From: Nitrospirales bacterium
GTDB taxonomy: Bacteria; Nitrospirota; Nitrospiria; Nitrospirales; UBA8639
NCBI GenBank assembly: GCA_963555755.3
Contig: OY820905.2
Location: forward strand, 4,064,001 to 4,128,000
Reading direction: 5' to 3'
DNA: 64,000 bases
Shown: positions 1 to 64,000 of the stretch, one piece after another
Layout of the letters: the number at the start of each line of letters is the position of its first letter
Position numbering within the stretch: position 1 is the stretch's first letter
Notes under the pieces: generated by a model
Seen by the model: the letters and a program-made list of their open reading frames with translations, nothing else
Databases searched by the model: none
Told to the model about the DNA's origin: nothing
Program-made: the position numbers and the translations under genes

Positions 1-193
1 AGGGGGACGAGCATTCTCCTTTCAGGGTTGGACTGGTTGCACCGTTCCATTGTGTATACCCTGTCCTTGAATGCCCGCTGGCGGGCTCTTCTACCTTTTC
101 TCCTCCACACAACATTGATTTGAAAGGAAATATACTGATGGTTGCGTTGGTCTATATCGTGTGGTCGTACTTCAAGGGAAAGAGAGGATCGTC

Positions 194-509
194 ATGAACA
201 TGTTATCCCAGGATTGGTTGGCGGTGATCCAGAAAGAATATGTCCAGAATTACCTGCGACAGGGGGGAACCGCCAACCATTCCTTCTGGGGAACGGTTGT
301 CCAGTAGGCGCATGCGTGAATATGTGAAAGGGTGGATCACGGAGTGGGATCTGAAGCGACTGGCTCCGGAAGAAGCCGTGGATCTCGAAGTGATACCATT
401 GCGGCCCAGTTATACAGAAGACACGGAATTGGAAACTCCTACCGAAGGGGATCAGGTTGGTGTTGGTACTGAGGCCTATGCGGCGACGCCAGAGTATGTC
501 ACGGCGTGA
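194..509 (+). pseudogene. Internally deleted paralog of the tandem DUF2791-type ATPase
   Basis: ATG at 194 reads MNMLSQDWLAVIQKEYVQNYLRQGG (cf. MEQWLSILQQEYVGSYLRDGG in 9987..12695). It joins out of frame near 270 to RRMREYVKGWITEWDLKRL (cf. KRMREWVKSWVTEWDLKRL). Confidence 0.8.
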
Positions 510-527
510 GTAGTTGTTGAGGATATT

Positions 528-1832
528 GTGAACCTTCGTGAACGATTCTCGGTGGTCGGTCAAGTCATGAATCAGGCGATCGCCCGTTTTATGGATCCGT
601 TGTATGAGCGCATGGTCCTTGTGCTCACGGTTCTGTTTTGCTCAAGTTTGGCTCTCATGCTGCTTCAGGTGTCCCACTTGCAAGGGGATGTGATTGCCTC
701 GATGGCGATAGCCGATGCCCGGGTGTACACCGAAGCCTTGGATGCCCTGCAGGGTTTGTATTCAAGCGATATTGTGCAACGGGTTCGGTTTCACGATTGG
801 TACAACATCTATTCATGGACGGCCTTGCTTCTCGTGATTTGGGTAGGTGGCTTAGCCCTCGTTATTAGCAAATTCCGTCCAGTACCAGAAGAATTAGAGC
901 ATCGGGTTCTGGAACGAACCGGAGACCTTCGAGATGCCAACCTTGAGCTGGAACGTCAAATAGGTGAACGCCGCCTGGTAGAAGAAGCGCTGCGCCAAGC
1001 CCACTTGGATCTCGAACAACGGGTGCACGACCGAACGGCCAAGCTCGCGGAAGCGAACACTGAACTTATGAGAGAAATTCGTGATCGGCAACGAGTTGAA
1101 GAGGATATGTGTAAGGTGAATGTGGATTTGTTGCAACGGACCACACAGTTGGAGTCATTCAATAAAGAGCTGGAGGCGTTCAGCTACTCGGTCTCGCATG
1201 ATTTGCGTGCTCCGTTGCGTGGCATTGACGGGTTTAGCCAAGCCGTTCTTGATGACTATGGTGACAAGCTGGATGACACGGGCAAGCAGTATTTGCAGCG
1301 CGTTCGCGAGGCGAGTCAACGCATGGCCAAACTCATTGATGCCATGTTGAACCTGGCGCGGTTGATCCGGGCGGAGTTGACTTTTGAGTCGGTTGATCTG
1401 TCAGCCATTGGTCAATCTGTCGTTTCGGACCTGAGCAAGGCTGATCCCGAACGTCAGGTGGAGATCGTGGTGGCCGATAATCTTCGGACCAATGCGGATC
1501 CGGATCTGACCAGAGTGGTGCTCGAGAATTTGCTGGGGAATGCGTGGAAATTTGCCAGTCACGAAGAATTCGCCAGAATTGAATTAGGGCTGACCTATCA
1601 TTATTCCCAGCCTGTCTTTTTTGTCCGAGACAATGGCGTGGGGTTTGATATGACCTATGCAGATAAACTGTTCGGGGCTTTTCAACGGTTGCATGCCATG
1701 AGTGAGTTTCAAGGAATCGGGATTGGTCTAGCGACCGTGCATCGTATTATTCTACGCCATGGGGGCCGCATTTGGGCAGATGCCTCCGTGGGCAAGGGGG
1801 CAACATTTTTCTTTACCTTGGGGAACTGTTGA
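528..1832 (+). CDS. Membrane sensor histidine kinase (HisKA + HATPase_c)
   Basis: Two TM segments, coiled coil, H-box FSYSVSHDLRAPLR, N-box NLLGNAWKF, G-boxes DNGVGFD and GIGIGLA. Confidence 0.95.
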   Translation: MNLRERFSVVGQVMNQAIARFMDPLYERMVLVLTVLFCSSLALMLLQVSHLQGDVIASMAIADARVYTEALDALQGLYSSDIVQRVRFHDWYNIYSWTALLLVIWVGGLALVISKFRPVPEELEHRVLERTGDLRDANLELERQIGERRLVEEALRQAHLDLEQRVHDRTAKLAEANTELMREIRDRQRVEEDMCKVNVDLLQRTTQLESFNKELEAFSYSVSHDLRAPLRGIDGFSQAVLDDYGDKLDDTGKQYLQRVREASQRMAKLIDAMLNLARLIRAELTFESVDLSAIGQSVVSDLSKADPERQVEIVVADNLRTNADPDLTRVVLENLLGNAWKFASHEEFARIELGLTYHYSQPVFFVRDNGVGFDMTYADKLFGAFQRLHAMSEFQGIGIGLATVHRIILRHGGRIWADASVGKGATFFFTLGNC

Positions 1833-1942
1833 AAAAAGCCGCCAGCTGCGTTCTCATTGCTCGGAGGACTCAACGTACGCAGCGTACGCCTCGTCATCCT
1901 CGCTGCTTGCGGCCTTGCCGGACGACTTTTTTCAACAGCCCC
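1822..1942. mobile_element. MITE family A (~120 bp, TIR GG..CTGTTGAAAAAAG)
   Basis: Inverted ends ctgttgaaaaaag / cttttttcaacag. Homologous to 9606..9725 in reverse. Supplies the TGA stop of the kinase. Confidence 0.75.
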
Positions 1943-1975
1943 TTTAGCTACTCTGGAAAATGAGGGAGGCAGGTC

Positions 1976-2425
1976 ATGAGTGAAAGAGTCATTTTGTTAG
2001 TGGAAGATCATCCTGACGATGAAGAGCTGACCATGCGTGCTCTGAAAAAGAACAACATTCTCAACAAGGTGGTGATCGCGCGTGACGGGGTGCAAGCCCT
2101 GGAATATCTGTTTGGCACGGGTGCTCATGCCGGGCGTGATGTGAGTGAGATGCCTCAGCTCATTCTCTTGGATTTAAAGCTGCCAAAGATTGATGGATTA
2201 GAAGTGTTGCGACGATTACGGGCAGATGAGCGAACGCGGTTTTTGCCCATCGTCATTTTGACCTCGTCAAAAGAAGAACAAGATTTGCTCAAAAGTTATA
2301 AACTTGGAGCCAATAGTTATGTTCGCAAACCCGTGGATTTTGTCGAATTCACCCAAGCCGTTCAGCAGCTTGGGTTATACTGGCTCATTCTCAATGAATC
2401 GGCTCCCAAGGCCAAAGTCCGGTAG
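1976..2425 (+). CDS. Single-domain response regulator (REC)
   Basis: [28 protein letters not shown] motifs; RBS gagggagg. Confidence 0.95.
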
Positions 2426-2437
2426 CGAGGTTAAAGT

Positions 2438-2723
2438 GGGGTTTTGCCCCCACGCGACGAGGCCCCTTCGGCAAGCTCAGGACAGCCCTGTTGTTTCGGC
2501 AAAAGTGCCCAAAACCATTTTCACCCGTGCGCGGCCCCTCCGATCCTGCTCAGAAGCAGATTCTCCGGGGTCCTTCCGCCTCCACCCCGAACCCTTCGAC
2601 TCCGCTCAGGATAGGTCAAGATGGCTCAGAAACTCGCGGAGTCTGTCCTGAGTGGAGTCGAAGGGCTCAAACAGCCCTCGCCGAAAAATCGATTCGGGGC
2701 TCCGGCTCCGCCGCACCCAACGC
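2438..2723 (+). repeat. Intergenic repeat family D with three nested CCCTTCG..GCTCAGGA REP-like units
   Basis: Aligns to 46896..47130 and to 47268..47460 (reverse). Extra ~24-bp units near 2465, 2593 and 2641 (reverse). Confidence 0.75.
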
Positions 2724-2858
2724 GAGAACCCACACAGAAAACAACCCGTTCCTTTAAAAGAGGACGCTACTTTTTAAAAGGGCACTACGATTGACTGAAT
2801 TGGTTAACGAAAGGGAATGAGCCATCCATCCCCCTCTGGCCTTTCGACCCTCTCCAGT

Positions 2859-2957
2859 TGTCATGTCGAGTGAAAGGAGACATCTCTTTGTGGGGATTGG
2901 AACACCAGCCCAAGCGTGACGGGAAGGGGGAGATTTCTCTCAAGGGTCGAAATGACT
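2859..2957. repeat. REP-like palindromic unit (TGTCATxTCGA...TCGAAATGAC family)
   Basis: Ends tgtcatgtcga / gtcgaaatgac; same motif at 5588..5616 and 47506..47646. Confidence 0.6.
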
Positions 2958-3298
2958 AAAGTGGGGAGATGATGGTCAGTCCAAAATCTATTGGTCTGGT
3001 ACGGAGTTCGCGCCGAATTCCAACAACGCGTGGTTGTATGAGTGGAACCATGCCTTCCGTATGATCCTTGGGTTCCTCCCAAGGGAGTCGTTGGTGAGTC
3101 CTCGTTCTCACAGGCTTTTATCTTCCTGGATCTTGCCACCTCCCTTCCTCATCTGTTCCTTCGTCTGACAGACTGTCAAAATATCCCATATTTTTTGAGA
3201 CACGGCTTTATAAAGGCTTTCCCTTAATTTTTTTCTGGTATTGAAAAATCATATGAATTTCAATGTGTTGTGTTAGGCAAGCAAGAAAGGCTCTGCTT

Positions 3299-3314
3299 TG
3301 GCATACCCTTTGCT
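3299..3314 (+). promoter_or_regulatory. Sigma-54 -24/-12 promoter
   Basis: TGGCATACCCTTTGCT matches TGGCAC-N5-TTGCW; lies upstream of ORF 3410. Confidence 0.7.
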
Positions 3315-3409
3315 CTTTTGTTTAGAACAGCAAGAAGAAGTGCAAATGTAAGCGAGGATTTTTGAGGTGCCTCTGGGAAGGTGCCGCCGAGGAGGACAAG
3401 GAGGGTACC

Positions 3410-3757
3410 ATGGCACGGTTGGCCATTTCTCATATGACCATAAGCCGCAATCTAGACGAATCTTGGCTGACGTCTTCTGTATGGGACGACGAGTCTGTTG
3501 CGGATCTCAAACGGGACCGTCTTTTAAAATGTCATACCGGAGGATTGGCAAAATGTTCTCAGTGTGGCACCGATGTGAAGATTCATGTTTCGCCAAAACG
3601 GAATCCACACTCTGGAAAGCTCGGACGCATCGTGACATTAAAGGACCATGATCTCTGCCGGCGATGTTGGCGGCAAATCATTCGAAACTGTCGCGAAGCG
3701 ATGCTCACGTACGAATGGCATGTCCCGGCACTTGCTGAACCACGAGAAGTTGCTTAG
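3410..3757 (+). CDS. Hypothetical protein with two CxxC motifs (putative Zn-binding)
   Basis: RBS aaggaggg before ATG 3410; CSQC and CRRC. Confidence 0.6.
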   Translation: MARLAISHMTISRNLDESWLTSSVWDDESVADLKRDRLLKCHTGGLAKCSQCGTDVKIHVSPKRNPHSGKLGRIVTLKDHDLCRRCWRQIIRNCREAMLTYEWHVPALAEPREVA

Positions 3758-3812
3758 CGACGGATATAGAGTAAAAACTCATACCCCATCACCCTTCCCG
3801 ATTCCCCGTATC

Positions 3813-5318
3813 TTATAGCTGCGCGCACACTGATTTCACTTCAGTGTAGAGATCCAAGGCCTCGTGTCCCATTTCTCGTCCCCAGCCTGATTGTTTGAAT
3901 CCGCCGAAGGGGAGTGCGGCATCGAAAATATTGTGACAGTTGATCCACACGGTTCCCGCGCGAAGTTGAGCCGCAAGACGATGGGCCTTACCGATATCCT
4001 TGGTCCAGATGGACGCCGCTAAGCCGTAGATACTGCCATTCGCTTTCGCCACGACTTCTTCCAGATCAGTAAAGGGTTCCGCACAGACCACTGGACCAAA
4101 AATTTCTTCCTGGATCACTTTCATGCTTTGATTCGTGTTCACCAGAACGGTGGGCTCAATAAAATACCCTCTCTCGCCCACCCGTCCACCGCCCGCAATG
4201 GCTTTGGCCCCTTCGTTCATGCCTGCCTCTAAATACCCTAAGACTCGTTGTTGTTGTTCCTCTGATACTAAGGGACCCATGTCCGTCTGCGTATCCATGC
4301 CAGGTCCGATTTTGATCTGTTTGGCTTGGTCCGCCACCCCGGCAACTACTTTGTCAAATATGCTTTTTTCAGCGTAGATCCGCGACCCTGCACAACAACA
4401 CTGTCCGTGGTTAAAGAAGATGGCGTTGGCCACCCCGGGGATGCTGCTCTCCAAGTCGGCATCGGCCAATACCAGAGTCGGCGATTTGCCGCCCAATTCC
4501 AGGGTAACTTTTTTCAGATTGCCGGATGCCGCGTGAAGAATTAATTTTCCGACTTCCGTTGAGCCGGTGAAAGCCACTTTGTCCACATCGGGGTGGGCGG
4601 CTAATGCGGCACCGGCTGTTTCGCCAAATCCTGTCACAATGTTTACCACTCCCGGAGGAAATCCTGCCTCACAGAAAAGTTGGCCCAGCAGTAGGGCCGA
4701 CAGTGGGGTTTGCTCGGCGGGTTTCAAGATAATCGTACAGCCAACTGCGAGGGCGGGGCCTAATTTCCAAGCAGCCATGAGCAGGGGGAAATTCCAAGGG
4801 ATAATTTGTCCGACTATCCCGACAGGTTCACGTAATGTGTAGGCATGAAATTGAGCGCCGGGGGCATAGGGAACCGAAATGGGAATGGTGTTGCCTTCAA
4901 TCTTCGTTGCCCATCCGGCCATGTAACGGAACAGATCAATGGCCAGTGGCACATCAGCCACCCGGGCGATGGCAACGGGTTTCCCGTTATCAAGTGATTC
5001 CAGTTGTGCAAAGTCTTCCAACCTCGATTCCATGAGATCGGCTAATTTCCACAGCAGTTTCCCGCGTTCTGACGCCGTCAGCTTTCGCCAAGCTCCTTGG
5101 TCAAAGGCTCGACGTGCCGCTCGCACGGCCAGGTCGATATCGCCCTGTTGTCCCTCAGGGATTTGACACATGGTCTCACCTGTCGCGGGGTTCAGGGTCG
5201 AAAAGGTTTGGCCGGAGAGAGCTGTGACCCAGTTTCCGTCGATGAGCATGGTGTGATCGGTGGCGAGAAATTGTTGGACAGAGGGAGAGAGCGGGGTGTC
5301 AGTGGCAGCAACACTCAT
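3813..5318 (-). CDS. NAD(P)+-dependent aldehyde dehydrogenase
   Basis: IIPWNFP, FTGSTEVG, LELGGKSP, GQCCCAG, EEIFGPV, PFGGFKQSG. Confidence 0.97.
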   Translation of the reverse strand: MSVAATDTPLSPSVQQFLATDHTMLIDGNWVTALSGQTFSTLNPATGETMCQIPEGQQGDIDLAVRAARRAFDQGAWRKLTASERGKLLWKLADLMESRLEDFAQLESLDNGKPVAIARVADVPLAIDLFRYMAGWATKIEGNTIPISVPYAPGAQFHAYTLREPVGIVGQIIPWNFPLLMAAWKLGPALAVGCTIILKPAEQTPLSALLLGQLFCEAGFPPGVVNIVTGFGETAGAALAAHPDVDKVAFTGSTEVGKLILHAASGNLKKVTLELGGKSPTLVLADADLESSIPGVANAIFFNHGQCCCAGSRIYAEKSIFDKVVAGVADQAKQIKIGPGMDTQTDMGPLVSEEQQQRVLGYLEAGMNEGAKAIAGGGRVGERGYFIEPTVLVNTNQSMKVIQEEIFGPVVCAEPFTDLEEVVAKANGSIYGLAASIWTKDIGKAHRLAAQLRAGTVWINCHNIFDAALPFGGFKQSGWGREMGHEALDLYTEVKSVCAQL

Positions 5319-5487
5319 GGCAGTCCTCCAAGTTCAGATATGTGTAATCGAGTGAATGGGTTATGAAAACAAACAGGCGATGGACTTCATAATAAATTAT
5401 GACGCGATATCTCTGGTGACTGCAACTCGAAAGGGGTTGGGAATACATGGACGAAACTAAATTTGGTGAAAATCGTGGTGGGTTGAA

Positions 5488-5702
5488 CCAAGAAATACCA
5501 TTTGGATCACAAAAGTCCGCGCCAGCTCTTGGCGAAATACAAAACTGTCTCCTCACCACCAGGGATGACTTTCGATCCTTCCACCCTTGTCATTTCTACC
5601 AAGGGTCGAAATGACAGACCCGAGGTGGCCACGACTTTTTGTATTTCACCATGCACACCAATATCTTCCACGTCTTTTTTGTGCCCAACTGCCGATTCTA
5701 GG
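5488..5702 (+). mobile_element. MITE family C (CCTAG-ended, IS1380-like), degenerate, with nested REP-like insert
   Basis: Aligns to 61069..61231; ~58-bp insert at the TCACC..GGTG hairpin. Confidence 0.75.
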
Positions 5703-5760
5703 CTGGAAAACCCTGAAATTGTGAATGCTTTTTTGGAACGATGAAAAAAGCGTTTTCAAG

Positions 5761-5843
5761 GGACAGGACAGGGACAGGGGTCAAATCTTGGACAGAGACA
5801 GGGACAGGGGTCAAGGACAGGGGTCAAATCTTTGGTTGACTAA
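5761..5843 (+). repeat. Stuttered solo end of element E, GGACAG-leader variant
   Basis: Iterated GGACAG / GGACAGGGGTCAAATCTT / GGACAGGGGTCAA / GGACAGGGGTCAAATCTTTGGTTGACTAA. Confidence 0.8.
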
Positions 5844-5903
5844 TTAAATAAGGTTCCCGCCTCGTCTACTGAGGGAATTCCGCCCCCACATAAAATAATC
5901 AAT

Positions 5904-7331
5904 TTATCTTTTGTTCTTTTCCATTTTACTGACCCACCAGATCGCCAGGCAGGAAAATAAAAACGCGGGAACCAGTTCATAGATCACGGCGTCGGACAGC
6001 CCGGAAACTTTCCAGACGATTGTGGTCAGAAACCCTGTGAGCATGCCGGCGACCGCACCCTGAATGGTGACGTTTTTGGAGTAAAGGGTGAACAAAATCA
6101 CCGGACCAAAACTCGCCCCCAGTCCCGACCAGGCAAACAGCACGAACCAGAAAATCACCCGCGTCTCCATAAGCGCAATCGTCATTGCCCCCAGTCCCAG
6201 TACCAAAATAGTGATTCGGCTAACACGCAGAATTTTCTCGTGCGACAGGGTGTGCTTGAGGATTTTCGTGTAAACATCGTGCGCCACCGTCGACGTGGCG
6301 ACGATGATTTGGGCTGAAACCGTGGACATGATGGCCGCCAGCACGCCCGTCAGGACCACCGCCGTCACCACCGTCGGCAGTAACGCCTCCGCCGCTTTGG
6401 GAAACAACTGCTCAGGGTCTTCCAGTCCGGGGAACAAGGCGTTGCCCGCCACCCCCAGGACAATAGCGGAACTATATATTACCAAACCCCAGGAGATCGC
6501 GATCCACACTCCCCGCTCGATGGCCTTTGTGTCCTTTGCGGCCATGTAACGGTTGATGACGTGCGGCTGGCCCGGATACCCCAAGCCGATTCCCAGCAGG
6601 CCCACCATCGACCCCAAAAAAGCGGCAGAGGTTTTTCCGCCCATCCAGGCTAATGTTTCCGGTGACACCTGATGGACCTGCTGAACCATGCCGCCAAATC
6701 CGCCCAGATTCCACACGGCAACGAAAGCGAGAACCGCGATGCCCAGGACCATTATCAGGCCTTGAATAAAATCCGTCCACACCACCGCGCGGAACCCTCC
6801 CATCATCGTGTAAAGAATCACGATGGCCCCGCCGATGGAAATGCTCAGCCAATGCGGGATGCCGAAAATAGCGTCAAAGGTTTTGCCGATGGCGGTGAAT
6901 TGGGCGGCGACATAGGCCATCATGCAGGCGAATATGATGACGACGGAAATGATTCGCAGGATGCTTGATTTATCATTGAAATGGGATTCAAGGTAATCGG
7001 GAACCGTGAGAGCGTGTTCCTCATGGGAATGCTTGCGCAATCTTTCAGCAATAAAAAACCAGTTGATCGCGTATCCCAGCAGGCAACCGGGCAAAAACCA
7101 CATGGCTGACAGCCCGTCTTTATAGGCGAGACCCGCGGTCCCCAATACCGCCCAGGCGCTCTCGGAACTGGCGGTCGAGGAAATGGCCGTGACCCAGGCT
7201 TTCAGCGATCGGTCAGCCAGGAAAAAATCGGCGGGGGAACTTGTACTCCGGGAGGTCACGTAACCGATCCCCAGCATCAGCAGGACATATAAAAAGAAAA
7301 CCGTTCCGATGACCACAGTGAGTTCCGTCAT
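5904..7331 (-). CDS. putP: Sodium:solute symporter (sodium/proline symporter family)
   Basis: DFFLADRSL, ASSESAW, GGFRAVVWTDFIQ, GYPGQPHVINRYMA, AAIMSTV; multi-TM. Confidence 0.85.
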   Translation of the reverse strand: MTELTVVIGTVFFLYVLLMLGIGYVTSRSTSSPADFFLADRSLKAWVTAISSTASSESAWAVLGTAGLAYKDGLSAMWFLPGCLLGYAINWFFIAERLRKHSHEEHALTVPDYLESHFNDKSSILRIISVVIIFACMMAYVAAQFTAIGKTFDAIFGIPHWLSISIGGAIVILYTMMGGFRAVVWTDFIQGLIMVLGIAVLAFVAVWNLGGFGGMVQQVHQVSPETLAWMGGKTSAAFLGSMVGLLGIGLGYPGQPHVINRYMAAKDTKAIERGVWIAISWGLVIYSSAIVLGVAGNALFPGLEDPEQLFPKAAEALLPTVVTAVVLTGVLAAIMSTVSAQIIVATSTVAHDVYTKILKHTLSHEKILRVSRITILVLGLGAMTIALMETRVIFWFVLFAWSGLGASFGPVILFTLYSKNVTIQGAVAGMLTGFLTTIVWKVSGLSDAVIYELVPAFLFSCLAIWWVSKMEKNKR

Positions 7332-7532
7332 GACCCGGCATTATAACGGAAAACCCTTCTATCGATAAAAGTTTTTCCGGTAACAGTGCCTTTCACCACC
7401 CGCTGGCTTATTTCCAGTTTTTTGCTCATATAGCCTCCTCATTCCATTTTGGATCAGAGGAAACAGAATCCCTGTATTACAGGCCCTTTGTTAGGGAAAC
7501 CATCGCTAACCTGTTACAGATTGAAGGACATT

Positions 7533-8048
7533 ATGAATAAAAAAGAACTGGTAGAAAAATTATTGGCGGCAAAAAAAGCATCAGGAAAAACTTATGACCA
7601 AATTGCGAAAGCTCTTGGCCTTTGCAATGTTTATGTGGCTTAGTTGTTTCACGCACAGGCGCAACGGCACAAGGATACGGAGAAAAACCTCGTTAAACTG
7701 GGGCCCGGCATCGATAAAAAAGCGCTAACGGAGATGCGGAAATGTCCGATGCGTTCCTATGATCCCGATATCATCCAGGAACCCACCATCTACCGGCTGA
7801 CTGAAGTCTGCATGCACTATGGTGAATCGCTCAAAGAAATTAACAACGAAAAATTCGGTGACGGCATCATGTCCGCCATCGATTTCAAGTTAACTGTGGA
7901 CAAGGTCAAGGGAAGCCAAAAAGAAGACCGTGTGGTCATTACCATGAATGGAAAATTTCTGCCTCATATTGAAAAAACTCTAGTAATCCATGCAGTCATA
8001 CGATTTTTAATCCATAGAAGAGAAGTGGCAGAAAATCTGGGTGAATAG
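7533..8048 (+). pseudogene. cynS: Cyanase with in-frame amber stop at 7641
   Basis: [59 protein letters not shown]. Confidence 0.9.
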
Positions 8049-8329
8049 GAATTTAGGGTCTTCTCCCAAGTGAGTGGGTAAATTTGGGCGAGTCATTTTC
8101 TGAAAGGCTCGCTGGAGAAGAGGTTGGTGGATTTTTCTACCGTGGGAAAAGTGGCCAGGCGTTCTTGAGGCGTCACGCTGCTCATCCCTCCCCTTTGTAA
8201 GGGGAGGCTAGGTGCTGGCGCGCCGAAGCGTTTTGGCGAAGGCGTGGGGTAGAGCCCGTGGCAAGGAGCGAGCCACAGGCATGCTGAAAGCCCGGACCGA
8301 ATTCGACTCCAGGCTGCTGAGGTGGTTGG

Positions 8330-8530
8330 GATGTGCAGACACAGATGATAATGATTCCCCAGCAGGCAATAGGCCAAGACCTCGACGCCCCATAGCGTAT
8401 GGGTGTCACTCAACACCTGGAGAAAGGTTTCATAATCGGAGGGATCTCGAAAGACAGACTGACGTGCCAGGCCACGGTTCATGGCATGATAGACCGCGCC
8501 CGGATATTCAATGCGGAGAGGTCGGGCCGT
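8330..8530 (-). pseudogene. 5' remnant of RAYT/Y1 HUH transposase
   Basis: Minus strand reads (ACG)ARPLRIEYPGAVYHAMNRGLARQSVF..AYCLLGNHYHL. Start codon lost; truncated after the HUH motif. Confidence 0.85.
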
Positions 8531-8532
8531 AA

Positions 8533-8691
8533 GGGTCTGTCACGAAATAACCCGTACAATTGGGAGGCCCATCTTTGGCCCGGGGCGGCGTTGCTCCTCG
8601 GTCACAGAGCCCCGCTCTGCTCCCTCGTCGCGCCTTGCCCCGATCACAAATCTGGGCCTCCCAATTGTCCCGGTTATTTCGTGACGGACCC
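8533..8691. mobile_element. MITE family F (long TIR GGGTC.GTCACGAAATAACC)
   Basis: ~38-bp imperfect inverted ends; one end recurs near 52546. Confidence 0.7.
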
Positions 8692-8694
8692 TTA

Positions 8695-8973
8695 GCGCAT
8701 CTGGCACAATACAAAAATGTCTTATCACCACGGAGGGTTCGCGCAAGAATACCTTCCCCGGTTTGGGTGCTGAGACACCTGTCTGGCAAGGCGCGAGGAC
8801 TGCGCATACTCCTCGTATGGAAAGGACGAGCAACGCCGCCAGGCGGGATGGATCGACGCCCAAACCGGGGAAGGTATTTTTGCGCGAACCCTAAGGTGAC
8901 CACGACTTTTTGTATTTCACCATGCACCCCAATATCTTACACGGCTTTTTTGCGCCCAACTGCCGTTTCTAGG
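8695..8973 (+). mobile_element. MITE family C, left-truncated, interrupted by MITE G
   Basis: Flanks align to 61069..61231; ends in ccaactgccgtttctagg. Confidence 0.75.
8734..8892. mobile_element. MITE family G nested in a family C copy
   Basis: TIR agggttcgcgcaa.aataccttccccggtttggg and its reverse complement. Confidence 0.75.
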
Positions 8974-8974
8974 T

Positions 8975-9742
8975 TTATTGCGGGCGAGTCCGCTCCCAGT
9001 ATTCCCTCAGGGCTTCTGCGGCTGCCCCGTCTTGGTAGACAACCCGAAGAATCAGGTTTCCGAATGGACGACGCACAATTTTAAGAATGACTGATCCGTC
9101 GGCAAACCCTATGATCAATTCGTTGTCCGTGCCTTCCTGAAATCTGGTGTCTTCTGATTCGGTTGGCACGTGGCTGACGGGGTATTGTGACACCAGGGTT
9201 TCATACAGTTCTCCAAACAATTCTCTGGTGTGGTTGCCCATGTCGATATCGATTTTGGTGAGTTCTGCCGTTGGGGAGGGGGGAGATTTCGTGGTGCTGT
9301 TTGACTCATTCGCACCATAGGTCAGGGCGAAATAACGATTTTTCCCTAAGAGGTCATAGAGGCACTCTGTGTTGCTCGAACAGCCTTGAAGCGCTTCCAC
9401 TTCGCGGGGGGTCATGCCCAATTTCAATTTTCCAAATCCCTCAATGGTGTTGGCTTGGGTTAAAGCTGTCCCTCCCAACGCGACCATGAAGGGTATCAGG
9501 ACAAGTGAACACACCACTCTGGTCACGCGCTGTACGGGCCTGTTGAATATTTCACTCCAATGGCCAATAAAAGCTCCAGATGAGTCTCGTATCGTCAATG
9601 GGGGGGGATGTTCAAAAAAGTCCGTCCAGCAAGGCCGCAGCCCTTTTGACGCGCGGAGCGTACTCATAGTACGTGAGCACGGCAAAATGGCGAGAACGCC
9701 GCTGGCGGCTTTTTTCAACATTCCCTGTACGGATGCAAACAT
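8975..9742 (-). CDS. Exported hypothetical protein with in-frame MITE in its signal peptide
   Basis: RBS gaaagga before ATG 9742. Removing the MITE restores MFASVQRVTRVVCSLVLIPFMVALGGTALTQA. Confidence 0.7.
   Translation of the reverse strand: MFASVQGMLKKAASGVLAILPCSRTMSTLRASKGLRPCWTDFFEHPPPLTIRDSSGAFIGHWSEIFNRPVQRVTRVVCSLVLIPFMVALGGTALTQANTIEGFGKLKLGMTPREVEALQGCSSNTECLYDLLGKNRYFALTYGANESNSTTKSPPSPTAELTKIDIDMGNHTRELFGELYETLVSQYPVSHVPTESEDTRFQEGTDNELIIGFADGSVILKIVRRPFGNLILRVVYQDGAAAEALREYWERTRPQ
9536..9725 (-). mobile_element. MITE family A, extended 190-bp form, 5-bp TSD TGTAC
   Basis: TGTAC at 9531-9535 and 9726-9730; ends GGGCCTGTTGAA / TTCAACATTCCC. Confidence 0.85.
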
Positions 9743-9916
9743 GTGGTGTTCCTTTCGAAGGTACTCCAGGGAACAATTGGTCTTGAAAGAGTGGCAAAAC
9801 CATGTGTTTTCTTGATGCACCCTAACAAATCGGGATAGAGGGCTCCAACCCCCGTGTGGGGAAGTTTGTAGACGGGCTTCTCCATTTCTCCTCACATGTG
9901 CAGTGACGAAAAAGTA

Positions 9917-9943
9917 TCAAGAATTGCCAAGAAACACCGATAA
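9917..9943 (+). promoter_or_regulatory. Possible sigma-28 promoter
   Basis: TCAA-N15-ACCGATAA. Confidence 0.4.
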
Positions 9944-9986
9944 AGTCTAATAAGTCCTCAGAACGGGGCAGAACCCGCAGGAATGA

Positions 9987-12695
9987 GTGAATGTGGCGCC
10001 ATATAGTGAAGGCCAAACTCAGTCATTTTCGGAATCAGATGCTTGCGAATTCCATGAAAGGATCAACCGTGGCATGAGTGCAATTGTGGAATCGCTAAAT
10101 CGTATTCAGGCAACGAGAACGGCGGAAACGCTCAGTGACGAGACCCCCTCGGCCTTAGCAGAACCGGTGAGGGAAACAGCCGTGGACTCGTCTGAAACGT
10201 GCTCATCGGATTTGCGTGATTTCTTTAAGCCTCAGGTTCCCGAAGCCTCACCAAACGAGAATCCTATCTCATCAGTTTATCCCGCCGCCACTGAGCAGGA
10301 TTTGGCTGTATTAACCATGGAGCAGTGGTTGAGTATACTTCAGCAGGAATATGTGGGTTCGTATCTCAGGGATGGAGGAAGTTCGATCAAATTCGCGATT
10401 TGTGCTGGTGAAGATTTACATCTTTCGCTTCAGTCTGAGTTGAAAGCGATGGCCAAAGCCGAGGGACTGGTGTTTGTTCGTATCGATGCCCGATACACCA
10501 AGATTCATATGATGGATCGGTTGTTTTTCAAAGTGGCAAAACAGATCGATTGGGATGAACTCGCCTATAATTTTCTCGTCGCGCTCATACGCGACAAAGG
10601 GTATCAGGTTCCAGCCCAATGGGAAGATTTCAGTCTGCAATACCTCGCACAGCTCAATGACCGAAAGGAAGCGCTTCTGTGGAAAGATGTGCAAACGTGG
10701 GTGGAGCAGGCCATTGAAGGCGACCTGAACCTCTGTCAGGAATTCCGGATGGCCATGGTGTGTGTGTGCATGGCCCAGTTACAAGTCAGTGACGCGGCTC
10801 TCAATGTGGCACAATCCGTCAAAGACTGGCTGCGGGGTGAACTCAGGTTGATCTCCAGCGTGAAACCTGCGCTGATCTTTCAAAAGATTTCTCGGCATAA
10901 TGGTCGGCACATGTTCACGTCATTGACGCAATGGTTACGGCGAGCGAAGAAACCGGGGCTGGGGATCACGATAGACATTTCACGATACCTGGAGGCGAAG
11001 AAACCGAGTGAACCGGACACCACCTTCTATTACAGCTCTTCCGCGGTTCTTGATCTCTATGACACGCTACGCCAATTCATTGATGGCATGGATGATCATG
11101 CCGGGTGCTTGATAGTCGTTCTGGCCCCTCAAGAGTTTTTGAGTGATCGTCGCCGCGGCCTTGATCGATGTGAAGCGTTGAAACTGCGGATTTGGGATGA
11201 TGTGCGTGATACATATCAACAGAACCCTCTCGCCCCAATGGTGCGGCTTGCTGCATCGACTCCAGAGTCAATGTCCCATGCAGTAGGAAATGGCGCGATG
11301 CCACTTCACCAAGGTCGGGCCTCCCTCCGTGACCGGCGGGTGATTGAAGGATTGCGGTCTGGTGTGCCGAATCGAGATGTCATCCAGGCCTTGGGGTGTT
11401 ACCAACCGGAAGTGGAGGGCCGGTTCCAACACATGTTGACTGCGATGGATCAACATGCCGCCGAAGGTCGATCGACGCGAGGCATGATCGTGGAAGGGGG
11501 GTTCGGTACCGGGAAGTCACATGTGTTGGCGTATTTACAACATCTGGCATTGCAGCAGCAGTATATTTGCAGCCAAGTCATTATTAGTAAAGAAACCCCG
11601 CTGTACCATCCATTGAAAGTGTTCCTTTCTGCGATGGAGAATGCTGTGATGCCGGGTCATGCAGGCCAGGTGCTGGTAGACATAGCCAATCGCCTCGATG
11701 TCTGGAGTCCCGCCTACAAGGAATTATCCGACTGGGTGCATGACTATCGAAATGGAATGGATCAGCGGTTTGCCGCGACCATGTTTTTATTCCACCGGAT
11801 GTACAGCGAGCCCGAGCTTCGCCATCGCGTGATTCGGTTTTGGAGTGGCGACTCGTTGGCCATGAATGAAATTCGAACCAATTTGCGCCAATGCGGGGCG
11901 TATCAACAGTATTCCTTCGCCAGGATTCGTGAGGTCGATTTGGCCGTTCAACGGTTCCACTTTGCCGCCAAGCTGATGCGTGTGGCTGGGTATCGGGGTT
12001 GGGTGTTGTTTCTCGATGAGGCCGAACTCATTGGTCGATATTCCTTTGGCCAACGAATCAAATCGTATGCGGAATTAGGACGGGTCTTGGGTGTGTCCAC
12101 AGATGGCGGCATCCCAGGGCTCACTTCAGTGGTGGCGTTAACGGATGATTTTCAATCCGAGATCCTTGAAGCCAAAGGTGATCGGAGTCGGGTGCTTGAT
12201 GCCCTCGGCAAGGTCGGCACGAATGCCATACTTGAAAAACAGGCTGAAGAAGGGGTGCGGTTTATCCAATGGGATTCGACCTTGCTACGAGAGTTAACGG
12301 AAGTTCGTGTGGAGGAAGCCTATCATAAAATTCGACAGCTTCATCGCGCAGTGTACTGCGATAACCAGGAGTCCTTGGCTCAGGCCTATGACCTGCCGCC
12401 CATCGCCTTTACAGGCAAGCGAATGCGAGAATGGGTCAAGAGTTGGGTGACGGAGTGGGATCTGAAGCGGCTCCTGTCTCGGGATCATGTCGAAATCGAA
12501 ATCCGTTCGATCACACACGAGTACCAGGAAGATACAACCTTGGAAGCCTCGGCTGCAGAAGACATGGATCAGCCCTCAGTCGTTGAGTCAGAATTGCTAA
12601 AAACCTCTGAGGCTCTGGTTAAGCCCTCAACTATTTCGGTGAAGCGCAATCCCTTTGCCTCTTACCGTTCGGCATCACCTGAAGAAATTACCTGA
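9987..12695 (+). CDS. Tandem DUF2791-type (BrxD/SngB-like) P-loop ATPase
   Basis: Second domain has IEGLRSGVP, Walker A GGFGTGKSH and Walker B LFLDEAE. First domain is a degenerate copy lacking Walker A. Start uncertain. Confidence 0.8.
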   Translation: MNVAPYSEGQTQSFSESDACEFHERINRGMSAIVESLNRIQATRTAETLSDETPSALAEPVRETAVDSSETCSSDLRDFFKPQVPEASPNENPISSVYPAATEQDLAVLTMEQWLSILQQEYVGSYLRDGGSSIKFAICAGEDLHLSLQSELKAMAKAEGLVFVRIDARYTKIHMMDRLFFKVAKQIDWDELAYNFLVALIRDKGYQVPAQWEDFSLQYLAQLNDRKEALLWKDVQTWVEQAIEGDLNLCQEFRMAMVCVCMAQLQVSDAALNVAQSVKDWLRGELRLISSVKPALIFQKISRHNGRHMFTSLTQWLRRAKKPGLGITIDISRYLEAKKPSEPDTTFYYSSSAVLDLYDTLRQFIDGMDDHAGCLIVVLAPQEFLSDRRRGLDRCEALKLRIWDDVRDTYQQNPLAPMVRLAASTPESMSHAVGNGAMPLHQGRASLRDRRVIEGLRSGVPNRDVIQALGCYQPEVEGRFQHMLTAMDQHAAEGRSTRGMIVEGGFGTGKSHVLAYLQHLALQQQYICSQVIISKETPLYHPLKVFLSAMENAVMPGHAGQVLVDIANRLDVWSPAYKELSDWVHDYRNGMDQRFAATMFLFHRMYSEPELRHRVIRFWSGDSLAMNEIRTNLRQCGAYQQYSFARIREVDLAVQRFHFAAKLMRVAGYRGWVLFLDEAELIGRYSFGQRIKSYAELGRVLGVSTDGGIPGLTSVVALTDDFQSEILEAKGDRSRVLDALGKVGTNAILEKQAEEGVRFIQWDSTLLRELTEVRVEEAYHKIRQLHRAVYCDNQESLAQAYDLPPIAFTGKRMREWVKSWVTEWDLKRLLSRDHVEIEIRSITHEYQEDTTLEASAAEDMDQPSVVESELLKTSEALVKPSTISVKRNPFASYRSASPEEIT

Positions 12696-12878
12696 CAGGT
12701 TCTTTCGCGGCGACCTCATGGTTCGTGCCTCCTTCCTGTGTGTGAGGGGTTCCTCCGCGCCATCATTTTTCGAGCGATCACTGTCCTGTTTCATACATGG
12801 CTTATACGTTCGTTCGTGGTGAGCATGTCGAACCATGAATAGATCCTATCGGAATATCTCACCCTATGATTCAAAACA

Positions 12879-14345
12879 TCACTTTCTTGGTGTCCATTCT
12901 GGGGGAACATCAAAGGGAATTTCATGGGGGTTATGCCGGTTCTGTAATGGCGATAAAAAGGAATTATTAGGTTTCCATTCGCGCGAGAGTTTTTGGGCTT
13001 CGGCGATTTGCTCAGGGGTCATATCCTTTGCGACCTTGCCTCGATTTTTGATAGCACTTTTTTGGTCTTCACCTTCGGATCTCGAGGCCGCGAGATCATA
13101 CCACAAATAAGCCTGAACAAAATCCTGCTTGACCCATTGGCCAGCGTGATACCACCCACCTATGAGAAATTGTGCTTTGGCGTCACCTTGCTCAGCGGAC
13201 AAGCGGAACCATTTCACCAACCTCGCATCCACTGGTAATTCAGCCTCAACCTTATCCGCTAATTTGTTAGCCTGCTCCACAATTTTGCGGGTTTGCTGCG
13301 CCTCCTTGATGCTTTCCTGCACCGCTTCCGCATCATTCTGCGTAACTCCATCACCCTCGACGTCCATTCCATCAGCCTTTAGCTGTGCCTTAGCCTCATT
13401 CTGCTCCACAGCTTCCATAAGTCTTTCCTTCAACTCTTGGGCATTTCTTTGGATGTAACTCAGAAGATATCGTGCGTCTGCATGGCCCTGCTCGGCGGCC
13501 ATGCGGAACCACTTTTCCGCCTCCGCATAATCTTGCGTTACTCCATCGCCCTTGACGTACACGACTCCGAGTTGCACTTGCGCTTCAGTGTCACCCTGCT
13601 CAGCCGCCATACGGAGCCATTTCACTCCTTTGGCAAAATCCTGCATCCCAAACCGCCCAGATAAGTACATGCCCCCGAGTTTTAGTTGCGCTTCAGCGTC
13701 ACCCTGCTCTGCAGCTTTGCGGAACCACTTTGCCATCTTCGCAAAATCCTGCTTTACTCCTTCGCCCTTGCCGTACATGACCCCGAGATTTATTTGTGCC
13801 TTGGGGTCACTCTGCTCCGCAGCTTTGCGGAACCACTTTTCCGCCTCCGCATAATCTTGCACCACCAACTGCCCTGAAAGGTACATGACCCCGATGGTGT
13901 ATTGAGCTGTAGCATAGCCCTGCTCCGCAGCCTTGCCGATCCATTTCACTGCTTCTATATTATCCTGGGGAATTCCCTGGCCCTCGCGGTACATTAAACC
14001 GAGCATCATTTGTCCTTGAGGATCACCTTGCTCCGCGGCCTTGCGGAACCACCTTTCCGCAACCGCATGATCCTGCGCTACTCCCTCGCCATTGTAGTAC
14101 ATGCGCCCTAGTACGCCTTGAGCGTTAGCGTCACCTTGTTCTGCCATGGATAAAAATTTTTGGAGTGCCTTCTCGTAGTCATCTTTTTCTAATGCATTGA
14201 CTCCTACTTCAAACCGATCTGAATCAGCGGTAAATGCTTGGGGAATCTGGAAAAACCAGGTAAGCAAAATGATAAAAATACAGGTCTTTAATATTTTTGA
14301 GTTTTTAACAACCATAAGGAAAAGAAAGGAATAGAATAGAAGCAT
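12879..14345 (-). CDS. Sel1-repeat exported protein
   Basis: N-terminal hydrophobic segment; repeated AQxxLGxMY..G.GV.QD..A.KWFRKAAEQG. Confidence 0.92.
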   Translation of the reverse strand: MLLFYSFLFLMVVKNSKILKTCIFIILLTWFFQIPQAFTADSDRFEVGVNALEKDDYEKALQKFLSMAEQGDANAQGVLGRMYYNGEGVAQDHAVAERWFRKAAEQGDPQGQMMLGLMYREGQGIPQDNIEAVKWIGKAAEQGYATAQYTIGVMYLSGQLVVQDYAEAEKWFRKAAEQSDPKAQINLGVMYGKGEGVKQDFAKMAKWFRKAAEQGDAEAQLKLGGMYLSGRFGMQDFAKGVKWLRMAAEQGDTEAQVQLGVVYVKGDGVTQDYAEAEKWFRMAAEQGHADARYLLSYIQRNAQELKERLMEAVEQNEAKAQLKADGMDVEGDGVTQNDAEAVQESIKEAQQTRKIVEQANKLADKVEAELPVDARLVKWFRLSAEQGDAKAQFLIGGWYHAGQWVKQDFVQAYLWYDLAASRSEGEDQKSAIKNRGKVAKDMTPEQIAEAQKLSREWKPNNSFLSPLQNRHNPHEIPFDVPPEWTPRK

Positions 14346-14392
14346 TCCCGCAACTCATTGGGTTTTATTGTCCATAGTTAACCCTCACAGAT

Positions 14393-16189
14393 TCACATCC
14401 GCTCCAGTTCCACCCTAGCCGCGGTGTATTCCGTGGAACTGGTCACTCCGGTCTCGACGGATTGCTGAAACATCTCGCGTGCCTTGTCCTTCTCTCCGCG
14501 CAGAAGATGGTATTGGCCGATATAAAAATACGCTTCGCATTTTCGCTCGTTTTCGATTTTTTTGTCGGGGTCGACAATCTCTTTAAAAACCCGGCTGGCA
14601 GTGAGGTTCCCAAGGAACATGGAGACCACAGGGCCTGGCCACGTTTGCAGGTCCACGACCCTGGATTGAAATTTGAGTACGGGTATTCCGTTCTTTTTCT
14701 CTCCCATGCGGGCGAGATAAAGCCAGATCATGGATTGGATGTCCTTAAGATCAATGACTGCCGCATGTTCAAAATCCATCGCGGCCTTGCTGAACCGGTT
14801 GAGGAAATACTGGGACCATCCACGGTATTTATATCCGCTGGCGCGATTCGGTTTCAGTCTAATTGCCGAATCGAAATCGGCAAGCGCTTTTTCGTATTGG
14901 CCCGCTTGTGTAAGGGCATTACCCCTGTTGTTGTACGGGTCCGAATATTTCGGATTCAGTTCGAGGGCTCGATTAAATTCTGCGATCGCTTTATCGTTCT
15001 GGCCTTTTTCAAAATACACAAGGCCGCGGTGATTATAGCTAAAGGCTAAATCCGGCTGAATGTTGATGGCGCGGTTGTAATCGGCAAGCGCTTTATCGTA
15101 TTTGCCATTCTTAAAGTACGCGACGCCCCGGCTGACATAGGCAAGCGCAAAATCAGGATTCAATTTGAGCGCCCAGTCAAAATCCGCAATGGCTTCATCA
15201 AATGCGGCCTTGTCGGTGAAGGCCTCGCCCCGCCCCTTATAATAATATGGCTGCTCTGGATCCAGTTGCAGGGCGCGGTTGAGATCAGCCAACCCCTGGT
15301 TGAACTCGCCTTTTTGAGAATAAGCGGTGCCGCGACCATAATAGCCATAGGCCTCAAGTGGATTCATCGTGATGACTCGATTATAATCTTCAATGGCCTT
15401 GTCAAACTGATCATTGCTCTGGTAAATGCCTGCGCGATTAAGATAGGAAAAGGCATGGTCCGGCTTTAGTTTAATGGCCTGGCTGTAATCTGAAATTGCC
15501 AGATCTAATTGTCCCTTCCTGTGAAGGGCTACGCCGCGATTGCTGTATGCGGAGGCATGGTCGGGTTGCAGGTCGATGGTTCGCGTGTGATCGGCGATAG
15601 CCTTGTCGAACTCGCCTGTCTGAATGTATGCAACGCCGCGGTTGTAGTAGGCAGCGACATAATCAGCTTTCAGTCTTATGGCACGGGAGTAATCCGCAAT
15701 GGCCTGGGCGGGTTGGCCTTTATTAATGTACGCAACGCCCCGATTATAATGAGCCAGCGCAAAATCCGGTTGCAGTTCGATGGCTCGAGTGTAGTCGGCG
15801 ATAGCTTCATCGTACTGGCCATTGGCCTGATAGGCGTTGCCACGGTCGTTATATGCGGCAACATTGTCAGGTGTCAGTTCAATTGCGCGGGAATAATCCG
15901 TAATGGCTCTTTCATATTGGCCAATGGATTCGAAGGCAATCGCGCGGTTGCTAAAAGTCTTTGCCTGTGTTCCTTTCGGCAGATCCGGAATCTCCAGAAT
16001 ATTCGTGTATAAATCAAGAGCGTGTCTATAATTCCCATTTAATAGAGCCGTCTCTGCGGATTTTATATTTTCCTCATACCCGGCCCAGACAATGGTCGCA
16101 AAGGCCAGTATTGCCAGCCCGGCGACTCCTGTTAGATGTAATAAAATATTTTTCAATTTAACCTCACCGTGTAGGCGCTGATGAAGCAA
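14393..16189 (-). CDS. TPR-repeat protein with NlpI-like C-terminus
   Basis: Many AYxNRG..AIADY.RAI.L.P repeats; C-terminal CEAYFYIG. Confidence 0.92.
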   Translation of the reverse strand: MLHQRLHGEVKLKNILLHLTGVAGLAILAFATIVWAGYEENIKSAETALLNGNYRHALDLYTNILEIPDLPKGTQAKTFSNRAIAFESIGQYERAITDYSRAIELTPDNVAAYNDRGNAYQANGQYDEAIADYTRAIELQPDFALAHYNRGVAYINKGQPAQAIADYSRAIRLKADYVAAYYNRGVAYIQTGEFDKAIADHTRTIDLQPDHASAYSNRGVALHRKGQLDLAISDYSQAIKLKPDHAFSYLNRAGIYQSNDQFDKAIEDYNRVITMNPLEAYGYYGRGTAYSQKGEFNQGLADLNRALQLDPEQPYYYKGRGEAFTDKAAFDEAIADFDWALKLNPDFALAYVSRGVAYFKNGKYDKALADYNRAINIQPDLAFSYNHRGLVYFEKGQNDKAIAEFNRALELNPKYSDPYNNRGNALTQAGQYEKALADFDSAIRLKPNRASGYKYRGWSQYFLNRFSKAAMDFEHAAVIDLKDIQSMIWLYLARMGEKKNGIPVLKFQSRVVDLQTWPGPVVSMFLGNLTASRVFKEIVDPDKKIENERKCEAYFYIGQYHLLRGEKDKAREMFQQSVETGVTSSTEYTAARVELERM

Positions 16190-16240
16190 TTAATCAAAGG
16201 CCCCGTAGCAAGCTGTCGTGGTATCCGAAAAGGATGTATA

Positions 16241-16381
16241 GGGCACCTCTAAAAACCGTCCTTTTCCGTGATGGCGGCGTCAGCCGCGTGCTCAAATCCT
16301 CATGTATTCGCCCATACACTCCGGTTTTCCGCGCGCGGCTTCCTTGCCCTCACAAAAAATGCCTGGTTTTTAGAGGTGCCC
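16241..16381 (+). mobile_element. MITE family B (141 bp), TSD TATA
   Basis: TIR GGGCACCTCTAAAAACC; 4-bp flanking duplication. Confidence 0.92.
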
Positions 16382-16654
16382 TATATGTAAATGCCACAGC
16401 AAGCCACGGGGAATTTAACCCATTTGTGGGATTAATCTGGAATTTTTTATGGACATTAGTAATCGCCAATATTCACCCTGATTGGGTAAACCATATTGTG
16501 AGATCAAAATTTCTTTTTGAATTTAGCTCCTATTATAACATTCATTCAGCCTGCTTTGGTATCACCCCTTCCGTTGCACTAGCGAGTTGAATCTAAGCAT
16601 TATTTTTATCTGAAGGTTATTCATGTGAAGGCCTGTAAAAGGTATTGTATTGTT

Positions 16655-16806
16655 CTTCGAGAGTGACGAGGTCTTTGGGGTCGAGAGGGAAGGCCATGAT
16701 GGCGGAAGGAAACTGTATTTTGGTATGATTGCAAAACAAAGGAAAAGCCCCACCGTCGTAACGATGAGGTTCTCACATGTAATGCTTGTATCGACAACTC
16801 GTTTAC
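16655..16806 (-). repeat. Hairpin plus small-gene start remnant (MAFPLDPKDLVTLEE)
   Basis: Reverse complement matches 31141..31260 and the PEP-CTERM 3' flank near 34707. Confidence 0.65.
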
Positions 16807-16923
16807 GCCAACACACAGAGCCAAAACACCACCGTAGTTTCTTAAACCCTGTGTCCAAATTGTTCTGACGACATACAGCATCGAAATTTTTTTGAAAAAA
16901 CAGGCGAATAATAAAGGTGTAGT

Positions 16924-18981
16924 ATGAAAATTTTTTACACTCTCTCGCTTGTACTTCTATTGTATGTAACCAACTCGCCAGCTCTGGCGGTACATGAATG
17001 CGGTGAACTTATGGGGAGCTGCCTCCCTCAGATGGTATTGTCCTCTGAGCCACAACCTCTGGTAATGGTCGAGGCTGCGCCTGAACCCGCAGAGCCAGTG
17101 AACCCCTGGAATCCGCCGCCGGATGAATACGATCCTACCGAACAGGATGAATTAAATTATTCCGAAGCTCCGTTTAACCCGATTGATAAAGCGCTTGAAG
17201 AGGCTGATGCCGCTCAATTCTCAGGGAGGTATGCCGACGCATTGGAAATACTGACACCGCTGGCGGAGCAGGGAAATCCCATTGCTCAAGAGAACCTGGC
17301 GCGCATGTATCTCAACGGTCGCGGTGTTCCACAAAACGACAGTGAAGCGGCTCGGTGGATGCGGAAGGCTGCCGATCAAGGCTTCGCACAAGCCCAATAC
17401 CTCCTCGGGGCCCTGTATGACGACGGCCGGGGCGTGCCGCAAAGCAAATCCGAATCGCTCAAATGGATGAGACGGGCTGCGGAACAAGACCATCCGGCGG
17501 CGCAATATGACCTTGCCGTCTCATACTCTCTGGGCAAGGGCCTTCCGGTGGATTGGGAGCGTGCCGCCCATTGGTTGCGCAAGGCGGCCGAGCGCGGCCA
17601 CGGCCCGGCCCAATATTATATCGGCATCTTCTACCAAGACGGAAAAGGTGTTGAGAAAGATCTGGTCGAGGCCATCAAATGGTTTCGGGTCGCCGCCGAG
17701 AAAGGTCTTGCCCCCGCACAATTGCAACTTGGCTTAGCGCTACGCGAGCGGGCAAATTTCGCCCAGTCCGTGAAGCGAATGCTTGGGCTCAATGCCTCCC
17801 AATATAACTTAAGGGCCCTTGGATCACTTGCTCCTCCAAACGAGGCGGCGGCGGCTACCATTGAAGCCATGATCTGGCTCAAAGTAGCGGCACGTGCCGG
17901 CGAGGCTAGGGCCTATTGGGCGCTCGGTACCATTTATGGCGATTCTCCTGATGTCGCGATGGATTTCACGGAAGCGTATGTCTGGCTCACCCGCGCATGG
18001 GAGGTTTCAAAGGATTCCACGAACCGCGGCAATATCGAAGGCTTGTTGAAGTTAATCCTTGACCATCGGATGAAGCCGTGGCACATCGCCATGGCGGAGT
18101 CGCAGGCAAGACAGCTTGGGGTCAAGGCGCTTTACCCGCAAACTCAGGTCAACGTTGTGATCGACAGGACTCATCCTGATCCCGATCAACTATTCTCTTT
18201 GCGAATTGCCGATAGCCCTGGAACGACGTACCGTGTTTGGGGAACGTCAGACCTGTTCGCTGTATTGAAGGAGACCAAGCCCGATGCGTTCATGCAGGGC
18301 GGAAGCGGTGTCATGTTCGAGATTGAGACCGAGGAGCCGCTGCCAAACGGCAATGTCAAACGCATCCAACAAGTGGTGGAGTGGCGTTGTGCCTCCGGGG
18401 TTGTCGCGCTGGGGCACGGGTTTGTCAGTAATGATTGCGATCAGGCCGGCCCCGGCAACAAGACCGACTGGTCGGGGGCCAGCCTCAATTTGGAATTGAC
18501 ACCCTTCGGGGAACTGGTTGACCTGTCTGCGGAGACCGGTAATTTGGCCGTCGAAGATTTAGTGGAGCAAAATTTCGAAGAATTGGTCGGCCGAGGAATT
18601 TCTTCGCCGTTCCTACCCAAGACAGCTATTTCCGTGGGTGAACGATGGGACGGTGGATCCGGATTCATTGATCTTGCGGGTTTTGGCAGGCTCACCTTTT
18701 CGCGCCAGCTTGAACTGACGCGGATATTGGAAGCAAGCGATGAGCAGTATGCTGAGATCACGTTGCGCGGCACTGAGGTCACTCTTGAATCTAAAGAAGA
18801 CCGTTCAGCTGAACTTCGGCTGAACCGCAGCGACGTCGTTGGTACGATTATTTTCTCTTTCACCAACCAACGAGTGGTCGCCCAGACCTTCCATTATCAA
18901 GCGGACTTTGACGGACAGGATCCCAAAAAAGGCGATGAGAAGATCAATCTTTCGATTCAATTTCGGGCAGCTGAAGAATAA
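16924..18981 (+). CDS. Sel1-repeat exported protein with unassigned C-terminal domain
   Basis: Signal peptide; ~5-6 Sel1 repeats. Confidence 0.88.
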   Translation: MKIFYTLSLVLLLYVTNSPALAVHECGELMGSCLPQMVLSSEPQPLVMVEAAPEPAEPVNPWNPPPDEYDPTEQDELNYSEAPFNPIDKALEEADAAQFSGRYADALEILTPLAEQGNPIAQENLARMYLNGRGVPQNDSEAARWMRKAADQGFAQAQYLLGALYDDGRGVPQSKSESLKWMRRAAEQDHPAAQYDLAVSYSLGKGLPVDWERAAHWLRKAAERGHGPAQYYIGIFYQDGKGVEKDLVEAIKWFRVAAEKGLAPAQLQLGLALRERANFAQSVKRMLGLNASQYNLRALGSLAPPNEAAAATIEAMIWLKVAARAGEARAYWALGTIYGDSPDVAMDFTEAYVWLTRAWEVSKDSTNRGNIEGLLKLILDHRMKPWHIAMAESQARQLGVKALYPQTQVNVVIDRTHPDPDQLFSLRIADSPGTTYRVWGTSDLFAVLKETKPDAFMQGGSGVMFEIETEEPLPNGNVKRIQQVVEWRCASGVVALGHGFVSNDCDQAGPGNKTDWSGASLNLELTPFGELVDLSAETGNLAVEDLVEQNFEELVGRGISSPFLPKTAISVGERWDGGSGFIDLAGFGRLTFSRQLELTRILEASDEQYAEITLRGTEVTLESKEDRSAELRLNRSDVVGTIIFSFTNQRVVAQTFHYQADFDGQDPKKGDEKINLSIQFRAAEE

Positions 18982-19062
18982 TCGGTATTACCCAGACAGA
19001 AGACAATTCCCTCTGAGCGATTCAACGGACCAGGGTACCCAATAGGGCAATAGAGTATCGAA

Positions 19063-20247
19063 ATGCAAGGTTGGATCATGCCACGTCATGCGAAGTTCGG
19101 TTTATCTCTCCTGCTGATAGTCGGGATTCTGATAGTTCTGGCCGGAGTCGCTGATGCCAAAAACTGTCCACCCAACTCCGAATCGGTTTCCTCCACGGAG
19201 ACCAGCGGCGGAACACTTGTCACCTGCCGATGTCATGACGGGTTTTGGGAAGTCGAAAAGGCCTGCGTCGCCCGGGACAGCGCCGACCTTCAGGTAGCGG
19301 CAGCAAAGGAATATCAACTTCTGGTGGATTCGATTCAGGGAAAAGCCCTGGACAATAAGGAAGCGATCCAAAACTACGTACTTGCCCAAAAGTGGCCGCC
19401 CCAGATCGCAACGATCGTTGTACTCACCACACTCGAAATGGCCTGGGGGCAATTCGACCGAGCCAGTTGGTATCTCGGCGTTGTTAGCCGCTTCGTTGAG
19501 GATGACGTCCTCAATGCCTATGCCCAGTTGGTTGACGATCGCAGACGCACCTTTGTCATTCGCGATCGCATCGGCCCGTTTGTGCGTGAGCGTGTTGACC
19601 CCAATCTGATCAGCCACCTGAAGGTGGCGGCGCAACGCAAAATTATTCAGGCGTCAATCCGGCGAGGCCAAGGCGACTATGATACCGCCATCACACTTTA
19701 TGAAGAAGCCGTCAAGAACCTTGGTCGATCTGAAGAATTCAAAATTCAGAGCGAAATCAGAGACGCGATAGTTTGGACCAGTCAGCTCAGAGCTGCCAGA
19801 GACGAGCGGATTAACCCTGGCGCCCGCGCCGAATTTTATCGCCAAGCCAGGGAAACAGCAGCTGCCCGACGCGCATGGAGCCTTGCAGGAGCCCTTGCTG
19901 AAGCGGAGCAGAAGAATGCATCGCTTACGATGTATAAAGAGGCTCGTGATTTATTTTCCACGGCTGACACACGGATGGTGCCGGTCATCGAAAAACAAAT
20001 GAAATCGGTTGCCGAGGATCGGTTCGAACACCTTCCCCCTGACCTGGAAGGATTGTTCAAACACCAGTATCGTTGGGTGCCGACTAAGTCGATCCGTGCC
20101 ACGATCGTTCTTGATGCCCTGGAATATGCCAAAGGCGACTGGCAAGGCAGTCTTCAGTATGTCGGCCTGTCCCTCAAGGCCGATCCGGGCAATGCCAATC
20201 TTCGCGAAGCCCGCGCCTATCTCGAGGGCTTAAGCGCGGGACGTTAA
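19063..20247 (+). CDS. Exported protein, Cys-rich N-terminus plus TPR-like helices
   Basis: Signal peptide; CPPNS..CRCHDGF..AC; helical repeats. Confidence 0.7.
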   Translation: MQGWIMPRHAKFGLSLLLIVGILIVLAGVADAKNCPPNSESVSSTETSGGTLVTCRCHDGFWEVEKACVARDSADLQVAAAKEYQLLVDSIQGKALDNKEAIQNYVLAQKWPPQIATIVVLTTLEMAWGQFDRASWYLGVVSRFVEDDVLNAYAQLVDDRRRTFVIRDRIGPFVRERVDPNLISHLKVAAQRKIIQASIRRGQGDYDTAITLYEEAVKNLGRSEEFKIQSEIRDAIVWTSQLRAARDERINPGARAEFYRQARETAAARRAWSLAGALAEAEQKNASLTMYKEARDLFSTADTRMVPVIEKQMKSVAEDRFEHLPPDLEGLFKHQYRWVPTKSIRATIVLDALEYAKGDWQGSLQYVGLSLKADPGNANLREARAYLEGLSAGR

Positions 20248-20281
20248 TCTTCCTGGTGCTGTGCAATGGAGAGGACACCGA

Positions 20282-23200
20282 ATGAAGCGGCTGAGCTGGC
20301 ATCCGATTATTGCGCTGCTCGTCTCTGTGGTAATAGGCCTTGCCGTCAGCAATCATAGCATCGCCAAGGAAGGAAAGCTGAATGTCGAGACCCCTCGGGA
20401 TACAGTCGATCAGGAATTCAATCGCCGGCAGGAAATGCTTAATGGCCAGATTGAATCGTTTGGCAACTTAGCCGAGCTTTTGCGCGGGAAGTTGTCCGGG
20501 CGGAGCAAAAATGACGGGGATGGTAACAATACCGGCGGTGGCGATAACACCTTTATAATCCTCATCAAAAAAGAGGAAAAGGAAGATGAATCGTCTAAGC
20601 CCGAGAGGTCGACGACAGAGTCAAAGCCCGCCCAGGAAACGCCGCCGTCCATTAGTCTGACTCCCACCCAGGCGACTGCAATCGAGAAAGTATTGGCGGA
20701 GAACAAGTTTAAGATCGAGGCCTATGCCATGGCCAGCCGACAAGCTGGCCAGTCCATGATCGAAGCCAGGCAGGTCGAAGCCACAAACCCCGCCTATGCC
20801 CGCCGGCTCCGGCAAATCGCCCGGCGTAAGCTTGATGATGCCCTGGGATTCGTTGAGGATCTGTCCAACACAATCGCCTCCGCCGTCGATCCAAGTGGCG
20901 CACCGCCCCCGTCGCCACGCCTCATTGGCGATCAGGTCAATCCGGACAAGTTCTGCGGTATAGCATGTGAACAGCTCAAGCGGATTGCGGCCCCCGCAGG
21001 GGGAGCCGGTCTGCCGCGGTTTGACACGACCGCGCCGCGCTCGTCCGAGGACAAAAAGCTCCAACCGATCGATCAAAGGCTGTTCAAAGGAATGGGACCA
21101 CGCTCGCCACCACCCCTGTCGGGGCGGGGTCCAAGCGCCGCCCCCGTCTTAAATGATAGCCCAGTGCCCCTCGACGGGCTCCGAGACGCAGTCGCCAATA
21201 CCGCCCCGCAACTGGCGGACATGGCTCTTTTTGTGCCATGTACCGACAATCGTCAAGCCTGCACGTCGCCGCAACTCCTGGAGTTGCTTGGCTCACCGGA
21301 AAAGCGACAGGCCTTGCGTGACGTTGGCGGTGTTGCGCTTGACGTCACGTTCGACCTGCTCGCCATGGCCGGTCTGGGTGAATTTGAGGGCGGTGGTGAC
21401 CTGTCCTTTGTCGGTCAACCGGTATTGGTTTCACTCAACCGCCTGCACGACCACGTGGCATCTTATGCCTCTCAACACCGGTGGTCCGAATTACCCGCTT
21501 CGTTGCGCTTCCCGGGCGGAATAGAGCGTTTGATCGGGTTTGTTCTGGACCCGGTCGGCAAGGACGTGGTCCTGGTTGGCCGCAAAGCCCAACGCCCGAG
21601 TCATGCCCTCGACATCGATATGATCGTCCTCGCAATCCGCCAAGCGTGGAAAAAGGGGTGGCTCATGGGGGTTTCTCTTGATCCGCTTCCGGATGATATC
21701 GCCGGACCGCAATATCCGAGGGTGATTAATGTACCGGCCGACTCGATCGCCGCCCGGGTGATGCTCGACGCCGATTACGCGATGAAGCTCATTATGTTTA
21801 ATGCCGGTTTTGCGCGTGGGGAAAATCTGATCGACCTTGAGGCCGCTTACGGCCGTTCCGTGGAAGGCGGCCTTGCCCGGTTTTGGCTTGCCCCCCGGCC
21901 GTTGGGCCCCGGCTCAACCCGGCTTTCCGCATCGCGCCGGACCATGCTGCTCGTTACGGGTGTTGAGGTCCGAACCGAAGAGCAATTGGTTGCAAACGGA
22001 ACCAAGCTGGGAACAGGGCACCGGTCTCAGTGGGCCTTGCACGTCGCCGATGCATTCAACGACGCCTATCCGGCAATCGAACTGGCGAGACACGTCGAAC
22101 CGAAAGGCGTTTTTGTTCGCCTGCACGGCTTGATTGATCTTGTCACCTTCGCAAAGATCTGGCGTATCAATGGGCTTGATTATCCCGTCTTGAACAAGAT
22201 CGCCGTCCTGCCCTATCGCCGTCTTACCGGCAAAGACGCGATCCCATCCTTTTATCCGGGCGTCCACTCCGTCATACCGGTCAGCGGCGTGGAGGGCGTC
22301 CTTATCGGCGGTGTGGATCTCAGTCTCCGATGGCGCGGTGGCATGGGATCGCGCCATGCCGATCACGTCATGGCGATGCTGGAACGCGCCGTCGACGAAT
22401 ACCGGACCCAGATGGACATATTCCATCAAGTCGCCATTCCCGTCGCGGTCCCTCGTATCTTTGACGATCATGAAACAGAGGTCGACAGGAAGTTATTGAC
22501 GGCGGGACGATTGTTGGCCCAAAACAAATTCGATCGGGCGACGAAAGGGTTGATCGATCTCGTACAACAGGAACCGCTGGTGGCCGAGGCCTGGTCCATG
22601 CTGGCGACAGCCTATCTCCACAATAAAAAGTTCGAACGGGCGGCAAGTGCCGTGTTGCATGCCATCGAGCTTAATCCAGGTGATGAGCACTTGCGCCTCT
22701 TGGCCAAAGACATCTTGTGGTCGACCAACGCGCGAACCGCTTATGCCACATTCAGCCCTGACGAGCGGAGGCAAATGAGTGCCCATTATGCCGCCTTGGC
22801 ACGCTCCGAACTCCTCCGTAAGCGGAATGTCAGGGGGAAACAATTTGCCGAATGGGCGGTTCAGCTGTCAGGCGAGAACGGTGATGCCCACCTGCTGCTG
22901 GCCTTTGCGCGGGCTTCTACGGATCAGAAAACCGGTCGCCGGGATATGGTTCGCGCTATCCGTGCCTACCGTCGGCAGCATGCCGCCGGTATTCCCAATG
23001 CCGGCAGAAAATTGTCCATTGCCCTTTCGATCAGTGCTGCACAGCGCGTGGAAAGGGCGTTTGAGAAGCTTTTTGATCGCTTAGGTGGTTGGCGGGGGGA
23101 AGCAGAGGTCGATGTCGGTCCGATAGTTTACGACCTCGATGCCGCTCACAAGGAAGCGCGTGAGGCCGGCGAGCTCGATCCGGATCAACCTCTCGCCATG

Positions 23201-23581
23201 TCCATTGAACCCCTTGCCATGGCGCTTTCGGCCACAGTGGCCCCGGACAAGCCGTCCGCCGTCAAGCACGCTATTCAGCAAATAAAAAAAGTGAGGGCAA
23301 GGTTCCCGGACAATCCGATCCCGTTCGAAATCAGTGGGCGAATTTACATGATTGCCGAAAACTGGCCAAGTGCCCTCGCCGATCTTGAGCGATCGATTGA
23401 ACTCGCCCCAAGCCGGGGCCAGCCCTATGCCATCCGCGCAATCGCTTTTGCCCAAACGGGACGCTGCACTGATGCGAGAGGAGATATACAGAGAGCCCGC
23501 AATTTGGCAGGCGGACAGTTCACAATCCCTGCCGCCGTTGAACAATTCATCGCCGATTGCCGGCAACGTCCACTGGGATGA
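20282..23581 (+). CDS. Large exported protein, DUF1598-like core plus TPRs
   Basis: GVSLDP, VPADSIAARVMLDADYAMK and RFWL motifs resemble DUF1598; C-terminal TPRs. Confidence 0.7.
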   Translation: MKRLSWHPIIALLVSVVIGLAVSNHSIAKEGKLNVETPRDTVDQEFNRRQEMLNGQIESFGNLAELLRGKLSGRSKNDGDGNNTGGGDNTFIILIKKEEKEDESSKPERSTTESKPAQETPPSISLTPTQATAIEKVLAENKFKIEAYAMASRQAGQSMIEARQVEATNPAYARRLRQIARRKLDDALGFVEDLSNTIASAVDPSGAPPPSPRLIGDQVNPDKFCGIACEQLKRIAAPAGGAGLPRFDTTAPRSSEDKKLQPIDQRLFKGMGPRSPPPLSGRGPSAAPVLNDSPVPLDGLRDAVANTAPQLADMALFVPCTDNRQACTSPQLLELLGSPEKRQALRDVGGVALDVTFDLLAMAGLGEFEGGGDLSFVGQPVLVSLNRLHDHVASYASQHRWSELPASLRFPGGIERLIGFVLDPVGKDVVLVGRKAQRPSHALDIDMIVLAIRQAWKKGWLMGVSLDPLPDDIAGPQYPRVINVPADSIAARVMLDADYAMKLIMFNAGFARGENLIDLEAAYGRSVEGGLARFWLAPRPLGPGSTRLSASRRTMLLVTGVEVRTEEQLVANGTKLGTGHRSQWALHVADAFNDAYPAIELARHVEPKGVFVRLHGLIDLVTFAKIWRINGLDYPVLNKIAVLPYRRLTGKDAIPSFYPGVHSVIPVSGVEGVLIGGVDLSLRWRGGMGSRHADHVMAMLERAVDEYRTQMDIFHQVAIPVAVPRIFDDHETEVDRKLLTAGRLLAQNKFDRATKGLIDLVQQEPLVAEAWSMLATAYLHNKKFERAASAVLHAIELNPGDEHLRLLAKDILWSTNARTAYATFSPDERRQMSAHYAALARSELLRKRNVRGKQFAEWAVQLSGENGDAHLLLAFARASTDQKTGRRDMVRAIRAYRRQHAAGIPNAGRKLSIALSISAAQRVERAFEKLFDRLGGWRGEAEVDVGPIVYDLDAAHKEAREAGELDPDQPLAMSIEPLAMALSATVAPDKPSAVKHAIQQIKKVRARFPDNPIPFEISGRIYMIAENWPSALADLERSIELAPSRGQPYAIRAIAFAQTGRCTDARGDIQRARNLAGGQFTIPAAVEQFIADCRQRPLG

Positions 23582-23618
23582 TAATGTGGTGGTGGAACAG
23601 TTGTGGCGTAATGTTAAG
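23563..23618 (+). pseudogene. Tiny IS3-family transposase remnant
   Basis: Reads GNVHWDDNVVVEQLWRNVK, like the IS3 DN..ERLWRSVK motif. Confidence 0.45.
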
Positions 23619-23638
23619 AACTTAGTCAGCTCACACAA

Positions 23639-23779
23639 GGGCACCTCTAAACACCGTCCTTTTCCGTGATGGCGGCGTCAGCCGCGTGCTCACATCCTCA
23701 TGTATTCGCCCATACACTCCGGTTTTCCGCGCGCGGCTTCCTTGCCCTCACAAAAAATGCCTGGTTTTTAGAGGTGCCC
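23639..23779 (+). mobile_element. MITE family B, TSD ACAA
   Basis: Near-identical to 16241..16381. Confidence 0.92.
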
Positions 23780-23785
23780 ACAATA

Positions 23786-25069
23786 TTATTGATTCAATTG
23801 AATACTCTGAAATATCGTTTGAAGGTCGGCATTATCTTGTTGTGGATAGTACGTATCTAAATCATAGATGATTGTAATATCAATCGTATGATTATTTTTC
23901 ATGAAAGAAAAAATATCTGAGCGGGTTCGATACGTATCTCCCTCAAGAACCAATTGCGTATCGTACGTAACATGCGCGCCAGAGGTTCCGTTCACGTTAG
24001 TTGCTTCAACAGCCTCCACAATGTCCACGTAGGTCATTTGTGACACAAAGTACATATAGGCTCTGAGATGATGAAGCACGGATTCAGGAGGACTTTTTAC
24101 TTTTGCTAAATTTCTCGTCGTGATTTGAACGGCTGGTAAGGGGGTGCCTGGGGAATGCATTCTGATCAAGATAGATTTTTCACTGCCAGCCTTAGCTATT
24201 TCCGTCACCACGTCTTTGGGAACCCCCAGCGCTTTACTGGTAATATCTCGAGCCGTATCGTAGGCCTTTTCAATAACTGTTCCTGACGTTTCATATTCCC
24301 ATCCATCAGGAATCTCAATTTGAATACCCAATTCTTCGTGGACATAAATTTTGGTGTGAACGTTAGAGGAGAGGACAGCAGAATCTTCGCTCTGGGCTAA
24401 CGATAACTCTGCAGGTGTTAAGATCATGCCCAGATCTGTTCTGGCGGCCATGGCGATTGGCAGTCCCTGATCAGCTGCCTTGCTGATCCACCTGTACGCT
24501 TCGACGGTGCTTTGCCCGGTGCCTTCACCTTTGACGTACATCATACCAACATTGAATTGGGCCTGACTGATACCCTGTTCCGCTGCCTGTTTAAACCATG
24601 AAAATGCTTGGCCATGGTCAACGGCAACGCCCTGACCCTTATCAAAAACAAGACCCATATTGAATTGTGCATGAGCATTGCCCTGGTTGGCCGCACGTGT
24701 GAACCACTGAATGGCTTGAGCATCATCTTGCTCTACGCCAAGCCCTTGAGCATAGAGGATGCCGGCTCCCTGTTGGGCGCTGCTGTGTCCCTGCTCAGCT
24801 GCCTGTACATACCGTTTTAAGGCTTCAGCATAATCCTGTTGTACGTCTTCTCCACGGAAATATAAATCGGCAAGACTGTATTGGGCCTCCACGTGCCCCT
24901 GATCTGCGGCTATGGTCAACCAGTGGATGGCATCAGCCATGTTGTTACTCAACTGATAACCAACACCAGCTGAATAAGCCTCCTCAGGCGTGAGTTGTTC
25001 AGCATAAATGGGGCTAAAGGAAAATAGGGTGATGGCTATTGAAATGAATCCAAGAAATTTCTTAAACAT
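23786..25069 (-). CDS. Sel1-repeat exported protein
   Basis: Signal peptide MFKKFLG..IYA; Sel1 repeats; unassigned C-terminal domain. Confidence 0.88.
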   Translation of the reverse strand: MFKKFLGFISIAITLFSFSPIYAEQLTPEEAYSAGVGYQLSNNMADAIHWLTIAADQGHVEAQYSLADLYFRGEDVQQDYAEALKRYVQAAEQGHSSAQQGAGILYAQGLGVEQDDAQAIQWFTRAANQGNAHAQFNMGLVFDKGQGVAVDHGQAFSWFKQAAEQGISQAQFNVGMMYVKGEGTGQSTVEAYRWISKAADQGLPIAMAARTDLGMILTPAELSLAQSEDSAVLSSNVHTKIYVHEELGIQIEIPDGWEYETSGTVIEKAYDTARDITSKALGVPKDVVTEIAKAGSEKSILIRMHSPGTPLPAVQITTRNLAKVKSPPESVLHHLRAYMYFVSQMTYVDIVEAVEATNVNGTSGAHVTYDTQLVLEGDTYRTRSDIFSFMKNNHTIDITIIYDLDTYYPQQDNADLQTIFQSIQLNQ

Positions 25070-25241
25070 TGGTTGGCTCCTCTTTATCATTTTCAATGAT
25101 TCGATGGAGTGTCCAGCATGCACCCGGCTTGGGTCAAAACCTGTTGTGGGGCCTGTTTCAGGCTCCTAGACAACGACGTGCTTGCCATCGGCAATCAATT
25201 GCTCGGCGACGGGGAGCCCATGAAGCCGGCACCTCCATTAT

Positions 25242-26522
25242 TCAGGACTTGCACGCGGTGGCCTCGTGTAGCGCAGCTTCCGCGACCGCCGTACGCCCCT
25301 TCCCTCGTGCCGCTTGTGCAACGATTTGCAGGTAGCGCGGTACAACGACGCTCTCGGTCCAATGACGCTCAAACCCCGCTCGGGCACGAGCCGATGCCTG
25401 CTGTCGCCAATCGGAATCGTTCGTAATCATACGGAGCATCGCCATGAGTTCGTCGGTAGTCTCGAACAGCACACCGCCACCGTAGGCGTCGACAACCTCC
25501 GGGAACGGCCCTAGTCGCCGAGCGACTACCGGCGTGCCCATCCGGAATGCCTCGATCAAGGTGATACCGAACGTTTCGAAACCTACCGACGGCGCTATCA
25601 GCGCGAGTGCGTGGCGGTAGTAGCGCGACAACTGATCCGGAGGCATATGTCCCAGGAAGTGCACAGCATTAATTCCACTAGATAGTTTGCGCAGCTGGCT
25701 TTCGTAGTCACCGTCGCCAGCGATCAGCAGGTCGGCGTCATGAAAACGAGCGAAGACCGGAATGACGTCATCAAGGCCCTTGATGACCTCGAGTCTGCCT
25801 GCGAACAGGAAGTACGGACGATCATGTGGCGACCGCTCCGCTTGCGTCACCACGCTTGAGGACGGTTCATCGTCTGGCAGAAAGTACGGCACCACCTCCA
25901 TCTCTCTTTGAAAGCCGAACTCACGGTGTTTGGCACGGCTGAACTCACTCTTGGCGATGAACACATCGATATGTCGAAGCTGCCTCTCGAGGTAACCGAA
26001 GTAGCGCCAGAGTTGAGGTGGTCGCTGGTGGTGCAAGACGCATCGCAGACATTGCCGTTGCGAGCACGGTTCGCGATTGTGGCGCCACAACACATGAGAT
26101 GGACACACCAGCCAATGCTCGTGGGCCTCGAAGATATTGATGGCGTCGCTGAGGCCTAGCAGGCCAGGACCGCCGATCAAGGACACATTGTGAAAATTTA
26201 CGACGTCGAAGCGTCGATTCCCAATCAGCTCGCGCAGACGGCGGCCTTGAAAAATCGGTCTTCCGGTTTGTTGCGTGAGCAGAACCGAAAGCCGCTTCAT
26301 GCAGCTGCTCAGGTGAACAACATTGACACCGTCGTTCTCGCACACAACCGTCTCCGGTGCATTTCCATTTAAGACCGTGTAGGCATCGGTGTCCTGAACG
26401 ACCGTCACCTCATGGCCGCGACCAACCAGCGCACGCGCGAGTGTCTGCACACCAATGCCGTCGCCACCGAAGTTGTACGGCGGGTAAAAGGTGGTCAGCA
26501 TGCAAAAGCGTAAGCCAGTCAT
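25242..26522 (-). CDS. Glycosyltransferase family 4
   Basis: FAGRLEVIKG, ETFGITLIEA motifs. Confidence 0.92.
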   Translation of the reverse strand: MTGLRFCMLTTFYPPYNFGGDGIGVQTLARALVGRGHEVTVVQDTDAYTVLNGNAPETVVCENDGVNVVHLSSCMKRLSVLLTQQTGRPIFQGRRLRELIGNRRFDVVNFHNVSLIGGPGLLGLSDAINIFEAHEHWLVCPSHVLWRHNREPCSQRQCLRCVLHHQRPPQLWRYFGYLERQLRHIDVFIAKSEFSRAKHREFGFQREMEVVPYFLPDDEPSSSVVTQAERSPHDRPYFLFAGRLEVIKGLDDVIPVFARFHDADLLIAGDGDYESQLRKLSSGINAVHFLGHMPPDQLSRYYRHALALIAPSVGFETFGITLIEAFRMGTPVVARRLGPFPEVVDAYGGGVLFETTDELMAMLRMITNDSDWRQQASARARAGFERHWTESVVVPRYLQIVAQAARGKGRTAVAEAALHEATACKS

Positions 26523-26540
26523 TGGTTTATGTACCGGGGA

Positions 26541-27902
26541 TTACGTCCTAGCGAGGACTCCCATCCGCAGGCCGTGCCGTGGGCGCAAAATGACTTCGGG
26601 CTGCGGCCGTACGTCTTGGTCTGGAACCAGCTCTAGTCTGAATTTCTGAGTAACGAGAGCCAGGATTACTGCGGTTTCCCACTTGGCCATGTACTGGCCG
26701 ATGCAGGCATGGCTACCAACCCCGAACGGCAGATAGGCCATCCGTGGTCGTCCGGCCGCTTGATCCTGGGCGAAGCGCAGGGGATTGAAACGTTGAGGGT
26801 CGGGATGAAACCGCGGATCGCGATGGAGGATATACGGGCACACATACAGCTTTGCGCCAGCACTTATACGCGTACCCGATGGTAGGAGGTCGGCGGCGCG
26901 CGCCATGCGAACGAACAACCAGGTTGGCGGATACAGTCGCATCGATTCAGCTACGACCATCGAGGTGAACTCCAAACCTTCTACCACGCCTGTGGCCGCC
27001 GGGGTTCTGCATACTGTTTCGCGTTGCCAGCGGTCTACCTCCGAATAGAGACGTTGCGCTACTTGCTCGTGGCACGACAGCAAGAAAAAACTCCACGCCA
27101 ACGCCACCCCGACCGTCTCGTAACCGGCGGAGAATAATGTGATCACTTCGTCGATGATCTCTCGGTCGGTGAGCCCCGTACCATTGTCGTCAAAACGCGC
27201 AGCAGCCAGCATCACTAGCATATCGTCCTGCGATGCGCCGGCATTGCGGCGCGAGGCGAGTGCGTGCGAGACCGCTTCATCGATGGTGCGTGCGGCCTCT
27301 CTATAGTGGCGCGTTGCCGCAGTTGGTAAGTGCTCAGGCCACGGAAGGAGCGAACCATAAACGTACTCCGTATAGGTTCTGAGGTCGGCGATTGCACGAT
27401 CAATCCGGTCGTCCTCATCGCAAAAATCTCGTCCGAAGACCGTCGATGCGATCGCACGACGCGTCAGCGTCATCATCTCCCCGTACACGTCAACTTCTCC
27501 TCCGTCGTGCCAGGTCCCGAGCATCCGTCGTGTTTGCCTCGTGACGACGTCAGGAAACATCTCGCTGAGCGCGCGTCGGTAGATAGGCTGAAGCAAGCGC
27601 CTAAGGCGGGCATGACGTTCGCCAGTACTGGTGAGGAGGCCATTACCATGCAGTCGCCGTCCTCGCTCACTTGTTAGTCTGCGAGTCTTCTCGTAGTTGG
27701 AATCGTTGCGGACCAAGACGTGATAGAGGTCATCGGGGTGACGAAGAAGCCACACTGGACCGCCGATGTTTAGTTCGACCACATCGCGATCGAGCTGTGC
27801 ACATCGCTCGAGGAACCCCAGCTTGTCGCGTAGAAACCAGACCGCATGACCAAGCAGCGGAAGAGGGCGTGGTGGGGAGTCTAGTATGCGCTCCAAGTTC
27901 AT
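26541..27902 (-). CDS. Cytochrome P450
   Basis: AGYETV, ESMRLYPP, haem motif PFGVGSHACIG. Confidence 0.95.
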   Translation of the reverse strand: MNLERILDSPPRPLPLLGHAVWFLRDKLGFLERCAQLDRDVVELNIGGPVWLLRHPDDLYHVLVRNDSNYEKTRRLTSERGRRLHGNGLLTSTGERHARLRRLLQPIYRRALSEMFPDVVTRQTRRMLGTWHDGGEVDVYGEMMTLTRRAIASTVFGRDFCDEDDRIDRAIADLRTYTEYVYGSLLPWPEHLPTAATRHYREAARTIDEAVSHALASRRNAGASQDDMLVMLAAARFDDNGTGLTDREIIDEVITLFSAGYETVGVALAWSFFLLSCHEQVAQRLYSEVDRWQRETVCRTPAATGVVEGLEFTSMVVAESMRLYPPTWLFVRMARAADLLPSGTRISAGAKLYVCPYILHRDPRFHPDPQRFNPLRFAQDQAAGRPRMAYLPFGVGSHACIGQYMAKWETAVILALVTQKFRLELVPDQDVRPQPEVILRPRHGLRMGVLART

Positions 27903-28247
27903 TTCATTGAGCAGACGCGCAGCGGAAGCCTCGACGTGGAGGGAAAGGAGAAGCACATGCCCTTCTTGGGCCAACCGAAAAGTACTGAAGAGGCAACACG
28001 TTGTCAATTACAAATTGGGGAGGTTTCGGCGGCAGGGCTTTTGTGGTGTGAGCACTTCTCAATATTTAGGGTATAGGTGCAGACAAACGAAAGGCCCACG
28101 CGGTTACCAGCCGTTGAGCCTTCCCAAAAAGGGGAGCTGACACAATCTTTCACTAGGTTTAGTGTCTCACGAATCAGGCGGTTCGTCTATTCCTTAAACG
28201 AGGGGTCAACGTGTGATCTACACACACTTCATCATCTGAGTAATGTA

Positions 28248-28388
28248 GGGCACCTCTAAAAACCGTCCTTTTCCGTGATGGCGGCGTCAGCCGCGTGCTC
28301 ACATCCTCATGTATTCGCCCATACACTCCGGTTTTCCGCGCGCGGCTTCCTTGCCCTCACAAAAAATGCCTGGTTTTTAGAGGTGCCC
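28248..28388 (+). mobile_element. MITE family B, TSD TGTA
   Basis: Near-identical to the other copies. Confidence 0.92.
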
Positions 28389-28626
28389 TGTAGTCTACCC
28401 GCTTTCAATAACTCACCTGTCACCCCACCTGAATCACCGTCAGTCAATTTAACAGTATGGAGAAGTGGCTCGAGCCACCATGGATAAGCGCGATATTAAA
28501 TAATCGATACACGCGTCACACAAACAGCAAGCCTCACCGTTTCGGCGGTGGGGCTTTTGGTTGTTTCTTAAGACCACCAAGGGTGAGTTTGGGGAATCAA
28601 GGCGGGTGTCCCCTAACGGGACTATT

Positions 28627-28757
28627 TAAAACGACAGCCCCCCCAGATGAGGTGATGAGGCGTGAACCCTGCATGAATGAGGGGTGGGAGAGGAAATCGT
28701 CAAGCCTGATAAGCACTTGAACGATTCCCTCATAAAGAGCTGGTGCCGAAGGCGGGA
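28627..28757 (-). other. Older att-like site (17-bp tRNA-Leu 3' end plus arm sequence)
   Basis: TGGTGCCGAAGGCGGGA at 28741; left flank homologous to 32595..32823. Confidence 0.75.
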
Positions 28758-29348
28758 TTGTCCTAGAGGGGGTTGCTCAAGTCGTTGATAACTTGGGCAA
28801 TCCTCCCTCCTAGCGGGCCTTTACGCAGTTTGCCTCTTTGCCTGACTTTGCCTCTCTCTGCCTCAATTCCCACCCGTTTGTCTGTATTTTTAACACCTAT
28901 GTAACACCTGGCCGCACACCCGTTTTTCGATCACATAACCCACGAAATTCGCGCCCCACAAAAGTCGATCCCCACAATTGTTCCGTTGGAGTGCCAATCG
29001 CCGGAACCCTCGTAGCACACTTGCTATTTTTTCAAAAACAAGTATAGGTAAATATACGTAATTTTGTTTTGTGTGGTAAAGCACAGACAAATTAACGCTG
29101 CCAGAATTATTCCAGGAAGTGAGTTCGTACGATGGCGTCTTATTTCACAACGGGCGGCTGGGGCTATACGTTGCTTGGCGTATGGTGCGGAAAGCGTTTC
29201 CTAGTCATAATATCTACCAACTAATTGCAATCTCTAACAACGGCACTCCACGTCCATAAGATTGATGATAAAAAGCGGACCAGATCACCGAAGATTTTGA
29301 CCCATATTGGAGCCTAGCGCCTAACTACGGTTGGAGGAGGAAGGAAAG

Positions 29349-30983
29349 ATGGTACATTCTTCTTGTATGGGAAAGCGAGCTTCGCGCTGGTCGATCGCAC
29401 TGCTGACGGCGGCGCTTCTCGTCGTAGGCGTTGCGGAGGTCCGGGCCCAGTTCGAGGCTCGGTCGGTCGACGGAAGCGGGAACAATATGGCCAACCCGCA
29501 GTGGGGAATGGCGGGGACGCAACTGCTCCGGCTCGCGCCGGAGGCTTATGGCAACGGCATAGATACGCCGGCGGGTGGGACGAGGATCAGCCCCCGCGAG
29601 GTCAGCAACATGCTCTCGGCGCAGATGAGCGACATACCGAACAGCGTCGGGGCGAGCGACTGGATCTGGCAATGGGGCCAGTTCTTGGATCACGACATCG
29701 ACCTCACGCCCGACAACAGCGCCGAGCCGCTGCCAATCTCCGTGCCGGCGGGGGATCCCTTCTTCGATCCCGGAGAAACCGGCACGCAGGAAATTGGGTT
29801 CAACCGCTCGATCACCGATCCAAGTACGGGGACGGGGACCAGCAATCCCCGCCAGCAGCTCAACCTGATCACCTCGTTCATTGACGCCTCGAACGTCTAT
29901 GGTTTGGACGCCCTGCGAGCGGCGACCCTGAGGACCAACGACGGGACGGGGCGGCTCGCCTCGACAAAGGGCGGGCTGGCGCTGCCGTTCAACACCGACG
30001 GGCTAGCCAACGCCGGCGGTCCGGACCCGAGCCTCTATCTGGCCGGCGACGTGCGCGCCAACGAGCAGATCGCCCTGACAGCCACGCATACGCTCTTCAT
30101 GCGTGAGCACAACCGCCTGGCCGCGGAGCTCGCCGACAATGACCCGAGCCTGACCGGCGAGGAGATCTATCAGCAGGCACGCAAGATCGTGGGCGCCCTG
30201 ATTCAAGTAATCACCTACAACGAGTTCCTACCGATCCTCTTAGGCCCGGGGGCACTCCCGGATTACGCCGGCTATGACGATTCGATCGAGGCGGGGATCT
30301 CGAACGAGTTCTCGACCGGGGCCTATCGATACGGGCACAGTATGCTCTCGGAGACGCTGCTGCGCGCCAACAAGTCGCTCAACCAGAAGGCCGATACTTC
30401 GCTCAGGGACGCCTTCTTCAACCCGAAACTCCTCTTCAAGGGCGGGGGGATCGAGGCGCTGCTGCTCGGGCTTACAACCCAGCAAGCCCAGGAGGTGGAT
30501 ACCCTTATGGTCGACGGCGTGCGCAACTTCCTCTTCGGCCTGGCGGGCTCGGGCGGCTTCGATCTGGCGTCGCTGAACCTCCAGCGCGGGCGCGATCATG
30601 GCCTCTCGGACTACACGGCCGTCCGGTTTGCCCTCAGGCTCCGCAAGGTGAAGGACTTCGATGACATCACTTCGAACCCAGAGCTCCAGGCGAGGCTCGC
30701 GGCGACCTACAGCGACGTGGACGATATTGACCTCTGGATGGGCGGCCTGGCCGAGGACCACGTGGCCGGCGCGCTCGTCGGCGAGACGTTCCACGCCATC
30801 ATGGTGGACCAGTTCACGCGCCTGCGCGATGGCGACCGTTTCTGGTATCAGAATGATTCGTTCTTCACGAACAACCCCGGCCTAATGAACGAGGTAGAAG
30901 CCACGACGCTGGGCGACATCATTCGTCGCAATACGAACCTCGAAGACGAGATGCTCGATGACGCCTTCACCTTGAACAACTAA
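29349..30983 (+). CDS. Secreted haem peroxidase (peroxidase-cyclooxygenase superfamily)
   Basis: RSVDGSGNN, WGQFLDHD, AGDVRANEQ, FMREHNR, YRYGHS, QRGRDHGL, LRDGDRFWY; visibly GC-rich. Confidence 0.93.
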   Translation: MVHSSCMGKRASRWSIALLTAALLVVGVAEVRAQFEARSVDGSGNNMANPQWGMAGTQLLRLAPEAYGNGIDTPAGGTRISPREVSNMLSAQMSDIPNSVGASDWIWQWGQFLDHDIDLTPDNSAEPLPISVPAGDPFFDPGETGTQEIGFNRSITDPSTGTGTSNPRQQLNLITSFIDASNVYGLDALRAATLRTNDGTGRLASTKGGLALPFNTDGLANAGGPDPSLYLAGDVRANEQIALTATHTLFMREHNRLAAELADNDPSLTGEEIYQQARKIVGALIQVITYNEFLPILLGPGALPDYAGYDDSIEAGISNEFSTGAYRYGHSMLSETLLRANKSLNQKADTSLRDAFFNPKLLFKGGGIEALLLGLTTQQAQEVDTLMVDGVRNFLFGLAGSGGFDLASLNLQRGRDHGLSDYTAVRFALRLRKVKDFDDITSNPELQARLAATYSDVDDIDLWMGGLAEDHVAGALVGETFHAIMVDQFTRLRDGDRFWYQNDSFFTNNPGLMNEVEATTLGDIIRRNTNLEDEMLDDAFTLNN

Positions 30984-31274
30984 TCAGCCTTCGACGTTGC
31001 CTCGGGGCCCAAGGCTGTTTCGTTTCAGCACATGTTGGAAAAATAAGGGGGGGATTGTTTCCTACTCGTTTAGCAAAGCTGGAAGCGCAAGCCAGCGTCG
31101 TCCCCGTCAGCCTGCATTGAGCAGCAACGTTCGCCGTCACAAAGAGCCTCATCGTGTCGGCGGTGGGGCTTTTTCTTTTGCAATCACACCTAAATACAGT
31201 ATCCTTCCTCCATCATGGCTTCCCCCCTCGACCCCCAAACCCTCGTTACCCTCGAAGAGCTCAGCATTGACGAT

Positions 31275-31418
31275 AATCCCAAAGAAGTCAGAGGGAAATA
31301 TTTCAGGATTGTGGGGAGGCTTATAGTTGATGGGCAGGACCTTTCCGATATGCTTATTCAAAAGCAATTAGCCGTCCCTTATCATGGGGGAACGAAGACC
31401 AAGGATTGGTGTGGGTGA
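31275..31418 (+). pseudogene. Thermonuclease (SNase-like) 3' remnant 1
   Basis: RGKYFRIVGRLIVDGQDLSDMLIQKQLAVPYHGGTKTKDWC. Confidence 0.7.
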
Positions 31419-31431
31419 AAAGGAGGAACCA

Positions 31432-31731
31432 ATGAAGACGCTAGACAGGATTATTCTAATTGTTTTGGTTATTGGAATTTGGGGATTAATAGGGACGATG
31501 TGGGTAAAGCCAAGCAATGTGGATGCACACGATGGACATACCCATGAAAGCATTGATGTGTTCGGCGTAGCAGAAGAATACCACTCGCATGATTATGCGG
31601 AGGAAGGCCACTCGCATGATTATGCAGAGAGAGACCACTCGCATAATGTCTTTGCTATTTACAATTTCAAGAGCGCTATAGTACGCATCCTATTAGATTG
31701 CTCTGTCGATGGGGATTCTATTTCGTGCTAA
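31432..31731 (+). CDS. Small membrane-anchored His-rich protein
   Basis: RBS aaggagg; TM helix; 27-bp tandem repeat encoding HSHDYAE. Confidence 0.7.
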   Translation: MKTLDRIILIVLVIGIWGLIGTMWVKPSNVDAHDGHTHESIDVFGVAEEYHSHDYAEEGHSHDYAERDHSHNVFAIYNFKSAIVRILLDCSVDGDSISC

Positions 31732-31755
31732 ATACAAGGAGGAACCCTATTTTGG

Positions 31756-31882
31756 GGGAAAATATTTCAGGATTGTAGGGAGACTGATCGCCGATGGCGT
31801 GGATATTTCAGACTTGCTGATACAACAACACTTAGCGGTTCTCTATGATGGGGGGACGAAGACCAAGGATTGGTGTGAGTAA
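31756..31882 (+). pseudogene. Thermonuclease 3' remnant 2
   Basis: GKYFRIVGRLIADGVDISDLLIQQHLAVLYDGGTKTKDWCE. Confidence 0.7.
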
Positions 31883-31947
31883 GAATAGGGTAGTTGCCCC
31901 AATGACCCCGTTGCCTAAGATGTGAAGCTACTTACCTAAGTTTTCCA

Positions 31948-32133
31948 ATGAAACCCGTTAGCACTATCGTAGTTGTCGTCTTTGCCTTGGTTGCCGTCGT
32001 TCATCTGATGCGCATCATTCAAGGCTGGGAAGTCATCGTCAACGGTATCACTATGCCCCTGTGGGTCAGTATTGTCGGAGCCATCATTGCGGGCGGGTTA
32101 GCTATTTTGATTTGGCGAGAGTCACGACAGTAA
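31948..32133 (+). CDS. Small two-TM membrane protein
   Basis: 61 aa, two hydrophobic helices. Confidence 0.7.
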   Translation: MKPVSTIVVVVFALVAVVHLMRIIQGWEVIVNGITMPLWVSIVGAIIAGGLAILIWRESRQ

Positions 32134-32366
32134 ACAAGGTCAAGTCCTAGGGCTCAAGGAAAATGAAAAGGCCCCTCGGCGGGGAACAAGTGGGGCCGCA
32201 TACTGGAGGATGTGCTGCGGAATTCGATTCACAAGGTTTACTTGGAGGGGTTTGGGCTAGAGGGATCGCGGAAAATTTTTGCGGTTTGGGAAGCGTCAGT
32301 TGAATGTCCATAATACAAAGAACCAGGGCACAATCCTATTCCTTATATTCCTTGCGCTCCAAGTCC

Positions 32367-32591
32367 AAAAAGGAAAAGAAAAGGGGTCAAATCTTAAAAG
32401 GGGTCAAATCTTTGGTTGACTAAAACTTTAGATTATGTCCCCTGCTCGGAAGAGAAGATCGCGCTCCCAGAAAAAAGCAGTGGATGAAAGAGCGACGAGA
32501 AGTTTGAAACGAAACTCTCAACCAAAGATTTGACCCCTTTTTGACCCCTTTTCAACCAAAGATTTGACCCCTTTTTGACCCCTTTTCTTTT
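32367..32591. mobile_element. Element E copy 1 (core 32396..32541) with stuttered ends
   Basis: TIR AAAAGGGGTCAAATCTTTGGTTGA plus partial end copies on both sides. Confidence 0.9.
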
Positions 32592-32823
32592 TAAAAAAAC
32601 GACAGCCCCCCCAGATGAGTGGCTGGGCCGAGGAGTCCTCATTCGCCCTCCCCTTTGTTGGTGTCAGCCTGGTGTCAAGCAACCGGACAACCTGAGCAAG
32701 AGAGACCCGACGAGACCCGACGAAACCCGATGAAACCAGATGAGGTGAACCCTGCATGAATGAGGGGTGGGAGAGGAAATCGTCAAGCCAGACAACGACT
32801 TGAACGATTCCCTTATAAAGGGC

Positions 32824-32878
32824 TGGTGCCGAAGGCGGGAGTTGAACCCGCACACCCGTGAGGGCACTAGAACCTGAA
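32824..32878 (-). other. att site: 55-bp copy of the tRNA-Leu 3' half up to the anticodon loop
   Basis: Identical to 44445..44499. Confidence 0.92.
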
Positions 32879-33829
32879 ACGACTGATGGCTATTGGCTGT
32901 TGTTGTTCATGGTTGGCCAGAGTCGCATGAACAGGGGATTTTCTCAAGGTCCCTGTTACACCAAGCTATGGCAAGCATTGGCAAGCTACGGCAGCCACTT
33001 GACAATTTCTTGACAAAATTTGAATGCGTCCACCTGTGGGGTAGGGGGGGGCACCCTTGCGCCAAGTACCTCAGTCTCGGAGTGACAGTCATGTCCCCAG
33101 TCATACACAGCCGAATTTTTGCCAAACACCCATCGCTGTTCCCCATGACCCACCTCCTTGCGCATTCTCGCGCGTTTCAGATGTGTCCACACTGATGGAG
33201 GAAGACCAAACCGCGTCACAAACAGCAAGCCTCATCGTGTCGGCGGTGGGGCTTTTTACGTTGGTCACTTGTCACAAGTGGCCCTTCACACAGAAGTATG
33301 TGCTGCGGAATCTGATTCACAAGGTCGTCTAGGAGAGGTCCGGGCCGGGGGGCTTGCGTAAAATTGTGGTGGTGGAGCATAGCTGCCTCCTCTCCACCCG
33401 GCAATTTATCGCGCAACAGGTGGCCTAATCACTGGGGGCAGGTCACCCCGAAATTGGGGTATCAAAAAAACTGACAATGAATTTCTGGTCCCCGAGGGTA
33501 ACAGTAAGATTTCCTTCCGTTTAAATACAGGAATTTGGGGGGTTTTATTAATATTTCTGTCTTTCTTTGGGGTTTTTCCCCTGTCAGAAAATTTGACAGT
33601 TTCTACCATACGTCATTGGACGTACTTGCTGTTCCTTGAGTTGAATCTTTGGTACCTACGCTCTCTTTTGGACAAATCGAAATTCTCCCCAGTAAAAACT
33701 TTTGACAGTTTTCGCAACGAGCTCCAAACCAAAAAAAAGTCTTCATCGAAATATTATCCACAAAAAAACATCTATATTCTCAACAAGTTAGCTCTTATTC
33801 GAGAGCGACCCATCACCTGATTTTAACCG

Positions 33830-33845
33830 TGGCATACGTTTTGCT
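33830..33845 (+). promoter_or_regulatory. Sigma-54 promoter of the PEP-CTERM gene
   Basis: TGGCATACGTTTTGCT; upstream palindrome TGTCAGAAAATTTGACA near 33582 is a candidate enhancer. Confidence 0.75.
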
Positions 33846-33920
33846 TAGTATACAACGCAACAGCAATTTAAATGGGTCGCCATAATATTAATCACTCAAT
33901 TACACCAAGGAGGTATTGCC

Positions 33921-34712
33921 ATGAAACACTCATCCACCACCACAATGAACAGACAAACATCATCTTTACAAGGAAAGACCGCCCGTGCCAAGAGAGGGCT
34001 GATGCGCATAGCCCTGTGTCTGGTCGGGATGGCTTTCACGCTCCTGCCACTGCCAGCCCTTGCCTTAACCTGGAATTTGGCAGACGATTTCTCGCTCTCC
34101 AATCCAAACGCCCCGTGGGAGTACGGAAAGTACACCGGGGGGCTGGACCAGAACACGTTCCAGCAATATGCTAATTCAGAAATTTTTCCTCTTGGGGGGT
34201 CCGGCATACTCCACATTCATCGTAACTCCGGAACGGATGATCCCAACATCATAAAGAACGTTGGCATGGAAGACACTTGCTGTAGTGGTCCAATAACTTT
34301 TCATGCCGGTGCGGTGACGTTTGGGGCGACCTTTGGACCCGCAGTCGTGGTTTGGACCGCGCCATTTGCTGGGATGTTCCAGGTGGATGCCACGTTTGCA
34401 ACCGTTCAACCAGGCGTGAATGTCTTGCCTACTGCTCACGTTTTTAATGGGACTGTCTTTGTCAACCTAGCTGCCATCCCTGTCTTTGGTACCACCAGTG
34501 ATTATAGTGGGCTCTTGGCGCTGGGATTGGGCGAGGAGATCCACTTCGTGGTAGCCCCGACTACGGAAGGAGGGCAGAAGACGGTCGAAGTCTCGGCGAT
34601 CATCAACAGCATTCCGCGCACCAACCCTGTCCCCGAACCCAGCACGATGTTGCTGCTCGGATCAGGCTTAGTCGGACTCATTGGCTACCGGATGAAGAAA
34701 GCACAAGCGTAA
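33921..34712 (+). CDS. PEP-CTERM sorting-domain protein
   Basis: Signal peptide; C-terminal VPEPSTMLLLGSGLVGLIGYRMKKAQA. Confidence 0.92.
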   Translation: MKHSSTTTMNRQTSSLQGKTARAKRGLMRIALCLVGMAFTLLPLPALALTWNLADDFSLSNPNAPWEYGKYTGGLDQNTFQQYANSEIFPLGGSGILHIHRNSGTDDPNIIKNVGMEDTCCSGPITFHAGAVTFGATFGPAVVVWTAPFAGMFQVDATFATVQPGVNVLPTAHVFNGTVFVNLAAIPVFGTTSDYSGLLALGLGEEIHFVVAPTTEGGQKTVEVSAIINSIPRTNPVPEPSTMLLLGSGLVGLIGYRMKKAQA

Positions 34713-34742
34713 ACGCATAGTCGATAATTTAGTCACACAATC

Positions 34743-34780
34743 AAAGAGCCTCACCGTTTCGGCGGTGGGGCTCTTTCTCT
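34743..34780 (+). terminator. Rho-independent terminator-like hairpin (repeat family)
   Basis: AAAGAGCCTCACCGTTTCGGCGGTGGGGCTCTTT; relatives near 16743 (reverse), 28529, 31141, 33227, 42792. Confidence 0.75.
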
Positions 34781-34866
34781 TGGCCGCATTCATCAAGGTC
34801 TGTCACTGACCCAGAGACAGAGCTACAGACCCTATTTTCAATAACTGGACAATACATCCCCAAGCC

Positions 34867-35210
34867 ATGAACATCAGAATAATTCAGTGGAATATTTCAA
34901 TGAAATGCAAGGCCGAAAAAATAGCGTACTGCTTATCCCGCTATATTCATGGCCCCACCATTATTACCTTGCAAGAAGTTTTAAAATCCACATATGCCCA
35001 GATTGCGTCTGTGCTGACCCCTCCTGGAAGAGCGTACAGTCTTGCTTTACGAAAAGCCGGAAACCATGAAGGAAGAAATCGTAAAATGGGTGTCGCGACA
35101 TTCGTTTTCGAAGGCAGAATACCTCATTACGAACTCGTATCACGTAGTATTTTTCCAGAAAGAACCTTGTTTTCGACATGCCAATTCGAGGGGAAGAATA
35201 TTTCCTTGTA
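34867..35210 (+). pseudogene. Truncated endonuclease/exonuclease/phosphatase-family gene
   Basis: IIQWNI and ITLQEV motifs; abuts an XRE-like tail (IAQALGVTLSELV). Confidence 0.65.
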
Positions 35211-35282
35211 TCGCACAGGCTTTAGGCGTAACCCTCTCGGAGTTAGTCGGCGATCAACCACAATCAACCAAAAGGAGGTCCG

Positions 35283-36470
35283 ATGGGACGGACAAAACGA
35301 AAGGACGGGTATTACGTCGAGTTTCCCGTCATTGACGATGGGAAGGTCTTGACGTTAGCGAGAGGCACGCCTGGTGCCAAGGTGAAACGGTGGCGCGTCG
35401 GGTGCCGTAACAAAACGATGGCTCAAGACCAGGAAACTATTATCAAGAACAAGCTTCTCAACGGAACAATGGTAAGCGTTCGGGCAAAGCTGGCAATAAT
35501 GACCTTCGGCCAATGGGCCAAAGAATATGTGGAGATTGAAGAAGTGAAGTGTCTCCGCTCCTACACTGAGCGATGCCAGCGAATTACCGTGGTCCTTGTT
35601 CCATTCTTCGGCAAGACATTGTTGCAGGACATTACGGCCAAAGATGTAGAAGCCTTCCGCCAGGAGCGGGGGGAGGGGCGTGCTGTGGCTACCGTCAATG
35701 TGGATCACAACCTATTGAAGCACATGTTAAAGCATGCCATGAAGCGCGATTTGATTATGAGGAATGTGGCGTCTTTGGTCACAGCGCCGAAACCAAAGAA
35801 CGCTCGCAATCGAGTGCTCGAACCTGACGAGTGGAACCGGCTCTATGGTGCCGCGCCCGAATGGTTCCAGCCAGTGCTGTTGACGGGCTACCACACGGGG
35901 ATGCGACTAGAGGAAATCCTGACGCTCACGTGGGATCGGGTGGATCTGGAGAAGGGCCGCATGTTCCTTCCTGGACATCTGACCAAAACAGGGCAGGATC
36001 GTACCGTCCCTTTGACGCCGATGCTTCGGAAGGAACTGCAACAACTCCGGGACTATGGTGGCGTTGCTCGAATTCAAGGCTTGGTGTTTCAGAAGGATGG
36101 CCAGAAGATTAACCACAGCTATCGCGTGGTGAAGGAGTTATGCGAGGAGCAGCACATTCCGAACTTCGTCTTCCATGACTTGCGGCATTGTGCTGTCACG
36201 AATTTAGCGGATTCTGGAGTAGAGATTGAGACGATCATGAAAATCGTCGGGCATTCCAGTATTGAAATGTTCCTACGTTACCGCACCATCACGGCGGATA
36301 AATTAGACACCGCCATGTCCAGCCTTAACACGCTAATAACACGGCGTCAAAACGCCGCTCGCCAAGAAAAGGGGTCAGAAAAGGGGTCAAATCTTTGGTT
36401 GACTAAAACTTTAGATTATGTCCCCTGCTCGGAAGAGAAGATCGCGCTCCCAGAAAAAAGCAGTGGATGA
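35283..36470 (+). CDS. Tyrosine integrase, duplicate with C-terminus replaced by element E
   Basis: Identical to 43332.. up to AARQ, then reads through element E. Confidence 0.85.
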   Translation: MGRTKRKDGYYVEFPVIDDGKVLTLARGTPGAKVKRWRVGCRNKTMAQDQETIIKNKLLNGTMVSVRAKLAIMTFGQWAKEYVEIEEVKCLRSYTERCQRITVVLVPFFGKTLLQDITAKDVEAFRQERGEGRAVATVNVDHNLLKHMLKHAMKRDLIMRNVASLVTAPKPKNARNRVLEPDEWNRLYGAAPEWFQPVLLTGYHTGMRLEEILTLTWDRVDLEKGRMFLPGHLTKTGQDRTVPLTPMLRKELQQLRDYGGVARIQGLVFQKDGQKINHSYRVVKELCEEQHIPNFVFHDLRHCAVTNLADSGVEIETIMKIVGHSSIEMFLRYRTITADKLDTAMSSLNTLITRRQNAARQEKGSEKGSNLWLTKTLDYVPCSEEKIALPEKSSG

Positions 36471-36529
36471 AAGAGCGACGAGGAGTTTGAAACGAAACTC
36501 TCAACCAAAGATTTGACCCCTTTTTTTTT
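36367..36529. mobile_element. Element E copy 2 (core 36379..36524)
   Basis: Same TIRs; truncates the integrase on the left and the P450 on the right. Confidence 0.9.
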
Positions 36530-36988
36530 ATCATGGTCGAGAACTCGAATTTCACCCTCCCTCCAGGACCCCATCATGCGCTGTGTATATTCCGCCGTGA
36601 CTTTCACCAACCCATCTATTTGATGGCAAGGAAAGCAGCGTTGGACTAACTGTCGTTGCCGAATCCAACTAGCACCTTCGCTAGACATTAACCCATTGCC
36701 AAGTACATTCCAGGTAAAATCCTTTGGGGGACGTGACAAATTCCTGCTAAAAATTCGATGATTGGTTGTCAGGACGGTTTCGATAAGCTCGGGATGACAT
36801 AACAGGTATGCCCTTATGCCGGGAAAGCGAAGGCCTACCACATCACCATACTCGCGCGCGCATTGGGAAACAAACCCTAACGGGTCTCTTCTATACTCTA
36901 GAAGGTTGCCAAAAATGGGGTTGCCTTTAGGCCCAGGCGGAAAGGATTTAGCCGTCACGTAAGCGTACCTTTTCAAAAGGATGTACAA
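36530..36988 (-). pseudogene. Cytochrome P450 5' fragment
   Basis: PPGPKGNPIFGNL..LGNGLMSSEG..W.RQR; no haem motif, cut by element E. Confidence 0.85.
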
Positions 36989-37023
36989 AGGAACAACTCA
37001 TTGAACTTGACTCCCCTGAAACT

Positions 37024-38097
37024 CTACTTCTGACGCCAAAGCAACAAATAACCGGTGATCAATTGAATCGAAATCCCAATCCCCACGACGACATAAAGCA
37101 GTTTTGTGAACAATCCTCCGAAATAACCCGCGTGAAGAGGGACATCAAGGTTAATGAAGCGTTGTCCCATTGACGCTGTACGACTGTCTTCTGTTCGAAT
37201 CACGTCTCCACTATGTGGGTCGATATAGACCACACTTGATCCCCTCGGATTGGTATCCTCGGAAAACCGCTTTCGGACTTGAAAAGGCTGCCTAGGTCCT
37301 AAGGGCATTCGAATCATGACGATTTTTCCACCAGAAAGTGTCGTATTCGCAATGTGTACAAGATCGGATACTCGCTGAGGCCTTAGAGGAGCCTCGGATA
37401 ATGTATGTGATGCCAGTGGAGGATTTCCGTTTGGGCCCTTGGCTAGGCTTTGAACCAAATTTCCAACTAGCGGAAAGGAGAAATAGACACCCGTTAAGGC
37501 AATAACCAGCACAACAATGGCTGAATGTATTCCCCACATATTATGCATATCCAAAACGGCATGCTTCCATCCTGAATTTAATCTGAGACGCCAAATGGTC
37601 TTGAGTGTGTTAGGTGATCTCCTCCACCATAGGATCAGGCCTGTTAGTGTCGAGACAATTAGTAGAATACTCCCCATGCCATTCAGAGTTATTCCAATAG
37701 GCCCTCCTAGAAATAGATCCATATGAAAAATTAATATAAACCCCATCAGTGATCCACTCATAGTCCTGGAACCTAAGATTTCACCGGAATACGGGTTAAC
37801 ATAGATGCGGGAATTCCACGAATTGATAAGTAGTTCGTAGACTCCTTCAGGTGACCTGGGGAACGTAATTGAGATGATTCGATCTGGAGAACGGGTACTT
37901 TGAACGTTGGTCATAATCTCTTCAAGAGATAAAATTTCCCCCTGCGGCGTAACTCGAAGCAGTTGAGGATTCAGCCATTCATCAATTTCGGAATGGAACA
38001 CGAGAATACTTCCTGTCGTACCCATCAGGAGAAAATATACGCCAATATACAGATTTAAATAACGATGAATACTATGAAAAATTCTTTGTGGCTGCAT
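37024..38097 (-). CDS. PepSY-associated TM-helix protein
   Basis: HRYL..TGSILVF..EID.WLNP, YVNPYSGEILG, LHAG motifs. Confidence 0.9.
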   Translation of the reverse strand: MQPQRIFHSIHRYLNLYIGVYFLLMGTTGSILVFHSEIDEWLNPQLLRVTPQGEILSLEEIMTNVQSTRSPDRIISITFPRSPEGVYELLINSWNSRIYVNPYSGEILGSRTMSGSLMGFILIFHMDLFLGGPIGITLNGMGSILLIVSTLTGLILWWRRSPNTLKTIWRLRLNSGWKHAVLDMHNMWGIHSAIVVLVIALTGVYFSFPLVGNLVQSLAKGPNGNPPLASHTLSEAPLRPQRVSDLVHIANTTLSGGKIVMIRMPLGPRQPFQVRKRFSEDTNPRGSSVVYIDPHSGDVIRTEDSRTASMGQRFINLDVPLHAGYFGGLFTKLLYVVVGIGISIQLITGYLLLWRQK

Positions 38098-38151
38098 AGC
38101 TTGGTTCCTAGATCACGAAGAAGTAAATATCCACGGGCTTACCCCCCCTGG

Positions 38152-40055
38152 CAGGGCCATTTCATTCTTTTTATAAGCAAGGGATTCCATGAGGTTTTTT
38201 GTGCCCTCTTTTTCAGGGCAGGGCCATGCGGATGGCTAAATGGGGCTTGCCCCAGAGCAGTCTACACGCCTGCGCGATATTGGTGTAGCCTTTCAGGCGT
38301 AAGAGACTGATGGCATAGCGTCTCAGACAGGTCATGACCATTGGGCCATTGAGACTTCGTATCTGACTCCTGTCTTCATCAAAGGTGACGTCCAACACAT
38401 AATGCTGCTTATTCTCCACACTCCAATGCTTTCGGTTTTGCGAGAGGATGGTCTTCGGCCCCGCCTTGTCTTTGGACTGACTCGTGACACCGCAGACCGC
38501 TTCGACGGTCGTGAGGCCCTGCTTGAGATGCGTCACTTCCCTCTCAATGCAGAAGACTTGCTGGACATGAGGAAAGTTGACATAGGCATTCAGGGAGTCA
38601 TCGCACCAGATCCTGCGGGTCGTGATCTGCCCATGGCCTTTCTCGGTGGTGGCATAATCGCACCGGCGTGCTCGCAACGCTAAGGCCTCAATGTCGTGCT
38701 TCAAGGTGGGCTGGTTTCCCTTGACGGTGAAGACGAAGTCGGCGCCGCGTTCGTGCACCAGGTACTCGGCAATCTCTTTCTGGGTGAGGAGCGCATCCGC
38801 CGTGATCACCTTCCCTGCGATCTCGAGCGCATCTAACAGGGGCCGCACGCAGGGGATCTCATTGGTCTTGGAGTGAACTTTTTTTGGGTGAGGTGGCGCC
38901 CGGCTTGATGGGTGACGGCGCTGAGGACGTGGGGCTGTTCGCTTGGGACCTTCGACGTCCCCCGCATGGTCTTCCCATCAATGGCAATGCCCTGATCCTC
39001 CCCGCCGAAGGTGTCCAGCCACCGGCCGAGCAGGGTATCGACTTCACAGGGGTCGACGGCCGTGATAAAGCGGTAAAGAGTGCTGCGGCTCGGGACGAGG
39101 TAGCGCCCCCCTCGCTGAGTACAGCCTAGCCGCTTGCGCATCGGCTGCGATAACTGCTGGGCCCAGTCCGAGATCGCTTCATAGCCGCGCGCGCCGCACA
39201 AGGTGGCACAGAACATGATCGCCGTGAGGGCGCGTCGGGTGTGCCGTTGCCCTTGCAAATGGCGGGGATCGGTCAGCTGCACCACATACGTAAAGAGGGA
39301 GTCCGTCTGTTTTGTATTCAATCTCATCTGAGGCGCTTCTCCTTTCTGATAGGGCTGATCAAGCATCGGGCGTGCAAGGATCTCTCGGGCTTGGGGATGC
39401 AGCCGCACGACTAGGATGCGCTTCGGTCTCTCATGCTGAACATAACACGTGTTCGACTTGCGAAACCCTCGTGTCAGACCGAGCTCGTGCCACCCGGCGG
39501 CCCGATAGCAGGTCCCGGTGAAGCGGGCAGGATCGACGAAGGTCTCTAAGAGGAGCAAGGGGTAGCCGTGGTACAGTTGCCAATCGGCCGAGATCCGTTT
39601 CGCGCAGAGCGACAGGACTTTCGAGGCGAGGTTCTTTTGCGAACAGCCCGGCAGCATGAGAAACCAGGTGTTGTTGGCCAGTAAATGGAGTCGTTGCCAT
39701 TGAAAACAGGGGGGCCAGCCGATCCAGTGGTCTCGCGGTCTCGATTTGAGGGCCGCCGCCGCAAACACCAGCAAGGCCAGCCAGCGATCCTGCACACAGG
39801 CGAGATATTGTATCGATTGGCCAATCAGCGGGGCATGACCGAGGTAGTGGTGTCTGTCGAGAAGGGTCTTGAAGGCGTCCTTTTCGTCTCGGACAATTGG
39901 GCGAACCACGACTTGCCTCAGATCAATGTCCGGCTGTCCGCTTGGCGATTCGTCTGGCATACAAAAGAGTATGCCGTAAACGAAAAGAAAAAGCCAGCCT
40001 AAATCGATTATTCCTTATTATCTATAAAGTTACACTTTAATATGAAATAGCCCTG
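38152..40055 (-). mobile_element. ISAs1-family IS (1,904 bp), 10-bp TSD CCCCCCCTGG
   Basis: TIR CAGGGCCATTTCAT / CAGGGCTATTTCAT; TSD at 38142-38151 and 40056-40065. Confidence 0.92.
38213..39960 (-). CDS. ISAs1 transposase with N-terminal DUF4338 (DruA-like) domain, split by a -1 frameshift
   Basis: HHYLG, LLETFVDP..FTGTCYRAAGW; AIDGKT; A7G slip restores QKKVHSKTNEIP; ITADAL, VKGNQP, HWSVEN, FDED. Confidence 0.88.
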
Positions 40056-40606
40056 CCCCCCCTGGTCCGCCGCTCTAGCCTTGATAGATAACATCAGGTC
40101 AAAGCCGTCCGAGTGCAAAGAGCCCTGGTGAAATAGCCGACAACGACGGAACAGCTCTTTCCTTACATGGCATTAATTCTTCTCTTCAGCTCGCCGTCCT
40201 CCGCCCAGGATTTTCTTCAGCTTTTTTTCGAACACACTTCAGAGTATGCTTTGACACCGAGATGACTCAGACCACACCTTGCACGTCAATGCGAAGAATT
40301 GGGTGCTCGTCCAATTCGGCAAACACACGGTCCAATACGTCCCTTGAAAGAGCACGGTATCCTGGCGTAGTAGGCCGGTGGCCAAAAATTCGGTTCGCCC
40401 TCACGACGTGTTCCCTGTTAAGCAACAGACCAAAGATGATCCATGGGCCTACGTTATGTCCACAGGACATCCCTTTAAGACGTCACAATATTTCCTATTG
40501 ATTTGGAGAATATGGAAGTTCTGGAAGTCCATAGTTTAGCCAATGATCAATGGTGACTAATAAACGGAACGAAACGCCCGATTTGATTGAGAAGACAAAA
40601 AGATAC

Positions 40607-40824
40607 AAAAGGGGTCAAATCTTTGGTTGACTAAAACTTTGAAAAGGGGTCAAATCTTTGGTTGAAAAGGGGTCAAATCTTTGGTTGCCTAAAACTTTAG
40701 ATTATGTCCCCCTGCTCGGAAGAGAAGATCGCGCTCCCAGAAAAAAGCAGTGGATGAAGACGAGGAGTTTGAAACGAAACTCTCAACCAAAGATTTGACC
40801 CCTTTCTGACCCCTTTCCCCTTTC
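40607..40824. mobile_element. Element E copy 3 with stuttered ends
   Basis: Three left-end starts (40607, 40642, 40665); right-end stutters use a GAAAG leader. Confidence 0.9.
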
Positions 40825-40856
40825 TAAACCGTCTTTTTTCCCAAGGTTTATAACAC

Positions 40857-41159
40857 CTACCGAAGTTGTAGTTCTAGTTTTAAGCCAACTGCTTCCGCAG
40901 CCTTTTTCATAGTGTGCAACGTCACCGATTCATTTTCTGGATCTAGTAAGCGATCCAATTGAGATCGGCTGGTTTCCATGTGGGAAGCCATGGCTGCCTT
41001 CGATAGATTCTTTCGTTCCATGGCTTCGCTCAGTTTGTATGACAGTACTTTTTTAATCGCATCAGTTTGACAATCTTCGTACTGTCCTTCCGCTTTCAGT
41101 AATCCTTCAAGCGTGGACCCGGATCGTGGGTTAATCTTTTTCCGTTTCATATCGCTCAT
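40857..41159 (-). CDS. XRE/HTH antitoxin
   Basis: SKAAMASHMETSRSQLDRLLDPENESVTL; overlaps the toxin stop. Confidence 0.88.
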   Translation of the reverse strand: MSDMKRKKINPRSGSTLEGLLKAEGQYEDCQTDAIKKVLSYKLSEAMERKNLSKAAMASHMETSRSQLDRLLDPENESVTLHTMKKAAEAVGLKLELQLR

Positions 41160-41505
41160 GCTCCTTCTTGCGTTTGTTTGCGAGCTTTAATTCTTTTTCT
41201 GGGGTCTTTTGTGATTTCTTCACAAATCCATGAAGCAGCACCATTTCAGGACCACTCACATAGAAAAACACTCGTGCAATTCGTCCATCCGGTAAATCAC
41301 TGCGGACTTCACGAAGCCCAGCATAGCCTGATAAAGACCTACACAGTGGTTGGCCACAGGGCCAACCAAATTCGACGGTCATGATGTCCCTGCCGATGAT
41401 CTTCCGATTGGCACCAGCCAATTCCAACAGCCATTCCCTAACAGGCTCTTTCCCACTGGGAAGCCTGTAAAACATAGCTGTAATGACCTTCTGAACTTGA
41501 CTCAC
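41131..41505 (-). CDS. RelE/HigB-like toxin (Gp49/DUF891 type)
   Basis: GKEPVREWL, LREVRS, ARVFF, LLHGFVKKSQKTP. Confidence 0.9.
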   Translation of the reverse strand: MSQVQKVITAMFYRLPSGKEPVREWLLELAGANRKIIGRDIMTVEFGWPCGQPLCRSLSGYAGLREVRSDLPDGRIARVFFYVSGPEMVLLHGFVKKSQKTPEKELKLANKRKKEHERYETEKD

Positions 41506-41513
41506 ATATTATA

Positions 41514-41529
41514 GTACCAAAAAAGGTAC
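41514..41529. promoter_or_regulatory. Candidate TA autoregulatory operator
   Basis: GTACC-N6-GGTAC palindrome just upstream of the toxin start. Confidence 0.5.
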
Positions 41530-42170
41530 ATTCCTGCAATCTTTTTTTCGAGGTTAAATATCCCAATGTCCCACTGAAGGTTGGCTTTTTCCGAAATGTG
41601 CCTTAGAGTTAAAAGTTGGCCAGAAAAGGTAAGGGAGAAACTCTCAAAAAGGGGTTCTGTCGCAAATAATAGAGTTGTGAGTTACGCCACTGGTTTTCAT
41701 GTTGGACCAAGTTGAAAAACTCCAGTAAAGTTGACAATTCTCGTCTGCGGGACACGGAGATAAAACCCCTTATTGCCTTCAAAAACATTGTTTGCGACAG
41801 AACCGAAAAAATCGCTTCCGTCAGCATACGTTAGGCCCCCTCTCGAAACGCGGCTATTTTTTCAGAGGTTTTTAAAATCTGGGGGGAATCTATCCCCTTC
41901 CTGCCAAGTTATTTGTTTGGCCATTTCTTTTTCAACTTCTCTACCAGCCACTGCCATTTCCCATGTTCGTGTGGTAATTTCAATATCCCATCCAAATTAG
42001 CTCCGGTAAGGTTTCCCCCTCCCTTCTGAATCTATCTTGAAAGACCCTGCGGTTGATGAATAGAGCCCCGTCCGATATTCTCCTGAGGCGTGTTGGAATG
42101 AACGCAGATTCGCTAGTCGACTTGCCGCCCCAAATCCCTTCATGAGGGTGCTATGCCCTGTGCGTTTTAG

Positions 42171-42390
42171 AAAAGGAAAAGGGGTCAAATCTTTAAAAGA
42201 AAAGGGGTCAAATCTTTGGTTGACTAAAAAAGGGGTCAAATCTTTGGTTGACTAAAACTTTAGATTATGTCCCCTGCTCGGAAGAGAAGATCGCGCTCCC
42301 AGAAAAAAGCAGTGGATGAAAGAGCGACGAGGAGTTTGAAACGAAACTCTCAACCAAAGATTTGACCCCTTTTTCTTTTTGACCCCTTTT
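42171..42390. mobile_element. Element E copy 4 (core 42228..42373) with stuttered ends
   Basis: Same TIRs; abuts the start of duplication copy 2. Confidence 0.9.
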
Positions 42391-44415
42391 CAGTCGTGGT
42401 TTGGACCGCGCCATTTGCTGGGATGTTCCAGGTGGATGCCACGTTTGCAACCGTTCAACCAGGCGTGAATGTCTTGCCTACTGCTCACGTTTTTAATGGG
42501 ACTGTCTTTGTCAACCTAGCTGCCATCCCTGTCTTTGGTACCACCAGTGATTATAGTGGGCTCTTGGCGCTGGGATTGGGCGAGGAGATCCACTTCGTGG
42601 TAGCCCCGACTACGGAAGGAGGGCAGAAGACGGTCGAAGTCTCGGCGATCATCAACAGCATTCCGCGCACCAACCCTGTCCCCGAACCCAGCACGATGTT
42701 GCTGCTCGGATCAGGCTTAGTCGGACTCATTGGCTACCGGATGAAGAAAGCACAAGCGTAAACGCATAGTCGATAATTTAGTCACACAATCAAAGAGCCT
42801 CACCGTTTCGGCGGTGGGGCTCTTTCTCTTGGCCGCATTCATCAAGGTCTGTCACTGACCCAGAGACAGAGCTACAGACCCTATTTTCAATAACTGGACA
42901 ATACATCCCCAAGCCATGAACATCAGAATAATTCAGTGGAATATTTCAATGAAATGCAAGGCCGAAAAAATAGCGTACTGCTTATCCCGCTATATTCATG
43001 GCCCCACCATTATTACCTTGCAAGAAGTTTTAAAATCCACATATGCCCAGATTGCGTCTGTGCTGACCCCTCCTGGAAGAGCGTACAGTCTTGCTTTACG
43101 AAAAGCCGGAAACCATGAAGGAAGAAATCGTAAAATGGGTGTCGCGACATTCGTTTTCGAAGGCAGAATACCTCATTACGAACTCGTATCACGTAGTATT
43201 TTTCCAGAAAGAACCTTGTTTTCGACATGCCAATTCGAGGGGAAGAATATTTCCTTGTATCGCACAGGCTTTAGGCGTAACCCTCTCGGAGTTAGTCGGC
43301 GATCAACCACAATCAACCAAAAGGAGGTCCGATGGGACGGACAAAACGAAAGGACGGGTATTACGTCGAGTTTCCCGTCATTGACGATGGGAAGGTCTTG
43401 ACGTTAGCGAGAGGCACGCCTGGTGCCAAGGTGAAACGGTGGCGCGTCGGGTGCCGTAACAAAACGATGGCTCAAGACCAGGAAACTATTATCAAGAACA
43501 AGCTTCTCAACGGAACAATGGTAAGCGTTCGGGCAAAGCTGGCAATAATGACCTTCGGCCAATGGGCCAAAGAATATGTGGAGATTGAAGAAGTGAAGTG
43601 TCTCCGCTCCTACACTGAGCGATGCCAGCGAATTACCGTGGTCCTTGTTCCATTCTTCGGCAAGACATTGTTGCAGGACATTACGGCCAAAGATGTAGAA
43701 GCCTTCCGCCAGGAGCGGGGGGAGGGGCGTGCTGTGGCTACCGTCAATGTGGATCACAACCTATTGAAGCACATGTTAAAGCATGCCATGAAGCGCGATT
43801 TGATTATGAGGAATGTGGCGTCTTTGGTCACAGCGCCGAAACCAAAGAACGCTCGCAATCGAGTGCTCGAACCTGACGAGTGGAACCGGCTCTATGGTGC
43901 CGCGCCCGAATGGTTCCAGCCAGTGCTGTTGACGGGCTACCACACGGGGATGCGACTAGAGGAAATCCTGACGCTCACGTGGGATCGGGTGGATCTGGAG
44001 AAGGGCCGCATGTTCCTTCCTGGACATCTGACCAAAACAGGGCAGGATCGTACCGTCCCTTTGACGCCGATGCTTCGGAAGGAACTGCAACAACTCCGGG
44101 ACTATGGTGGCGTTGCTCGAATTCAAGGCTTGGTGTTTCAGAAGGATGGCCAGAAGATTAACCACAGCTATCGCGTGGTGAAGGAGTTATGCGAGGAGCA
44201 GCACATTCCGAACTTCGTCTTCCATGACTTGCGGCATTGTGCTGTCACGAATTTAGCGGATTCTGGAGTAGAGATTGAGACGATCATGAAAATCGTCGGG
44301 CATTCCAGTATTGAAATGTTCCTACGTTACCGCACCATCACGGCGGATAAATTAGACACCGCCATGTCCAGCCTTAACACGCTAATAACACGGCGTCAAA
44401 ACGCCGCTCGCCAAG
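42391..44415 (+). repeat. 2,025-bp direct repeat, copy 2 (5'-truncated PEP-CTERM, EEP fragment, integrase)
   Basis: Appears identical to 34342..36366. Confidence 0.95.
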
Positions 44416-44438
44416 TCACTGAAATCACTGCACTTTAA
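43332..44438 (+). CDS. Tyrosine recombinase/integrase
   Basis: TGMRLEE, TKTG, FHDLRH, VGHSS, RY catalytic set; ends 6 bp from the tRNA 3' end. Confidence 0.95.
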   Translation: MGRTKRKDGYYVEFPVIDDGKVLTLARGTPGAKVKRWRVGCRNKTMAQDQETIIKNKLLNGTMVSVRAKLAIMTFGQWAKEYVEIEEVKCLRSYTERCQRITVVLVPFFGKTLLQDITAKDVEAFRQERGEGRAVATVNVDHNLLKHMLKHAMKRDLIMRNVASLVTAPKPKNARNRVLEPDEWNRLYGAAPEWFQPVLLTGYHTGMRLEEILTLTWDRVDLEKGRMFLPGHLTKTGQDRTVPLTPMLRKELQQLRDYGGVARIQGLVFQKDGQKINHSYRVVKELCEEQHIPNFVFHDLRHCAVTNLADSGVEIETIMKIVGHSSIEMFLRYRTITADKLDTAMSSLNTLITRRQNAARQVTEITAL

Positions 44439-44444
44439 TTGAAT

Positions 44445-44530
44445 TGGTGCCGAAGGCGGGAGTTGAACCCGCACACCCGTGAGGGCACTAGAACCTGAAT
44501 CTAGCGCGTCTGCCATTCCGCCACTTCGGC
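44445..44530 (-). tRNA. tRNA-Leu(CAG)
   Basis: GCCGAAG acceptor stem, anticodon arm CTAGA-TTCAGGT-TCTAG, long variable arm, GTTCAA T-loop, CCA end. Confidence 0.97.
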
Positions 44531-44757
44531 ACAAGTGAGACGGAATTATCAGCTTTTACATGGAGAGCGTCAAGGCAAGGGAGTCGATCGCGTTAGGGCC
44601 TTTGAAAAAGTTTGTCTTAAGGATGCCGAAAGGTTCGTGGGCAATGTTCTTTTATCACGTAATGCGTGAAGCGTGATCCGTGACCCGTAGGGAATAGATC
44701 AACAGTGTTTACTTCTCGCCTTACGGATTACGCATCACGTTTTACGACTATTGAGGT

Positions 44758-46260
44758 TTAGGAAGACGCGGTGTTAGACGGTACGGGGTTTGGTTCCAAA
44801 CAAGATTGCCTCCATAGGCCGCCGATTCCTGATGTGCCGTCGGTGGGTGTGAGGTCTTGGGTATCGCCAGCGATGATGATCCGTTCGCGAATCAAGCCGG
44901 CGGCGCCGAGTAACAACGGCGCGGGGATGTGTGGTGCATCTTCGGCAATCAGGACATCGAAGCGAACTCGTGTGAAGAGGGGATCGGCGACAAGCCGTCC
45001 GGGTGTGGCGATCACGAGGCGTTTGTTTTGAATAAACGCTTGTCGATTGGTGGCTTCGCCCGCAGCGAGCATTTCGCGAATTTTTTTTGTCCCGCCAAGG
45101 CGAGTAATATCAGTCTTCAATTCCTCGTATTCAGGCCGCATGTCTTTCGGAATAGCGGCTTCGGGTAATAATTCGCGAATGCGGGCTTGAGCGATTTCGA
45201 CTTCTTTCATCAGATCCGCAATTTTTTCTGTGTGGATCGTGCGATACTCCGCAAGAGTGTCCACGTTCTTTCCCATGGTCTGCATGCCCAGGCGCTTCCA
45301 GACCGGCAGATTTTCGTAATCGGCTACAAGCGTGTCGATGTCTTTGATCTTGCCTTGAAAGTCGCTCACCTCTGACAGTAGTCGCCATTCAAGCAACTTC
45401 ACTTCGTTAAGGTCACGCTGCTTTTGGCCCTTGTACGCCAGGATGGGTGTTAACTCGCGAAACCGGTCGTATTTGCTTTGAAGCGCATTTTTGTGTGACC
45501 GCGACTTCGCGAAAAAGGTATGCATCTGAACTTCAAACCCAAGCTCTTGTAAGGAGATGCCGGAACCTTGGGATAGCACTGGAATCTCGTAACAACTTAA
45601 CAAGCTCTTAAATGGAAGCGCGGCATTGCGAAAGGTCTTCGCGAAAAATCCCAGCAATTCGCTCACGACTTGATGACTGGGTGCGATCAGCAACACTCGT
45701 TTGTTTTTCCGAATGAGTTCGACAGCCAAGGTCCCGAGCTTGGTCCATCGGGCAGATTGATCATCGCTCCACACCGTCGTCAATATAGCGGCGGATGCGC
45801 CGGTACGAGCAAACCCATCGCCTCCGGCTTGTTCCGGGTCGAGCCAGGGCGCTAACCGCTCGGCGGGTCCTAACGCATAGGACTCGGGTTTCACGGCCAT
45901 CTCGCTCAACCGTTTCGAGGCCGTGACAAAAAACCCGGACGTGTCCGGCACGATCGTATTATCCTCGACCGATTGTCCCAGGGTGTCCAGGGTTTGAATC
46001 AGGATGTCGTCCCCAATGCGACGAAGCGAAAATCCTTCCGTGGGCTCAAGATCCCCGGGCGGGACGATTGTGAGGGGGATGTCTTCAAGAACTGGCATCC
46101 GCGATGGCAGGGTCAGTGTATAGAGATGCAAGCTTCCGGCTTTCCCGAGTTTTTTCGTGTGCGGTGACTCGATGGGATCATCCAGCCCTTGGGCGATGGC
46201 CTCTTCCTTTTCCGTCCCGAGCTGTGTGGAGAAATACTGGAGAAGGTCAAGAAGTTTCAT
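44758..46260 (-). CDS. SF1-helicase-like protein with degenerate motifs and coiled-coil insert
   Basis: RVLLIAPSH, LVIATP, FDVLIAEDA, IIIAGD; no GKT. Confidence 0.65.
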   Translation of the reverse strand: MKLLDLLQYFSTQLGTEKEEAIAQGLDDPIESPHTKKLGKAGSLHLYTLTLPSRMPVLEDIPLTIVPPGDLEPTEGFSLRRIGDDILIQTLDTLGQSVEDNTIVPDTSGFFVTASKRLSEMAVKPESYALGPAERLAPWLDPEQAGGDGFARTGASAAILTTVWSDDQSARWTKLGTLAVELIRKNKRVLLIAPSHQVVSELLGFFAKTFRNAALPFKSLLSCYEIPVLSQGSGISLQELGFEVQMHTFFAKSRSHKNALQSKYDRFRELTPILAYKGQKQRDLNEVKLLEWRLLSEVSDFQGKIKDIDTLVADYENLPVWKRLGMQTMGKNVDTLAEYRTIHTEKIADLMKEVEIAQARIRELLPEAAIPKDMRPEYEELKTDITRLGGTKKIREMLAAGEATNRQAFIQNKRLVIATPGRLVADPLFTRVRFDVLIAEDAPHIPAPLLLGAAGLIRERIIIAGDTQDLTPTDGTSGIGGLWRQSCLEPNPVPSNTASS

Positions 46261-46796
46261 GGTGTGAGTTCGTGAGAAGGATCCAGTGCTTGTTGTACGC
46301 ACATGGCCACGCAAGCGAGCCCGCCGGTTATGGGTTGTCGATTAAAGGCACACCCACGATGGTCAGCGCATGTTGTGATAAAAGGAATCTTTGCCAAAAA
46401 GTCGAGGTCTTCTAACACTTGAGCATGAATCTGGCCGTCCTCTGATGCTGAAAGAATCACCACTCGATTGTGATTATCATCTTCCAGAATGGCCGCCTTG
46501 GGCGATGGCGCGATCATCGATCGCGCTGCACGGACTTGTGGTAATTCCACGCTCAGTTTCACCAAGTTCTTCGGAGCCTGAATAGGCTGGTGACTCAGCC
46601 GGATATTAAGCGAGGTCAGATTGGGGGTATCAGGATCGATCTTTGCGGCGCCTTTAACAATGGAACTGTGGAGTCGTTCGGCAAGGGCGACGCTGCCCGT
46701 TAACATCCCAAGCGCCAGGATTCCTATCCCCACAATCCCCAAAATGCCAAAAATCCCCAAAATGCCAAAAATGATTGTCCTTTTGTGTGTGGTCAT
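46257..46796 (-). CDS. Hypothetical exported/membrane protein
   Basis: ATG 46796; hydrophobic N-terminus; stop overlaps the next start. Confidence 0.65.
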   Translation of the reverse strand: MTTHKRTIIFGILGIFGILGIVGIGILALGMLTGSVALAERLHSSIVKGAAKIDPDTPNLTSLNIRLSHQPIQAPKNLVKLSVELPQVRAARSMIAPSPKAAILEDDNHNRVVILSASEDGQIHAQVLEDLDFLAKIPFITTCADHRGCAFNRQPITGGLACVAMCVQQALDPSHELTP

Positions 46797-46895
46797 AGAG
46801 GCATTGTAGTCAAGGCTTGAAGCCGGTGTCGAGGAAGGGCGGGAAACGTGAGGAATATTGCAGGGTGGGCTATGCCCACCATTTATTTTTGTACG

Positions 46896-47130
46896 GGGTT
46901 TCGTCCTCGCGCGACGAGGCCCTTTTGTTTCGGCAAAAGGACCCAAAACCATTTTTGCCCGTGCGCGGCCCCTCCGACCCTGCCGGAGCAGGTTCTCCGG
47001 GGTGCCTGGTCCACCGCCCCGAATCAAGATGGCTCGGAAACTCGCTCCGAGGTGCAAGGCCACCTCTCCGCTCAGACAGCCCTCGCCAAAGCAGTAGGAT
47101 TCGGGACGGCGGCCCAGCCGCGCCCAACGC
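46896..47130 (+). repeat. Repeat family D
   Basis: Homologous to 2438..2723. Confidence 0.75.
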
Positions 47131-47267
47131 AGGTGAATGGCAGGGCATAAAAAATCAAGCCCCGCACTGGGTAGTGCGGGGTTTATGAATCACAATGGGG
47201 TGTGGCGATAGATCAAACTAGAAAAACCGAAGTGTTTGTTTTTATCTTTTCATTCTGCAGGCATCCC

Positions 47268-47460
47268 CGCCTTCGGATGCGGCGGAGCCGGAGCCCCGAA
47301 TCGACTTTTTGGCGAGGGTTGTTTGAGCGGAGCGAGTTCCCTCGCCATGTTATTCGGGGCGTAGGCGGAGGGACCCCCTTGGGGTCGCATACGGGCGGAA
47401 ATGGTTTTGGTCACTTTTGCCGAAACAAAAGTGACTCGGCGTGTGGGGGCGAAACCCCAC
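47268..47460 (-). repeat. Repeat family D, inverted copy
   Basis: Reverse complement aligns to the other copies. Confidence 0.75.
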
Positions 47461-47521
47461 ATTATAATTCTTGTGCCTAACCTGGCACGTTCCAGAAATA
47501 ACTACAGATTTCTCCCTCCGG

Positions 47522-47646
47522 TCGAAATGACAAGGGAGAGGCGAAATGACAAGGGAGAGGCGAATGACAAAGGAGAGGCGAAATGACAAGGGAGAGGCGA
47601 ATGACAAAGGAGAGGCGAAATGACAAGGGAGATGCGAAATGACAAG
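47522..47646 (+). repeat. Tandem 18-19-bp repeat GCGAAATGACAAGGGAGAG (~7 units)
   Basis: Directly visible; expansion of a REP-like end. Confidence 0.9.
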
Positions 47647-47780
47647 AAAAATTTCACATAGCCTCTCTGCTTACTCCAAAGCGGTCATATTCTCGCTAAA
47701 CGATTGCAAAAATTGACATTTCCATGAGTGGTCCTTATGATTCGATCTTTCGTCTAAGAACTAAGGGAGGGGTATGTACG

Positions 47781-48338
47781 ATGAAGGTGATCCTTCAAGA
47801 AAATGTGGATAATTTGGGCTATGTGGGCGATATCTTGGATGTGGCCAGTGGGTATGCCCGGAACTATCTGTTGCCTCACAAGAAGGCCTTGGAAGCCAAC
47901 ATGCGGAATGTGAAGTCGTTAGAGCATGCCAAACGCGTGACTGGGCATAAGGCCAAGCAAGTGGAGCAAGGGTTGAAAGGCGAAGCGGAGAAATTGTCAG
48001 GGGTGTCGCTGACGTTTCCGGTGCAGACAGGAAAAGATGATAAGCTGTTTGGATCGATTACCTCCAAGGATATTGAGGAAGGGTTAATGGCTGAAGGCTT
48101 TGAGGTGGACCGGCGCAAAATTCAACTTCCCCAGCCATTGAAAGAATTGGGGGCTTCTACCGTGGATATCAAATTGTTTCGAGATATCACGGCACAAATT
48201 ACCGTCACCTTGGTGAAAAGGGGTGGTGGTGCACCAGCTGCCGAGGGTGAATCTTCCGAGGAAACTAAAACGAGTGAACCCTCGGAACCAGAAGAATCCG
48301 ACAATGAGTCTTCTGACACCACGGAACCTCAAGAATAA
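47781..48338 (+). CDS. rplI: 50S ribosomal protein L9
   Basis: [25 protein letters not shown]; acidic tail. Confidence 0.97.
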
Positions 48339-48340
48339 AT

Positions 48341-49618
48341 ATGGGACATGCCGTCGGCACGTTAAAAGCGATCCAGGAAACCGATCCGGAAGTCTATGCG
48401 GCGATTCGGGCGGAGGAGAGGCGTCAGCGGGATAAATTGGTACTGATTGCTTCGGAGAATTATGCCAGCCAGGCAGTGCAGGCTGCGCAAGGGTCGCTGA
48501 TGACCAATAAGTATGCCGAGGGGTATCCGGGACGCCGCTATTATGGTGGCTGCAAATACGTCGATGTGGTTGAAGAGTTAGCCATCGAACGGGCCAAACA
48601 ATTATTCGGGTGTGAGCATGTGAATGTGCAGCCGCATTCCGGCTCAACCGCCAACATGGCGGCCTATCTTTCCGTCCTCAAGCCAGGCGATACGATTTTG
48701 GGGATGGCCCTTTCTGAAGGTGGCCATCTGACGCACGGATCGAAGGTCAGTTTTTCTGGAAAGATTTTTCAATCGTATGCGTATGGCCTCAATCCTAAAA
48801 CCGAACTGATTGACTACGATGCCGTGCAACAATTGGCTGAAGAATGTCGGCCTCGTATGCTCGTGGTGGGTGCCAGTGCCTATTCTCGAATCATAGATTT
48901 TGAACGGTTCAAACGCATCGCTGACTCGGTCGGCGCGTATGTTCTCGTCGATATCGCGCACATTTCCGGGCTGGTAGCCACCGGCCTTCACCCCAGTCCG
49001 ATGCCCCATGCGGACTTTGTCACGACGACCACGCATAAGACGTTGCGCGGTCCGCGGGCAGGGATGGTGATGTGCAAAGCCGAGCATGCCAAAGCTGTGG
49101 ACAAGATCATCTTCCCCGGTCTCCAGGGTGGACCGCTGATGCATGTGATCGCGGCCAAAGCCGTGGCGTTTCAAGAAGCCCTCACTCCAGAATTTAAGTC
49201 CTATCAGGAACAGGTATTAGCGAATGCGAAGGCCTTAGCACAGGGCTTTATCGAGCGTAACTATCATGTGGTGTCTGGCGGTACGGATACGCATTTATTC
49301 CTCATGAATCTGAACTCAAAAGGTGTGACAGGGAAAGATGCCGAATCGGCCTTGGATGCCTCAGGAATTATCCTGAATAAAAATGCCGTGCCCCATGATG
49401 AGCGACCTCCGGCCGTGACGAGCGGTATTCGCATTGGAACGCCCATTGTGACCACACGAGGCATGGGTCTGGCGGAAATGTCTCAACTCGTGGCTTGGAT
49501 CGACGAAGTGATTCAGCATAGTACTGACCGTCGCCTACACCGACGAATTGCCAAAGACGTGAAAGCCTTGTGTGGTCGCTTTCCTATTTTTCAAACCTCT
49601 CCATTGACATCAGCGTAA
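48341..49618 (+). CDS. glyA: Serine hydroxymethyltransferase
   Basis: [35 protein letters not shown]. Confidence 0.98.
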
Positions 49619-49821
49619 TCGCCATCGTCTCTGCTCATGCTACTGCTACTGCCCCATCTCCACAGTCGTTTCTGCGGGTGTGAAGGGTGAATATAGTGAT
49701 TTCAGATAAGTTCCATAAACTCGAAACCCGAATATCGAAATCCGGATTTACGCCATCAGTAGCGAAAATGGAAGCTAAGTGAAATAACCATATGGTTTTC
49801 AACGATCAAGGACGGTAACGC

Positions 49822-50286
49822 GTGCGATGCCCCTTTTGCAGCCGATTTGACGACAAGGTCATTGATTCTCGAACCGCTCGTGAAGGCGAAGTGATTCGCC
49901 GACGACGGGAATGCTTGGACTGCAAGCGTCGATTCACGACGTATGAGCGCATCGAAGAGAATCTTCCGGCCATCGTCAAAAAAGACAATCGCCGAGAAAC
50001 CTTTGATCGGACCAAGATCATGGCTGGATTAAAAAAAGCATGTGAAAAACGGCCGATTAGCAGCGCTACGCTTGAAGCTTCGGTTGACCGCATTGAAAAA
50101 CGCCTTCAAGAATATGGCGAATCCGAAGTGCCAGCCCGGGTTGTGGGGGAAGAGGTGATGCGGGAATTACATCAACTCGATCAAGTGGCCTATGTCCGAT
50201 TTGCCTCGGTGTATCGCGAGTTCAAAGACATCGATCAATTTATGGAGACGATCAAGGCTCTGGCCCAGGATCGTGGGAAACTCTAG
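49822..50286 (+). CDS. nrdR: Transcriptional repressor NrdR
   Basis: [28 protein letters not shown]. Confidence 0.98.
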
Positions 50287-50533
50287 GGAATATGCGTGAA
50301 GCGTATCTCGTGAACCGTGAAGCGTTGTTCGTGAACCGTGAAGCGGTACTCGCTTCCCGGTTCCCGCTTCAGGCTTTTCTCTGGCCTGCGAAAATATCGG
50401 ATGGATCCCCGCTGAAAACTTGCCGGGATGACGGCTTAGGAGTTTTGTCCGAGTATTTCTTTTCCCTCAGAACGCTTCACGCGTTACCAGATAGGCTTCA
50501 CATCTTTGTCTCACCAGCGATGAACAACTAGCC

Positions 50534-51700
50534 ATGCCCTCCTCTGTCACCTCTGCTAAACGGTCTACATCTCGTCGGCCATCCGCGTCTACTCTCAAAC
50601 CAAAGCCCCAATCCAAACCTGTTCGCCGACGGTCGGCTCCTCCCACCCGTGTGGCCATCATTGGAGGGGGTAGGGGTGGAAGAGCCTTGATGGAAATTTT
50701 TGCCCAAGATCCGTTGGCTCGTATCGTCGGTTTGGCTGAAACCAAAACCCGAAGCTCAGGCACGAAGTTAGCCAAACTGTTTGGCGTGCCGGTCACCCGG
50801 GACTATCGTGAGTTGCTCAAGCTCAAAGATGTGGATTTAATCATCGATGTGACGGGCAATATGGAAGTGGGGCAAGCCTTGCAGAGGGTCAGGCGGCCAA
50901 AGTTAGCGATCATCGGAGGGGCGAGCGCCAAATTCATGTGGCAACTCATTGAAGCGCGAATTCGGGCCACGACGGAAATTGAACACACACTGATTCGGTA
51001 TCAATCGTTGTTTCGGCGGTTTGTCAAAGAGGAAACCAAACGGGCCGTGCATGAAGAACGCACGCGCATTGCTGCTGACATTCATGACGGCTTGGTACAA
51101 ACATTAGTCGGGGTTAATTTTAAAATGGAACTGTGCGCCGAGATTGTCCGGCAGGATCCCATGAAATGCTCGAATTTGATGCGGGAAGCCAAAGCCCAGT
51201 TGAAGCATGGGATTCAGGAAACACGGCAGGTCGTGTTTAACTTGCGTCCCGGGCAGGAAGAAAAGCTCGATTTATTTTCCGCGTTATCGAACTTTTTGAA
51301 AACCTTTAAAGAGCAACAGCACGTACAAGTGGAGTTTGACTATCAGGGGGATGATTCGTCATTACTATCCAAGACCAAGGTGTTTCTCTTTCGAATTGTT
51401 CAGGAGGCGTTGCACAATACCGCCAAACATGCCAAGGCTGCTCGGGTGTTTGTGCACATTGTTGTGAATCATGATATGCTCATAGCCTCGATTCGTGACG
51501 ATGGCGTGGGGTTCGATGTTCAGGCGGTGTTTCGCGATCCGGACAAGTGGGATCATTTTGGGCTTCGAGGCATGAAAGAACGAGCCAAGCTTCTCGGAGG
51601 GGAAGCGCGGCTGCAATCCAGCAAAGGGCGCGGAACCACCGTGACGGTTCGTATTCCTGTCGGCAGAAAGGATGTGGTTCGGAATGGTCAAAAAAATTAG
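50534..51700 (+). CDS. Cytoplasmic histidine kinase (Rossmann-like N-domain + HisKA_3)
   Basis: VAIIGGGRGG; ERTRIAADIHD; QEALHN; DDGVGFD; GLRGMKERA. Confidence 0.9.
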   Translation: MPSSVTSAKRSTSRRPSASTLKPKPQSKPVRRRSAPPTRVAIIGGGRGGRALMEIFAQDPLARIVGLAETKTRSSGTKLAKLFGVPVTRDYRELLKLKDVDLIIDVTGNMEVGQALQRVRRPKLAIIGGASAKFMWQLIEARIRATTEIEHTLIRYQSLFRRFVKEETKRAVHEERTRIAADIHDGLVQTLVGVNFKMELCAEIVRQDPMKCSNLMREAKAQLKHGIQETRQVVFNLRPGQEEKLDLFSALSNFLKTFKEQQHVQVEFDYQGDDSSLLSKTKVFLFRIVQEALHNTAKHAKAARVFVHIVVNHDMLIASIRDDGVGFDVQAVFRDPDKWDHFGLRGMKERAKLLGGEARLQSSKGRGTTVTVRIPVGRKDVVRNGQKN

Positions 51701-52358
51701 GGTCTTGATCACTGACGATCATCGTGTCGTGCGCGAAGGCTTGTCAGCCATCCTTGATACGAAAGACGAAATTGAAATTGTGGGTGAAGCCAGTGATGGT
51801 GGTGAGGCCGTGGAAAAAGCCCGGGAATTATTGCCAGACGTGATTGTGATGGATGTGAGCATGCCGGGTATGAACGGCGTGGAAGCCACACGGATCATTA
51901 AAAAGGAACTGCCACAAATCGGGATCATTGCCCTGACCATGTATGACGATCAACGATATATTTTTGACCTCGTGCGGGCTGGGGCCACCGGCTATTTGTT
52001 CAAAGATTCGGATTCAACCGAAATCTTGGCTGCCATTCGTGCCGTTTCAAAAGGCGAATCGCTGATCCATCCCTCGGTTGCCAGCAAAATTTTAGCAGAA
52101 TTTACTTTGCTCGCCGATGGCAAAGGTAAAAGGAAGTCCTCACTCGAACACAATCTGACCGAGCGAGAGATCACGGTCCTTCGGTTAGTCGCGGATGGAA
52201 AAACCAACAAAGAGATTGCGAATGTTCTTGATCTCAGCGAGAAAACCATCAAAAATCACGTCCGAAATATCTTCCATAAACTCCATGTCTACGATCGAAC
52301 CCAAGCCGCGATTTTGGCGATCCGCAAGGGGATTATTGAGTTGGAGCCGTATCCCTAA
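51684..52358 (+). CDS. NarL/LuxR-family response regulator
   Basis: REC plus LTEREITVL..TNKEIA..SEKTIKNH. Confidence 0.95.
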   Translation: MVKKIRVLITDDHRVVREGLSAILDTKDEIEIVGEASDGGEAVEKARELLPDVIVMDVSMPGMNGVEATRIIKKELPQIGIIALTMYDDQRYIFDLVRAGATGYLFKDSDSTEILAAIRAVSKGESLIHPSVASKILAEFTLLADGKGKRKSSLEHNLTEREITVLRLVADGKTNKEIANVLDLSEKTIKNHVRNIFHKLHVYDRTQAAILAIRKGIIELEPYP

Positions 52359-52680
52359 ATCGTCGCTCGTTGCATGTCGCTCGTGAATCATTTCGTCGTT
52401 TGTATCTCGTATTTCTTTTCACGCCCCTTCCCTCAAACCCGCAGGGTGAATGGCTGTCAACTGCCGTTTCTCGGTATCTATCTTTTCCCCCGCCTGCCAA
52501 CCCCCCAGATGAATCCTTACTAACAACCGGCGGGGATAACGGTTAGGGTCCGTCACGAAATACGAGATGCGAATGACGGTTTTTCACCCTCACCCTGTCC
52601 ATTGAACTCTCTCATTCCTCTTTCGGTAACGATAGTGATCCACGGGGTCGTAGCCCAACCTTCAAGAACTGCAAGCAGCT

Positions 52681-52707
52681 TAAGCAGTTCTAAAAAATTG
52701 CCGATAA
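52681..52707 (+). promoter_or_regulatory. Sigma-28 promoter
   Basis: TAAG-N15-GCCGATAA. Confidence 0.65.
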
Positions 52708-52967
52708 ATTAATATGAAACTACTTCAAAGTGGTGTGATGTGTGGTTCCCGGCCAGAAGAAAAAAAACGTTGCTAGTCGCTGAGCACTAAGGAGTTCTTT
52801 TTCTTCACAAGCAACTAGGGACAAACTGGAGACTAGCCGATCATGAGCCAAGCAGAAAATATAGAGACCACCGGACGGATGCCCGCTTAAACCCTGGGGG
52901 CATGACGACAGGGGCGAGAAACGAAATACGAGATACGAACGACGGGATGCGAACCAGGGGAGTGCCC

Positions 52968-54765
52968 ATGAACAAACGAATCTTAGTCATCGACGATAAC
53001 AAGGCTATTCATGAGGATTTTCGGAAAATCCTCTGCACTAGTAAGAGCACCGCCAAATTGGGTGACTTAGAATCGGAGTTGTTTGAAGAGGCGGAGTCGG
53101 GGGCTCACCAAGAGGGTTTTGAGTTGGAGTCTGCCGATCAAGGACAAGCCGGGTGGGAACTGGTCAAGACAGCGGTGCAGGAAGATCGCCCGTTTGCCGT
53201 CGCCTTTGTGGATATGCGGATGCCGCCTGGATGGGATGGCGTGGATACGATCGAACATATTTGGCAGATCGACCCCGAGATGCAGATCGTCATCTGCACG
53301 GCCTATTCGGATCTTGCCTGGGAAGATGTCATGCGTCGGTTAGGGAACATGGACAAGCTGCTGATTCTTCGAAAGCCTTTTGACAACATTGAGGTGCAGC
53401 AACTGGCCACAGCCCTGTCACAAAAATGGGATCTCGCCAAGGAAGGGCGTGAACTGCTCACTGAACTGGAGCGGCGAGTCAGGCTGCGAACGGGTCAGTT
53501 ATGCGAGAAAAATGAAGAACTGGTTCGCTCCAATCAGGAGCTACAGCAGTTTGCCCAAATTGCCTCGCATGATCTCCAGGAACCCTTGCGGAAAATTCAA
53601 ACCTTTGGCGATCGACTCCGCACCAAATGTGGGGACGGCCTCGATGAGGTGGGGAAAGATTATCTGGGCCGGATGCAAGGTGCCGCGGAGCGCATGCAAA
53701 CACTCATTCAGGATTTATTAAGCTATGCACGAGTCACGAGCAAGGGACAGCCCTTTCAGTCTGTTGACCTTCAGAACATTGTCCAAGGCGTGTTGTCGGA
53801 TTTGGAGATACGTCTGGAGACCACGGGGGGGCGGGTGAATATGGACGCACTTCCCCGTATCGAGGCAGATCCACTGCAAATGCGCCAATTGTTTCAGAAC
53901 CTCATCGGGAATGCGTTGAAATATCACAAACCGAATGTGCCGCCGATTGTCAAAGTATCGGCCCAGCCCATTGAGGGAAATCTGAACCTGTCCCCAGAAG
54001 CGTCGACGGGGGAGCGGTGTTGGCAGATCGTGGTGGAAGACAATGGGATTGGCTTTGAGCAAGAATACGAAGAACGCATTTTTGCCATGTTTCAGCGGCT
54101 TCATGGTCGGGGTGAGTACGAAGGCACGGGCGTGGGACTTGCCATCTGCCGAAAAATCATTGAACGACATGGAGGAACGATTACCGCCAAAGGCGTGCCT
54201 GAACAAGGCTCAACGTTCACCATCACCTTCCCCGTGCAACACGCGCAGGAAGAATTAGCAGCGGTGCTTCAACAGTGGCTTCCACTGGCTCTTGAAGAAT
54301 TGGACCGTGTGGAGGGGGACTCGTTAGGGGTGAATGCTGAGGATAAAGGTTCTGCGCCATCCGATTTGGCTTCACCGATTTCATCCACGATCCTTGAGGA
54401 TGATCCTGATCCTCCTTTGGATCGAGCGGTCTTAGCCGACCTTCGGAAATTGGGTGGGGATGAAGATCCCGGGTTCCTCGATGCGATCATCGATCAATTT
54501 TTGCAGGATGCCCCTCGCCATGTTGAGGCCATTGAACAGGCAATGACGCAAGGAAATCCTGACGCGCTGATGAACGCAGCCCATTCGTTTAGGGGGGGGC
54601 GGAAACATGGGCGCCCAACCACTCGCCGCGTGGTGTTTGAAATTGGAAGAAATGGGTCGGCACGGGACGGTGGCTGGTTCGGATGTGGTGTTCTCCAAAA
54701 TAAAAAATGAGTGGAACCGTCTGGAAAAAGCTTTACAGACTGAAAAGACCAATCAGCTGGCCTGA
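52968..54765 (+). CDS. Hybrid REC-HisKA-HATPase-Hpt kinase, Hpt frameshifted at a G8 tract
   Basis: ASHDLQEPLR, NLIGNALKY, GTGVGL. Frame 0 stops at 54710; the shifted frame continues GNMGAQPLAAWCLKLE to TGA 54765. Confidence 0.85.
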
Positions 54766-54783
54766 GGGGGAAAGAAAGCTATC

Positions 54784-55260
54784 ATGCAAATAACCGAACG
54801 AGTCGTTGGTCTGGATAATATTCTTTCGCTGAGTGGGAAAGTTGTGTATGAGGCGAGAAAAGATTTTCAACAGGCCTTCTAGGAAGCCAAAGAGAAAATT
54901 CCCCCGAAAACTCGTGCTCAATATGGAAGGGTTGACCTATCTTGATAGTTCTGGGCTGGGGATGCGTGTCGTAGGTTGTGAGCAAGCCAAGCTACTCAAT
55001 CTTGCCTTCTGTTTAGTGAATCCTGTTGGTGCCCTGAGGCAAATTTTTGATTTGGCCCAGCTTCCGGCAATGATGCCTGTGCATGACACTAAAGGGCACC
55101 TCTACAAACCAGGCATTTTTTGTGAGGGCAAGGAAGCCGCGCGCGGAAAACCGGAGTGTATGGGCGAATACATGAGGATGTGAGCACGCGGCTGACGCCG
55201 CCATCACGGAAAAGGACGGTTTTTAGAGGTGCCCTAAAGAACAAGCCCTCCGCCTGACCC
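54784..55260 (+). pseudogene. STAS anti-sigma antagonist (stop, frameshift, MITE insertion)
   Basis: MQITER..; LTYLDSSGLG; removing the MITE restores HDTKEQAL. Confidence 0.8.
55094..55234 (-). mobile_element. MITE family B, TSD TAAA
   Basis: Reverse copy with both TIRs. Confidence 0.92.
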
Positions 55261-55487
55261 CCTCCATACGGATCATACAGAATATATGGTTCTCTATGAA
55301 TTTTGTAGGAACCCCGTGCCAATAATAGAGGACCCATCTGTGGCCACTAGACCCCCAGGGAGCTCATGGGCGAGCCATCCGGGTTTCTAGATTTTTCTGG
55401 GGCTTCATCAATCCGTATCGGTCGGTTGGCCGGATTCTCCTCTGCAGGTGATGGAAGAACATCCCTTGGGAAGCGGTACTCGGGAGG

Positions 55488-55742
55488 CTCCCCCTTTGGA
55501 AAAGGGGGGGAGGGGGGATTGTACGATAACCATACCCTCACACACCAAGCTTGCACTGTCTGAGCGACTAGGGCCGCCCCCGAGTCAGGATGGGGGCCGT
55601 TGGTGCCGGCACCCGCTTTGCCCCTTCGGTTGGATCGGCAGCCACGCCGGGGGAACCCGCTTTGTGGGAGGCAAGAAATGTGCAGAACTTGCCTGTTCCG
55701 GATCAGAAAATCCCCCCAAGCCCCCCTTTTCCCAAGGGGGGA
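55488..55742. repeat. Inverted pair of CCCCCTTT..AAGGGGG palindromic units
   Basis: 55488..55520 and 55708..55742 are mutual reverse complements. Confidence 0.6.
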
Positions 55743-55902
55743 CCAGGCGGGGAATTATTCAACCCATTCACCCTCCCGGTGACGCGAAGAGCCTTTTGTC
55801 TTTGGCTACCGGCAATGGCCGGGACTCGAAAAACGAGGATTGAGCTTCACGCCACTCATTGGGCAATTGATCCGAATGCGACTCCTAGAACCATATATTC
55901 TG

Positions 55903-57931
55903 GTGCGACCAGGCAAGGCTGGTCTGATGGGAAAGGAGGCTGCGAGGACTCTTTGAAAATCAGTTCATGGTCCAGTGGGTGCAAAACCCACCCAACCAAA
56001 GCGGAGCCCGGCAGGGTGGTAGCAAGCCTTGCGCCAGCGCGGGTAACCGTTATGGCGATGCGTAGGCATGCGAGCGTATGGGCCGCAGGAAATGCAGCCT
56101 CGAAAAGTGGAATATCCTGGATGTCTAGGGGCTCGGAATCTCTGAAGACCACGGCGTCGTCGCCGGTATGGGGCAAGGCGGCGGGGCATCCGGCGGGGTG
56201 AACGACTGGGGCACGTACGAAGAGGATGATCCAGGAACCTGGGAGGCCCTCATTTCTCCCTGGGAGATACCCGGTGCCACGGGGACCCGGTGACCACTCT
56301 CCGACGAACACGCGGACGCGGGTGCCTGCGTGACTCGGTGTAGAACAAGCACTCGCCTCAGGGTAGGCCGACGGCAAGGGGAACCGGAGCTGCGGCTGAG
56401 GGGGATGAGGGAGTCGGAGGGCGGCATAGGAGCGACAACGTCGGGGAACGGGGTGGTGCCTGGACCGGACCGAGCAAAGGCTGCCCGTGTTGATAGGAAC
56501 GTCAGGAGGGAACCATGACCAAGGCATTGATGTGGGATTCCATGTCACCGGAACTTTTGACGGTAGCGGAACGAGCGAAACGGGAACCCGAAGGACGATG
56601 TCACGCCTTGGCCCATCTCATCGATGTGCCAGCTCTGACACGCGCCTACCGACGACTCCGCAGGAATGCCGCGGTAGGTGTGGATGGTATCACCAAGGAG
56701 CAGTATGGGCAGGAGCTGGAGCGGAATCTCCAGGATCTGCATCACCGGCTGAAGACGAAGCGGTATCGTCATCAACCGATTCTCCGGGGATATGTGCCAA
56801 AGGGGCAGGGTCGGCACAGGCCGATTGGGATATCGGCGACAGAGGACAAAGTGGTCCAAGGGGCGCTGCGGGACGTATGGGAGGCCATATACGAGACGGA
56901 GGTTACCGATAGCTCGTATGGGTTTCGACCGAAACGCGGTGCGCATGACGCGCTTCGGACTTTGAACCGAGCGGGGCATGGTGGGGAAATGAACTGGATC
57001 GTGGAGGCGGACATCGTCTCGTACTTTGACAGCTTGGATCGCACCAAGCTGAAGGAGATGATTCAGAAACGGGTCGCCGATGGGGCGCTCATGCGGCTCA
57101 TTGGCAAATGCTTGAATGTGGGCGTGCTGGACGGCGAGGTGTATTCCGAGCCGGACGTGGGCACGGCCCAAGGCTCGGTCCTCTCCCCGCTCCTCGGGAA
57201 CATCTACCTCCATTACGTGCTCGATCTCTGGGTAGAATCCGAAGTGAAGCCACACCTCCGGGGGAAGTGCATCTTCGTCCGGTATTGTGATGACTTCATC
57301 TTTGGTTTCGAATGCCAGGACGATGCGGAGTGGGTGATGCTGCTGCTGGGAAAGCGGATGGGAACATATGGACTGACCCTGCATCCGGACAAGACTCGCC
57401 TGTTGTACTTTGGGCGACCGTTCAAGGGGCAGCAGGCAGGCAAGGGGCCGGCCAGTTTCGATTTCCTCGGGTTCACGCTGTAGTGGAAGCGGTCCCGATA
57501 TGGACGCTGGATCTTGGCATTCAAGACCCGAGGTGCACGCCTCACGCGGGCCATTCGGTCTGTGTACGACCGGTGCCGACGCCATCGGCACCGGTCGGTG
57601 AAGGAGCAGCACATGGCGCTCGTGAGGCACGTGCGCGGCCACATGAACTATTTTGGCGTGAACGGGAATATCCGTAGCCTGCATCTTCTTCTGGTGCAGG
57701 TTCAACGTGCCTGGTTCAAGTGGCTTCGGCGTCGCAGCCAACGGACGCGCCTCACGTGGGAGAGGTATCAGGACCTGTTACGGGACTTTCCTCTTCCCCG
57801 TCCACGGATCGTCGTCCAGATCTGGGGGCGGTAACCCGCGAGCCATATCAGCGGAGGAGCCGGATGGTCGAAATGTCCTTGTCCGGTTCTGGCGAGGGCC
57901 TCGGCTGGGTGACTGGCCGGGGCTACTCTAC
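55903..57931 (+). mobile_element. Group II intron
   Basis: 5' GTGCG; domain V GAGCCGGATG..GTCCGGTTC; domain VI ending TACTCTAC; internal RT ORF. Confidence 0.93.
56515..57834 (+). pseudogene. ltrA: Group II intron RT/maturase with amber stop at 57481, no endonuclease domain
   Basis: RPIGI, SYGFRP, ADIVSYFD, GTAQGSVLSPLLGNIYL, YCDD, FLGF*; the maturase continues in frame. Confidence 0.9.
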
Positions 57932-58047
57932 TATGATCCCTCCATACTCGCCTCGACGACCTGACCGACAATCTCTTTAGGTCATTGGTTGCGGCTCATT
58001 TCTTTCCAATGCTACCATGACTTTCCTGACATCAAAGGAGAGTCCTT

Positions 58048-58302
58048 ATGGCCAACGTCACGTTACTTGTTTCCTCTTCATGTGCTGCCTGTCCATCCGC
58101 AAAAAGTCTGTGGAAGCAGATGCGGGTCAAACATAATTTTAGTTATCGGGAAATCGACATTAGTTCGCCAGACGGGCAGGAACTGGCCGAACGTCATTCG
58201 GTCCGCGCAGTGCCCGCCTCGATCATTAATGGCCGGTTGACCTTTGTGGGTGTGCCGACTCGTCAAAGTATCGAGAAAGCTCTCGCCGGACGGAGCGGAT
58301 AG
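58048..58302 (+). CDS. Thioredoxin/glutaredoxin-like protein
   Basis: CAAC, RAVP cis-Pro loop; RBS aaggag. Confidence 0.88.
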   Translation: MANVTLLVSSSCAACPSAKSLWKQMRVKHNFSYREIDISSPDGQELAERHSVRAVPASIINGRLTFVGVPTRQSIEKALAGRSG

Positions 58303-58462
58303 CTCAATCAGGTGTCCTTCTATGGTTACTACTTAGGCGGATGGACTGAAGGCCGAAGGCGTTTAGGTGTTAATCATGAGCGATCCTACAACACTTCGGG
58401 CATTTTGAGCGATAACCTTCAGTCTTTAGCCTTCAGCCTAAATCCCTGAGGAGTCACATTCT

Positions 58463-58648
58463 ATGGAACGCACCCGCCCATTTGGTATGGATGAGGATGA
58501 GCCGGATATTGAGCTGCCGGAACTTCCTCAGTTAAATACTGGCCCTCCGCCGGAATGCTCTTTCTGTGGGGAACCCATGAAGTTTATCGATGCCGAGTGG
58601 GGATGTATCGACTGTAACGGCGAATTCATCGGTCCGGAGACCGGGTAA
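58463..58648 (+). CDS. Small acidic Zn-ribbon protein
   Basis: CSFC..CIDC; RBS gaggag. Confidence 0.7.
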   Translation: MERTRPFGMDEDEPDIELPELPQLNTGPPPECSFCGEPMKFIDAEWGCIDCNGEFIGPETG

Positions 58649-58849
58649 CCCAACCGGGTGGGTCTCTATTCCCTACCCACCAAAAATAGGCTGCCAATCC
58701 TCCAATGCCACGACTCAGGTTATTTCCCTATTGTCTCATGATGGCGTTGCAGTGGTGCTCGAATCCTCACGTATTCCCCAATAGGCTCCGGTTCTGCGTT
58801 CCTCGAGCCTTGTCCTGAGGCAAAAATGAAGCAACCTGAGTAGTGACCG

Positions 58850-61800
58850 ATGCTGTATGTGATTACGGGGCCTCTGTATTCTGACCTTGAAGACGCGTTA
58901 GCCAACCATCTCCAATCGTTTCGATCTCATTCCCCAATTGCTCCTCTAACCATTGCCGTGCCTTCTGAGTTTGTCCGACTTCGTCTGCAATGGGCATTGT
59001 GTGCCGAACGGGACCTGTCACTCTTTAACGTCCATCTCTTGACCTTTTTTCAGGTAGCGCTGCGTGTGGTAGAAGAGCAAGGGCCACCCGTAGCCTGTGC
59101 GTTTCGATCGGACAGTTTTTTTCGTGAATGGATTCACCACCTCTTACAGCGGCGAAAGGCTCTGGTGCCAGATTTGGCACGGCTCATCGATATGCCGGGA
59201 GCATGGGCGGCCTTGTGGAACACCATCAAAGATTTGAAGGATGGCTCAGTGGATGCGGTGTTCGCTCGTGAAGCTCTGAAGCAAACCGTCCACGAACACG
59301 ATCCCGTTTGCCAATCTGTCTTGAAACTGTACGATTGGTATCGCCAAGAACAGCAGCAACGACAGGCTGTTGACTGTGATGATGTGGCCAGAATCGCCAG
59401 CGCGGGCGTGGCGTCTTCGACCTTTCTCTCCCAACAGGCACACATCTGGTATTACGGTTTTTACGACCTGACTCAGGTACAACTGGATCTCTTTCATGCC
59501 ATTGCCCAGACCTATCCGACCACGGTGTATTTTCCCGTTGTCCGGGATCACCCGGCCTATCACTTTGCCCAGCAATTTTTTGATCGACATCTCCTCGGAT
59601 TGAGCGCTGGAAGGATTCAGTCTCTTTCAGGTTCTGGCGAGAGCTCTCCTCTCCGGGCGCTCTTTACGAAGAATGGTTCAGGAATTCAGAGCACACGACT
59701 CAACAGTGAGGAGCCAGAGGTTGCGCCTAGTCAGGAGAAGTTTCTGCCGGTTTGCCAGATCATTCACGTGTCCGGAGCAGATGATGAGATGACGGTCGTG
59801 GCTAAAGAAATTTTACGGTACGCGGAAGACCATCAAGTGCCTTGGCATGAAATCGGTGTGGTGGGACGAACGTTGTCGGGCTATGAACGTCTCCTGCCTC
59901 GCGTCTTTCGGGAGCATGGGATTCCGTTTAACACCACCATGCAGCGATCAATTGCCGAGTTCCCCTTTGTTCAAGCCCTGTTGAGGCTTCTCATGCTTCC
60001 GGTCTCACACTTCCAGCGTGATCACGTCATGGATGTTCTCACGTCACCCTGTTTCCGATGGGCTGCGCGTGGTCTTGATGGTGACTCCCCACGGCCCGAT
60101 CTTTGGGATCGCGTGAGTCGGCGGCTAGGCATTACCAAGGGGCGTGACGAATGGGCTCGGTTTATCCGGGTGTTGAAAAAAGAAGGTGGGAAGCATGAAG
60201 GCCGACAGAACGCGTTGAACCCGAATACAATATCCCACGAACAGATTCACGCTTGTGAACATACCCTGCGAGTGTTGTTCGATGCGTTAAACCGGGTTCC
60301 ACAACGCGCCTCCTATGATGTGTTTGTTGATCATGCCTTGAAACTGGTGGAAGAATTTTTCGTTCCGTCCCACCCTGAGCTCCACAGGAAGTTGCCTACT
60401 TTCAATATCTGGAACGAGTTCGATTCAACCGATCGAGGTCACACAGACGACCCGGTGATCTCTCAAGCGGTCTACGATCAATTCGCAGAGATTCGAATGC
60501 TGAGTCAGATCTCCGACGAGGTGTCCTTTTCGGAATTTGTTGAAACGGTCGAGCGATTCATGCAGGGCGCCACGGTGCCGCTGCATCCAACCACTGACAT
60601 CATTGATGGTGTGTGGGCGTTGGATGCCATGGCCGCACGGGGTTTTTCTTTTCGTGTGTTGTTTGTTGTGGGAGTCAACGAGCATGTCTTTCCGCGACAC
60701 ATTCGAGAAGATGCATTTCTGCGTGATCCGGTACGCCGATTTTTGGATGTGAATTTGGGATTCAAAATGTCGGAGAAAGCCTCAGCCTACGAAGAAGAGC
60801 AACTGTTATTTTATCTATTAATCAATTCAGCCAGTGAGGCCGTGACGCTGTTGACGCAACGTTCCAGTCAACAGGATCGGTCATCCATTCCGTCCTGGTA
60901 TGTGGCCGAGGTGCAACGCTGTGTTGGCGATCTTCCTATTACGGTCGTTCCCAAACGGGGAAGCGAGAAGCGCCGGGTCTTGCCTCAGTATGCGGATACA
61001 TGGCTGACCCCACAGGAGATGCGGGTGCAGTGGCTGTTGGATCATCGTCTCCCCCGTGTCCCCTTCAACCTAGAAACAGCAGTTGGATCACAAAAGTCCG
61101 CGCAAGATCTTGGCGCACCTGGCAAAATAAAAAAAGGTCTCATCACCACCGAGGTGACCACGAAATTTTTTATTTCACCATGCACACCAATATCTCACAC
61201 ATCTGTTTTGCGCCCAACTGCCGTTTCTAGGTTCAATCGTGATGCCCTGGGGTGGGCTATTGTTCAAGGAGGTATTGCCGCGCTTGCCTGTCATGAATCT
61301 TCCTCTCCGCAGTTAAATCGTTTTGACGGATTAACCGGGAGTTTGTCTGAGTGTTGGGAGGACATGCAAAGACGAGGGATGTCCCCAACCGCTCTTGAGC
61401 ATTATGCGCTTTGTCCCTTTAAATTTTTTGCCAAACAGATTCTCAGGTTGGAAGCTATCGGGCTGCCTGAATTAGGTTCTGGAATCGGACCGCGTGAAGC
61501 CGGCAATCTGTTGCATTCCGTGTTGCGGGACGGTGTGGTGGCGTTAGTCGCCCAGGATGCCTTTCGAAATTCGCAGGAGTCCGCTCGTGCTGATGTCGCT
61601 GGAATCGTGAAGCAGGTGACTGATCGGGTGTTCCGCAACTATGAGCAGTGGGCCCCAACCGGATATCCCTTGCTTTGGGAACTGCAACAGGAACAGCTTT
61701 GTGGTGTGGCCAGTCAGGTCATTCTCCAGGATCTTTTTGATGGGGAGGGAGATTGGATGCCCGTTGGGTTTGAGGAAGCTGTGACAGGTGAGATGACCGT

Positions 61801-62395
61801 GATGCTGGGACATGAACCACACCAGATACCCCTTGTCGGTCGAATCGATCGCGTGGATTGGTCGGCTTCGCAACAACAGTCTCGCATCATCGATTACAAG
61901 TACAAAATGTCGGCACGATCCATTCCGACTTCTCAGGCTCTTGCTCGTGAGGTGGTTCGCGGTAAACAGCTGCAACCGCCGCTGTATTTGATATTGGCTG
62001 AAGGTGGAAATCTGTCTGTCTCGCGAATGATAAACCGTGAACCTGACGAAACCCCTTCTTGTGCGGGTGTGTGGTTATATTTCATCACGCCAAATACTTC
62101 GGAATCCGCAGGGCCACTCACGCGCGTGGCGTTCACCCAAGAGATGTGGAAATCGTTGAAGCCGCAATTTGAGACGACCATGAATGTCGTGCTTGGCGGC
62201 ATCCAACGTGGGAAGTATTTCATCGTGCCTGGAAACCATTGTGAGATGTGTGACTATCGCACCATCTGTCATCGCACGCATCCCATGAGTCGCTGGCGTG
62301 CCAAGGCTGATCGGGTGCAAACCAAGGGGCATCGAGATATCCGTTTTATCAAACCGGAAAAATTGTCGGAGTCAGGCAAGGCAGCATCAAAATAA
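58850..62395 (+). CDS. addB: AddB-like PD-(D/E)XK nuclease subunit
   Basis: YGFYDLT, MSPTALEHYALCPFKFF, GRIDRVD, IIDYK, QPPLY, C-terminal CEMCDYRTIC; upstream of a UvrD-type helicase. Confidence 0.85.
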   Translation: MLYVITGPLYSDLEDALANHLQSFRSHSPIAPLTIAVPSEFVRLRLQWALCAERDLSLFNVHLLTFFQVALRVVEEQGPPVACAFRSDSFFREWIHHLLQRRKALVPDLARLIDMPGAWAALWNTIKDLKDGSVDAVFAREALKQTVHEHDPVCQSVLKLYDWYRQEQQQRQAVDCDDVARIASAGVASSTFLSQQAHIWYYGFYDLTQVQLDLFHAIAQTYPTTVYFPVVRDHPAYHFAQQFFDRHLLGLSAGRIQSLSGSGESSPLRALFTKNGSGIQSTRLNSEEPEVAPSQEKFLPVCQIIHVSGADDEMTVVAKEILRYAEDHQVPWHEIGVVGRTLSGYERLLPRVFREHGIPFNTTMQRSIAEFPFVQALLRLLMLPVSHFQRDHVMDVLTSPCFRWAARGLDGDSPRPDLWDRVSRRLGITKGRDEWARFIRVLKKEGGKHEGRQNALNPNTISHEQIHACEHTLRVLFDALNRVPQRASYDVFVDHALKLVEEFFVPSHPELHRKLPTFNIWNEFDSTDRGHTDDPVISQAVYDQFAEIRMLSQISDEVSFSEFVETVERFMQGATVPLHPTTDIIDGVWALDAMAARGFSFRVLFVVGVNEHVFPRHIREDAFLRDPVRRFLDVNLGFKMSEKASAYEEEQLLFYLLINSASEAVTLLTQRSSQQDRSSIPSWYVAEVQRCVGDLPITVVPKRGSEKRRVLPQYADTWLTPQEMRVQWLLDHRLPRVPFNLETAVGSQKSAQDLGAPGKIKKGLITTEVTTKFFISPCTPISHTSVLRPTAVSRFNRDALGWAIVQGGIAALACHESSSPQLNRFDGLTGSLSECWEDMQRRGMSPTALEHYALCPFKFFAKQILRLEAIGLPELGSGIGPREAGNLLHSVLRDGVVALVAQDAFRNSQESARADVAGIVKQVTDRVFRNYEQWAPTGYPLLWELQQEQLCGVASQVILQDLFDGEGDWMPVGFEEAVTGEMTVMLGHEPHQIPLVGRIDRVDWSASQQQSRIIDYKYKMSARSIPTSQALAREVVRGKQLQPPLYLILAEGGNLSVSRMINREPDETPSCAGVWLYFITPNTSESAGPLTRVAFTQEMWKSLKPQFETTMNVVLGGIQRGKYFIVPGNHCEMCDYRTICHRTHPMSRWRAKADRVQTKGHRDIRFIKPEKLSESGKAASK
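61069..61231 (+). mobile_element. MITE family C, intact (163 bp), TSD TTCAA, in frame in addB
   Basis: TIR CCTAGAAAC.GCAGTTGG; TTCAA at 61064-61068 and 61232-61236. Confidence 0.92.
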
Positions 62396-64000
62396 TGAAT
62401 CAACCTCTCGCGGATCAATCAGCCCGTGAACGCGCCGCCACGGCTGCGGATGTGAATATCGTCGTGACCGCTGGTGCTGGAACAGGCAAGACGACCCTCC
62501 TCATTGACCGTCTGACCCACTTGTTGTTGCGGCCTCGTGATCGGGTCACACTCAACCAGATCGTGGCCTTGACCTTCACGAATAAAGCGGCCAGTGAAAT
62601 GAAGTTGCGGCTTCGGCAACGCCTCCTGGTGATGCAAGAACTCAGCCGGGGAGGATCCAATCACGCGGAACCCTTACGCTATGAAGCCCGAGTCATCAGA
62701 GATCTCCAAGCCTTGTATGGTCTGACCGATCAACAAGTGGCGGATGTCGCCGAGCAGACGCTCTATGATGTAGAACGTGCTCATCTCGAAACCATCCATA
62801 GCTTTGCGGCATACGTGCTGCGGTTGTTTCCGGTCGAGGCTGGTGTTGATCCGTCGTTTCAAGAGGATGATGGCACGCAGTTCAACGCCCATTTTCATCG
62901 GGAATGGACTCGGTGGTTGGATCATGAATTAGACAAGGCTAGTCCCAATCGTGAAATCTGGCGCGCCATTTTACAGTTGGTCAGTCTTGATGATTTGCAA
63001 ACTTTTGCTCGGGCCTTGATGGATGAATTTATTCCACTGACAAGCCTGGCCACATTACACATGGCAGATGCGTTTCCACACGTGGTTCGAACCTGGATCA
63101 GTGGGTTGATCGAAACGGCACGGGATTTACGAACCGCTCACCCGAAGGATCAAACACTCGAGACGATGTTGGACGATGCGATCGTTCAACTGAATGCGCT
63201 CACTCGAGACGGTCAGACAGAAAAGAGTGAGGAGGGGTCCCGGCTCACTCGACCGATTCCCGCGCAGACGAAGTCTTGGTCAGATGAAGACTATGAACAG
63301 GCTCGATCCATTCTGAAAGTGGCACGCGCGAGTCAAAATCCGATCCCGAAACCCTTGTGGGATTTTCTAGGCCTCTTGTTCCCCTTTGTCGAAGAATGCC
63401 AACGGACATTTCTCAAGGCCGGCTGGCTGTCGTTTAACGGGCTCTTAACCAAGGCACGGGACCTGCTTCGTGATTCGCCACGGGTACGACGAGAAATCAA
63501 ACAGCAATTCCACGCGATTTTGGTTGATGAGTTTCAGGATACGGACCCGGTTCAATACGAACTGATTTTGTACTTGGCCGAAGACTCGAAATACGATGCA
63601 CGTGCGTGGTCGCAGGTCCGGTTGGCGCCGGGCAAGCTCTTCATTGTGGGCGATCCCAAACAATCGATTTATGCGTTTCGACGAGCGGATATCGAAGCCT
63701 ATGATTCCGTCATTCATGATCTCGTGTTGGGCCAAGCAACCAGCGGAGAACAACTGACCTTGCGCAGTAATTTTCGCTCTCATGCAGGTGTGCTAGAGCC
63801 TGTAAATGCGTGCTGTCGGAAGTGGTTTCCCCACGAGGCGGTCAAGGGGGTTCAGCCTCGGTATGAAGATCTCTTGCCGGTTGAATCAGAATCCGTACCC
63901 TCCCAGGATGAAGGTGTGCAAGTCCGATTAGTGCGATTTCTTGAAGATACCGTGGATACCGAGGCCGCCACTCGCGCCGAGGCGCAGGAGCTCGCTCGCT
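62395..64000 (+). CDS. addA: AddA-like UvrD helicase/nuclease (runs off the window)
   Basis: ATG overlaps the addB stop; TAGAGTGKT, ALTFTNKAA, LVDEFQDT, VGDPKQSIYAFR. Confidence 0.9.
   Translation, partial: MNQPLADQSARERAATAADVNIVVTAGAGTGKTTLLIDRLTHLLLRPRDRVTLNQIVALTFTNKAASEMKLRLRQRLLVMQELSRGGSNHAEPLRYEARVIRDLQALYGLTDQQVADVAEQTLYDVERAHLETIHSFAAYVLRLFPVEAGVDPSFQEDDGTQFNAHFHREWTRWLDHELDKASPNREIWRAILQLVSLDDLQTFARALMDEFIPLTSLATLHMADAFPHVVRTWISGLIETARDLRTAHPKDQTLETMLDDAIVQLNALTRDGQTEKSEEGSRLTRPIPAQTKSWSDEDYEQARSILKVARASQNPIPKPLWDFLGLLFPFVEECQRTFLKAGWLSFNGLLTKARDLLRDSPRVRREIKQQFHAILVDEFQDTDPVQYELILYLAEDSKYDARAWSQVRLAPGKLFIVGDPKQSIYAFRRADIEAYDSVIHDLVLGQATSGEQLTLRSNFRSHAGVLEPVNACCRKWFPHEAVKGVQPRYEDLLPVESESVPSQDEGVQVRLVRFLEDTVDTEAATRAEAQELAR

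Follow-up and report, generated by a model that had tools for sequence, protein, structure and literature searches.

A 146-base mini-transposon with stuttered ends, its TIRYT-type partner gene and a 2,025-bp duplication in a Nitrospirales genome

Results

Element E and its surroundings

The window (the whole 64,000-nucleotide stretch of contig OY820905.2 that was analysed) contains four co-oriented copies of a 146-base mini-transposon that we designate element E. The copies are 98–100% identical to one another over aligned columns and end in 24-bp TIRs that read AAAAGGGGTCAAATCTTTGGTTGA. This agrees with the initial annotation of the DNA, except that one copy, E3, is 142 bp in length; its TIRs depart from the others in a GAAA at the right end and one inner change at the left end. 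E has no coding capacity, with stops in the frames read, and Rfam holds no family that matches it. The main features are as follows.

32396–32541, + strand: E1 core, 146 bp, 24-bp TIRs
34342–36366, + strand: first copy of the duplication, with the 3′ part of a PEP-CTERM gene, a small ORF and an integrase gene without its last 7 codons; ends exactly at the outer end of E2
36379–36524, + strand: E2 core, 146 bp
36530–40606, − strand: cargo X, with a P450 5′ fragment, a PepSY-TM gene and a later ISAs1-like insertion; no second copy in the genome
40665–40806, + strand: E3 core, 142 bp, with a 5-bp deletion, a 1-bp insertion and a GAAA leader at the right end
40825–42170, − strand: cargo Y, with a Gp49/DUF891 and HTH gene pair and an unrelated repeat of 152 bp; 45% G+C
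42228–42373, + strand: E4 core, 146 bp
42391–44415, + strand: second copy of the duplication; starts exactly at the outer end of E4, inside the PEP-CTERM gene

What is new here is that E2 to E4 and two cargo fragments are bracketed by the two copies of a perfect target duplication of 2,025 bp, with edges that coincide exactly with the outer ends of the elements, an arrangement that the initial annotation overlooked. Both edges read G|AAAAGGGG. The integrase, P450 and PEP-CTERM genes had been described as cut by copies of E. The P450 gene is truly cut, its 5′ fragment (36530–36988) ending at E2 after about codon 153, but the copy of the integrase gene is only 7 codons short at its end, and because 34342–36366 is duplicated at 42391–44415, the integrase and PEP-CTERM genes each keep an intact copy. 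The intact integrase of the second copy runs on to 44438 beside a tRNA-Leu. Within cargo X, the ISAs1-like insertion occupies 38152–40055 and the G+C content outside it is 46–48%. Neither the termini of 11 motif families from the genome nor 107 other loci (flanks of up to 3 kb) nor 8 longer regions yielded further kilobase-scale duplications. The repeats at loci L082 and L181 were rejected as such duplications since they look like IS copies, as was locus L031, an 88% paralogue.

Twenty mini-elements were aligned in the genome. As initially annotated, short target duplications are absent: none of the 23 paired elements is flanked by one of at least 4 bp, and the longest flank repeat is 3 bp, the same as for random pairs. 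Target duplications of 2–3 bp are indistinguishable from chance, and most paired elements show 0–1. In the congeners G002, G003, G005 and G006 we found one-sided breakpoints or shared sites but no clean empty site, and therefore no single insertion event could be reconstructed. The copies cluster locally in a single orientation. An orientation bias of paired E elements was considered and set aside; no clear pattern appeared once the GC-skew origin and terminus were placed.

The partner enzyme gene

Outside the window, at G000:C1:761652-762611, lies an intact gene that encodes a 319-amino-acid Y1-HUH protein with a DnaA domain IV. The first 30 nucleotides of the gene are those of the right end of E (30/30), and its 3′ end matches the left end at 29 of 30 positions, which bears out an earlier suspicion that a Y1/HUH enzyme is linked to E. 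The TIRs that flank the gene (G000:C1:761596 and 762619) contain no GTAG, the locus is itself stuttered, and a Y1 enzyme is the only gene found between E-type TIRs. The protein scores 45.8 bits for Pfam Y1_Tnp (cut-off 23) and, in its C-terminal HTH, 39.1 bits for Bac_DnaA_C (cut-off 31.5); its NCBIfam REP_Tyr_transpos score of 73.5 bits falls under the cut-off of 80. The HUH motif, H60-Y61-H62, and the catalytic tyrosine, Y119, are invariant in all 70 aligned homologues. The best fold match of the predicted model (pLDDT 91) is TnpA-REP (4ER8); the model also matches DnaA domain IV, and DnaA entries in the PDB match the protein by sequence as well as by fold.

By domain content and TIRs, the gene is classed in the TIRtron/TIRYT family, subclass 2.1 / 2.1.2. 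E shares its ends with this gene and is thus a non-autonomous TIRtron/TIRYT partner. The interior of E has no detectable homology to a TIRYT gene, and an origin of E by internal deletion of such a gene was rejected on that ground. The end of E reads GGGGTCAA, identical at 7 of 8 positions to GGGGWSAS, a motif reported for some TIRs only; among homologue ends the eighth base is A in 91 of 155 and G in 47. The genome carries a second TIRYT family in three near-identical copies, and a decayed TIRYT 5′ fragment lies within the window.

8321–8528, − strand: decayed TIRYT 5′ fragment, 84.6% identical to the intact gene

End-anchored partial copies

Additional partial copies of the element end, which we call stutters, are present at 7 of the 8 ends of E; the right end of E2 has none. 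The pattern first described, partial copies at most ends with a fixed outer and a variable inner terminus, therefore stands. The units are listed below.

5762–5843, + strand: left-type solo TIR; its six stutter units share the locus-specific leader GACA
32368–32395, + strand: E1 left stack, units of 6, 5 and 17 nt
32542–32591, − strand: E1 right stack, units of 11, 23, 11 and 5 nt
36367–36378, + strand: E2 left unit, 11 nt and an extra G identical to the flank base
40607–40664, + strand: E3 left stack, units of 34+1 and 23 nt
40807–40824, − strand: E3 right stack, units of 11 and 7 nt
42171–42227, + strand: E4 left stack, units of 6, 18, 5 and 28 nt
42374–42390, − strand: E4 right stack, units of 5+1 and 11 nt

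Each stutter unit is an exact tandem duplicate of local sequence, with its start 4 or 5 bases outside GGGGTCA and a variable end point; the E1 left stack truncates a 566-bp paralogous segment. The leader at the ends of E comprises 4 nt (AAAA, GAAA or GACA), not the 5–6 nt initially assigned (AAAAG, GAAAG, GGACAG). Among 46 units, 28 have a shared leader of 4 nt and 10 one of 5 nt, and the inner extent ranges from 4 to 52 nt (the parser accepted a minimum of 3, and no unit was 3). Thirty of the 89 units counted are only 5–6 nt in length, six of the 89 being counted twice in overlapping stacks at 2174398 and 2174526. The longest units reach 409 nt in this genome and about 170–660 nt in other genomes. 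Units occur at 36 of 58 ends (two families), compared with 46 of 3000 control sites that have the same leader followed by GG, a difference that chance does not explain. TIR family K scored as stuttered at 0 of its 24 ends in the genome. In other genomes, 25 of 155 ends carry stutters. Stutters also recur in isolate genomes.

Rare leaders (GACA, GATA, AGAA, AAGA and AGTA) are copied solely within their own stacks. Of 22 extra bases carried by units, 20 are identical to the base 5′ of the unit and thus templated by the flank, and non-templated addition was therefore rejected as the main source. A purine occupies position −5 at 53 of 58 ends. Copying of units in cis from the local end and the purine bias of acceptor ends call for a correction of the initial proposal that arbitrary 3′-OH ends are joined. 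Of 14 informative junctions compared with native paralogues, 10 lose homology at the 4-nt leader and 4 show 1–2 extra bases; a further 10 of the 24 junctions were left out, 4 because they belong to a different TIR family and 6 because they end at the edge of a different element. Junctions with unrelated DNA use the same position as stutter starts, and many junctions show 1–2 nt of microhomology.

Short-read contigs exclude an assembly artefact for the E1 stutter and the duplication. The whole left stutter of E1 is spanned by an 86-nt, 100%-identical contig at single-copy depth in runs X18, X21 and X22 (two samples of one study; the matches listed include no X19 piece for this end), and junction contigs cover the E1 right stack at 100% identity. 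At base resolution the check covers E1 and rests on assembled contigs. Contigs also reproduce the duplication edge, and depth over the duplication is about twofold in 4 of 4 runs; one run shares its IS allele with the assembly and is perhaps not independent of it. The small-share runs X1–X17 and X23 do not enter these counts.

Solo ends and replication strand

Eight motif families contribute 96 solo and 76 paired ends to the genome. Of the 96 solo ends, 75 point 5′ to 3′ along the leading direction, compared with 20 of 40 IS copies and 59 of 123 MITE copies, and this bias exceeds the 61% gene bias (p = 3e-4). Its polarity is that of the lagging-strand template, as for IS608. In 11 other genomes, where dnaA served as origin proxy and motifs were noisier, the bias was not replicated (35 of 67). 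Promoter selection was rejected as its source; of the leading solos, 23 are followed by a gene in the same direction and 25 by one in the opposite direction. Stutter frequency has no strand bias (37/99 vs 16/40, p = 0.85). Of 18 solo ends of family M, 13 match the parent ends over 24–28 nt, and the DNA that follows is mostly unrelated.

Discussion

Proposed mechanism

We consider it probable that a TIRYT nicks outside the element end, holds the 5′ end on its tyrosine and rejoins it to a 3′-OH made by polymerase, and that these reactions yield both the stutters and the duplication. The starting points are all observed directly: shared ends, catalytic motifs, units copied in cis, the −4/−5 start, purine-biased acceptors and the duplication edges. 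The nick, extension by a polymerase and any part played by the replication fork are inferred. TIRYT would nick one strand 4 (sometimes 5) bases outside GGGGTCA. With the polarity expected by analogy to HUH chemistry, the element’s 5′ end is predicted to be held on the TIRYT tyrosine until it is rejoined to a 3′-OH produced by a host polymerase. If that 3′-OH belongs to the nicked flank after its extension into the element by anything from a few to hundreds of bases, or to a nascent strand that stopped there, an exact tandem partial copy would result, that is, a stutter. The units are copied in cis, as judged by rare local leaders and sometimes one flank base, which indicates that the acceptor is usually the element’s own extended flank. 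With a 3′-OH located elsewhere, the product would be a one-sided junction that lacks a fixed target duplication. The ends would act independently; a pair of joins, one on each strand and 2,025 bp apart, would create the duplication around E2 to E4, with copies of E serving as joints between cargo fragments. TnpA-REP does not cut double-stranded DNA in vitro (PMC3333891), and a nick in duplex DNA would therefore need local melting or a fork.

The same enzyme might achieve this without synthesis, although we regard that as rather unlikely. One cut in single-stranded DNA would fall at the fixed −4 site, the other at a loosely specified site after a purine, and sister strands would be cross-joined directly or via a small circle, as with IS608 or TnpA-REP; stutters would be unequal exchanges and solo TIRs excised 25–30-nt pieces inserted at forks. 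TnpA-REP indeed cuts in vitro at many C|T sites, which it recombines (PMC3333891), and both the short match of family M solos to their parents and the IS608-like polarity of the solo bias fit such a scheme. Against it, the many units of 5–6 nt require two cuts 5–6 nt apart inside the binding site, and reciprocal headless copies were not noticed, though no systematic search was made.

Enzyme-independent slippage or repair at the A-run and G-run of the ends, with another transposase moving E, is improbable. Homopolymer runs and microhomology speak for it, but control sites with the same leader and GG rarely carry units, the start is fixed at −4/−5 regardless of leader sequence and is the same for units of hundreds of bases, and unrelated DNA is joined at the same position. 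An ordinary MITE moved by a DDE transposase, with stutters and the 2-kb duplication as assembly errors or later recombination, would fit the size, TIRs and missing coding capacity of E and the many DDE elements in the genome, but this explanation is largely refuted by the lack of target duplications, the Y1 enzyme as sole gene between these TIRs, the short-read support for the E1 stutter and for the depth and edge of the duplication, and stutters in isolate genomes.

Returning to the nick, extension and rejoining by TIRYT, a wider reading may be offered as a tentative speculation. TIRYTs might be a widespread system of reversed polarity in which inverted ends are delivered as protein-held 5′ ends and captured by nascent 3′-OH ends at forks. 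Capture by leading-strand and Okazaki-fragment ends could then give kilobase target duplications, leading-oriented solos, self-stutters and mini-elements that splice 1–2-kb foreign fragments without homology.

The scars described here give exact predictions (a cut at −4/−5, polarity, a purine-ended acceptor, polymerase dependence and independent ends), for which the 146-bp E and the 319-amino-acid enzyme form a ready substrate pair. If the mechanism is true, TIRYT elements are an overlooked source of homology-free gene capture, truncation and duplication.

Comparison with known systems

E resembles a DDE-type MITE in being short, non-coding and multicopy, with 24-bp TIRs inside the 15–30-bp range, but has no target duplication, a tyrosine-enzyme partner and local clusters of one orientation. 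IS91/ISCR one-ended rolling-circle transposition and IS26 translocatable units also resemble the E system, in one fixed end with a variable other end and in directly oriented copies that alternate with cargo. IS91/ISCR elements have a larger Y2 enzyme and unlike ends, and IS26 is a DDE element with 8-bp target duplications. Bacterial MITEs mobilised by DDE enzymes are defined, in background given in PMC3733652, as multicopy non-coding elements of 70–300 bp with 15–30-bp TIRs.

The IS200/IS605 peel-and-paste elements (IS608, ISDra2; PMC5027513) share the Y1 fold, lack of target duplication and link to the lagging-strand template, but their two ends differ and lie on the same strand, they use a fixed target motif and they excise precisely. 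The ends of E are inverted and lie on opposite strands, and E prefers only a purine at the join and leaves stutters and rearrangements behind; its native flanks share only a purine-biased last base, with no fixed 4–5-nt motif.

TnpA-REP (RAYT), which acts on REP-BIME arrays (Ton-Hoang et al. 2012, PMC3333891), is the closest solved fold. The legend of Fig. 7B in that paper describes BIME amplification in which a nick leaves a 3′-OH that primes host polymerase and a 3′-OH attacks the Tyr-5′P; this model is nearly the same as ours and adds a second cut. REPs are GTAG-tagged hairpins cut at C|T beside a stationary gene. The ends of the E partner gene, read directly, show no GTAG-tagged REP hairpin, the cut would lie at a fixed distance regardless of leader, and whole elements move, as seen in the three near-identical copies of the second TIRYT family.

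Nor is the system as poorly described as initially supposed, in that its family has a name and a nick-extend-rejoin model is in print for the related TnpA-REP; our search of the literature found no bench test of any TIRYT enzyme and no published description of end-anchored partial copies of TIRYT elements. TIRtrons/TIRYTs were described by Di Nocera, De Gregorio and Rocco in 2013 (PMC3733652) and placed in TnpA-Y1 subclass 2.1 / 2.1.2 by Quentin et al. in 2018, as the second-largest TnpA-Y1 subclass, present in 14.9% of strains (PMC6006769). The accessible parts of these papers describe no end-anchored partial copies, cut position, leaders, cargo joints, kilobase-scale duplication, strand bias or enzyme test. 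The published consensus has C or G at the eighth position, whereas E has A. In other respects the accounts match the partner of E: a Y1-HUH gene with a C-terminal DnaA_C-like HTH lies between TIRs that start GGGG-T-C-A, a TIR overlaps the 3′ end of the gene, and genomic TIRs occur as singles, dimers and groups, as they do here.

Stuttered ends of the E element

Four co-oriented copies of E, the 146-bp non-coding mini-element with 24-bp inverted ends, are seen directly in the sequence, as the initial annotation had described. Direct sequence reading places their cores as follows.

32396-32541, E1 core
36379-36524, E2 core
40665-40806, E3 core
42228-42373, E4 core

Partial copies anchored at the element's end (stutters) are present at 7 of these 8 ends. 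The claimed lack of a short target-site duplication also holds, with flank repeats of at least 4 bp at 0 of 23 paired elements. The stuttered ends are real. Genome-wide, 80 copies of the 20-nt end motif fall into 65 stacks, or runs of units; 24 of these stacks are stuttered compared with 20 of 2000 control sites. A finer parse, which also takes 5–6-nt units and counts 6 of its 89 units twice, finds units at 36/58 ends of two families versus 46/3000 controls. At the level of short-read contigs, three of the four runs have an 86-nt contig that spans the E1 left stack and matches it at 100% identity. Subfamilies of E are 65–100% identical and locally clustered, and one orientation prevails within each cluster.

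The units obey a simple rule. Their outer terminus is fixed and their inner stop varies, as first proposed, over 4–52 nt and to 409 nt in a sister family. The leader, the bases outside GGGGTCA, is common to unit and end over 4 nt in 28 of 46 units and over 5 nt in 10. Leaders vary among loci yet are uniform inside each stack, which argues that units are copied locally. A single extra base, where found, matches the base just 5' of the unit in 20/22 cases. Together with the leader rule, this indicates that each unit is an exact tandem duplication with its start at -4 or -5, counted outward from GGGGTCA. Among 24 junctions with unrelated DNA, 14 were informative. Native homology ends at the leader in 10 of these, with G (six), A (two) or C (two) as the last flank base; the remaining four carry 1–2 extra bases, which are also seen at one junction in a congener (G005). 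Position -5 is a purine in 53/58 ends; A-runs may have raised this number. Unit lengths in the E and F family stacks of this genome group at 5–6, 10–12, 17–18 and 23–26 nt, and this ~6-nt ladder is not fully accounted for by purine ends.

A TIRYT partner enzyme

The suspected link of E to a Y1/HUH enzyme is borne out. Among 17 genomic matches to Y1_Tnp is one intact 319-aa gene (G000:C1:761652-762611) that lies between E-type ends and whose terminal bases match E at 30/30 and 29/30 positions. The 3' end of this element overlaps with the stop codon, and stutters are present at its 5' end; no homology was detected between the E interior and the gene. The protein contains Y1_Tnp and Bac_DnaA_C domains, and H60-Y61-H62 and Y119 are invariant among its aligned homologues. 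Its confident structural model is nearest to TnpA-REP and DnaA domain IV, and its closest homologues are in Nitrospirales-type genomes. By its domains and TIRs, the gene is a TIRYT/TIRtron (Di Nocera 2013) of subclass 2.1 (Quentin 2018). A preprint equates this subclass with group 1 RAYTs, for which Bertels 2017 reports more duplication than for any other RAYT group apart from the IS200-like group 6.

This genome carries at least eight TIRYT-type TIR families side by side, and TIRs appear to be landing pads for other elements. A reverse-transcriptase-encoding, group II intron-like element lies inside TIRYT-type ends at L189 (G000:C1:228423-230308) and other sites, at the same G-run point in six or more E-family ends and in a single end of each of two further families. 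A 1.48-kb element with a ~12-bp duplication occupies another family's ends at L190 (G000:C1:176560-178060) and about a dozen further sites; on inspection, its 425-codon ORF seems to resemble an IS4-type DDE transposase. IS30-like elements follow E left ends at three sites. The window also holds a different 143-bp repeat (16239-16385, 23637-23783, 28246-28392 and 55088-55236), of which 123 copies, free of strand bias, were counted across the genome, and, at 55590-57483, the remnant of a group II intron (Rfam RF02005) that contains a reverse-transcriptase ORF.

An exact 2,025-bp duplication

The initial annotation overlooked that 34342-36366 recurs at 42391-44415 with zero mismatches. The first duplicate ends at the exact outer left end of E2 and the second starts at the exact outer right end of E4, which places the 6-kb block E2-cargo X-E3-cargo Y-E4 inside a 2,025-bp target duplication. 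Both native flanks of the duplication close with G, followed by AAAAGGGG. A shared 1,659-bp contig that stops at the junction has ~2x the neighboring depth in 4/4 runs from two studies. Among the genes reported as cut by E, P450 in cargo X is truly cut; integrase and PEP-CTERM each survive in one copy. Cargo X and Y have lower G+C and, inserted repeats aside, no second copy in the genome. No further such duplication was found in this genome, and 107 other loci and 8 longer regions showed none.

The end of tRNA-Leu is duplicated over 55 bp (32824-32878 and 44445-44530); together with a tyrosine integrase, this identifies the region as a tRNA-anchored island, with E2–E4 inside and E1 just outside. 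The first ORF of an ISAs1-like element (38152-40055; 40 near-full copies genome-wide) has a DruA-like domain; runs X18, X20 and X22 lack the element here, and X19 carries it. A toxin-antitoxin-like Gp49/DUF891 and HTH gene pair (40857-41505) is 84% identical to a stretch of another genome (G016).

Other genomes and replication

Across 107 TIRYT loci of other genomes, isolates among them, 16/92 5' ends and 9/63 3' ends are stuttered, mostly with leaders of 4–13 nt; the 7 matches among 352 controls are all themselves further TIR-like ends. In a gammaproteobacterial genome, two near-identical TIRYT elements (L179/L180, G163:C4:930032-939201) and a 130-bp mini-element lie within 9 kb, a grouping that resembles the clustering of E in the window. 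The mini-element has the same ends as both TIRYTs and appears inverted relative to them.

With origin and terminus placed by GC skew, solo ends (unpaired TIRs) of eight families, read 5' to 3', point along the leading direction in 75/96 cases, and solo clusters are 36 leading versus 6 opposite, with 7 tied. Controls gave 20/40 for IS copies, 59/123 for MITE copies, 52% for background hexamers and 61% for long ORFs. Rotating the origin gave the best fit at the skew origin, and next-gene direction does not account for the bias. A cruder test in 11 other genomes gave 35/67, and strand had no effect on stutter frequency. These data are suggestive of a link between solo ends and the fork in this genome only.

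Proposed mechanism and relation to known systems

HUH enzymes yield a 5'-phosphotyrosine and a free 3'-OH, according to PMC3333891. Nicking at -4/-5 would make the flank available as a primer, with the element tip held by the enzyme; primer extension and rejoining would then produce exactly the observed stutters. Joining the tip to another 3' end would create a one-sided junction; a pair of these joins, one on each strand, would duplicate a segment of any size. Okazaki fragments are usually 1–2 kb long. The 2,025-bp duplication is near this length, a single case whose geometry is silent on fork direction. The main rival explanation invokes the same enzyme making a second, loose cut in place of synthesis.

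In the literature covered, which takes in few subscription journals, the term TIRYT was found in just two papers, and no published TIRYT stutters, cut sites or long duplications were found; Figure 9 or the additional files of Di Nocera may show stuttered ends. New from this locus are a non-autonomous partner, a test of copying in cis, the solo-strand bias and an exact 2-kb duplication with read support. The proposed chemistry is not categorically new, since a closely similar nick-extend-rejoin scheme is drawn for BIME amplification in PMC3333891.

Follow-up and report, generated by a model that had tools for sequence, protein, structure and literature searches.

Y1/HUH transposases encoded between terminal inverted repeats (TIRs) have been described as TIRYTs and the corresponding elements as TIRtrons (Di Nocera, 2013; PMC3733652), and they form the TnpA-Y1 subclass 2.1.2 of a later classification (Quentin, 2018; PMC6006769). 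In the sections of these two papers used here, TIRtrons are characterized by a Bac_DnaA_C tail of the transposase, by TIRs that occur as dimers, in clusters and dispersed, and by a GGGGWSAS motif given for most, though not all, members; the repeat element described in this study, termed E, and its relatives in the same genome resemble them in the transposase tail and the arrangement of the TIRs, and have a GGGGWSAS-like motif. Mobility, stacked element tips, flank duplications and a replication bias, as observed here, do not figure in these sections, although stacked ends may already be present in the TIR lists of PMC3733652. A search of the TIRYT/TIRtron literature found no enzyme assay, mechanism or mobility test. 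Similarities also exist to TnpA-REP and the BIMEs, namely HUH chemistry with a 5′-phosphotyrosine and a 3′-OH, cut sites of low specificity and tandem units explained by a nick-prime-rejoin model, which was published for BIME amplification (PMC3333891; PMC8266576, as excerpted). In contrast to the GTAG-tagged hairpins of TnpA-REP, however, E ends in long inverted repeats, and the copied DNA comprises flanking genes over kilobases.

Long direct repeats around an insertion have been reported for other systems as well. According to the parts of the respective reports used here, an IS481 element in Pseudomonas fluorescens SBW25 shows the same repeat-element-repeat order without a short target duplication, the duplication being cleanly lost by recombination in an assay; in contrast to E it is a DDE element, known from one case of about 60 kb that was attributed to break capture (PMC11708052). 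IS1549/IS1634 likewise have long and variable flanking direct repeats, which are shorter (8–514 bp) and linked to DDE transposases, and for which no mechanism had been proposed as of that report (PMC2266710, in part). Restriction-modification genes inserted with a long target duplication are a further example in which long direct repeats enclose a module that may be addictive, but this case is defined, in the part of the source used, by the absence of other mobile elements, whereas the junctions studied here are transposon ends (PMC2853133). Precedents for inserts between long repeats are thus known. Insertion with long target duplication was reportedly described for restriction-modification genes by Nobusato in 2000.

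The window, meaning the whole analysed stretch of 64,000 nucleotides from a Nitrospirales bacterium, contains the following features of this locus (E copies are gene-less miniature elements, MITEs):

32374..32591, forward strand, MITE E1 (core 32396-32542), located just outside the island, with tip stacks at either side
32824..32878, reverse strand, 55-bp duplicate of the tRNA-Leu 3′ part, 100% identical to 44445-44499, att-like island boundary
33921..34712, forward strand, intact PEP-CTERM protein gene, extending into repeat copy 1
34342..36366, forward strand, repeat copy 1, 2,025 bp
35283..36470, forward strand, integrase copy 1, 361 N-terminal amino acids identical to the intact copy, the final 7 replaced by 34 read from E
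36367..36530, forward strand, left-hand MITE E2 (core 36379-36525), 24-bp perfect inverted arms
36531..36988, reverse strand, cytochrome P450 gene fragment (5′ part), truncated at the right tip of E2
37024..38097, reverse strand, PepSY/PepSY_TM membrane protein gene, single copy
38152..40055, reverse strand, ISAs1-family element, flanked by a 10-bp target duplication of its own (38142-38151, 40056-40065)
40607..40818, forward strand, internal MITE E3 (core about 40665-40806), small indels, tip stacks
40857..41159, reverse strand, putative antitoxin, HTH_37/HTH_26 protein
41131..41505, reverse strand, putative toxin, Gp49/DUF891 RelE-like, weak match to the HigB structure 6af3 (E 5e-5)
42177..42390, forward strand, right-hand MITE E4 (core 42228-42373, identical to that of E2), tip stacks
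42391..44415, forward strand, repeat copy 2, 2,025 bp, starting inside the PEP-CTERM gene
43332..44438, forward strand, intact tyrosine integrase, 368 amino acids
44445..44530, reverse strand, tRNA-Leu(CAG), 3′ end 30 bp from the right edge of the repeat

The two repeats are identical over their entire length (0 mismatches), and the insert of about 6 kb between them starts with the first base of an E tip (36367) and stops with the last base of an inverted tip (42390), exactly as initially annotated. The left junction carries one additional 12-nt tip unit of E2, while the second one is formed by the right tip of E4. As one G is common to target and E tip at each junction, the repeat is 2,025 bp long, or 2,023 bp if both Gs are assigned to E. 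Both junctions are located within genes, of which the duplication left one intact copy each: the PEP-CTERM reading frame is completed by copy 1 and the integrase by copy 2. The earlier claim that removal of the insert and one repeat restores an intact PEP-CTERM-integrase-tRNA segment is thus borne out, and two genomes of the same genus (G002 and G005), in which the integrase leads into tRNA-Leu via a join identical to the one following copy 2, confirm the ancestral integrase-tRNA join.

Given the complete (100%) identity of the copies, and as no molecule across both junctions is found among the contigs, a single copy placed twice by the assembler was considered. The contig of the repeat had depths of 172, 109.4 and 286.5 in three runs from three samples (a fourth run contributed no reads), compared with 80.7–98.2, 47.1–64.6 and 126.3–138.8 for the neighbouring pieces listed outside ISAs1. 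Contigs stopped precisely at 36366/44415; in two runs, breaks were also found 30 bp inside the repeat. These values stem from contigs rather than single molecules, depth is not strictly copy number, and one of the runs is possibly the source of the assembly itself. Nevertheless, an approximately twofold depth and contigs broken at the repeat edges in all three samples speak against a single copy and render an assembly artefact very improbable.

The repeat is contained entirely in a small integrase island, its edge being 30 bp away from the attachment site, which would fit a tandem duplication of the 3.5-kb tRNA-Leu island by its own integrase, with an E-bounded insertion subsequently replacing about 1.5 kb around the middle attachment site. 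In line with this, one TIRtron of the genome occupies the place of 2,684 extra bases in a paralogous region. However, none of the 12 joints listed for the contigs of the three samples, where rare forms are dropped, corresponds to an island circle or tandem join, and similar end-linked duplications elsewhere cut genes that by eye resemble those for a histidine kinase and putA. We regard this origin as rather improbable.

E was identified as a MITE of approximately 146 bp, derived from a TIRtron and non-autonomous. The genome contains 14 full copies of about 140–147 bp in four sequence variants; E1 differs from E2 and E4 by one base. An intact gene for a 322-amino-acid protein with Y1_Tnp and Bac_DnaA_C domains is present in trans (C1:761,643-762,611), flanked on both sides by a 20-bp inverted-repeat core identical to that of E, and the E arms have 27 and 25 nt in common with the two ends of this gene element in an end-specific manner. 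Its product matches Y1_Tnp (E 8e-12), contains the HUH-type HYH and the Y-x3-NP-type YIHLNP motifs, and at its C-terminus matches Bac_DnaA_C (E 7.8e-10, above the cut-off) as well as DnaA domains in the PDB. As expected for a TIRtron, the gene is located between terminal inverted repeats and not REP hairpins. E deviates from typical members in being gene-less and in its motif, which agrees with GGGGWSAS at 7/8 positions (departing at position 8), compared with 8/8 in other end families of the genome. Y1 genes flanked by the E-type repeat also occur in other genomes and in metagenomes, and the Y1 enzyme of this genome is predicted to bind and cut E. With its 24-bp perfect inverted arms, E does not have the IS200/IS605 layout of subterminal hairpins and asymmetric ends without terminal inverted repeats. 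A composite DDE transposon with target-site duplication was discarded, given that no short fixed repeat was found and the unit was not found at a second site in the genome. Across 23 end pairs, the longest flanking direct repeats measured 0–6 nt, were inconsistent and mostly consisted of A/T runs; as no short duplication was found at any pair, the 2,025-bp repeat is not a classical target-site duplication.

Tip-anchored stacks of partial copies were found at 62 of 109 end clusters, compared with 52 of 2,226 other GGGTCA-type sites, and were few in four genomes of another lineage. Successive units of a stack had the same 4-nt leader in 98 of 110 steps, compared with 0.12 expected by drawing from the pool, which indicates that stacks are copied locally. 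Of 26 junctions with known continuation, 13 were located 4–5 nt outside the core, nine of these, including both junctions of the present locus, at a G that the target has as well. Clustering at one offset and pervasive tip stacks point to an enzyme acting at the tip. They are at the same time arguments against a duplication by template switching or break repair in which E-ended DNA was captured via one-base microhomology without any HUH transfer. This explanation appears unlikely, even though many junctions have 1–3 bases in common with the target and the Pseudomonas IS481 centred in its duplication was ascribed to break insertion (PMC11708052, as excerpted).

In an unbiased scan of local direct repeats in the genome, 11 of the 114 inner boundaries carried GGGTCA, compared with 3 of the 114 outer ones and 0.39 expected; two of the 11 inner cases are a tandem repeat and a copy of the end itself, and the difference between inner and outer boundaries, being marginal (p = 0.05), counts against a joining of tips. 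Correspondingly, direct copies of low-copy flanks were found on the inner side of 10/109 ends versus 50/3,270 controls (p = 1.6e-5), while the outer side (3/109 versus 55/3,270) showed no excess. Without the two ends of the present locus and three that repeat together with end or MITE sequence, 5/107 remained (p = 0.029). The end-linked duplications measure 80–2,174 bp and mostly show one fixed offset. The largest surrounds a HigB-type toxin gene; its right junction, with only 7 nt in common with a TIR interior, was scored as a non-end. An enrichment of ends at variable-length duplications was thus found, but ends at both inner boundaries occurred in only 1 of 57 local repeats, the present locus, so that the two-ended event has n = 1, which also weighs against tip joining. 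A further point against it is that no flank duplications at an end were found in 19 regions from 11 other genomes, apart from one 610-bp copy of an end itself, nor in 32 loci of collection scans, many of them on short contigs.

The initial annotation proposed that two E ends had joined opposite strands 2 kb apart, and the same offset at both junctions together with the enrichment of ends at local duplications supports this geometry. That the two outer tips were joined one at a time by a TIRYT, to opposite strands 2,025 bp apart, is in our estimation about as probable as all other explanations taken together. The enzyme, acting in trans, would introduce a nick at, or next to, the G that lies five bases outside the GGGG run and form a 5′-phosphotyrosine tip that might then be transferred to a new 3′-OH, the polarity of the cut being beyond the reach of the sequence. 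Each outer tip would be joined separately to a 3′ end in replicated DNA, and gap filling would copy the stretch between the two joined 3′ ends, yielding the duplication. Tip stacks may arise from a nick, short extension and rejoining. Two 3′ ends could be available at a fork, for instance from a strand stalled at the tRNA, whose transcription is head-on to the inferred fork, and from the end of an Okazaki fragment 2 kb behind, but this part is tentative and we consider it somewhat unlikely. Proximity to a tRNA is not supported as a general rule, as no other TIR-linked duplication edge was found within 3 kb of one, which weighs against this reading. Since a two-ended geometry is symmetric, it is itself no test of the Okazaki idea.

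Of 70 unpaired ends, 52 were found on the leading-sequence strand, i.e., the lagging template (52/58 after post hoc exclusion of one divergent end type). The bias weakens relative to a long-ORF bias of 0.59, with p = 0.010 for 52/70 and p = 0.044 when loci are counted (32:11). Stack frequency did not depend on the strand (p = 0.4). The relative G022 did not reproduce the bias (about six leading, four lagging, one ambiguous), so that, with respect to the lagging-template preference of IS200/IS605, the focal genome is biased and G022 is not. The bias in the focal genome suggests a link between end joining and replication, which G022 does not bear out.

Among HUH transposases, TIRYTs form a widespread subclass. 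This genome makes the family directly testable, as it supplies an intact candidate enzyme together with its MITE, and as both the cut position and the product (variable duplications as opposed to a short target repeat) can be predicted. Separate end joining, if true, would be a way for TIRtron elements to duplicate whole genes. It bears on gene-internal insertions that leave genes intact and on the origin of long variable flanking repeats, a question open as of the cited part of PMC2266710. A still more speculative and fairly unlikely generalization would see TIRtron MITEs as double-ended adaptors whose tips are welded by an HUH enzyme to any nearby free 3′ end at forks, giving rise to duplications in the kilobase range, to pop-out circles and to arrays in which captured gene fragments and toxin-antitoxin modules are co-oriented. 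This would be a third mode of HUH transposition, in addition to the peel-and-paste mode of IS200/IS605 and the rolling circle of IS91.

The insert is made up of two segments and three E copies, which enclose them and share one orientation. Its movement as one unit is unproven; neither the E2-E4 unit nor its cargo was found a second time in the genome. ISAs1, initially counted among the mobilised cargo, is not supported as such: it has its own target duplication and 38 other near-full-length copies in the genome. In one sample it is missing from the contig while the repeat is still about twofold, which indicates that it probably inserted after the duplication. Neither the remainder of the P450 gene nor a donor site was found in the genome, PepSY was not found at E ≤ 1e-20 in six genomes of the same genus (59–99% complete), and no P450 gene lay near PepSY homologues within the loci examined in three relatives.

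The same tip joining might also have involved a single 146-bp MITE that made the duplication (repeat-E-repeat), with the cargo (segments of 2,161 and 1,358 bp without ISAs1) arriving later as recombining E-containing circles; entry by recombination would imply no movement as a composite transposon. The shared orientation of E2, E3 and E4 and the identical cores of E2 and E4 are consistent with this, as are the duplication-sized segments, one of which stops mid-gene at a tip. Each of the four MITE arrays with multiple copies is moreover co-oriented internally and has a local sequence variant (the content of the 88–97 kb array is known from ORF listings). On the other hand, local hopping would also produce such arrays, and no circle or donor locus was found for the single-copy cargo; we consider this variant fairly unlikely. 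The overlapping Gp49/DUF891 and HTH_37 reading frames within the second segment show the layout of a RelE/HigB-like type II toxin-antitoxin pair. The role in holding the insert in place that had been considered for the pair is unproven, and the association with toxin-antitoxin genes (4/8 versus 7/41, p = 0.063) is suggestive only.

The focal duplication is real: self-comparison of the window revealed two identical 2,025-bp copies around an insert, and tips of the ~146-bp MITE E (the outer edges of its terminal inverted repeats, TIRs) sit precisely at both repeat-insert junctions, 36367 and 42390.

32374..32591, +, E1
34342..36366, repeat copy 1
36367..42390, insert, also containing a P450 fragment and a PepSY gene
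36367..36530, +, E2
38152..40055, ISAs1
40607..40818, +, E3
40857..41505, toxin-antitoxin (TA) pair
42177..42390, +, E4
42391..44415, repeat copy 2

Copy 1 makes the PEP-CTERM gene complete and carries an integrase with its final 7 residues swapped for E-derived ones; copy 2 begins within the PEP-CTERM gene and completes a 368-aa integrase beside tRNA-Leu. This integrase-to-tRNA join is also present in two same-genus genomes (G002 and G005), which identifies the right flank as ancestral. An island is marked by 55 bp at 32824-32878 that duplicate the 3′ part of the tRNA; it would be 3,517 bp long once the insert and one repeat are subtracted. The exact repeats and the E-tip-bounded insert described in the initial annotation were thus borne out by the self-comparison, and the ancestral right join by G002 and G005. 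Its concern that a single-copy repeat had been misassembled is answered by read depth, as the repeat contig reached ~2x the depth of its neighbors in three of four runs (from three samples and two studies; the fourth gave no reads), with contigs breaking at the repeat edges. No spanning molecule was found in the contig data. The listed insert pieces outside ISAs1 were near flank depth, and therefore no large subpopulation without the insert is present.

E has perfect inverted arms of 24 bp, and its four window copies share one orientation. Among 17 Y1_Tnp matches in the genome, C1:761,643-762,611 (contig C1 of this genome) encodes a Y1 protein of 322 aa, intact and ending in a Bac_DnaA_C tail, and is bounded by E's 20-bp repeat, its two ends matching those of E over 27 and 25 nt. 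The arrangement of this element is the TIRtron/TIRYT arrangement as outlined in PMC3733652, and subclass 2.1.2 as presented in PMC6006769. Other genomes and metagenomes also have E's repeat, either next to Y1 genes or in the form of MITEs. Because repeat and ends are common to E and the Y1/Bac_DnaA_C element, we class E as a TIRtron derivative that is non-autonomous, and we infer that the 322-aa enzyme acts on it. The window also contains a TIRYT gene fragment without its ends (8093-8539) and, at 5777-5840, a stack of E-type ends standing alone, whose leader differs. A ~147-bp palindromic repeat family (16239-16385, 23638-23779, 28246-28394, and 55088-55236; copies 98-99% identical) was unrelated to E in self-comparison.

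The suggestion that ISAs1 was mobilized as insert cargo was not supported, as this element is flanked by a 10-bp target repeat of its own, has 38 further near-full-length copies in the genome, and is missing from one sample's contig with the repeat still at ~2x depth. The original insert therefore probably measured 4,110 bp. Apart from ISAs1, the insert occurs once in the genome and is made up of two segments separated by E copies in a common orientation, so that it could have been built stepwise via E-containing circles. Regarding the TA pair, six TA families have 77 genes in the genome, of which 14 are no more than 1 kb from a TIR end, on either side (4.1 expected after local shifts); five TA genes lie near the 96 ISAs1 ends. 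End-linked inserts carry TA genes in 4/8 cases vs. 7/41 for others (p = 0.063), and stabilization of the insert by the TA pair is plausible. The first ISAs1 ORF (38833-39960) has an N-terminal DruA-like domain, the transposase being divided between two overlapping frames there. A dispersed repeat of 152 bp lies at 41653-41804, and the genome holds at least four more copies that are nearly identical to it.

No consistent short target repeat was found in 23 end pairs. An inner-side direct copy of low-copy flank within 12 kb occurred at 10/109 ends vs. 50/3,270 nearby controls, falling to 5/107 (p = 0.029) when the two focal ends and three flanks repeating with end or MITE sequence were removed; outer-side copies of low-copy flanks showed no excess over controls. 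Among 57 local direct repeats of low copy number, taken in an unbiased scan, the GGGTCA core lay at 11/114 inner boundaries (including one tandem repeat and one own-end copy) vs. 3/114 outer ones (p = 0.05), with 0.39 expected genome-wide. The end-linked cases other than the focal one span 80-2,174 bp and are all one-sided, and an end at both junctions occurs at the focal locus only (n = 1). The 2,174-bp case (C1:387742-394188; 99.7%), a second ~2-kb direct duplication in a putA-like gene (named by eye), has its left junction at a TIR tip, with the focal offset, and a 2.1-kb insert holding a HigB-type toxin gene and IS91-like fragments. At C1:831272-833047, a 436-bp duplication within a gene reading by eye like a histidine kinase starts mid-gene at a TIR tip and ends at a REP-like hairpin, its 904-bp insert carrying one gene for a DUF433 protein plus another small ORF. 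Such flank duplication was absent from 19 other-genome regions and 32 collection loci, many of them short. Elsewhere, C1:87773-96860 contains four co-oriented MITE copies, between which lie fragments of unrelated genes; this array also has two ISAs1 in tandem and, at its first tip, a duplication of 613 bp. The left flank of E1 (31985-32369) matches C1:4036440-4036825 in inverted orientation at 97.9% and stops at the E1 tip stack.

The repeat-element-repeat layout is common to the focal locus, IS481 (PMC11708052), IS1549/IS1634 (PMC2266710), and restriction-modification insertions (PMC2853133), each lying between long direct repeats. No report tying such repeats to TIRYTs was found in the literature searched. 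The family is already known; no description of the duplication product or of its likely route was found there.

Tip-anchored partial copies (stacks), which start at the tip and stop variably, occur at 62/109 end clusters, called from ten end families defined by hand, vs. 52/2,226 other sites. Units are mostly 11-13 nt, and neighboring units of one stack have the same 4-nt leader in 98 of 110 steps. Longer own-end copies in the focal genome measure 76, 433, and 596 bp, and a genome of another family (G042) has a 610-bp tandem own-end copy starting at the TIR tip (L054:10215-11435). Stack matches, some by chance, were found in 32/151 genomes of the class, the focal genome being richest by far. 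Half of the outer junctions with known continuation (13/26) fall 4-5 nt outside the core, and nine of these, both focal ones included, have a G common to end and target, which fits a cut beside that G; the strand bearing the tyrosine link cannot be read from sequence. The tip scars fit the nick-prime-rejoin model proposed for BIMEs in PMC3333891, with its chemistry covered in PMC8266576.

GC skew places the origin at ~2.71 Mb and the terminus at ~0.57 Mb, with dnaA at 2.92 Mb. The tip lies on the lagging-template strand for 52/70 unpaired ends (background GGGGTCA, 0.535; against a long-ORF bias of 0.59, p = 0.010; by loci 32:11, p = 0.044), or 52/58 with one divergent end type excluded post hoc (12/12 opposite). 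Another genome, G022, showed no clear bias at about 11 sites. It is possible that the two ends joined opposite strands at Okazaki-fragment scale, as initially proposed. The repeat's right edge lies 30 bp from the tRNA, whose head-on direction would be in keeping with fork stalling there, but none of the other end-linked duplications has an edge within 3 kb of a tRNA; a tandem-island history of the focal locus is the rival tied to this same tRNA site. At C1:240553-244658 and other sites, the TIR core is interrupted by elements resembling group II introns (RT ORFs identified by eye), with the tip removed, and the divergent end type adjoins such elements.

Follow-up and report, generated by a model that had tools for sequence, protein, structure and literature searches.

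The locus lies in a near-complete genome of 4.62 Mb in two contigs, at C1:4064001-4128000; this whole stretch of 64,000 nucleotides is called the window, and positions without a contig prefix count from its first base. Within it, a short non-coding mobile element, a MITE, carries a group II intron within its right terminal inverted repeat (TIR). The features referred to below are as follows.

55262-55269, no strand: left copy of the target duplication; the element is missing at the syntenic locus of G006
55270-55293, plus strand: left 24-bp TIR, an exact and unoccupied intron target, on the leading-strand template
55270-55902, no strand: main part of the 641-bp non-coding MITE (type B641), with ISL3-type ends
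55887-55902, plus strand: 5' exon, the inner 16 bp of the right TIR, with IBS2 at 55891-55894 and IBS1 at 55897-55902
55903-57931, plus strand: group II intron of 2029 nt, class E-like, no endonuclease domain
56107-56110, plus strand: EBS2 (GUGG), 4/4 pairs with exon positions -9 to -12 (CCAT), one of them a G-T wobble
56134-56139, plus strand: EBS1 (CGGAAU) in a hairpin loop, 6/6 pairs with ATTCTG, one of them a G-T wobble
56143, plus strand: putative EBS3 (U), mismatched to exon position +1 (T); its alignment column pairs with +1 in 9/11 homologues with a found 3' junction
56154-56184, plus strand: stem-loop whose terminal loop holds a candidate alpha-prime at 56171-56174 (candidate alpha at 56006-56009; pairing judged by eye)
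56515-57834, plus strand: RT/maturase ORF of 439 codons with a YCDD motif; an in-frame stop (TAG, 57481-57483) separates RT7 from domain X
57853-57931, plus strand: domains V (five-base GAAAU loop) and VI (bulged A)
57932-57939, plus strand: 3' exon, the outer 8 bp of the right TIR
57940-57947, no strand: right copy of the target duplication

Deletion of 55903-57931 leaves an element of 641 bp in which the 24 bases at one end recur at the other in inverted orientation without a mismatch (24/24), which bears out the intron borders given in a preliminary description of this DNA. The 8-bp target duplication placed there outside the repeat is also present, as CTCCATAC at 55262-55269 and again at 57940-57947, and an 8 + 8 match beyond the intron would arise by chance with a probability of ~2e-10. 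The hidden non-autonomous IS of the same description proved to be a 641-bp derivative with two intron-free full copies elsewhere in the genome (98.6-98.8% identity, each with its own 8-bp duplication). One partial copy of the body was also found, and the three full copies have different 8-bp duplications. The element is therefore a MITE in being short, non-coding, bounded by TIRs and a target duplication, and present in several dispersed copies; the two ORFs tested in its body gave no Pfam match. In a genome of the same genus (G006; L217) the syntenic locus is present and the whole element is absent. The 641-bp body was not found in the 114 other family genomes searched, this genome being the only one of 115 to carry it, and the inner 16-mer of the TIR was found with at most one mismatch in 39 of those 114. 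The insertion point falls within the final codons of a STAS-domain gene that was already broken (54785-55269; a stop and frame breaks) and that appears intact in G006. Just before the MITE, this gene is interrupted by a very abundant repeat of ~150 bp (roughly 55091-55238; ~190 matches). Two further features were observed in the vicinity: a hybrid histidine kinase at 52902-54710 in which a frameshift appears to have truncated the Hpt domain (24.2 bits to Pfam Hpt, over positions 2-39 of an 84-position profile), and, at 58317-58460 downstream of a thioredoxin-like gene, a dispersed repeat (~30 matches, ~80% identity) that is common in same-genus genomes.

Several MITE types have the same TIR, which gave 78 matches in the genome at up to 6 mismatches; among the TIR-bearing elements, a 308-bp type accounts for 18 full-length copies. 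The TIR matches the ends of an ISL3 element at C1:3186452-3187876 at 21/24 (right end) and 17/24 positions. The transposase of that element matches PF01610 (E 1e-45), with its ORF split over two frames, and the remaining ISL3 elements of the genome have ends that differ from this TIR. GG tips and an A+T-rich 8-bp duplication are hallmarks of the ISL3 family. The elements studied here share the GG tips, and the exact 8-bp duplications on 20 TIR elements are 64% A+T; the 641-bp body differs from the family in being non-coding. An IS1595 element inside one TIR pair was considered as the autonomous partner and rejected, having its own ends and more than 30 copies elsewhere. These likenesses suggest that the autonomous family behind the MITE is likely ISL3.

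A second intron family interrupts the 308-bp MITE as well, at 123/124 and 207/208, in positions that appear to follow directly on hairpins, as is usual for class C introns. One copy is truncated at 158 next to a third intron-like sequence, so that this one MITE family is host to at least two intron families. The MITE/intron loci concerned are C1:4584715-4587056, 3054536-3060616, 1007580-1009850, 1022143-1029102 and 3614067-3616205. A csrA-like gene is split by the 308-bp MITE (C1:3545914-3546500, 1009851-1010728; 1022143). Its 3' part occurs at two loci, following the intron-bearing TIR at one and an empty TIR at the other; 12 kb downstream of the second locus is the corresponding 5' part, an arrangement that suggests recombination between MITE copies.

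The window intron has the hallmarks of a group II intron: a 5' end of the GUGYG type (GTGCG), a 3' end of the AY type (AC), and domains V and VI. It matches RF02005 at 119.7 bits, and a match to RF00029 at 57855-57931 ends exactly at the intron border and scores 38.7 bits, just under the gathering score of 40. The intron had been called endonuclease-less, and the 439-aa RT+X protein indeed has no En match. In the accessible part of PMC3753933, a five-base domain V loop and an alpha-prime at the end of the Id3 stem-loop are given as class E/F features; the window intron has the five-base loop, and its candidate alpha-prime, paired by eye, is within a terminal loop. A tree of 17 RTs was built with one class E reference and no labelled class F or g; one RT of this genome, from which no YxDD-bearing frame was extracted, was omitted. 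In this tree an intact relative of the intron protein (P0139) groups with a Sinorhizobium meliloti class E protein (L145, 45% identity) at 100/100, apart from RmInt1 and RmInt2. The L145 intron is 99% identical to the pRmeGR4b intron, which is assigned to class E in the accessible part of PMC5894124. Membership of class D is contradicted by the 27-31% identity to RmInt1/RmInt2, the separate clade and the absence of the motif LX3AX3PXLF[V/A]HW. On these features of RNA and protein, we class the window intron as class E-like. Minimum-free-energy folding of the whole of domain I was uninformative (z = -0.36), and the EBS elements were placed by alignment and covariation instead. A scan for promoters and terminators gave chance-level hits only.

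To the idea that the intron homes to TIRs, the preliminary description had attached checks that included the pairing of an EBS with ATTCTG and the flanks of any other intron copies. EBS1 pairs with this hexamer at all six positions and EBS2 adds four pairs out of four. The genome contains three copies of the intron with the same boundaries and 99.7% identity (C1:3024663, 3543877 and 4119903), and all three sit at the same base of the TIR, between the 16-nt 5' exon AGAACCATATATTCTG and the 3' exon TATGA(T/C)CC, the sequence beyond differing. They lie in three different MITE bodies, and the flank common to the copies is confined to ~16-19 bp before the intron and 5-8 bp after it. Homing to the TIR is thus supported both by the position of the copies and by the pairing. 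The EBS3/IBS3 pairing of the IIB type is lacking, with U facing T at +1 in all three copies.

The placement of the EBS elements was assessed across homologous introns. A scan for the intron 5' motif gave 3 viral and at least 121 metagenome stretches. The homologue set comprised 128 rows, with the copies of this genome, L010 and two loci added by hand; 98 were long enough and 42 passed a strict domain I motif filter, of which 41 were distinct and 40 remained after the second copy from this genome was dropped. Among these 40 homologues, taken from the matches listed and with relatedness ignored, EBS1 formed 4.38 Watson-Crick pairs per intron compared to 2.06 +/- 0.20 after shuffling, and EBS2, in a six-base window, 3.38 compared to 1.87 +/- 0.20. 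The observed values were reached by 0/10000 shuffles each, and shifted registers gave lower values. An exon motif, GnATAGG...A, found at 43/126 of the homologous loci listed, was considered as another IS end and rejected, because the loci have no shared flanking ORFs and EBS covariation explains the motif. Four of the related introns (L025, L043, L053 and L059), all from metagenomes, are ORF-less and 782-785 nt long, with an EBS1 of UGAAUU and a GATAGG-type IBS2. At L116 and L124, two group II introns stand in tandem: the 5' exon of the homologous intron either coincides with the 3' end of the other intron or follows it directly.

The pairing leaves room for a different reading of the target, in which the intron has no specialisation for TIRs: its specificity would be relaxed, and the TIR would be the commonest sequence in this host that fits the EBS loops. 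When wobbles are allowed, 1406 sites in the genome fit all ten EBS1 and EBS2 pairs, and 32 of the 44 exact CCATnnATTCTG sites are TIRs. The EBS3 mismatch and the occurrence of relatives at ~70% identity in unrelated sites (among the matches listed) also fit this reading. Against it stands the occupation by 3/3 copies of one identical 16-mer among 1406 permissive sites, for which P=0.03 even among 70 element ends. A second argument comes from other data. In X8, a single 2067-nt contig covers 55885-57939 with both junctions and 33 differences, and in X12 and X15 the contigs enter the intron from 55886 or 55887; the matched stretch of exon amounts to 16-18 nt in each of X8, X12 and X15, less than the 31-letter rule for bridging demands. 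The TIR exon is thus joined to the intron in three other studies. Short pieces only were found in X13. The substitutions G56135A (X12, X13 and X15) and G56107A (X12) turn both wobbles into Watson-Crick pairs with this TIR, that is, the EBS variants fit it better. X15 contains, in addition, a more distant intron with another exon. We therefore regard relaxed specificity as unlikely and favour recognition of the TIR itself. The range of this target appears to be limited: among the matches listed, 0/123 loci from outside this genome with the intron 5' motif (~65-78% identical where alignable) use this TIR, so the target belongs to a narrow sublineage. The DNA of the intron was found in 2/60 other genomes, as partial matches only, and in 1/114 within the family. 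The junction pattern had no exact match in the 114 other family genomes, many of them fragmented, and one-mismatch matches stood at the level of a reversed control.

The RT/maturase ORF contains a stop that the preliminary description had missed. The TAG is codon 323, an amber codon at the boundary between RT and domain X, and is present in all three copies. Read through with X, the ORF passes TIGR04416 at 304 bits (cut-off 300). N3K, L7W, L122W, F130V and Y323-stop are common to the three copies and affect residues that are invariant in seven relatives; the four non-stop lesions are T-to-G changes. An intact RT/maturase is thus found in none of the three copies. The protein is intact in P0139 and in P0001-P0006 (the latter six at 85-95% protein identity), and X8, whose contig is probably that of P0139 judging by the equal length, has T at 57483 and hence a sense codon 323. 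No intact cognate protein was found in the genome, where the next best RT reaches 43.6% identity in a frame that breaks off. Suppression of the amber codon by a dedicated tRNA was considered and rejected, as none of the 46 tRNAs found by ARAGORN, which could miss a pyrrolysine tRNA, has a CUA anticodon. The lack of both an intact cognate protein and a CUA tRNA counts against retrohoming by the present copies, and their five shared changes make it probable that the three have lost their autonomy.

A:T-to-C:G transversions dominate the differences between copies of this intron, of the 308-bp MITE (17/35) and of an IS4-like element (11/29). A transcription-born T-to-G signature peculiar to the intron was therefore rejected, this change being the commonest in the other two elements also. 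The spectrum of the multi-copy elements is mutT-like, although a MutT homologue passes its cut-off.

The shared lesions raise the question of how three copies arose. The three could descend from one ancient insertion that passed between MITE copies by DNA recombination or gene conversion, in place of repeated retrohoming. This would account for the stop and the four other lesions being common to all copies, and also for the absence of a matching target duplication at copies 2 and 3 and the presence elsewhere in the genome of a duplicate of the right flank of copy 2. The differences between copies are likewise not tree-like with respect to X8, copies 1 and 2 sharing three states and copies 1 and 3 sharing two, which points to gene conversion or polishing. 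A shared flank of ~16-19 bp on one side and 5-8 bp on the other, as between the three MITE bodies, is too little for RecA-type transfer. Gene conversion thus accounts for the shared lesions and not for the new sites, and all three copies are oriented as fork-primed retrohoming predicts. We consider multiplication of a single insertion by recombination very improbable as the whole explanation. That the assembly or its polishing has placed one intron at several repeat ends is hardly credible. The repeats are 99.7% identical, and mixed polishing could give non-tree-like differences, but short-read contigs of three runs (X1, X2 and X5), possibly from the source sample, contain the window junctions, the copy 3 junction and the stop, with an intron depth roughly 1.9-2.6x that of unique flank. 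In addition, the genome is near-complete in two contigs and the duplication around the window copy is intact. Repeated retrohoming into different MITE bodies thus remains the favoured source of the new sites.

To relate the copies to replication, we examined cumulative GC skew, which has its minimum at 2.71 Mb and its maximum at 0.57 Mb, with dnaA at 2.92 Mb. All three intron copies are oriented for the lagging-strand template. Exact 16-base targets are present at 22 of 70 element ends, and 19 of these 22 are empty; occupied ones number 3/10 in the lagging-template orientation compared to 0/12 in the other, which is not significant with three copies only (P=0.08). Group II domain V matches genome-wide lie on the lagging-strand template in 31 of 35 cases (39 listed minus the four weakest, from many families; binomial P=3e-6, the copies not being independent), a strand bias to which co-orientation with transcription could contribute. 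These counts qualify two earlier statements. The left TIR, presented as an identical unoccupied target, is exact and empty, but it lies on the opposite strand with respect to replication, among the 0/12, and is thus likely a disfavoured target. The gain of two sites per IS copy applies to the window copy only, where both ends are exact, and is not general. The TIRs of the two intron-free sister copies vary at positions 14-16, with an IBS1 mismatch at the right end, and in the 308-bp MITE one end is exact and the other a variant (EBS2 3/4). No TIR element of the genome has both ends occupied.

The position of the intron, the EBS/IBS pairing and the three copies in three MITE bodies are direct observations. 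From them we conclude with considerable confidence that an endonuclease-less class E-like intron, 8 bp from the tip of an ISL3-type/MITE end repeat, reached this site by EBS1/EBS2-guided retrohoming. Transcription of the outward-pointing intron would come from read-through that starts within the MITE or upstream of it, and the intron RNA would splice with the help of its own RT/maturase. At a replication fork, reverse splicing would then insert it into the lagging-strand template of an empty TIR, where a nascent strand could serve as primer for copying it. The genome has targets in both orientations, since the ends are inverted and common to several element types. In the history that seems likeliest to us, the intron was spread by an ancestor that was intact or leaky, and the copies later underwent some gene conversion; since the shared flanks are below 20 bp, new sites in different bodies would still need retrohoming.

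For the host element, the insertion parts the outer 8 bp of the TIR from the inner 16 bp, and we think it probable that this impairs transposition of that MITE copy. The immobilisation of the host by its intron, as originally put forward, is plausible. It fits the finding that no intron-bearing body is duplicated together with its intron, whereas the recreation of a GG-tipped end by the 5' end of the intron (18/24 to the TIR) could permit some residual movement. A bolder scenario seems to us rather doubtful: the amber-stopped intron would still have retrohomed to new TIRs, by read-through, by a two-piece RT + X or with a non-cognate protein of <45% identity, and would brake the whole ISL3/MITE family via one 16-bp end, the TIR variants at IBS positions being escape mutants.

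Homing of an endonuclease-less intron to IS inverted repeats has a precedent, and the idea put forward for this locus was already in print. According to the accessible part of PMC4615759 (Martinez-Rodriguez et al. 2014), all seven RmInt2 copies in Sinorhizobium meliloti GR4 lie in ISRm17 inverted repeats, a habit that gives the intron twice as many targets, with one at least on the lagging strand. The strategy is repeated in the accessible part of PMC5894124, which adds that such introns limit IS spread. The window intron resembles RmInt2, as described in the accessible texts, in being endonuclease-less and IIB-type, in having all copies in IS inverted repeats, in its imperfect EBS/IBS pairing and in the two-base linker between IBS1 and IBS2. 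In contrast, RmInt2 is a class D intron whose protein is 28-31% identical to that of the window intron, and it is inserted ~12 bp within the repeat, faces the interior of the IS and is found at either end (loci L180-L186), whereas the window intron lies 8 bp from the tip and points outwards. The window intron is also class E-like with a broken protein, and occupies three kinds of non-coding ISL3-type MITE. RmInt1 in ISRm2011-2 provides a further parallel in the accessible part of PMC5894124, being En-minus, with a multicopy IS as host, a lagging-template bias and a limiting effect on the spread of that IS. Its protein is 27% identical to that of the window intron, and it lies inside the IS, where the block on spread is tied in that text to low splicing; the window intron splits a DNA end, which would be beyond repair by splicing. 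Class E introns such as S.me.I4 of pRmeGR4b share the RT+X protein without En in the accessible parts of PMC5894124, PMC3552965 and PMC3753933. The best plasmid matches to the window intron protein are 45% identical and include the disrupted intron on pRmeGR4b; compared to S.me.I4, the window intron forms a separate subclade at 45% identity. In the full-text literature searched, which mostly excludes subscription journals, we found no report of a class E intron or of ISL3 ends in homing to IS inverted repeats. The present case thus departs from RmInt2 in the class of intron, in the family of IS, in its outward orientation at 8 bp from the tip and in having non-coding MITEs as hosts.

The model of intron mobility is unchanged by this case unless the shared stop reflects mobility without an intact cognate protein. 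The genome offers a natural test bed, with 70 related ends, graded EBS matches and both replication orientations, and an intact 97%-identical relative exists. Together, these results add an independent origin, with a class E-like intron, ISL3-type ends and outward orientation, to a strategy for which one published case, RmInt2, was found, and support the idea that IS inverted repeats serve repeatedly as a niche for introns that lack an endonuclease.

What the first reader, a model, noticed from the sequence alone, without database searches (positions are those of the whole stretch)
61064..61236. IS1380-like MITE inserted in frame in addB (+56 aa)
Seen: 163 bp plus TSD TTCAA = 168 bp with no stop, just before the nuclease domain; the same family is intergenic at 5488 and 8695. 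Known: CCTAG ends with a 5-bp AT-rich TSD typify ISEcp1/IS1380. With the 9536 case, two MITE families show element-plus-TSD lengths divisible by three. Inference: a route to protein innovation in a core repair gene.
Basis: partly seen in the sequence, partly recalled or inferred. Interest (0 to 1): 0.7.

Follow-up and report, generated by a model that had tools for sequence, protein, structure and literature searches.

The report
Jumping DNA adds loop to AddB
A 163-base mobile DNA element sits in frame inside the DNA-repair gene addB of this one strain, adding 56 amino acids that are predicted to form a floppy, likely tolerated loop; such in-frame insertions are already known from Rickettsia and other bacteria.

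Summary
None of 117 aligned homologues has it. Neither do 14 of 14 other listed members of its protein cluster. Five runs from five other studies show the empty site. It is therefore strain-level, not fixed in the species.

The IS1380 link is supported. Elements of about 1.6 kb with a ~520-aa IS1380-type transposase share the ends and WTNAW target. This genome keeps only a remnant of that transposase.

AlphaFold puts the insert in a coil between two helices, at low confidence. Nuclease and Fe-S residues are intact.

Innovation is not shown. The same family breaks 5 genes, against 1-2 in-frame cases. I found no protein-level selection on the peptide, and expression is unproven.

The 163-bp hairpin recurs across phyla with covarying pairs. 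The scan noted similar elements on other DNA before.

Verdict: a clean new example of a known kind.

The parts
61064..61068 (+). Left copy of the 5-bp target-site duplication (TTCAA; family consensus WTNAW), in phase 0 of addB
61069..61231 (+). 163-bp MITE with IS1380-type ends; long imperfect hairpin; stop-free only in the addB frame
61069..61086 (+). Left terminal inverted repeat (18 bp); its TAG closes one of the two other + frames
   Evidence: sequence
61214..61231 (-). Right terminal inverted repeat (17 of 18 identical to the left); its TAG closes the remaining + frame
   Evidence: sequence
61232..61236 (+). Right copy of the target-site duplication
58850..62395 (+). addB-like gene, 1181 aa (1125 aa in conspecific empty alleles); insert = residues 739-794 or, equivalently, 741-796
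61379..62272 (+). PD-(D/E)XK nuclease domain (residues 844-1141) with E975, D1000, D1015, K1017, Q1042, Y1046 and Fe-S cysteines 855, 1131, 1134, 1140 intact
62395..64000 (+). addA-like helicase gene, start overlapping the addB stop by one base; 1161 aa, same length as conspecific copies, runs past the window
5488..5702 (+). Degenerate intergenic copy of the same family (215 bp, internal insert, 2 TSD mismatches)
8691..8973 (+). Partial intergenic copy, matching from element position 41 on, with a nested element
9538..9724 (.). Second MITE family: 187 bp + 8-bp TSD = 65 codons, in frame after codon 6 of the minus-strand ORF ending at 8975

Best explanation
A non-autonomous 163-bp MITE sits in frame in addB of this strain, likely moved there by an IS1380-type transposase working in trans, and it likely survives as a near-neutral passenger because the 56 added residues are predicted to form a disordered loop.

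Steps:
(1) Shown: the element's ends and WTNAW 5-bp target match autonomous 1.6-kb IS1380-type elements. Inferred: such an enzyme moved it.
(2) Shown: 163+5 = 168 bases, and TAG in each end closes all but one frame per strand. The forward frame is open in 46 of 48 copies. An insertion therefore keeps a gene whole only if it lands in phase 0 and (nearly always) in the forward orientation, as here.
(3) Shown: conspecific sequences carry the empty site, so the event is strain-level.
(4) Predicted: the site is a 13-residue coil between two helices of the linker before the Fe-S nuclease domain, and the rest of AddB folds as before.
(5) Inferred: AddAB still works, perhaps slightly worse. In a gene this important, only an in-frame insertion would be seen, so this is survivor bias rather than invention of a function.
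For: Empty alleles: 23 of 24 loci; 117 of 117 homologues; 14 of 14 other listed cluster members, 97.2-98.1% identical; joint 'skips 168' in X8, X9, X10, X11, X15.

Mobility: 154 elements, 89 with an exact TSD; 16 of 48 163-bp copies have an identical twin.

Cognate elements: 1624-1673 bp, with matching ends and mostly exact WTNAW TSDs. Their transposase passes the PF13701 cut-off.

Structure: insert pLDDT below 50 between helices 721-731 and 799-816, mean pLDDT 84.4. The empty allele has a coil at 731-743. The best fold match is AddB of AddAB, E 2e-38. The site is variable in sequence, and 2 of 117 homologues carry +3 or +5 residues in the segment.

Catalytic and Fe-S residues are intact. addA is full length. 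No RecC match was found in this 99%-complete genome.

No selection on the peptide. Coding sites are strongly under-represented among insertions: 24 of 154 against 816 of 1500 random TTNAA sites.

Precedent: RPE-bearing guanylate kinase is active with altered affinity (PMC2229807, passages).
Against: Low pLDDT is expected for any segment without aligned homologues, so disorder is not independently shown.

The segment length is tightly kept (48 residues in 109 of 117 homologues), which suggests the site is not freely expandable. In the B. subtilis structure the Fe-S cluster lies near this linker and the AddA interface (PMC3321194, passages).

AddB and AddA of this genome carry about twice as many private amino-acid changes as most conspecific copies.

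No intact cognate transposase was found in this genome. No close donor copy exists: the nearest differs at 10 of 163 bases.

No RNA contig bridges the insert.
Confidence: 0.68

Rival explanations
1. The insertion damages AddAB, by disturbing the linker or Fe-S region or by making the mRNA a target through a 173-nt hairpin. It persists only because selection is weak in this transposon-rich, possibly bottlenecked strain.
For: Segment length is conserved in 109 of 117 homologues. The hairpin is -57.4 kcal/mol, z -7.05. Private amino-acid changes: AddB 0.98% against 0.18-0.53% in 6 conspecifics; AddA 0.78% against 0.15-0.52% in 8 of 9. The genome holds many IS families, some at about 40 copies. 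The filled allele was not seen outside runs that may be the source.
Against: None of the 10 private AddB changes falls on an invariant or nearly invariant column. addB and addA have no stop or frameshift. The excess of changes is shared with AddA and may be a lineage effect or reflect metagenome consensus masking. The one neutral control gene was uninformative (1 change in 501). No terminator-like site.
Confidence: 0.2
2. The 163-bp class is built to preserve frames. Element lineages whose length plus TSD is a multiple of three and whose one available frame is stop-free do less harm in genes and so outlast others; addB is one product of that design. This concerns the element and can be true together with the best explanation.
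For: 55 of 92 TSD-bearing metagenome elements of 148-178 bp are exactly 163 bp. 19 diverse copies align without gaps. 10 of 15 sequence clusters have an open frame, against 2.4 expected from interior shuffles. Interior stops among 9 lineage representatives are 2, 20 and 18 in the three forward frames. Neutral-mutation null: P = 0.003. A further in-frame case lies in a 780-aa ORF.
Against: With column-preserving shuffles the stop deficit is not significant (P = 0.10 and 0.14). pN/pS is 0.87 in the open frame against 0.87-1.07 in the other five, and codon positions diverge alike. Within this genome 1 stop-creating change was seen against 3.5 expected, P = 0.08. Lineages are related, so the counts overstate. 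The 234- and 237-bp classes with the same ends are not frame-preserving. Only 1 of 43 copies from other genomes and metagenomes was in frame.
Confidence: 0.2
3. The added peptide gives AddB a new or improved property.
For: The insert is retained in a core repair gene. 9 of its 10 differences from the family consensus change an amino acid, one removing a cysteine.
Against: Only 2 of those 10 differences are private to this copy. The allele is confined to one strain. No Pfam match for the peptide. The other two in-frame cases examined in this genome lie near the N-terminus, ahead of a predicted signal-peptide core, and would likely be cleaved off. The 2007 review states that no improvement of an enzyme by such a fusion had been shown (PMC2229807, passages).
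Confidence: 0.06
4. Assembly artefact: a repeat was wrongly threaded into addB.
For: The element is a high-copy repeat, and other studies show only the empty site.
Against: Runs X1 and X5 contain both junctions at full flank depth with 0 differences and no skipping joint. This copy is unique, 10 or more differences from every other 163-bp copy, and it has an exact TSD.
Confidence: 0.02

Closest known systems
Rickettsia palindromic elements (RPE; Ogata et al. 2000, 2002, seen only as passages of the reviews PMC10969869 and PMC2229807)
   Same: Hairpin of about 150 bp with an open frame, found in frame inside conserved genes; described as neutral or slightly harmful in the one enzyme tested.
   Different: Nearly half of RPEs are in genes (PMC10969869). 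Here 1-2 of 154 copies are in frame and at least 5 break genes. This element has a clear 5-bp TSD and an identifiable transposase family, while the RPE TSD is listed as unknown. The insertion is strain-level. No sequence comparison with RPE was run.
IS1380-family insertion sequences (IS1247: 1672 bp, 16/13-bp IR, 5-bp DR in PMC3281130 Table 2; ISEcp1)
   Same: Shares 16-bp ends and the 5-bp AT-rich target with 1624-1673-bp elements whose transposase matches PF13701 and NF033539.
   Different: Non-autonomous, and I saw no likeness to those elements beyond the first ~16-19 bases (first 45 bases compared). The cognate transposase scores 118.9 bits on NF033539, under the cut-off of 180. That ISEcp1 ends in CCTAG is recalled, not tested. 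The 436-aa IS1380 of this genome has other ends.
YPAL/RU-2 of Yersinia (PMC2759123, passages and Table 1b)
   Same: About 168 bp with a 56-codon open frame, fused to ORFs, in some cases contributing to signal peptides.
   Different: The printed sequence has unrelated ends (compared by eye); the equal length looks coincidental.
Bacillus subtilis AddAB (PDB 3u44, 4ceh; PMC3321194)
   Same: Same fold (E 2e-38, TM 0.70) and same nuclease motifs and four Fe-S cysteines; gene order addB-addA.
   Different: 15% identity, below the curated TIGR02773 cut-off. The insert maps roughly to B. subtilis AddB 730-745 by a low-confidence part of the profile alignment.

Membership tests
MITE | Short, no transposase, terminal inverted repeats | tested here: met
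   163 bp, 17/18 TIR, no Pfam match
MITE | Target-site duplication and an empty site in relatives | tested here: met
MITE | Multiple dispersed copies and a stable stem-loop | tested here: met
   154 elements, 48 of 163 bp; z -7.05
IS1380-mobilised element | Ends shared with an autonomous element encoding an IS1380-family DDE transposase | tested here: met
   Elements of 1624-1673 bp in G002, G120, G127, G204, G229 and L188; PF13701 58.2 bits over cut-off 34.7; NF033539 E 2e-34 but under its cut-off
IS1380-mobilised element | 5-bp AT-rich direct repeat, same target preference as the autonomous element | tested here: met
   MITE WTNAW in 87 exact TSDs; autonomous copies ATGAT, ATAAA, TTCAT, TAAAT, ATAAT, ATCAA, TTGAA, CTGAA
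IS1380-mobilised element | Intact cognate transposase in the same genome | tested here: not met
   Only a 3' remnant at C1:562136-562474; the 7 full 436-aa IS1380 copies have different ends and targets
IS1380-mobilised element | Mobilisation by that transposase shown experimentally | not testable with these tools
   needs a transposition assay
Rickettsia palindromic element | Palindromic element with an open frame inserted in frame in conserved genes (mode of action) | tested here: met
Rickettsia palindromic element | High share of copies inside genes | tested here: not met
   1-2 of 154 in frame; 24 of 154 in long ORFs against 816 of 1500 random sites
Rickettsia palindromic element | Sequence homology to RPE families | not tested
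   no RPE sequence fetched; Rfam scan gave only three chance-level hits
AddB | Inactive UvrD-like N-terminal part plus C-terminal RecB-type nuclease, upstream of addA | tested here: met
AddB | Four Fe-S cysteines and nuclease motif residues | tested here: met
   C855, C1131, C1134, C1140; E975, D1000, D1015, K1017, Q1042, Y1046, compared with PMC3321194
AddB | Expressed and active with the insert | tested here: inconclusive
   Run X17 (RNA library) has 6 short contigs identical to addB flanks at depth 2.9-4, none bridging the insert; DNA carry-over not excluded

The most novel reading that the evidence does not exclude
The 163-bp element is a cross-phylum, frame-preserving MITE design. Fixed length (56 codons with the TSD), a covarying hairpin and one stop-free frame are kept by selection on the element, so IS1380 transposases keep seeding 56-residue loops into core proteins in Nitrospirota, Chlamydiae, Proteobacteria and others. 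Filled and empty addB alleles in one species make the cost of such a loop directly testable.
Probability: 0.2. Interest if true: 0.65.

Novelty: new member of a known kind. Interest (0 to 1): 0.36.

Why it matters
In-frame MITE insertions are known, but RPEs lack an identified mobiliser and are mostly old. Here the element has identifiable IS1380-type parents, and the insertion is polymorphic within a species, in the only AddAB/RecBCD-type resection enzyme I found in the genome. Filled and empty alleles about 98% identical give a clean pair for measuring what a fresh 56-residue loop costs a repair machine. The wider observation, an exactly 163-bp covarying hairpin shared across phyla, asks what fixes that length: transposition geometry, RNA structure or reading frame. 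Practically, such inserts inflate protein lengths in annotation and are not lineage signatures.

Tried and rejected
1. The genome's own full-length IS1380 (7 copies, 436 aa) as the mobiliser: rejected, since ends and TSDs differ. None of 26 other repeat families whose ends I printed showed the MITE's ends as its own, and TIR pairs around long ORFs in this genome were other elements nested in MITEs.

2. Protein-level selection on the peptide: not found within the genome (30 synonymous changes against 32.3 expected) or across lineages.

3. Accelerated evolution of the addB copy: only 2 private changes; 8 of 48 copies are more isolated.

4. Known RNA family: three chance-level Rfam hits. Promoter or terminator in the insert region: none.

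5. Identity with YPAL/RU-2: ends differ.

6. The three 744-aa cluster members as truncations at the insertion site: they are N-terminally partial with the empty site.

7. Other apparent in-frame copies in this genome (1078435, 2737309, 1261837, 1199252, 3577278, 3998665) showed no evidence of lying inside a real gene. For the three scanned, no family spanned the site; the rest were judged by eye. No orthologue was checked for these six.

8. Relaxed selection on addB: inconclusive.

9. Expression: only contigs were available; X17 does not bridge the insert.

10. Viral-contig scan: 3 stretches, none of 163 bp.

11. No complex prediction was run, because AddA-AddB is a textbook pair and exceeds the size limit.

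12. Two papers were not held (De Gregorio 2006; Abergel 2006); what I say of them comes from the review passages. Searches listed no paper on this element family, but they cover open-access text only, and ISfinder could not be consulted. No supplements were read.

Full report
1. Observation. The element is exactly as described: TTCAA at 61064-61068, 163 bp from 61069 to 61231, and TTCAA again at 61232-61236, in phase 0 at codon 739 of the 1181-aa ORF 58850-62395. TAG in each end closes two of three frames on each strand, and this copy has a stop in the remaining reverse frame. The addB frame is thus the only open one. The host protein is AddB-like: PD-(D/E)XK domain at 844-1141, best structural match AddB of B. 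subtilis AddAB, E 2e-38, followed by an addA-like gene of 1161 aa. Named homologues are from Nitrospirales.

2. It is an insertion, and strain-level. 23 of 24 relatives' loci align with a gap of about 56 residues; L019 was left out because my script picked a wrong frame. G006 shows a single 5-mer at the site. In an alignment of 117 of the 120 listed homologues (428 found; three short ones left out), the segment is 46-53 residues, 48 in 109 of them, against 104 here. P0001 is 97.5% identical over 1125 positions with one 56-column gap. Of 28 cluster members, 15 were listed, and all 14 others lack the peptide. Runs X8, X9, X10 and X11 (4 of 4, four studies) and X15 show the joint 'skips 168', with flanks about 99% identical in the long pieces of X8-X11. 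Runs X1 and X5, which may be the source, show both junctions with no differences and no skip. Contigs drop rare variants, so a minor filled allele elsewhere is not excluded; in X10 the skipping contig has depth 23.7 against flanks near 40.

3. The family in this genome. I count 154 elements, 89 with an exact TSD; 48 are 163 bp and 13 are 40-bp end-to-end hairpins. The target consensus from 87 exact TSDs is WTNAW. 46 of 48 163-bp copies are open in the forward frame and 5 of 48 in the reverse. 16 of 48 have an identical twin, whereas the addB copy's nearest neighbour differs at 10 positions.

Insertions avoid coding DNA: 24 of 154 sites lie in long ORFs against 816 of 1500 random TTNAA sites, and 299 of those 816 are in phase 0. 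I scanned both halves of 11 of the 24 sites. A Pfam domain is split and the gene broken in 5: an ISL3 transposase, an IS5-type transposase, DUF1326, a carbamoyltransferase and a KAP NTPase. In frame are addB and probably a TonB-dependent receptor at C1:2294768, where the element follows codon 12 if the conserved Met is the start; G006 is empty there. One or two survivors against five or more breaks is about what phase and orientation alone would give (my estimate).

4. Mobiliser. The 7 full IS1380 copies here (436 aa) have other ends and targets. A pattern scan of GTDB found the same ends in many phyla and, in L188, a 1673-bp element with an exact TSD around a frameshifted transposase. Its pieces match the IS1380 model best, and its homologues are ~520-aa PF13701 proteins. 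In the window's phylum, 7 of 301 genomes match that clade at E up to 1e-30. In five of them the gene lies in 1624-1663-bp elements with near-identical 16-bp ends and WTNAW-type flanks, exact duplications in most copies. A representative passes the PF13701 cut-off but not the NF033539 cut-off. This genome has only a 3' remnant. IS1247, an IS1380 member, is 1672 bp with a 5-bp repeat (PMC3281130, table passage). Mobilisation in trans by this clade is inferred.

5. Structure. With the insert, mean pLDDT is 84.4 and residues 739-796 fall below 50, between helices 721-731 and 799-816. Without it, the site is a 13-residue coil of pLDDT about 62-65 between the same helices. Low confidence is expected for an unaligned segment, so disorder is predicted, not shown. 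All four Fe-S cysteines and six nuclease-motif residues are present, matching those named for B. subtilis AddB. That paper also places the cluster near this linker and the AddA interface (PMC3321194, passages). No RecC match was found in the genome, and the other PF12705 hits are addA and a 212-aa frame. The RNA hairpin is strong (-57.4 kcal/mol, z -7.05), with no terminator-like site.

Against simple neutrality: the segment length is well conserved, and both AddB and AddA carry about twice the private changes of most conspecific copies. None of the AddB changes lies on a conserved column. Expression is unproven: RNA run X17 has six short identical contigs on the flanks and none across the insert.

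6. Is divisibility by three designed? In this genome 79 of 121 copies, but only 20 of 41 distinct lengths, are frame-compatible. Related copies occur in 12 of 41 genomes searched, counting this one. 19 diverse copies align without gaps, and 23 of 41 predicted pairs have compensatory changes. All five measures exceed 500 of 500 shuffles and every slid control; hairpin-driven self-repair could also produce this.

An open frame is common: 10 of 15 clusters against 2.4 expected, and P = 0.003 under a neutral-mutation null. But it is not significant once column composition is kept (P = 0.10, 0.14), there is no pN/pS signal, and the 234- and 237-bp classes with the same ends are not frame-compatible. 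Only 1 of 43 outside copies was in frame. I read the open frame as mostly an inherited by-product of conserved DNA structure, with weak element-level selection not excluded.

7. Comparison. In-frame MITE fusions are established for RPE, ERIC, YPAL/RU-2 and Correia elements (PMC10969869 passages; PMC2229807 passages; PMC2759123 passages). The one enzyme tested, RPE-bearing guanylate kinase, stayed active with changed affinity. This element works like an RPE but is not shown to be one. It is a MITE with IS1380-type ends. Five literature searches listed no description of this family (listings only, open-access text only). Earlier notes of this scan report IS1380-type in-frame MITEs in other genomes, including a 163-bp one in a chlamydia-like genome; these are unchecked AI notes, not support.

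8. Verdict. The finding is real and precisely described, and the IS1380 link holds. It is best explained as a tolerated, strain-level passenger loop (0.68), with damage (0.2) and innovation (0.06) as rivals. It is a new member of a known kind; interest 0.36.

Noticed in passing
G000:C1, 13 sites such as 1261837-1261876 and 4582175-4582214: 40-bp minimal elements made of the two terminal repeats only; 40+5 is also a multiple of three. They may be collapsed MITEs.
   Followed up: partly
G000:C1:2294768-2294930 (L043): Second probable in-frame copy, near the N-terminus of a TonB-dependent receptor ahead of the predicted signal-peptide core; empty in G006.
   Followed up: yes
window 9538-9724: Second MITE family (187 bp + 8-bp TSD) in frame after codon 6 of a predicted exported protein; its hairpin core has about 170 near-full-length matches in the genome.
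   Followed up: partly
L253:1501-1663: A chlamydial-type 163-bp copy in frame in a 780-aa ORF without Pfam match.
   Followed up: partly
L109-L224 (GTDB pattern scan): The same ends bound preferred length classes of 163 and 234-237 bp in Proteobacteria, Chlamydiae, Verrucomicrobia, Acidobacteria, Magnetococcales, Nitrospirota and Nitrospinota. The step of about 72 bp is near seven helical turns, which may reflect transposition geometry (inference).
   Followed up: partly
G000:C1, many sites: The MITE is a frequent landing site for other elements: nested inserts give classes of 322-937 bp, and full IS elements sit inside some copies.
   Followed up: no
window 56515-57834: Reverse-transcriptase (RVT_1) ORF of 322 aa followed by a separate 106-aa ORF; looks like a split group II intron-type gene just upstream of addB (family name recalled).
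   Followed up: no
window 52902-54710: Hybrid response regulator / histidine kinase whose Hpt match covers only profile positions 2-39 of 84, suggesting a frameshift near the 3' end.
   Followed up: no
G000:C1:562136-562474: 3' remnant of the cognate ~520-aa IS1380-type transposase with one intact end; the only trace found in this genome.
   Followed up: yes
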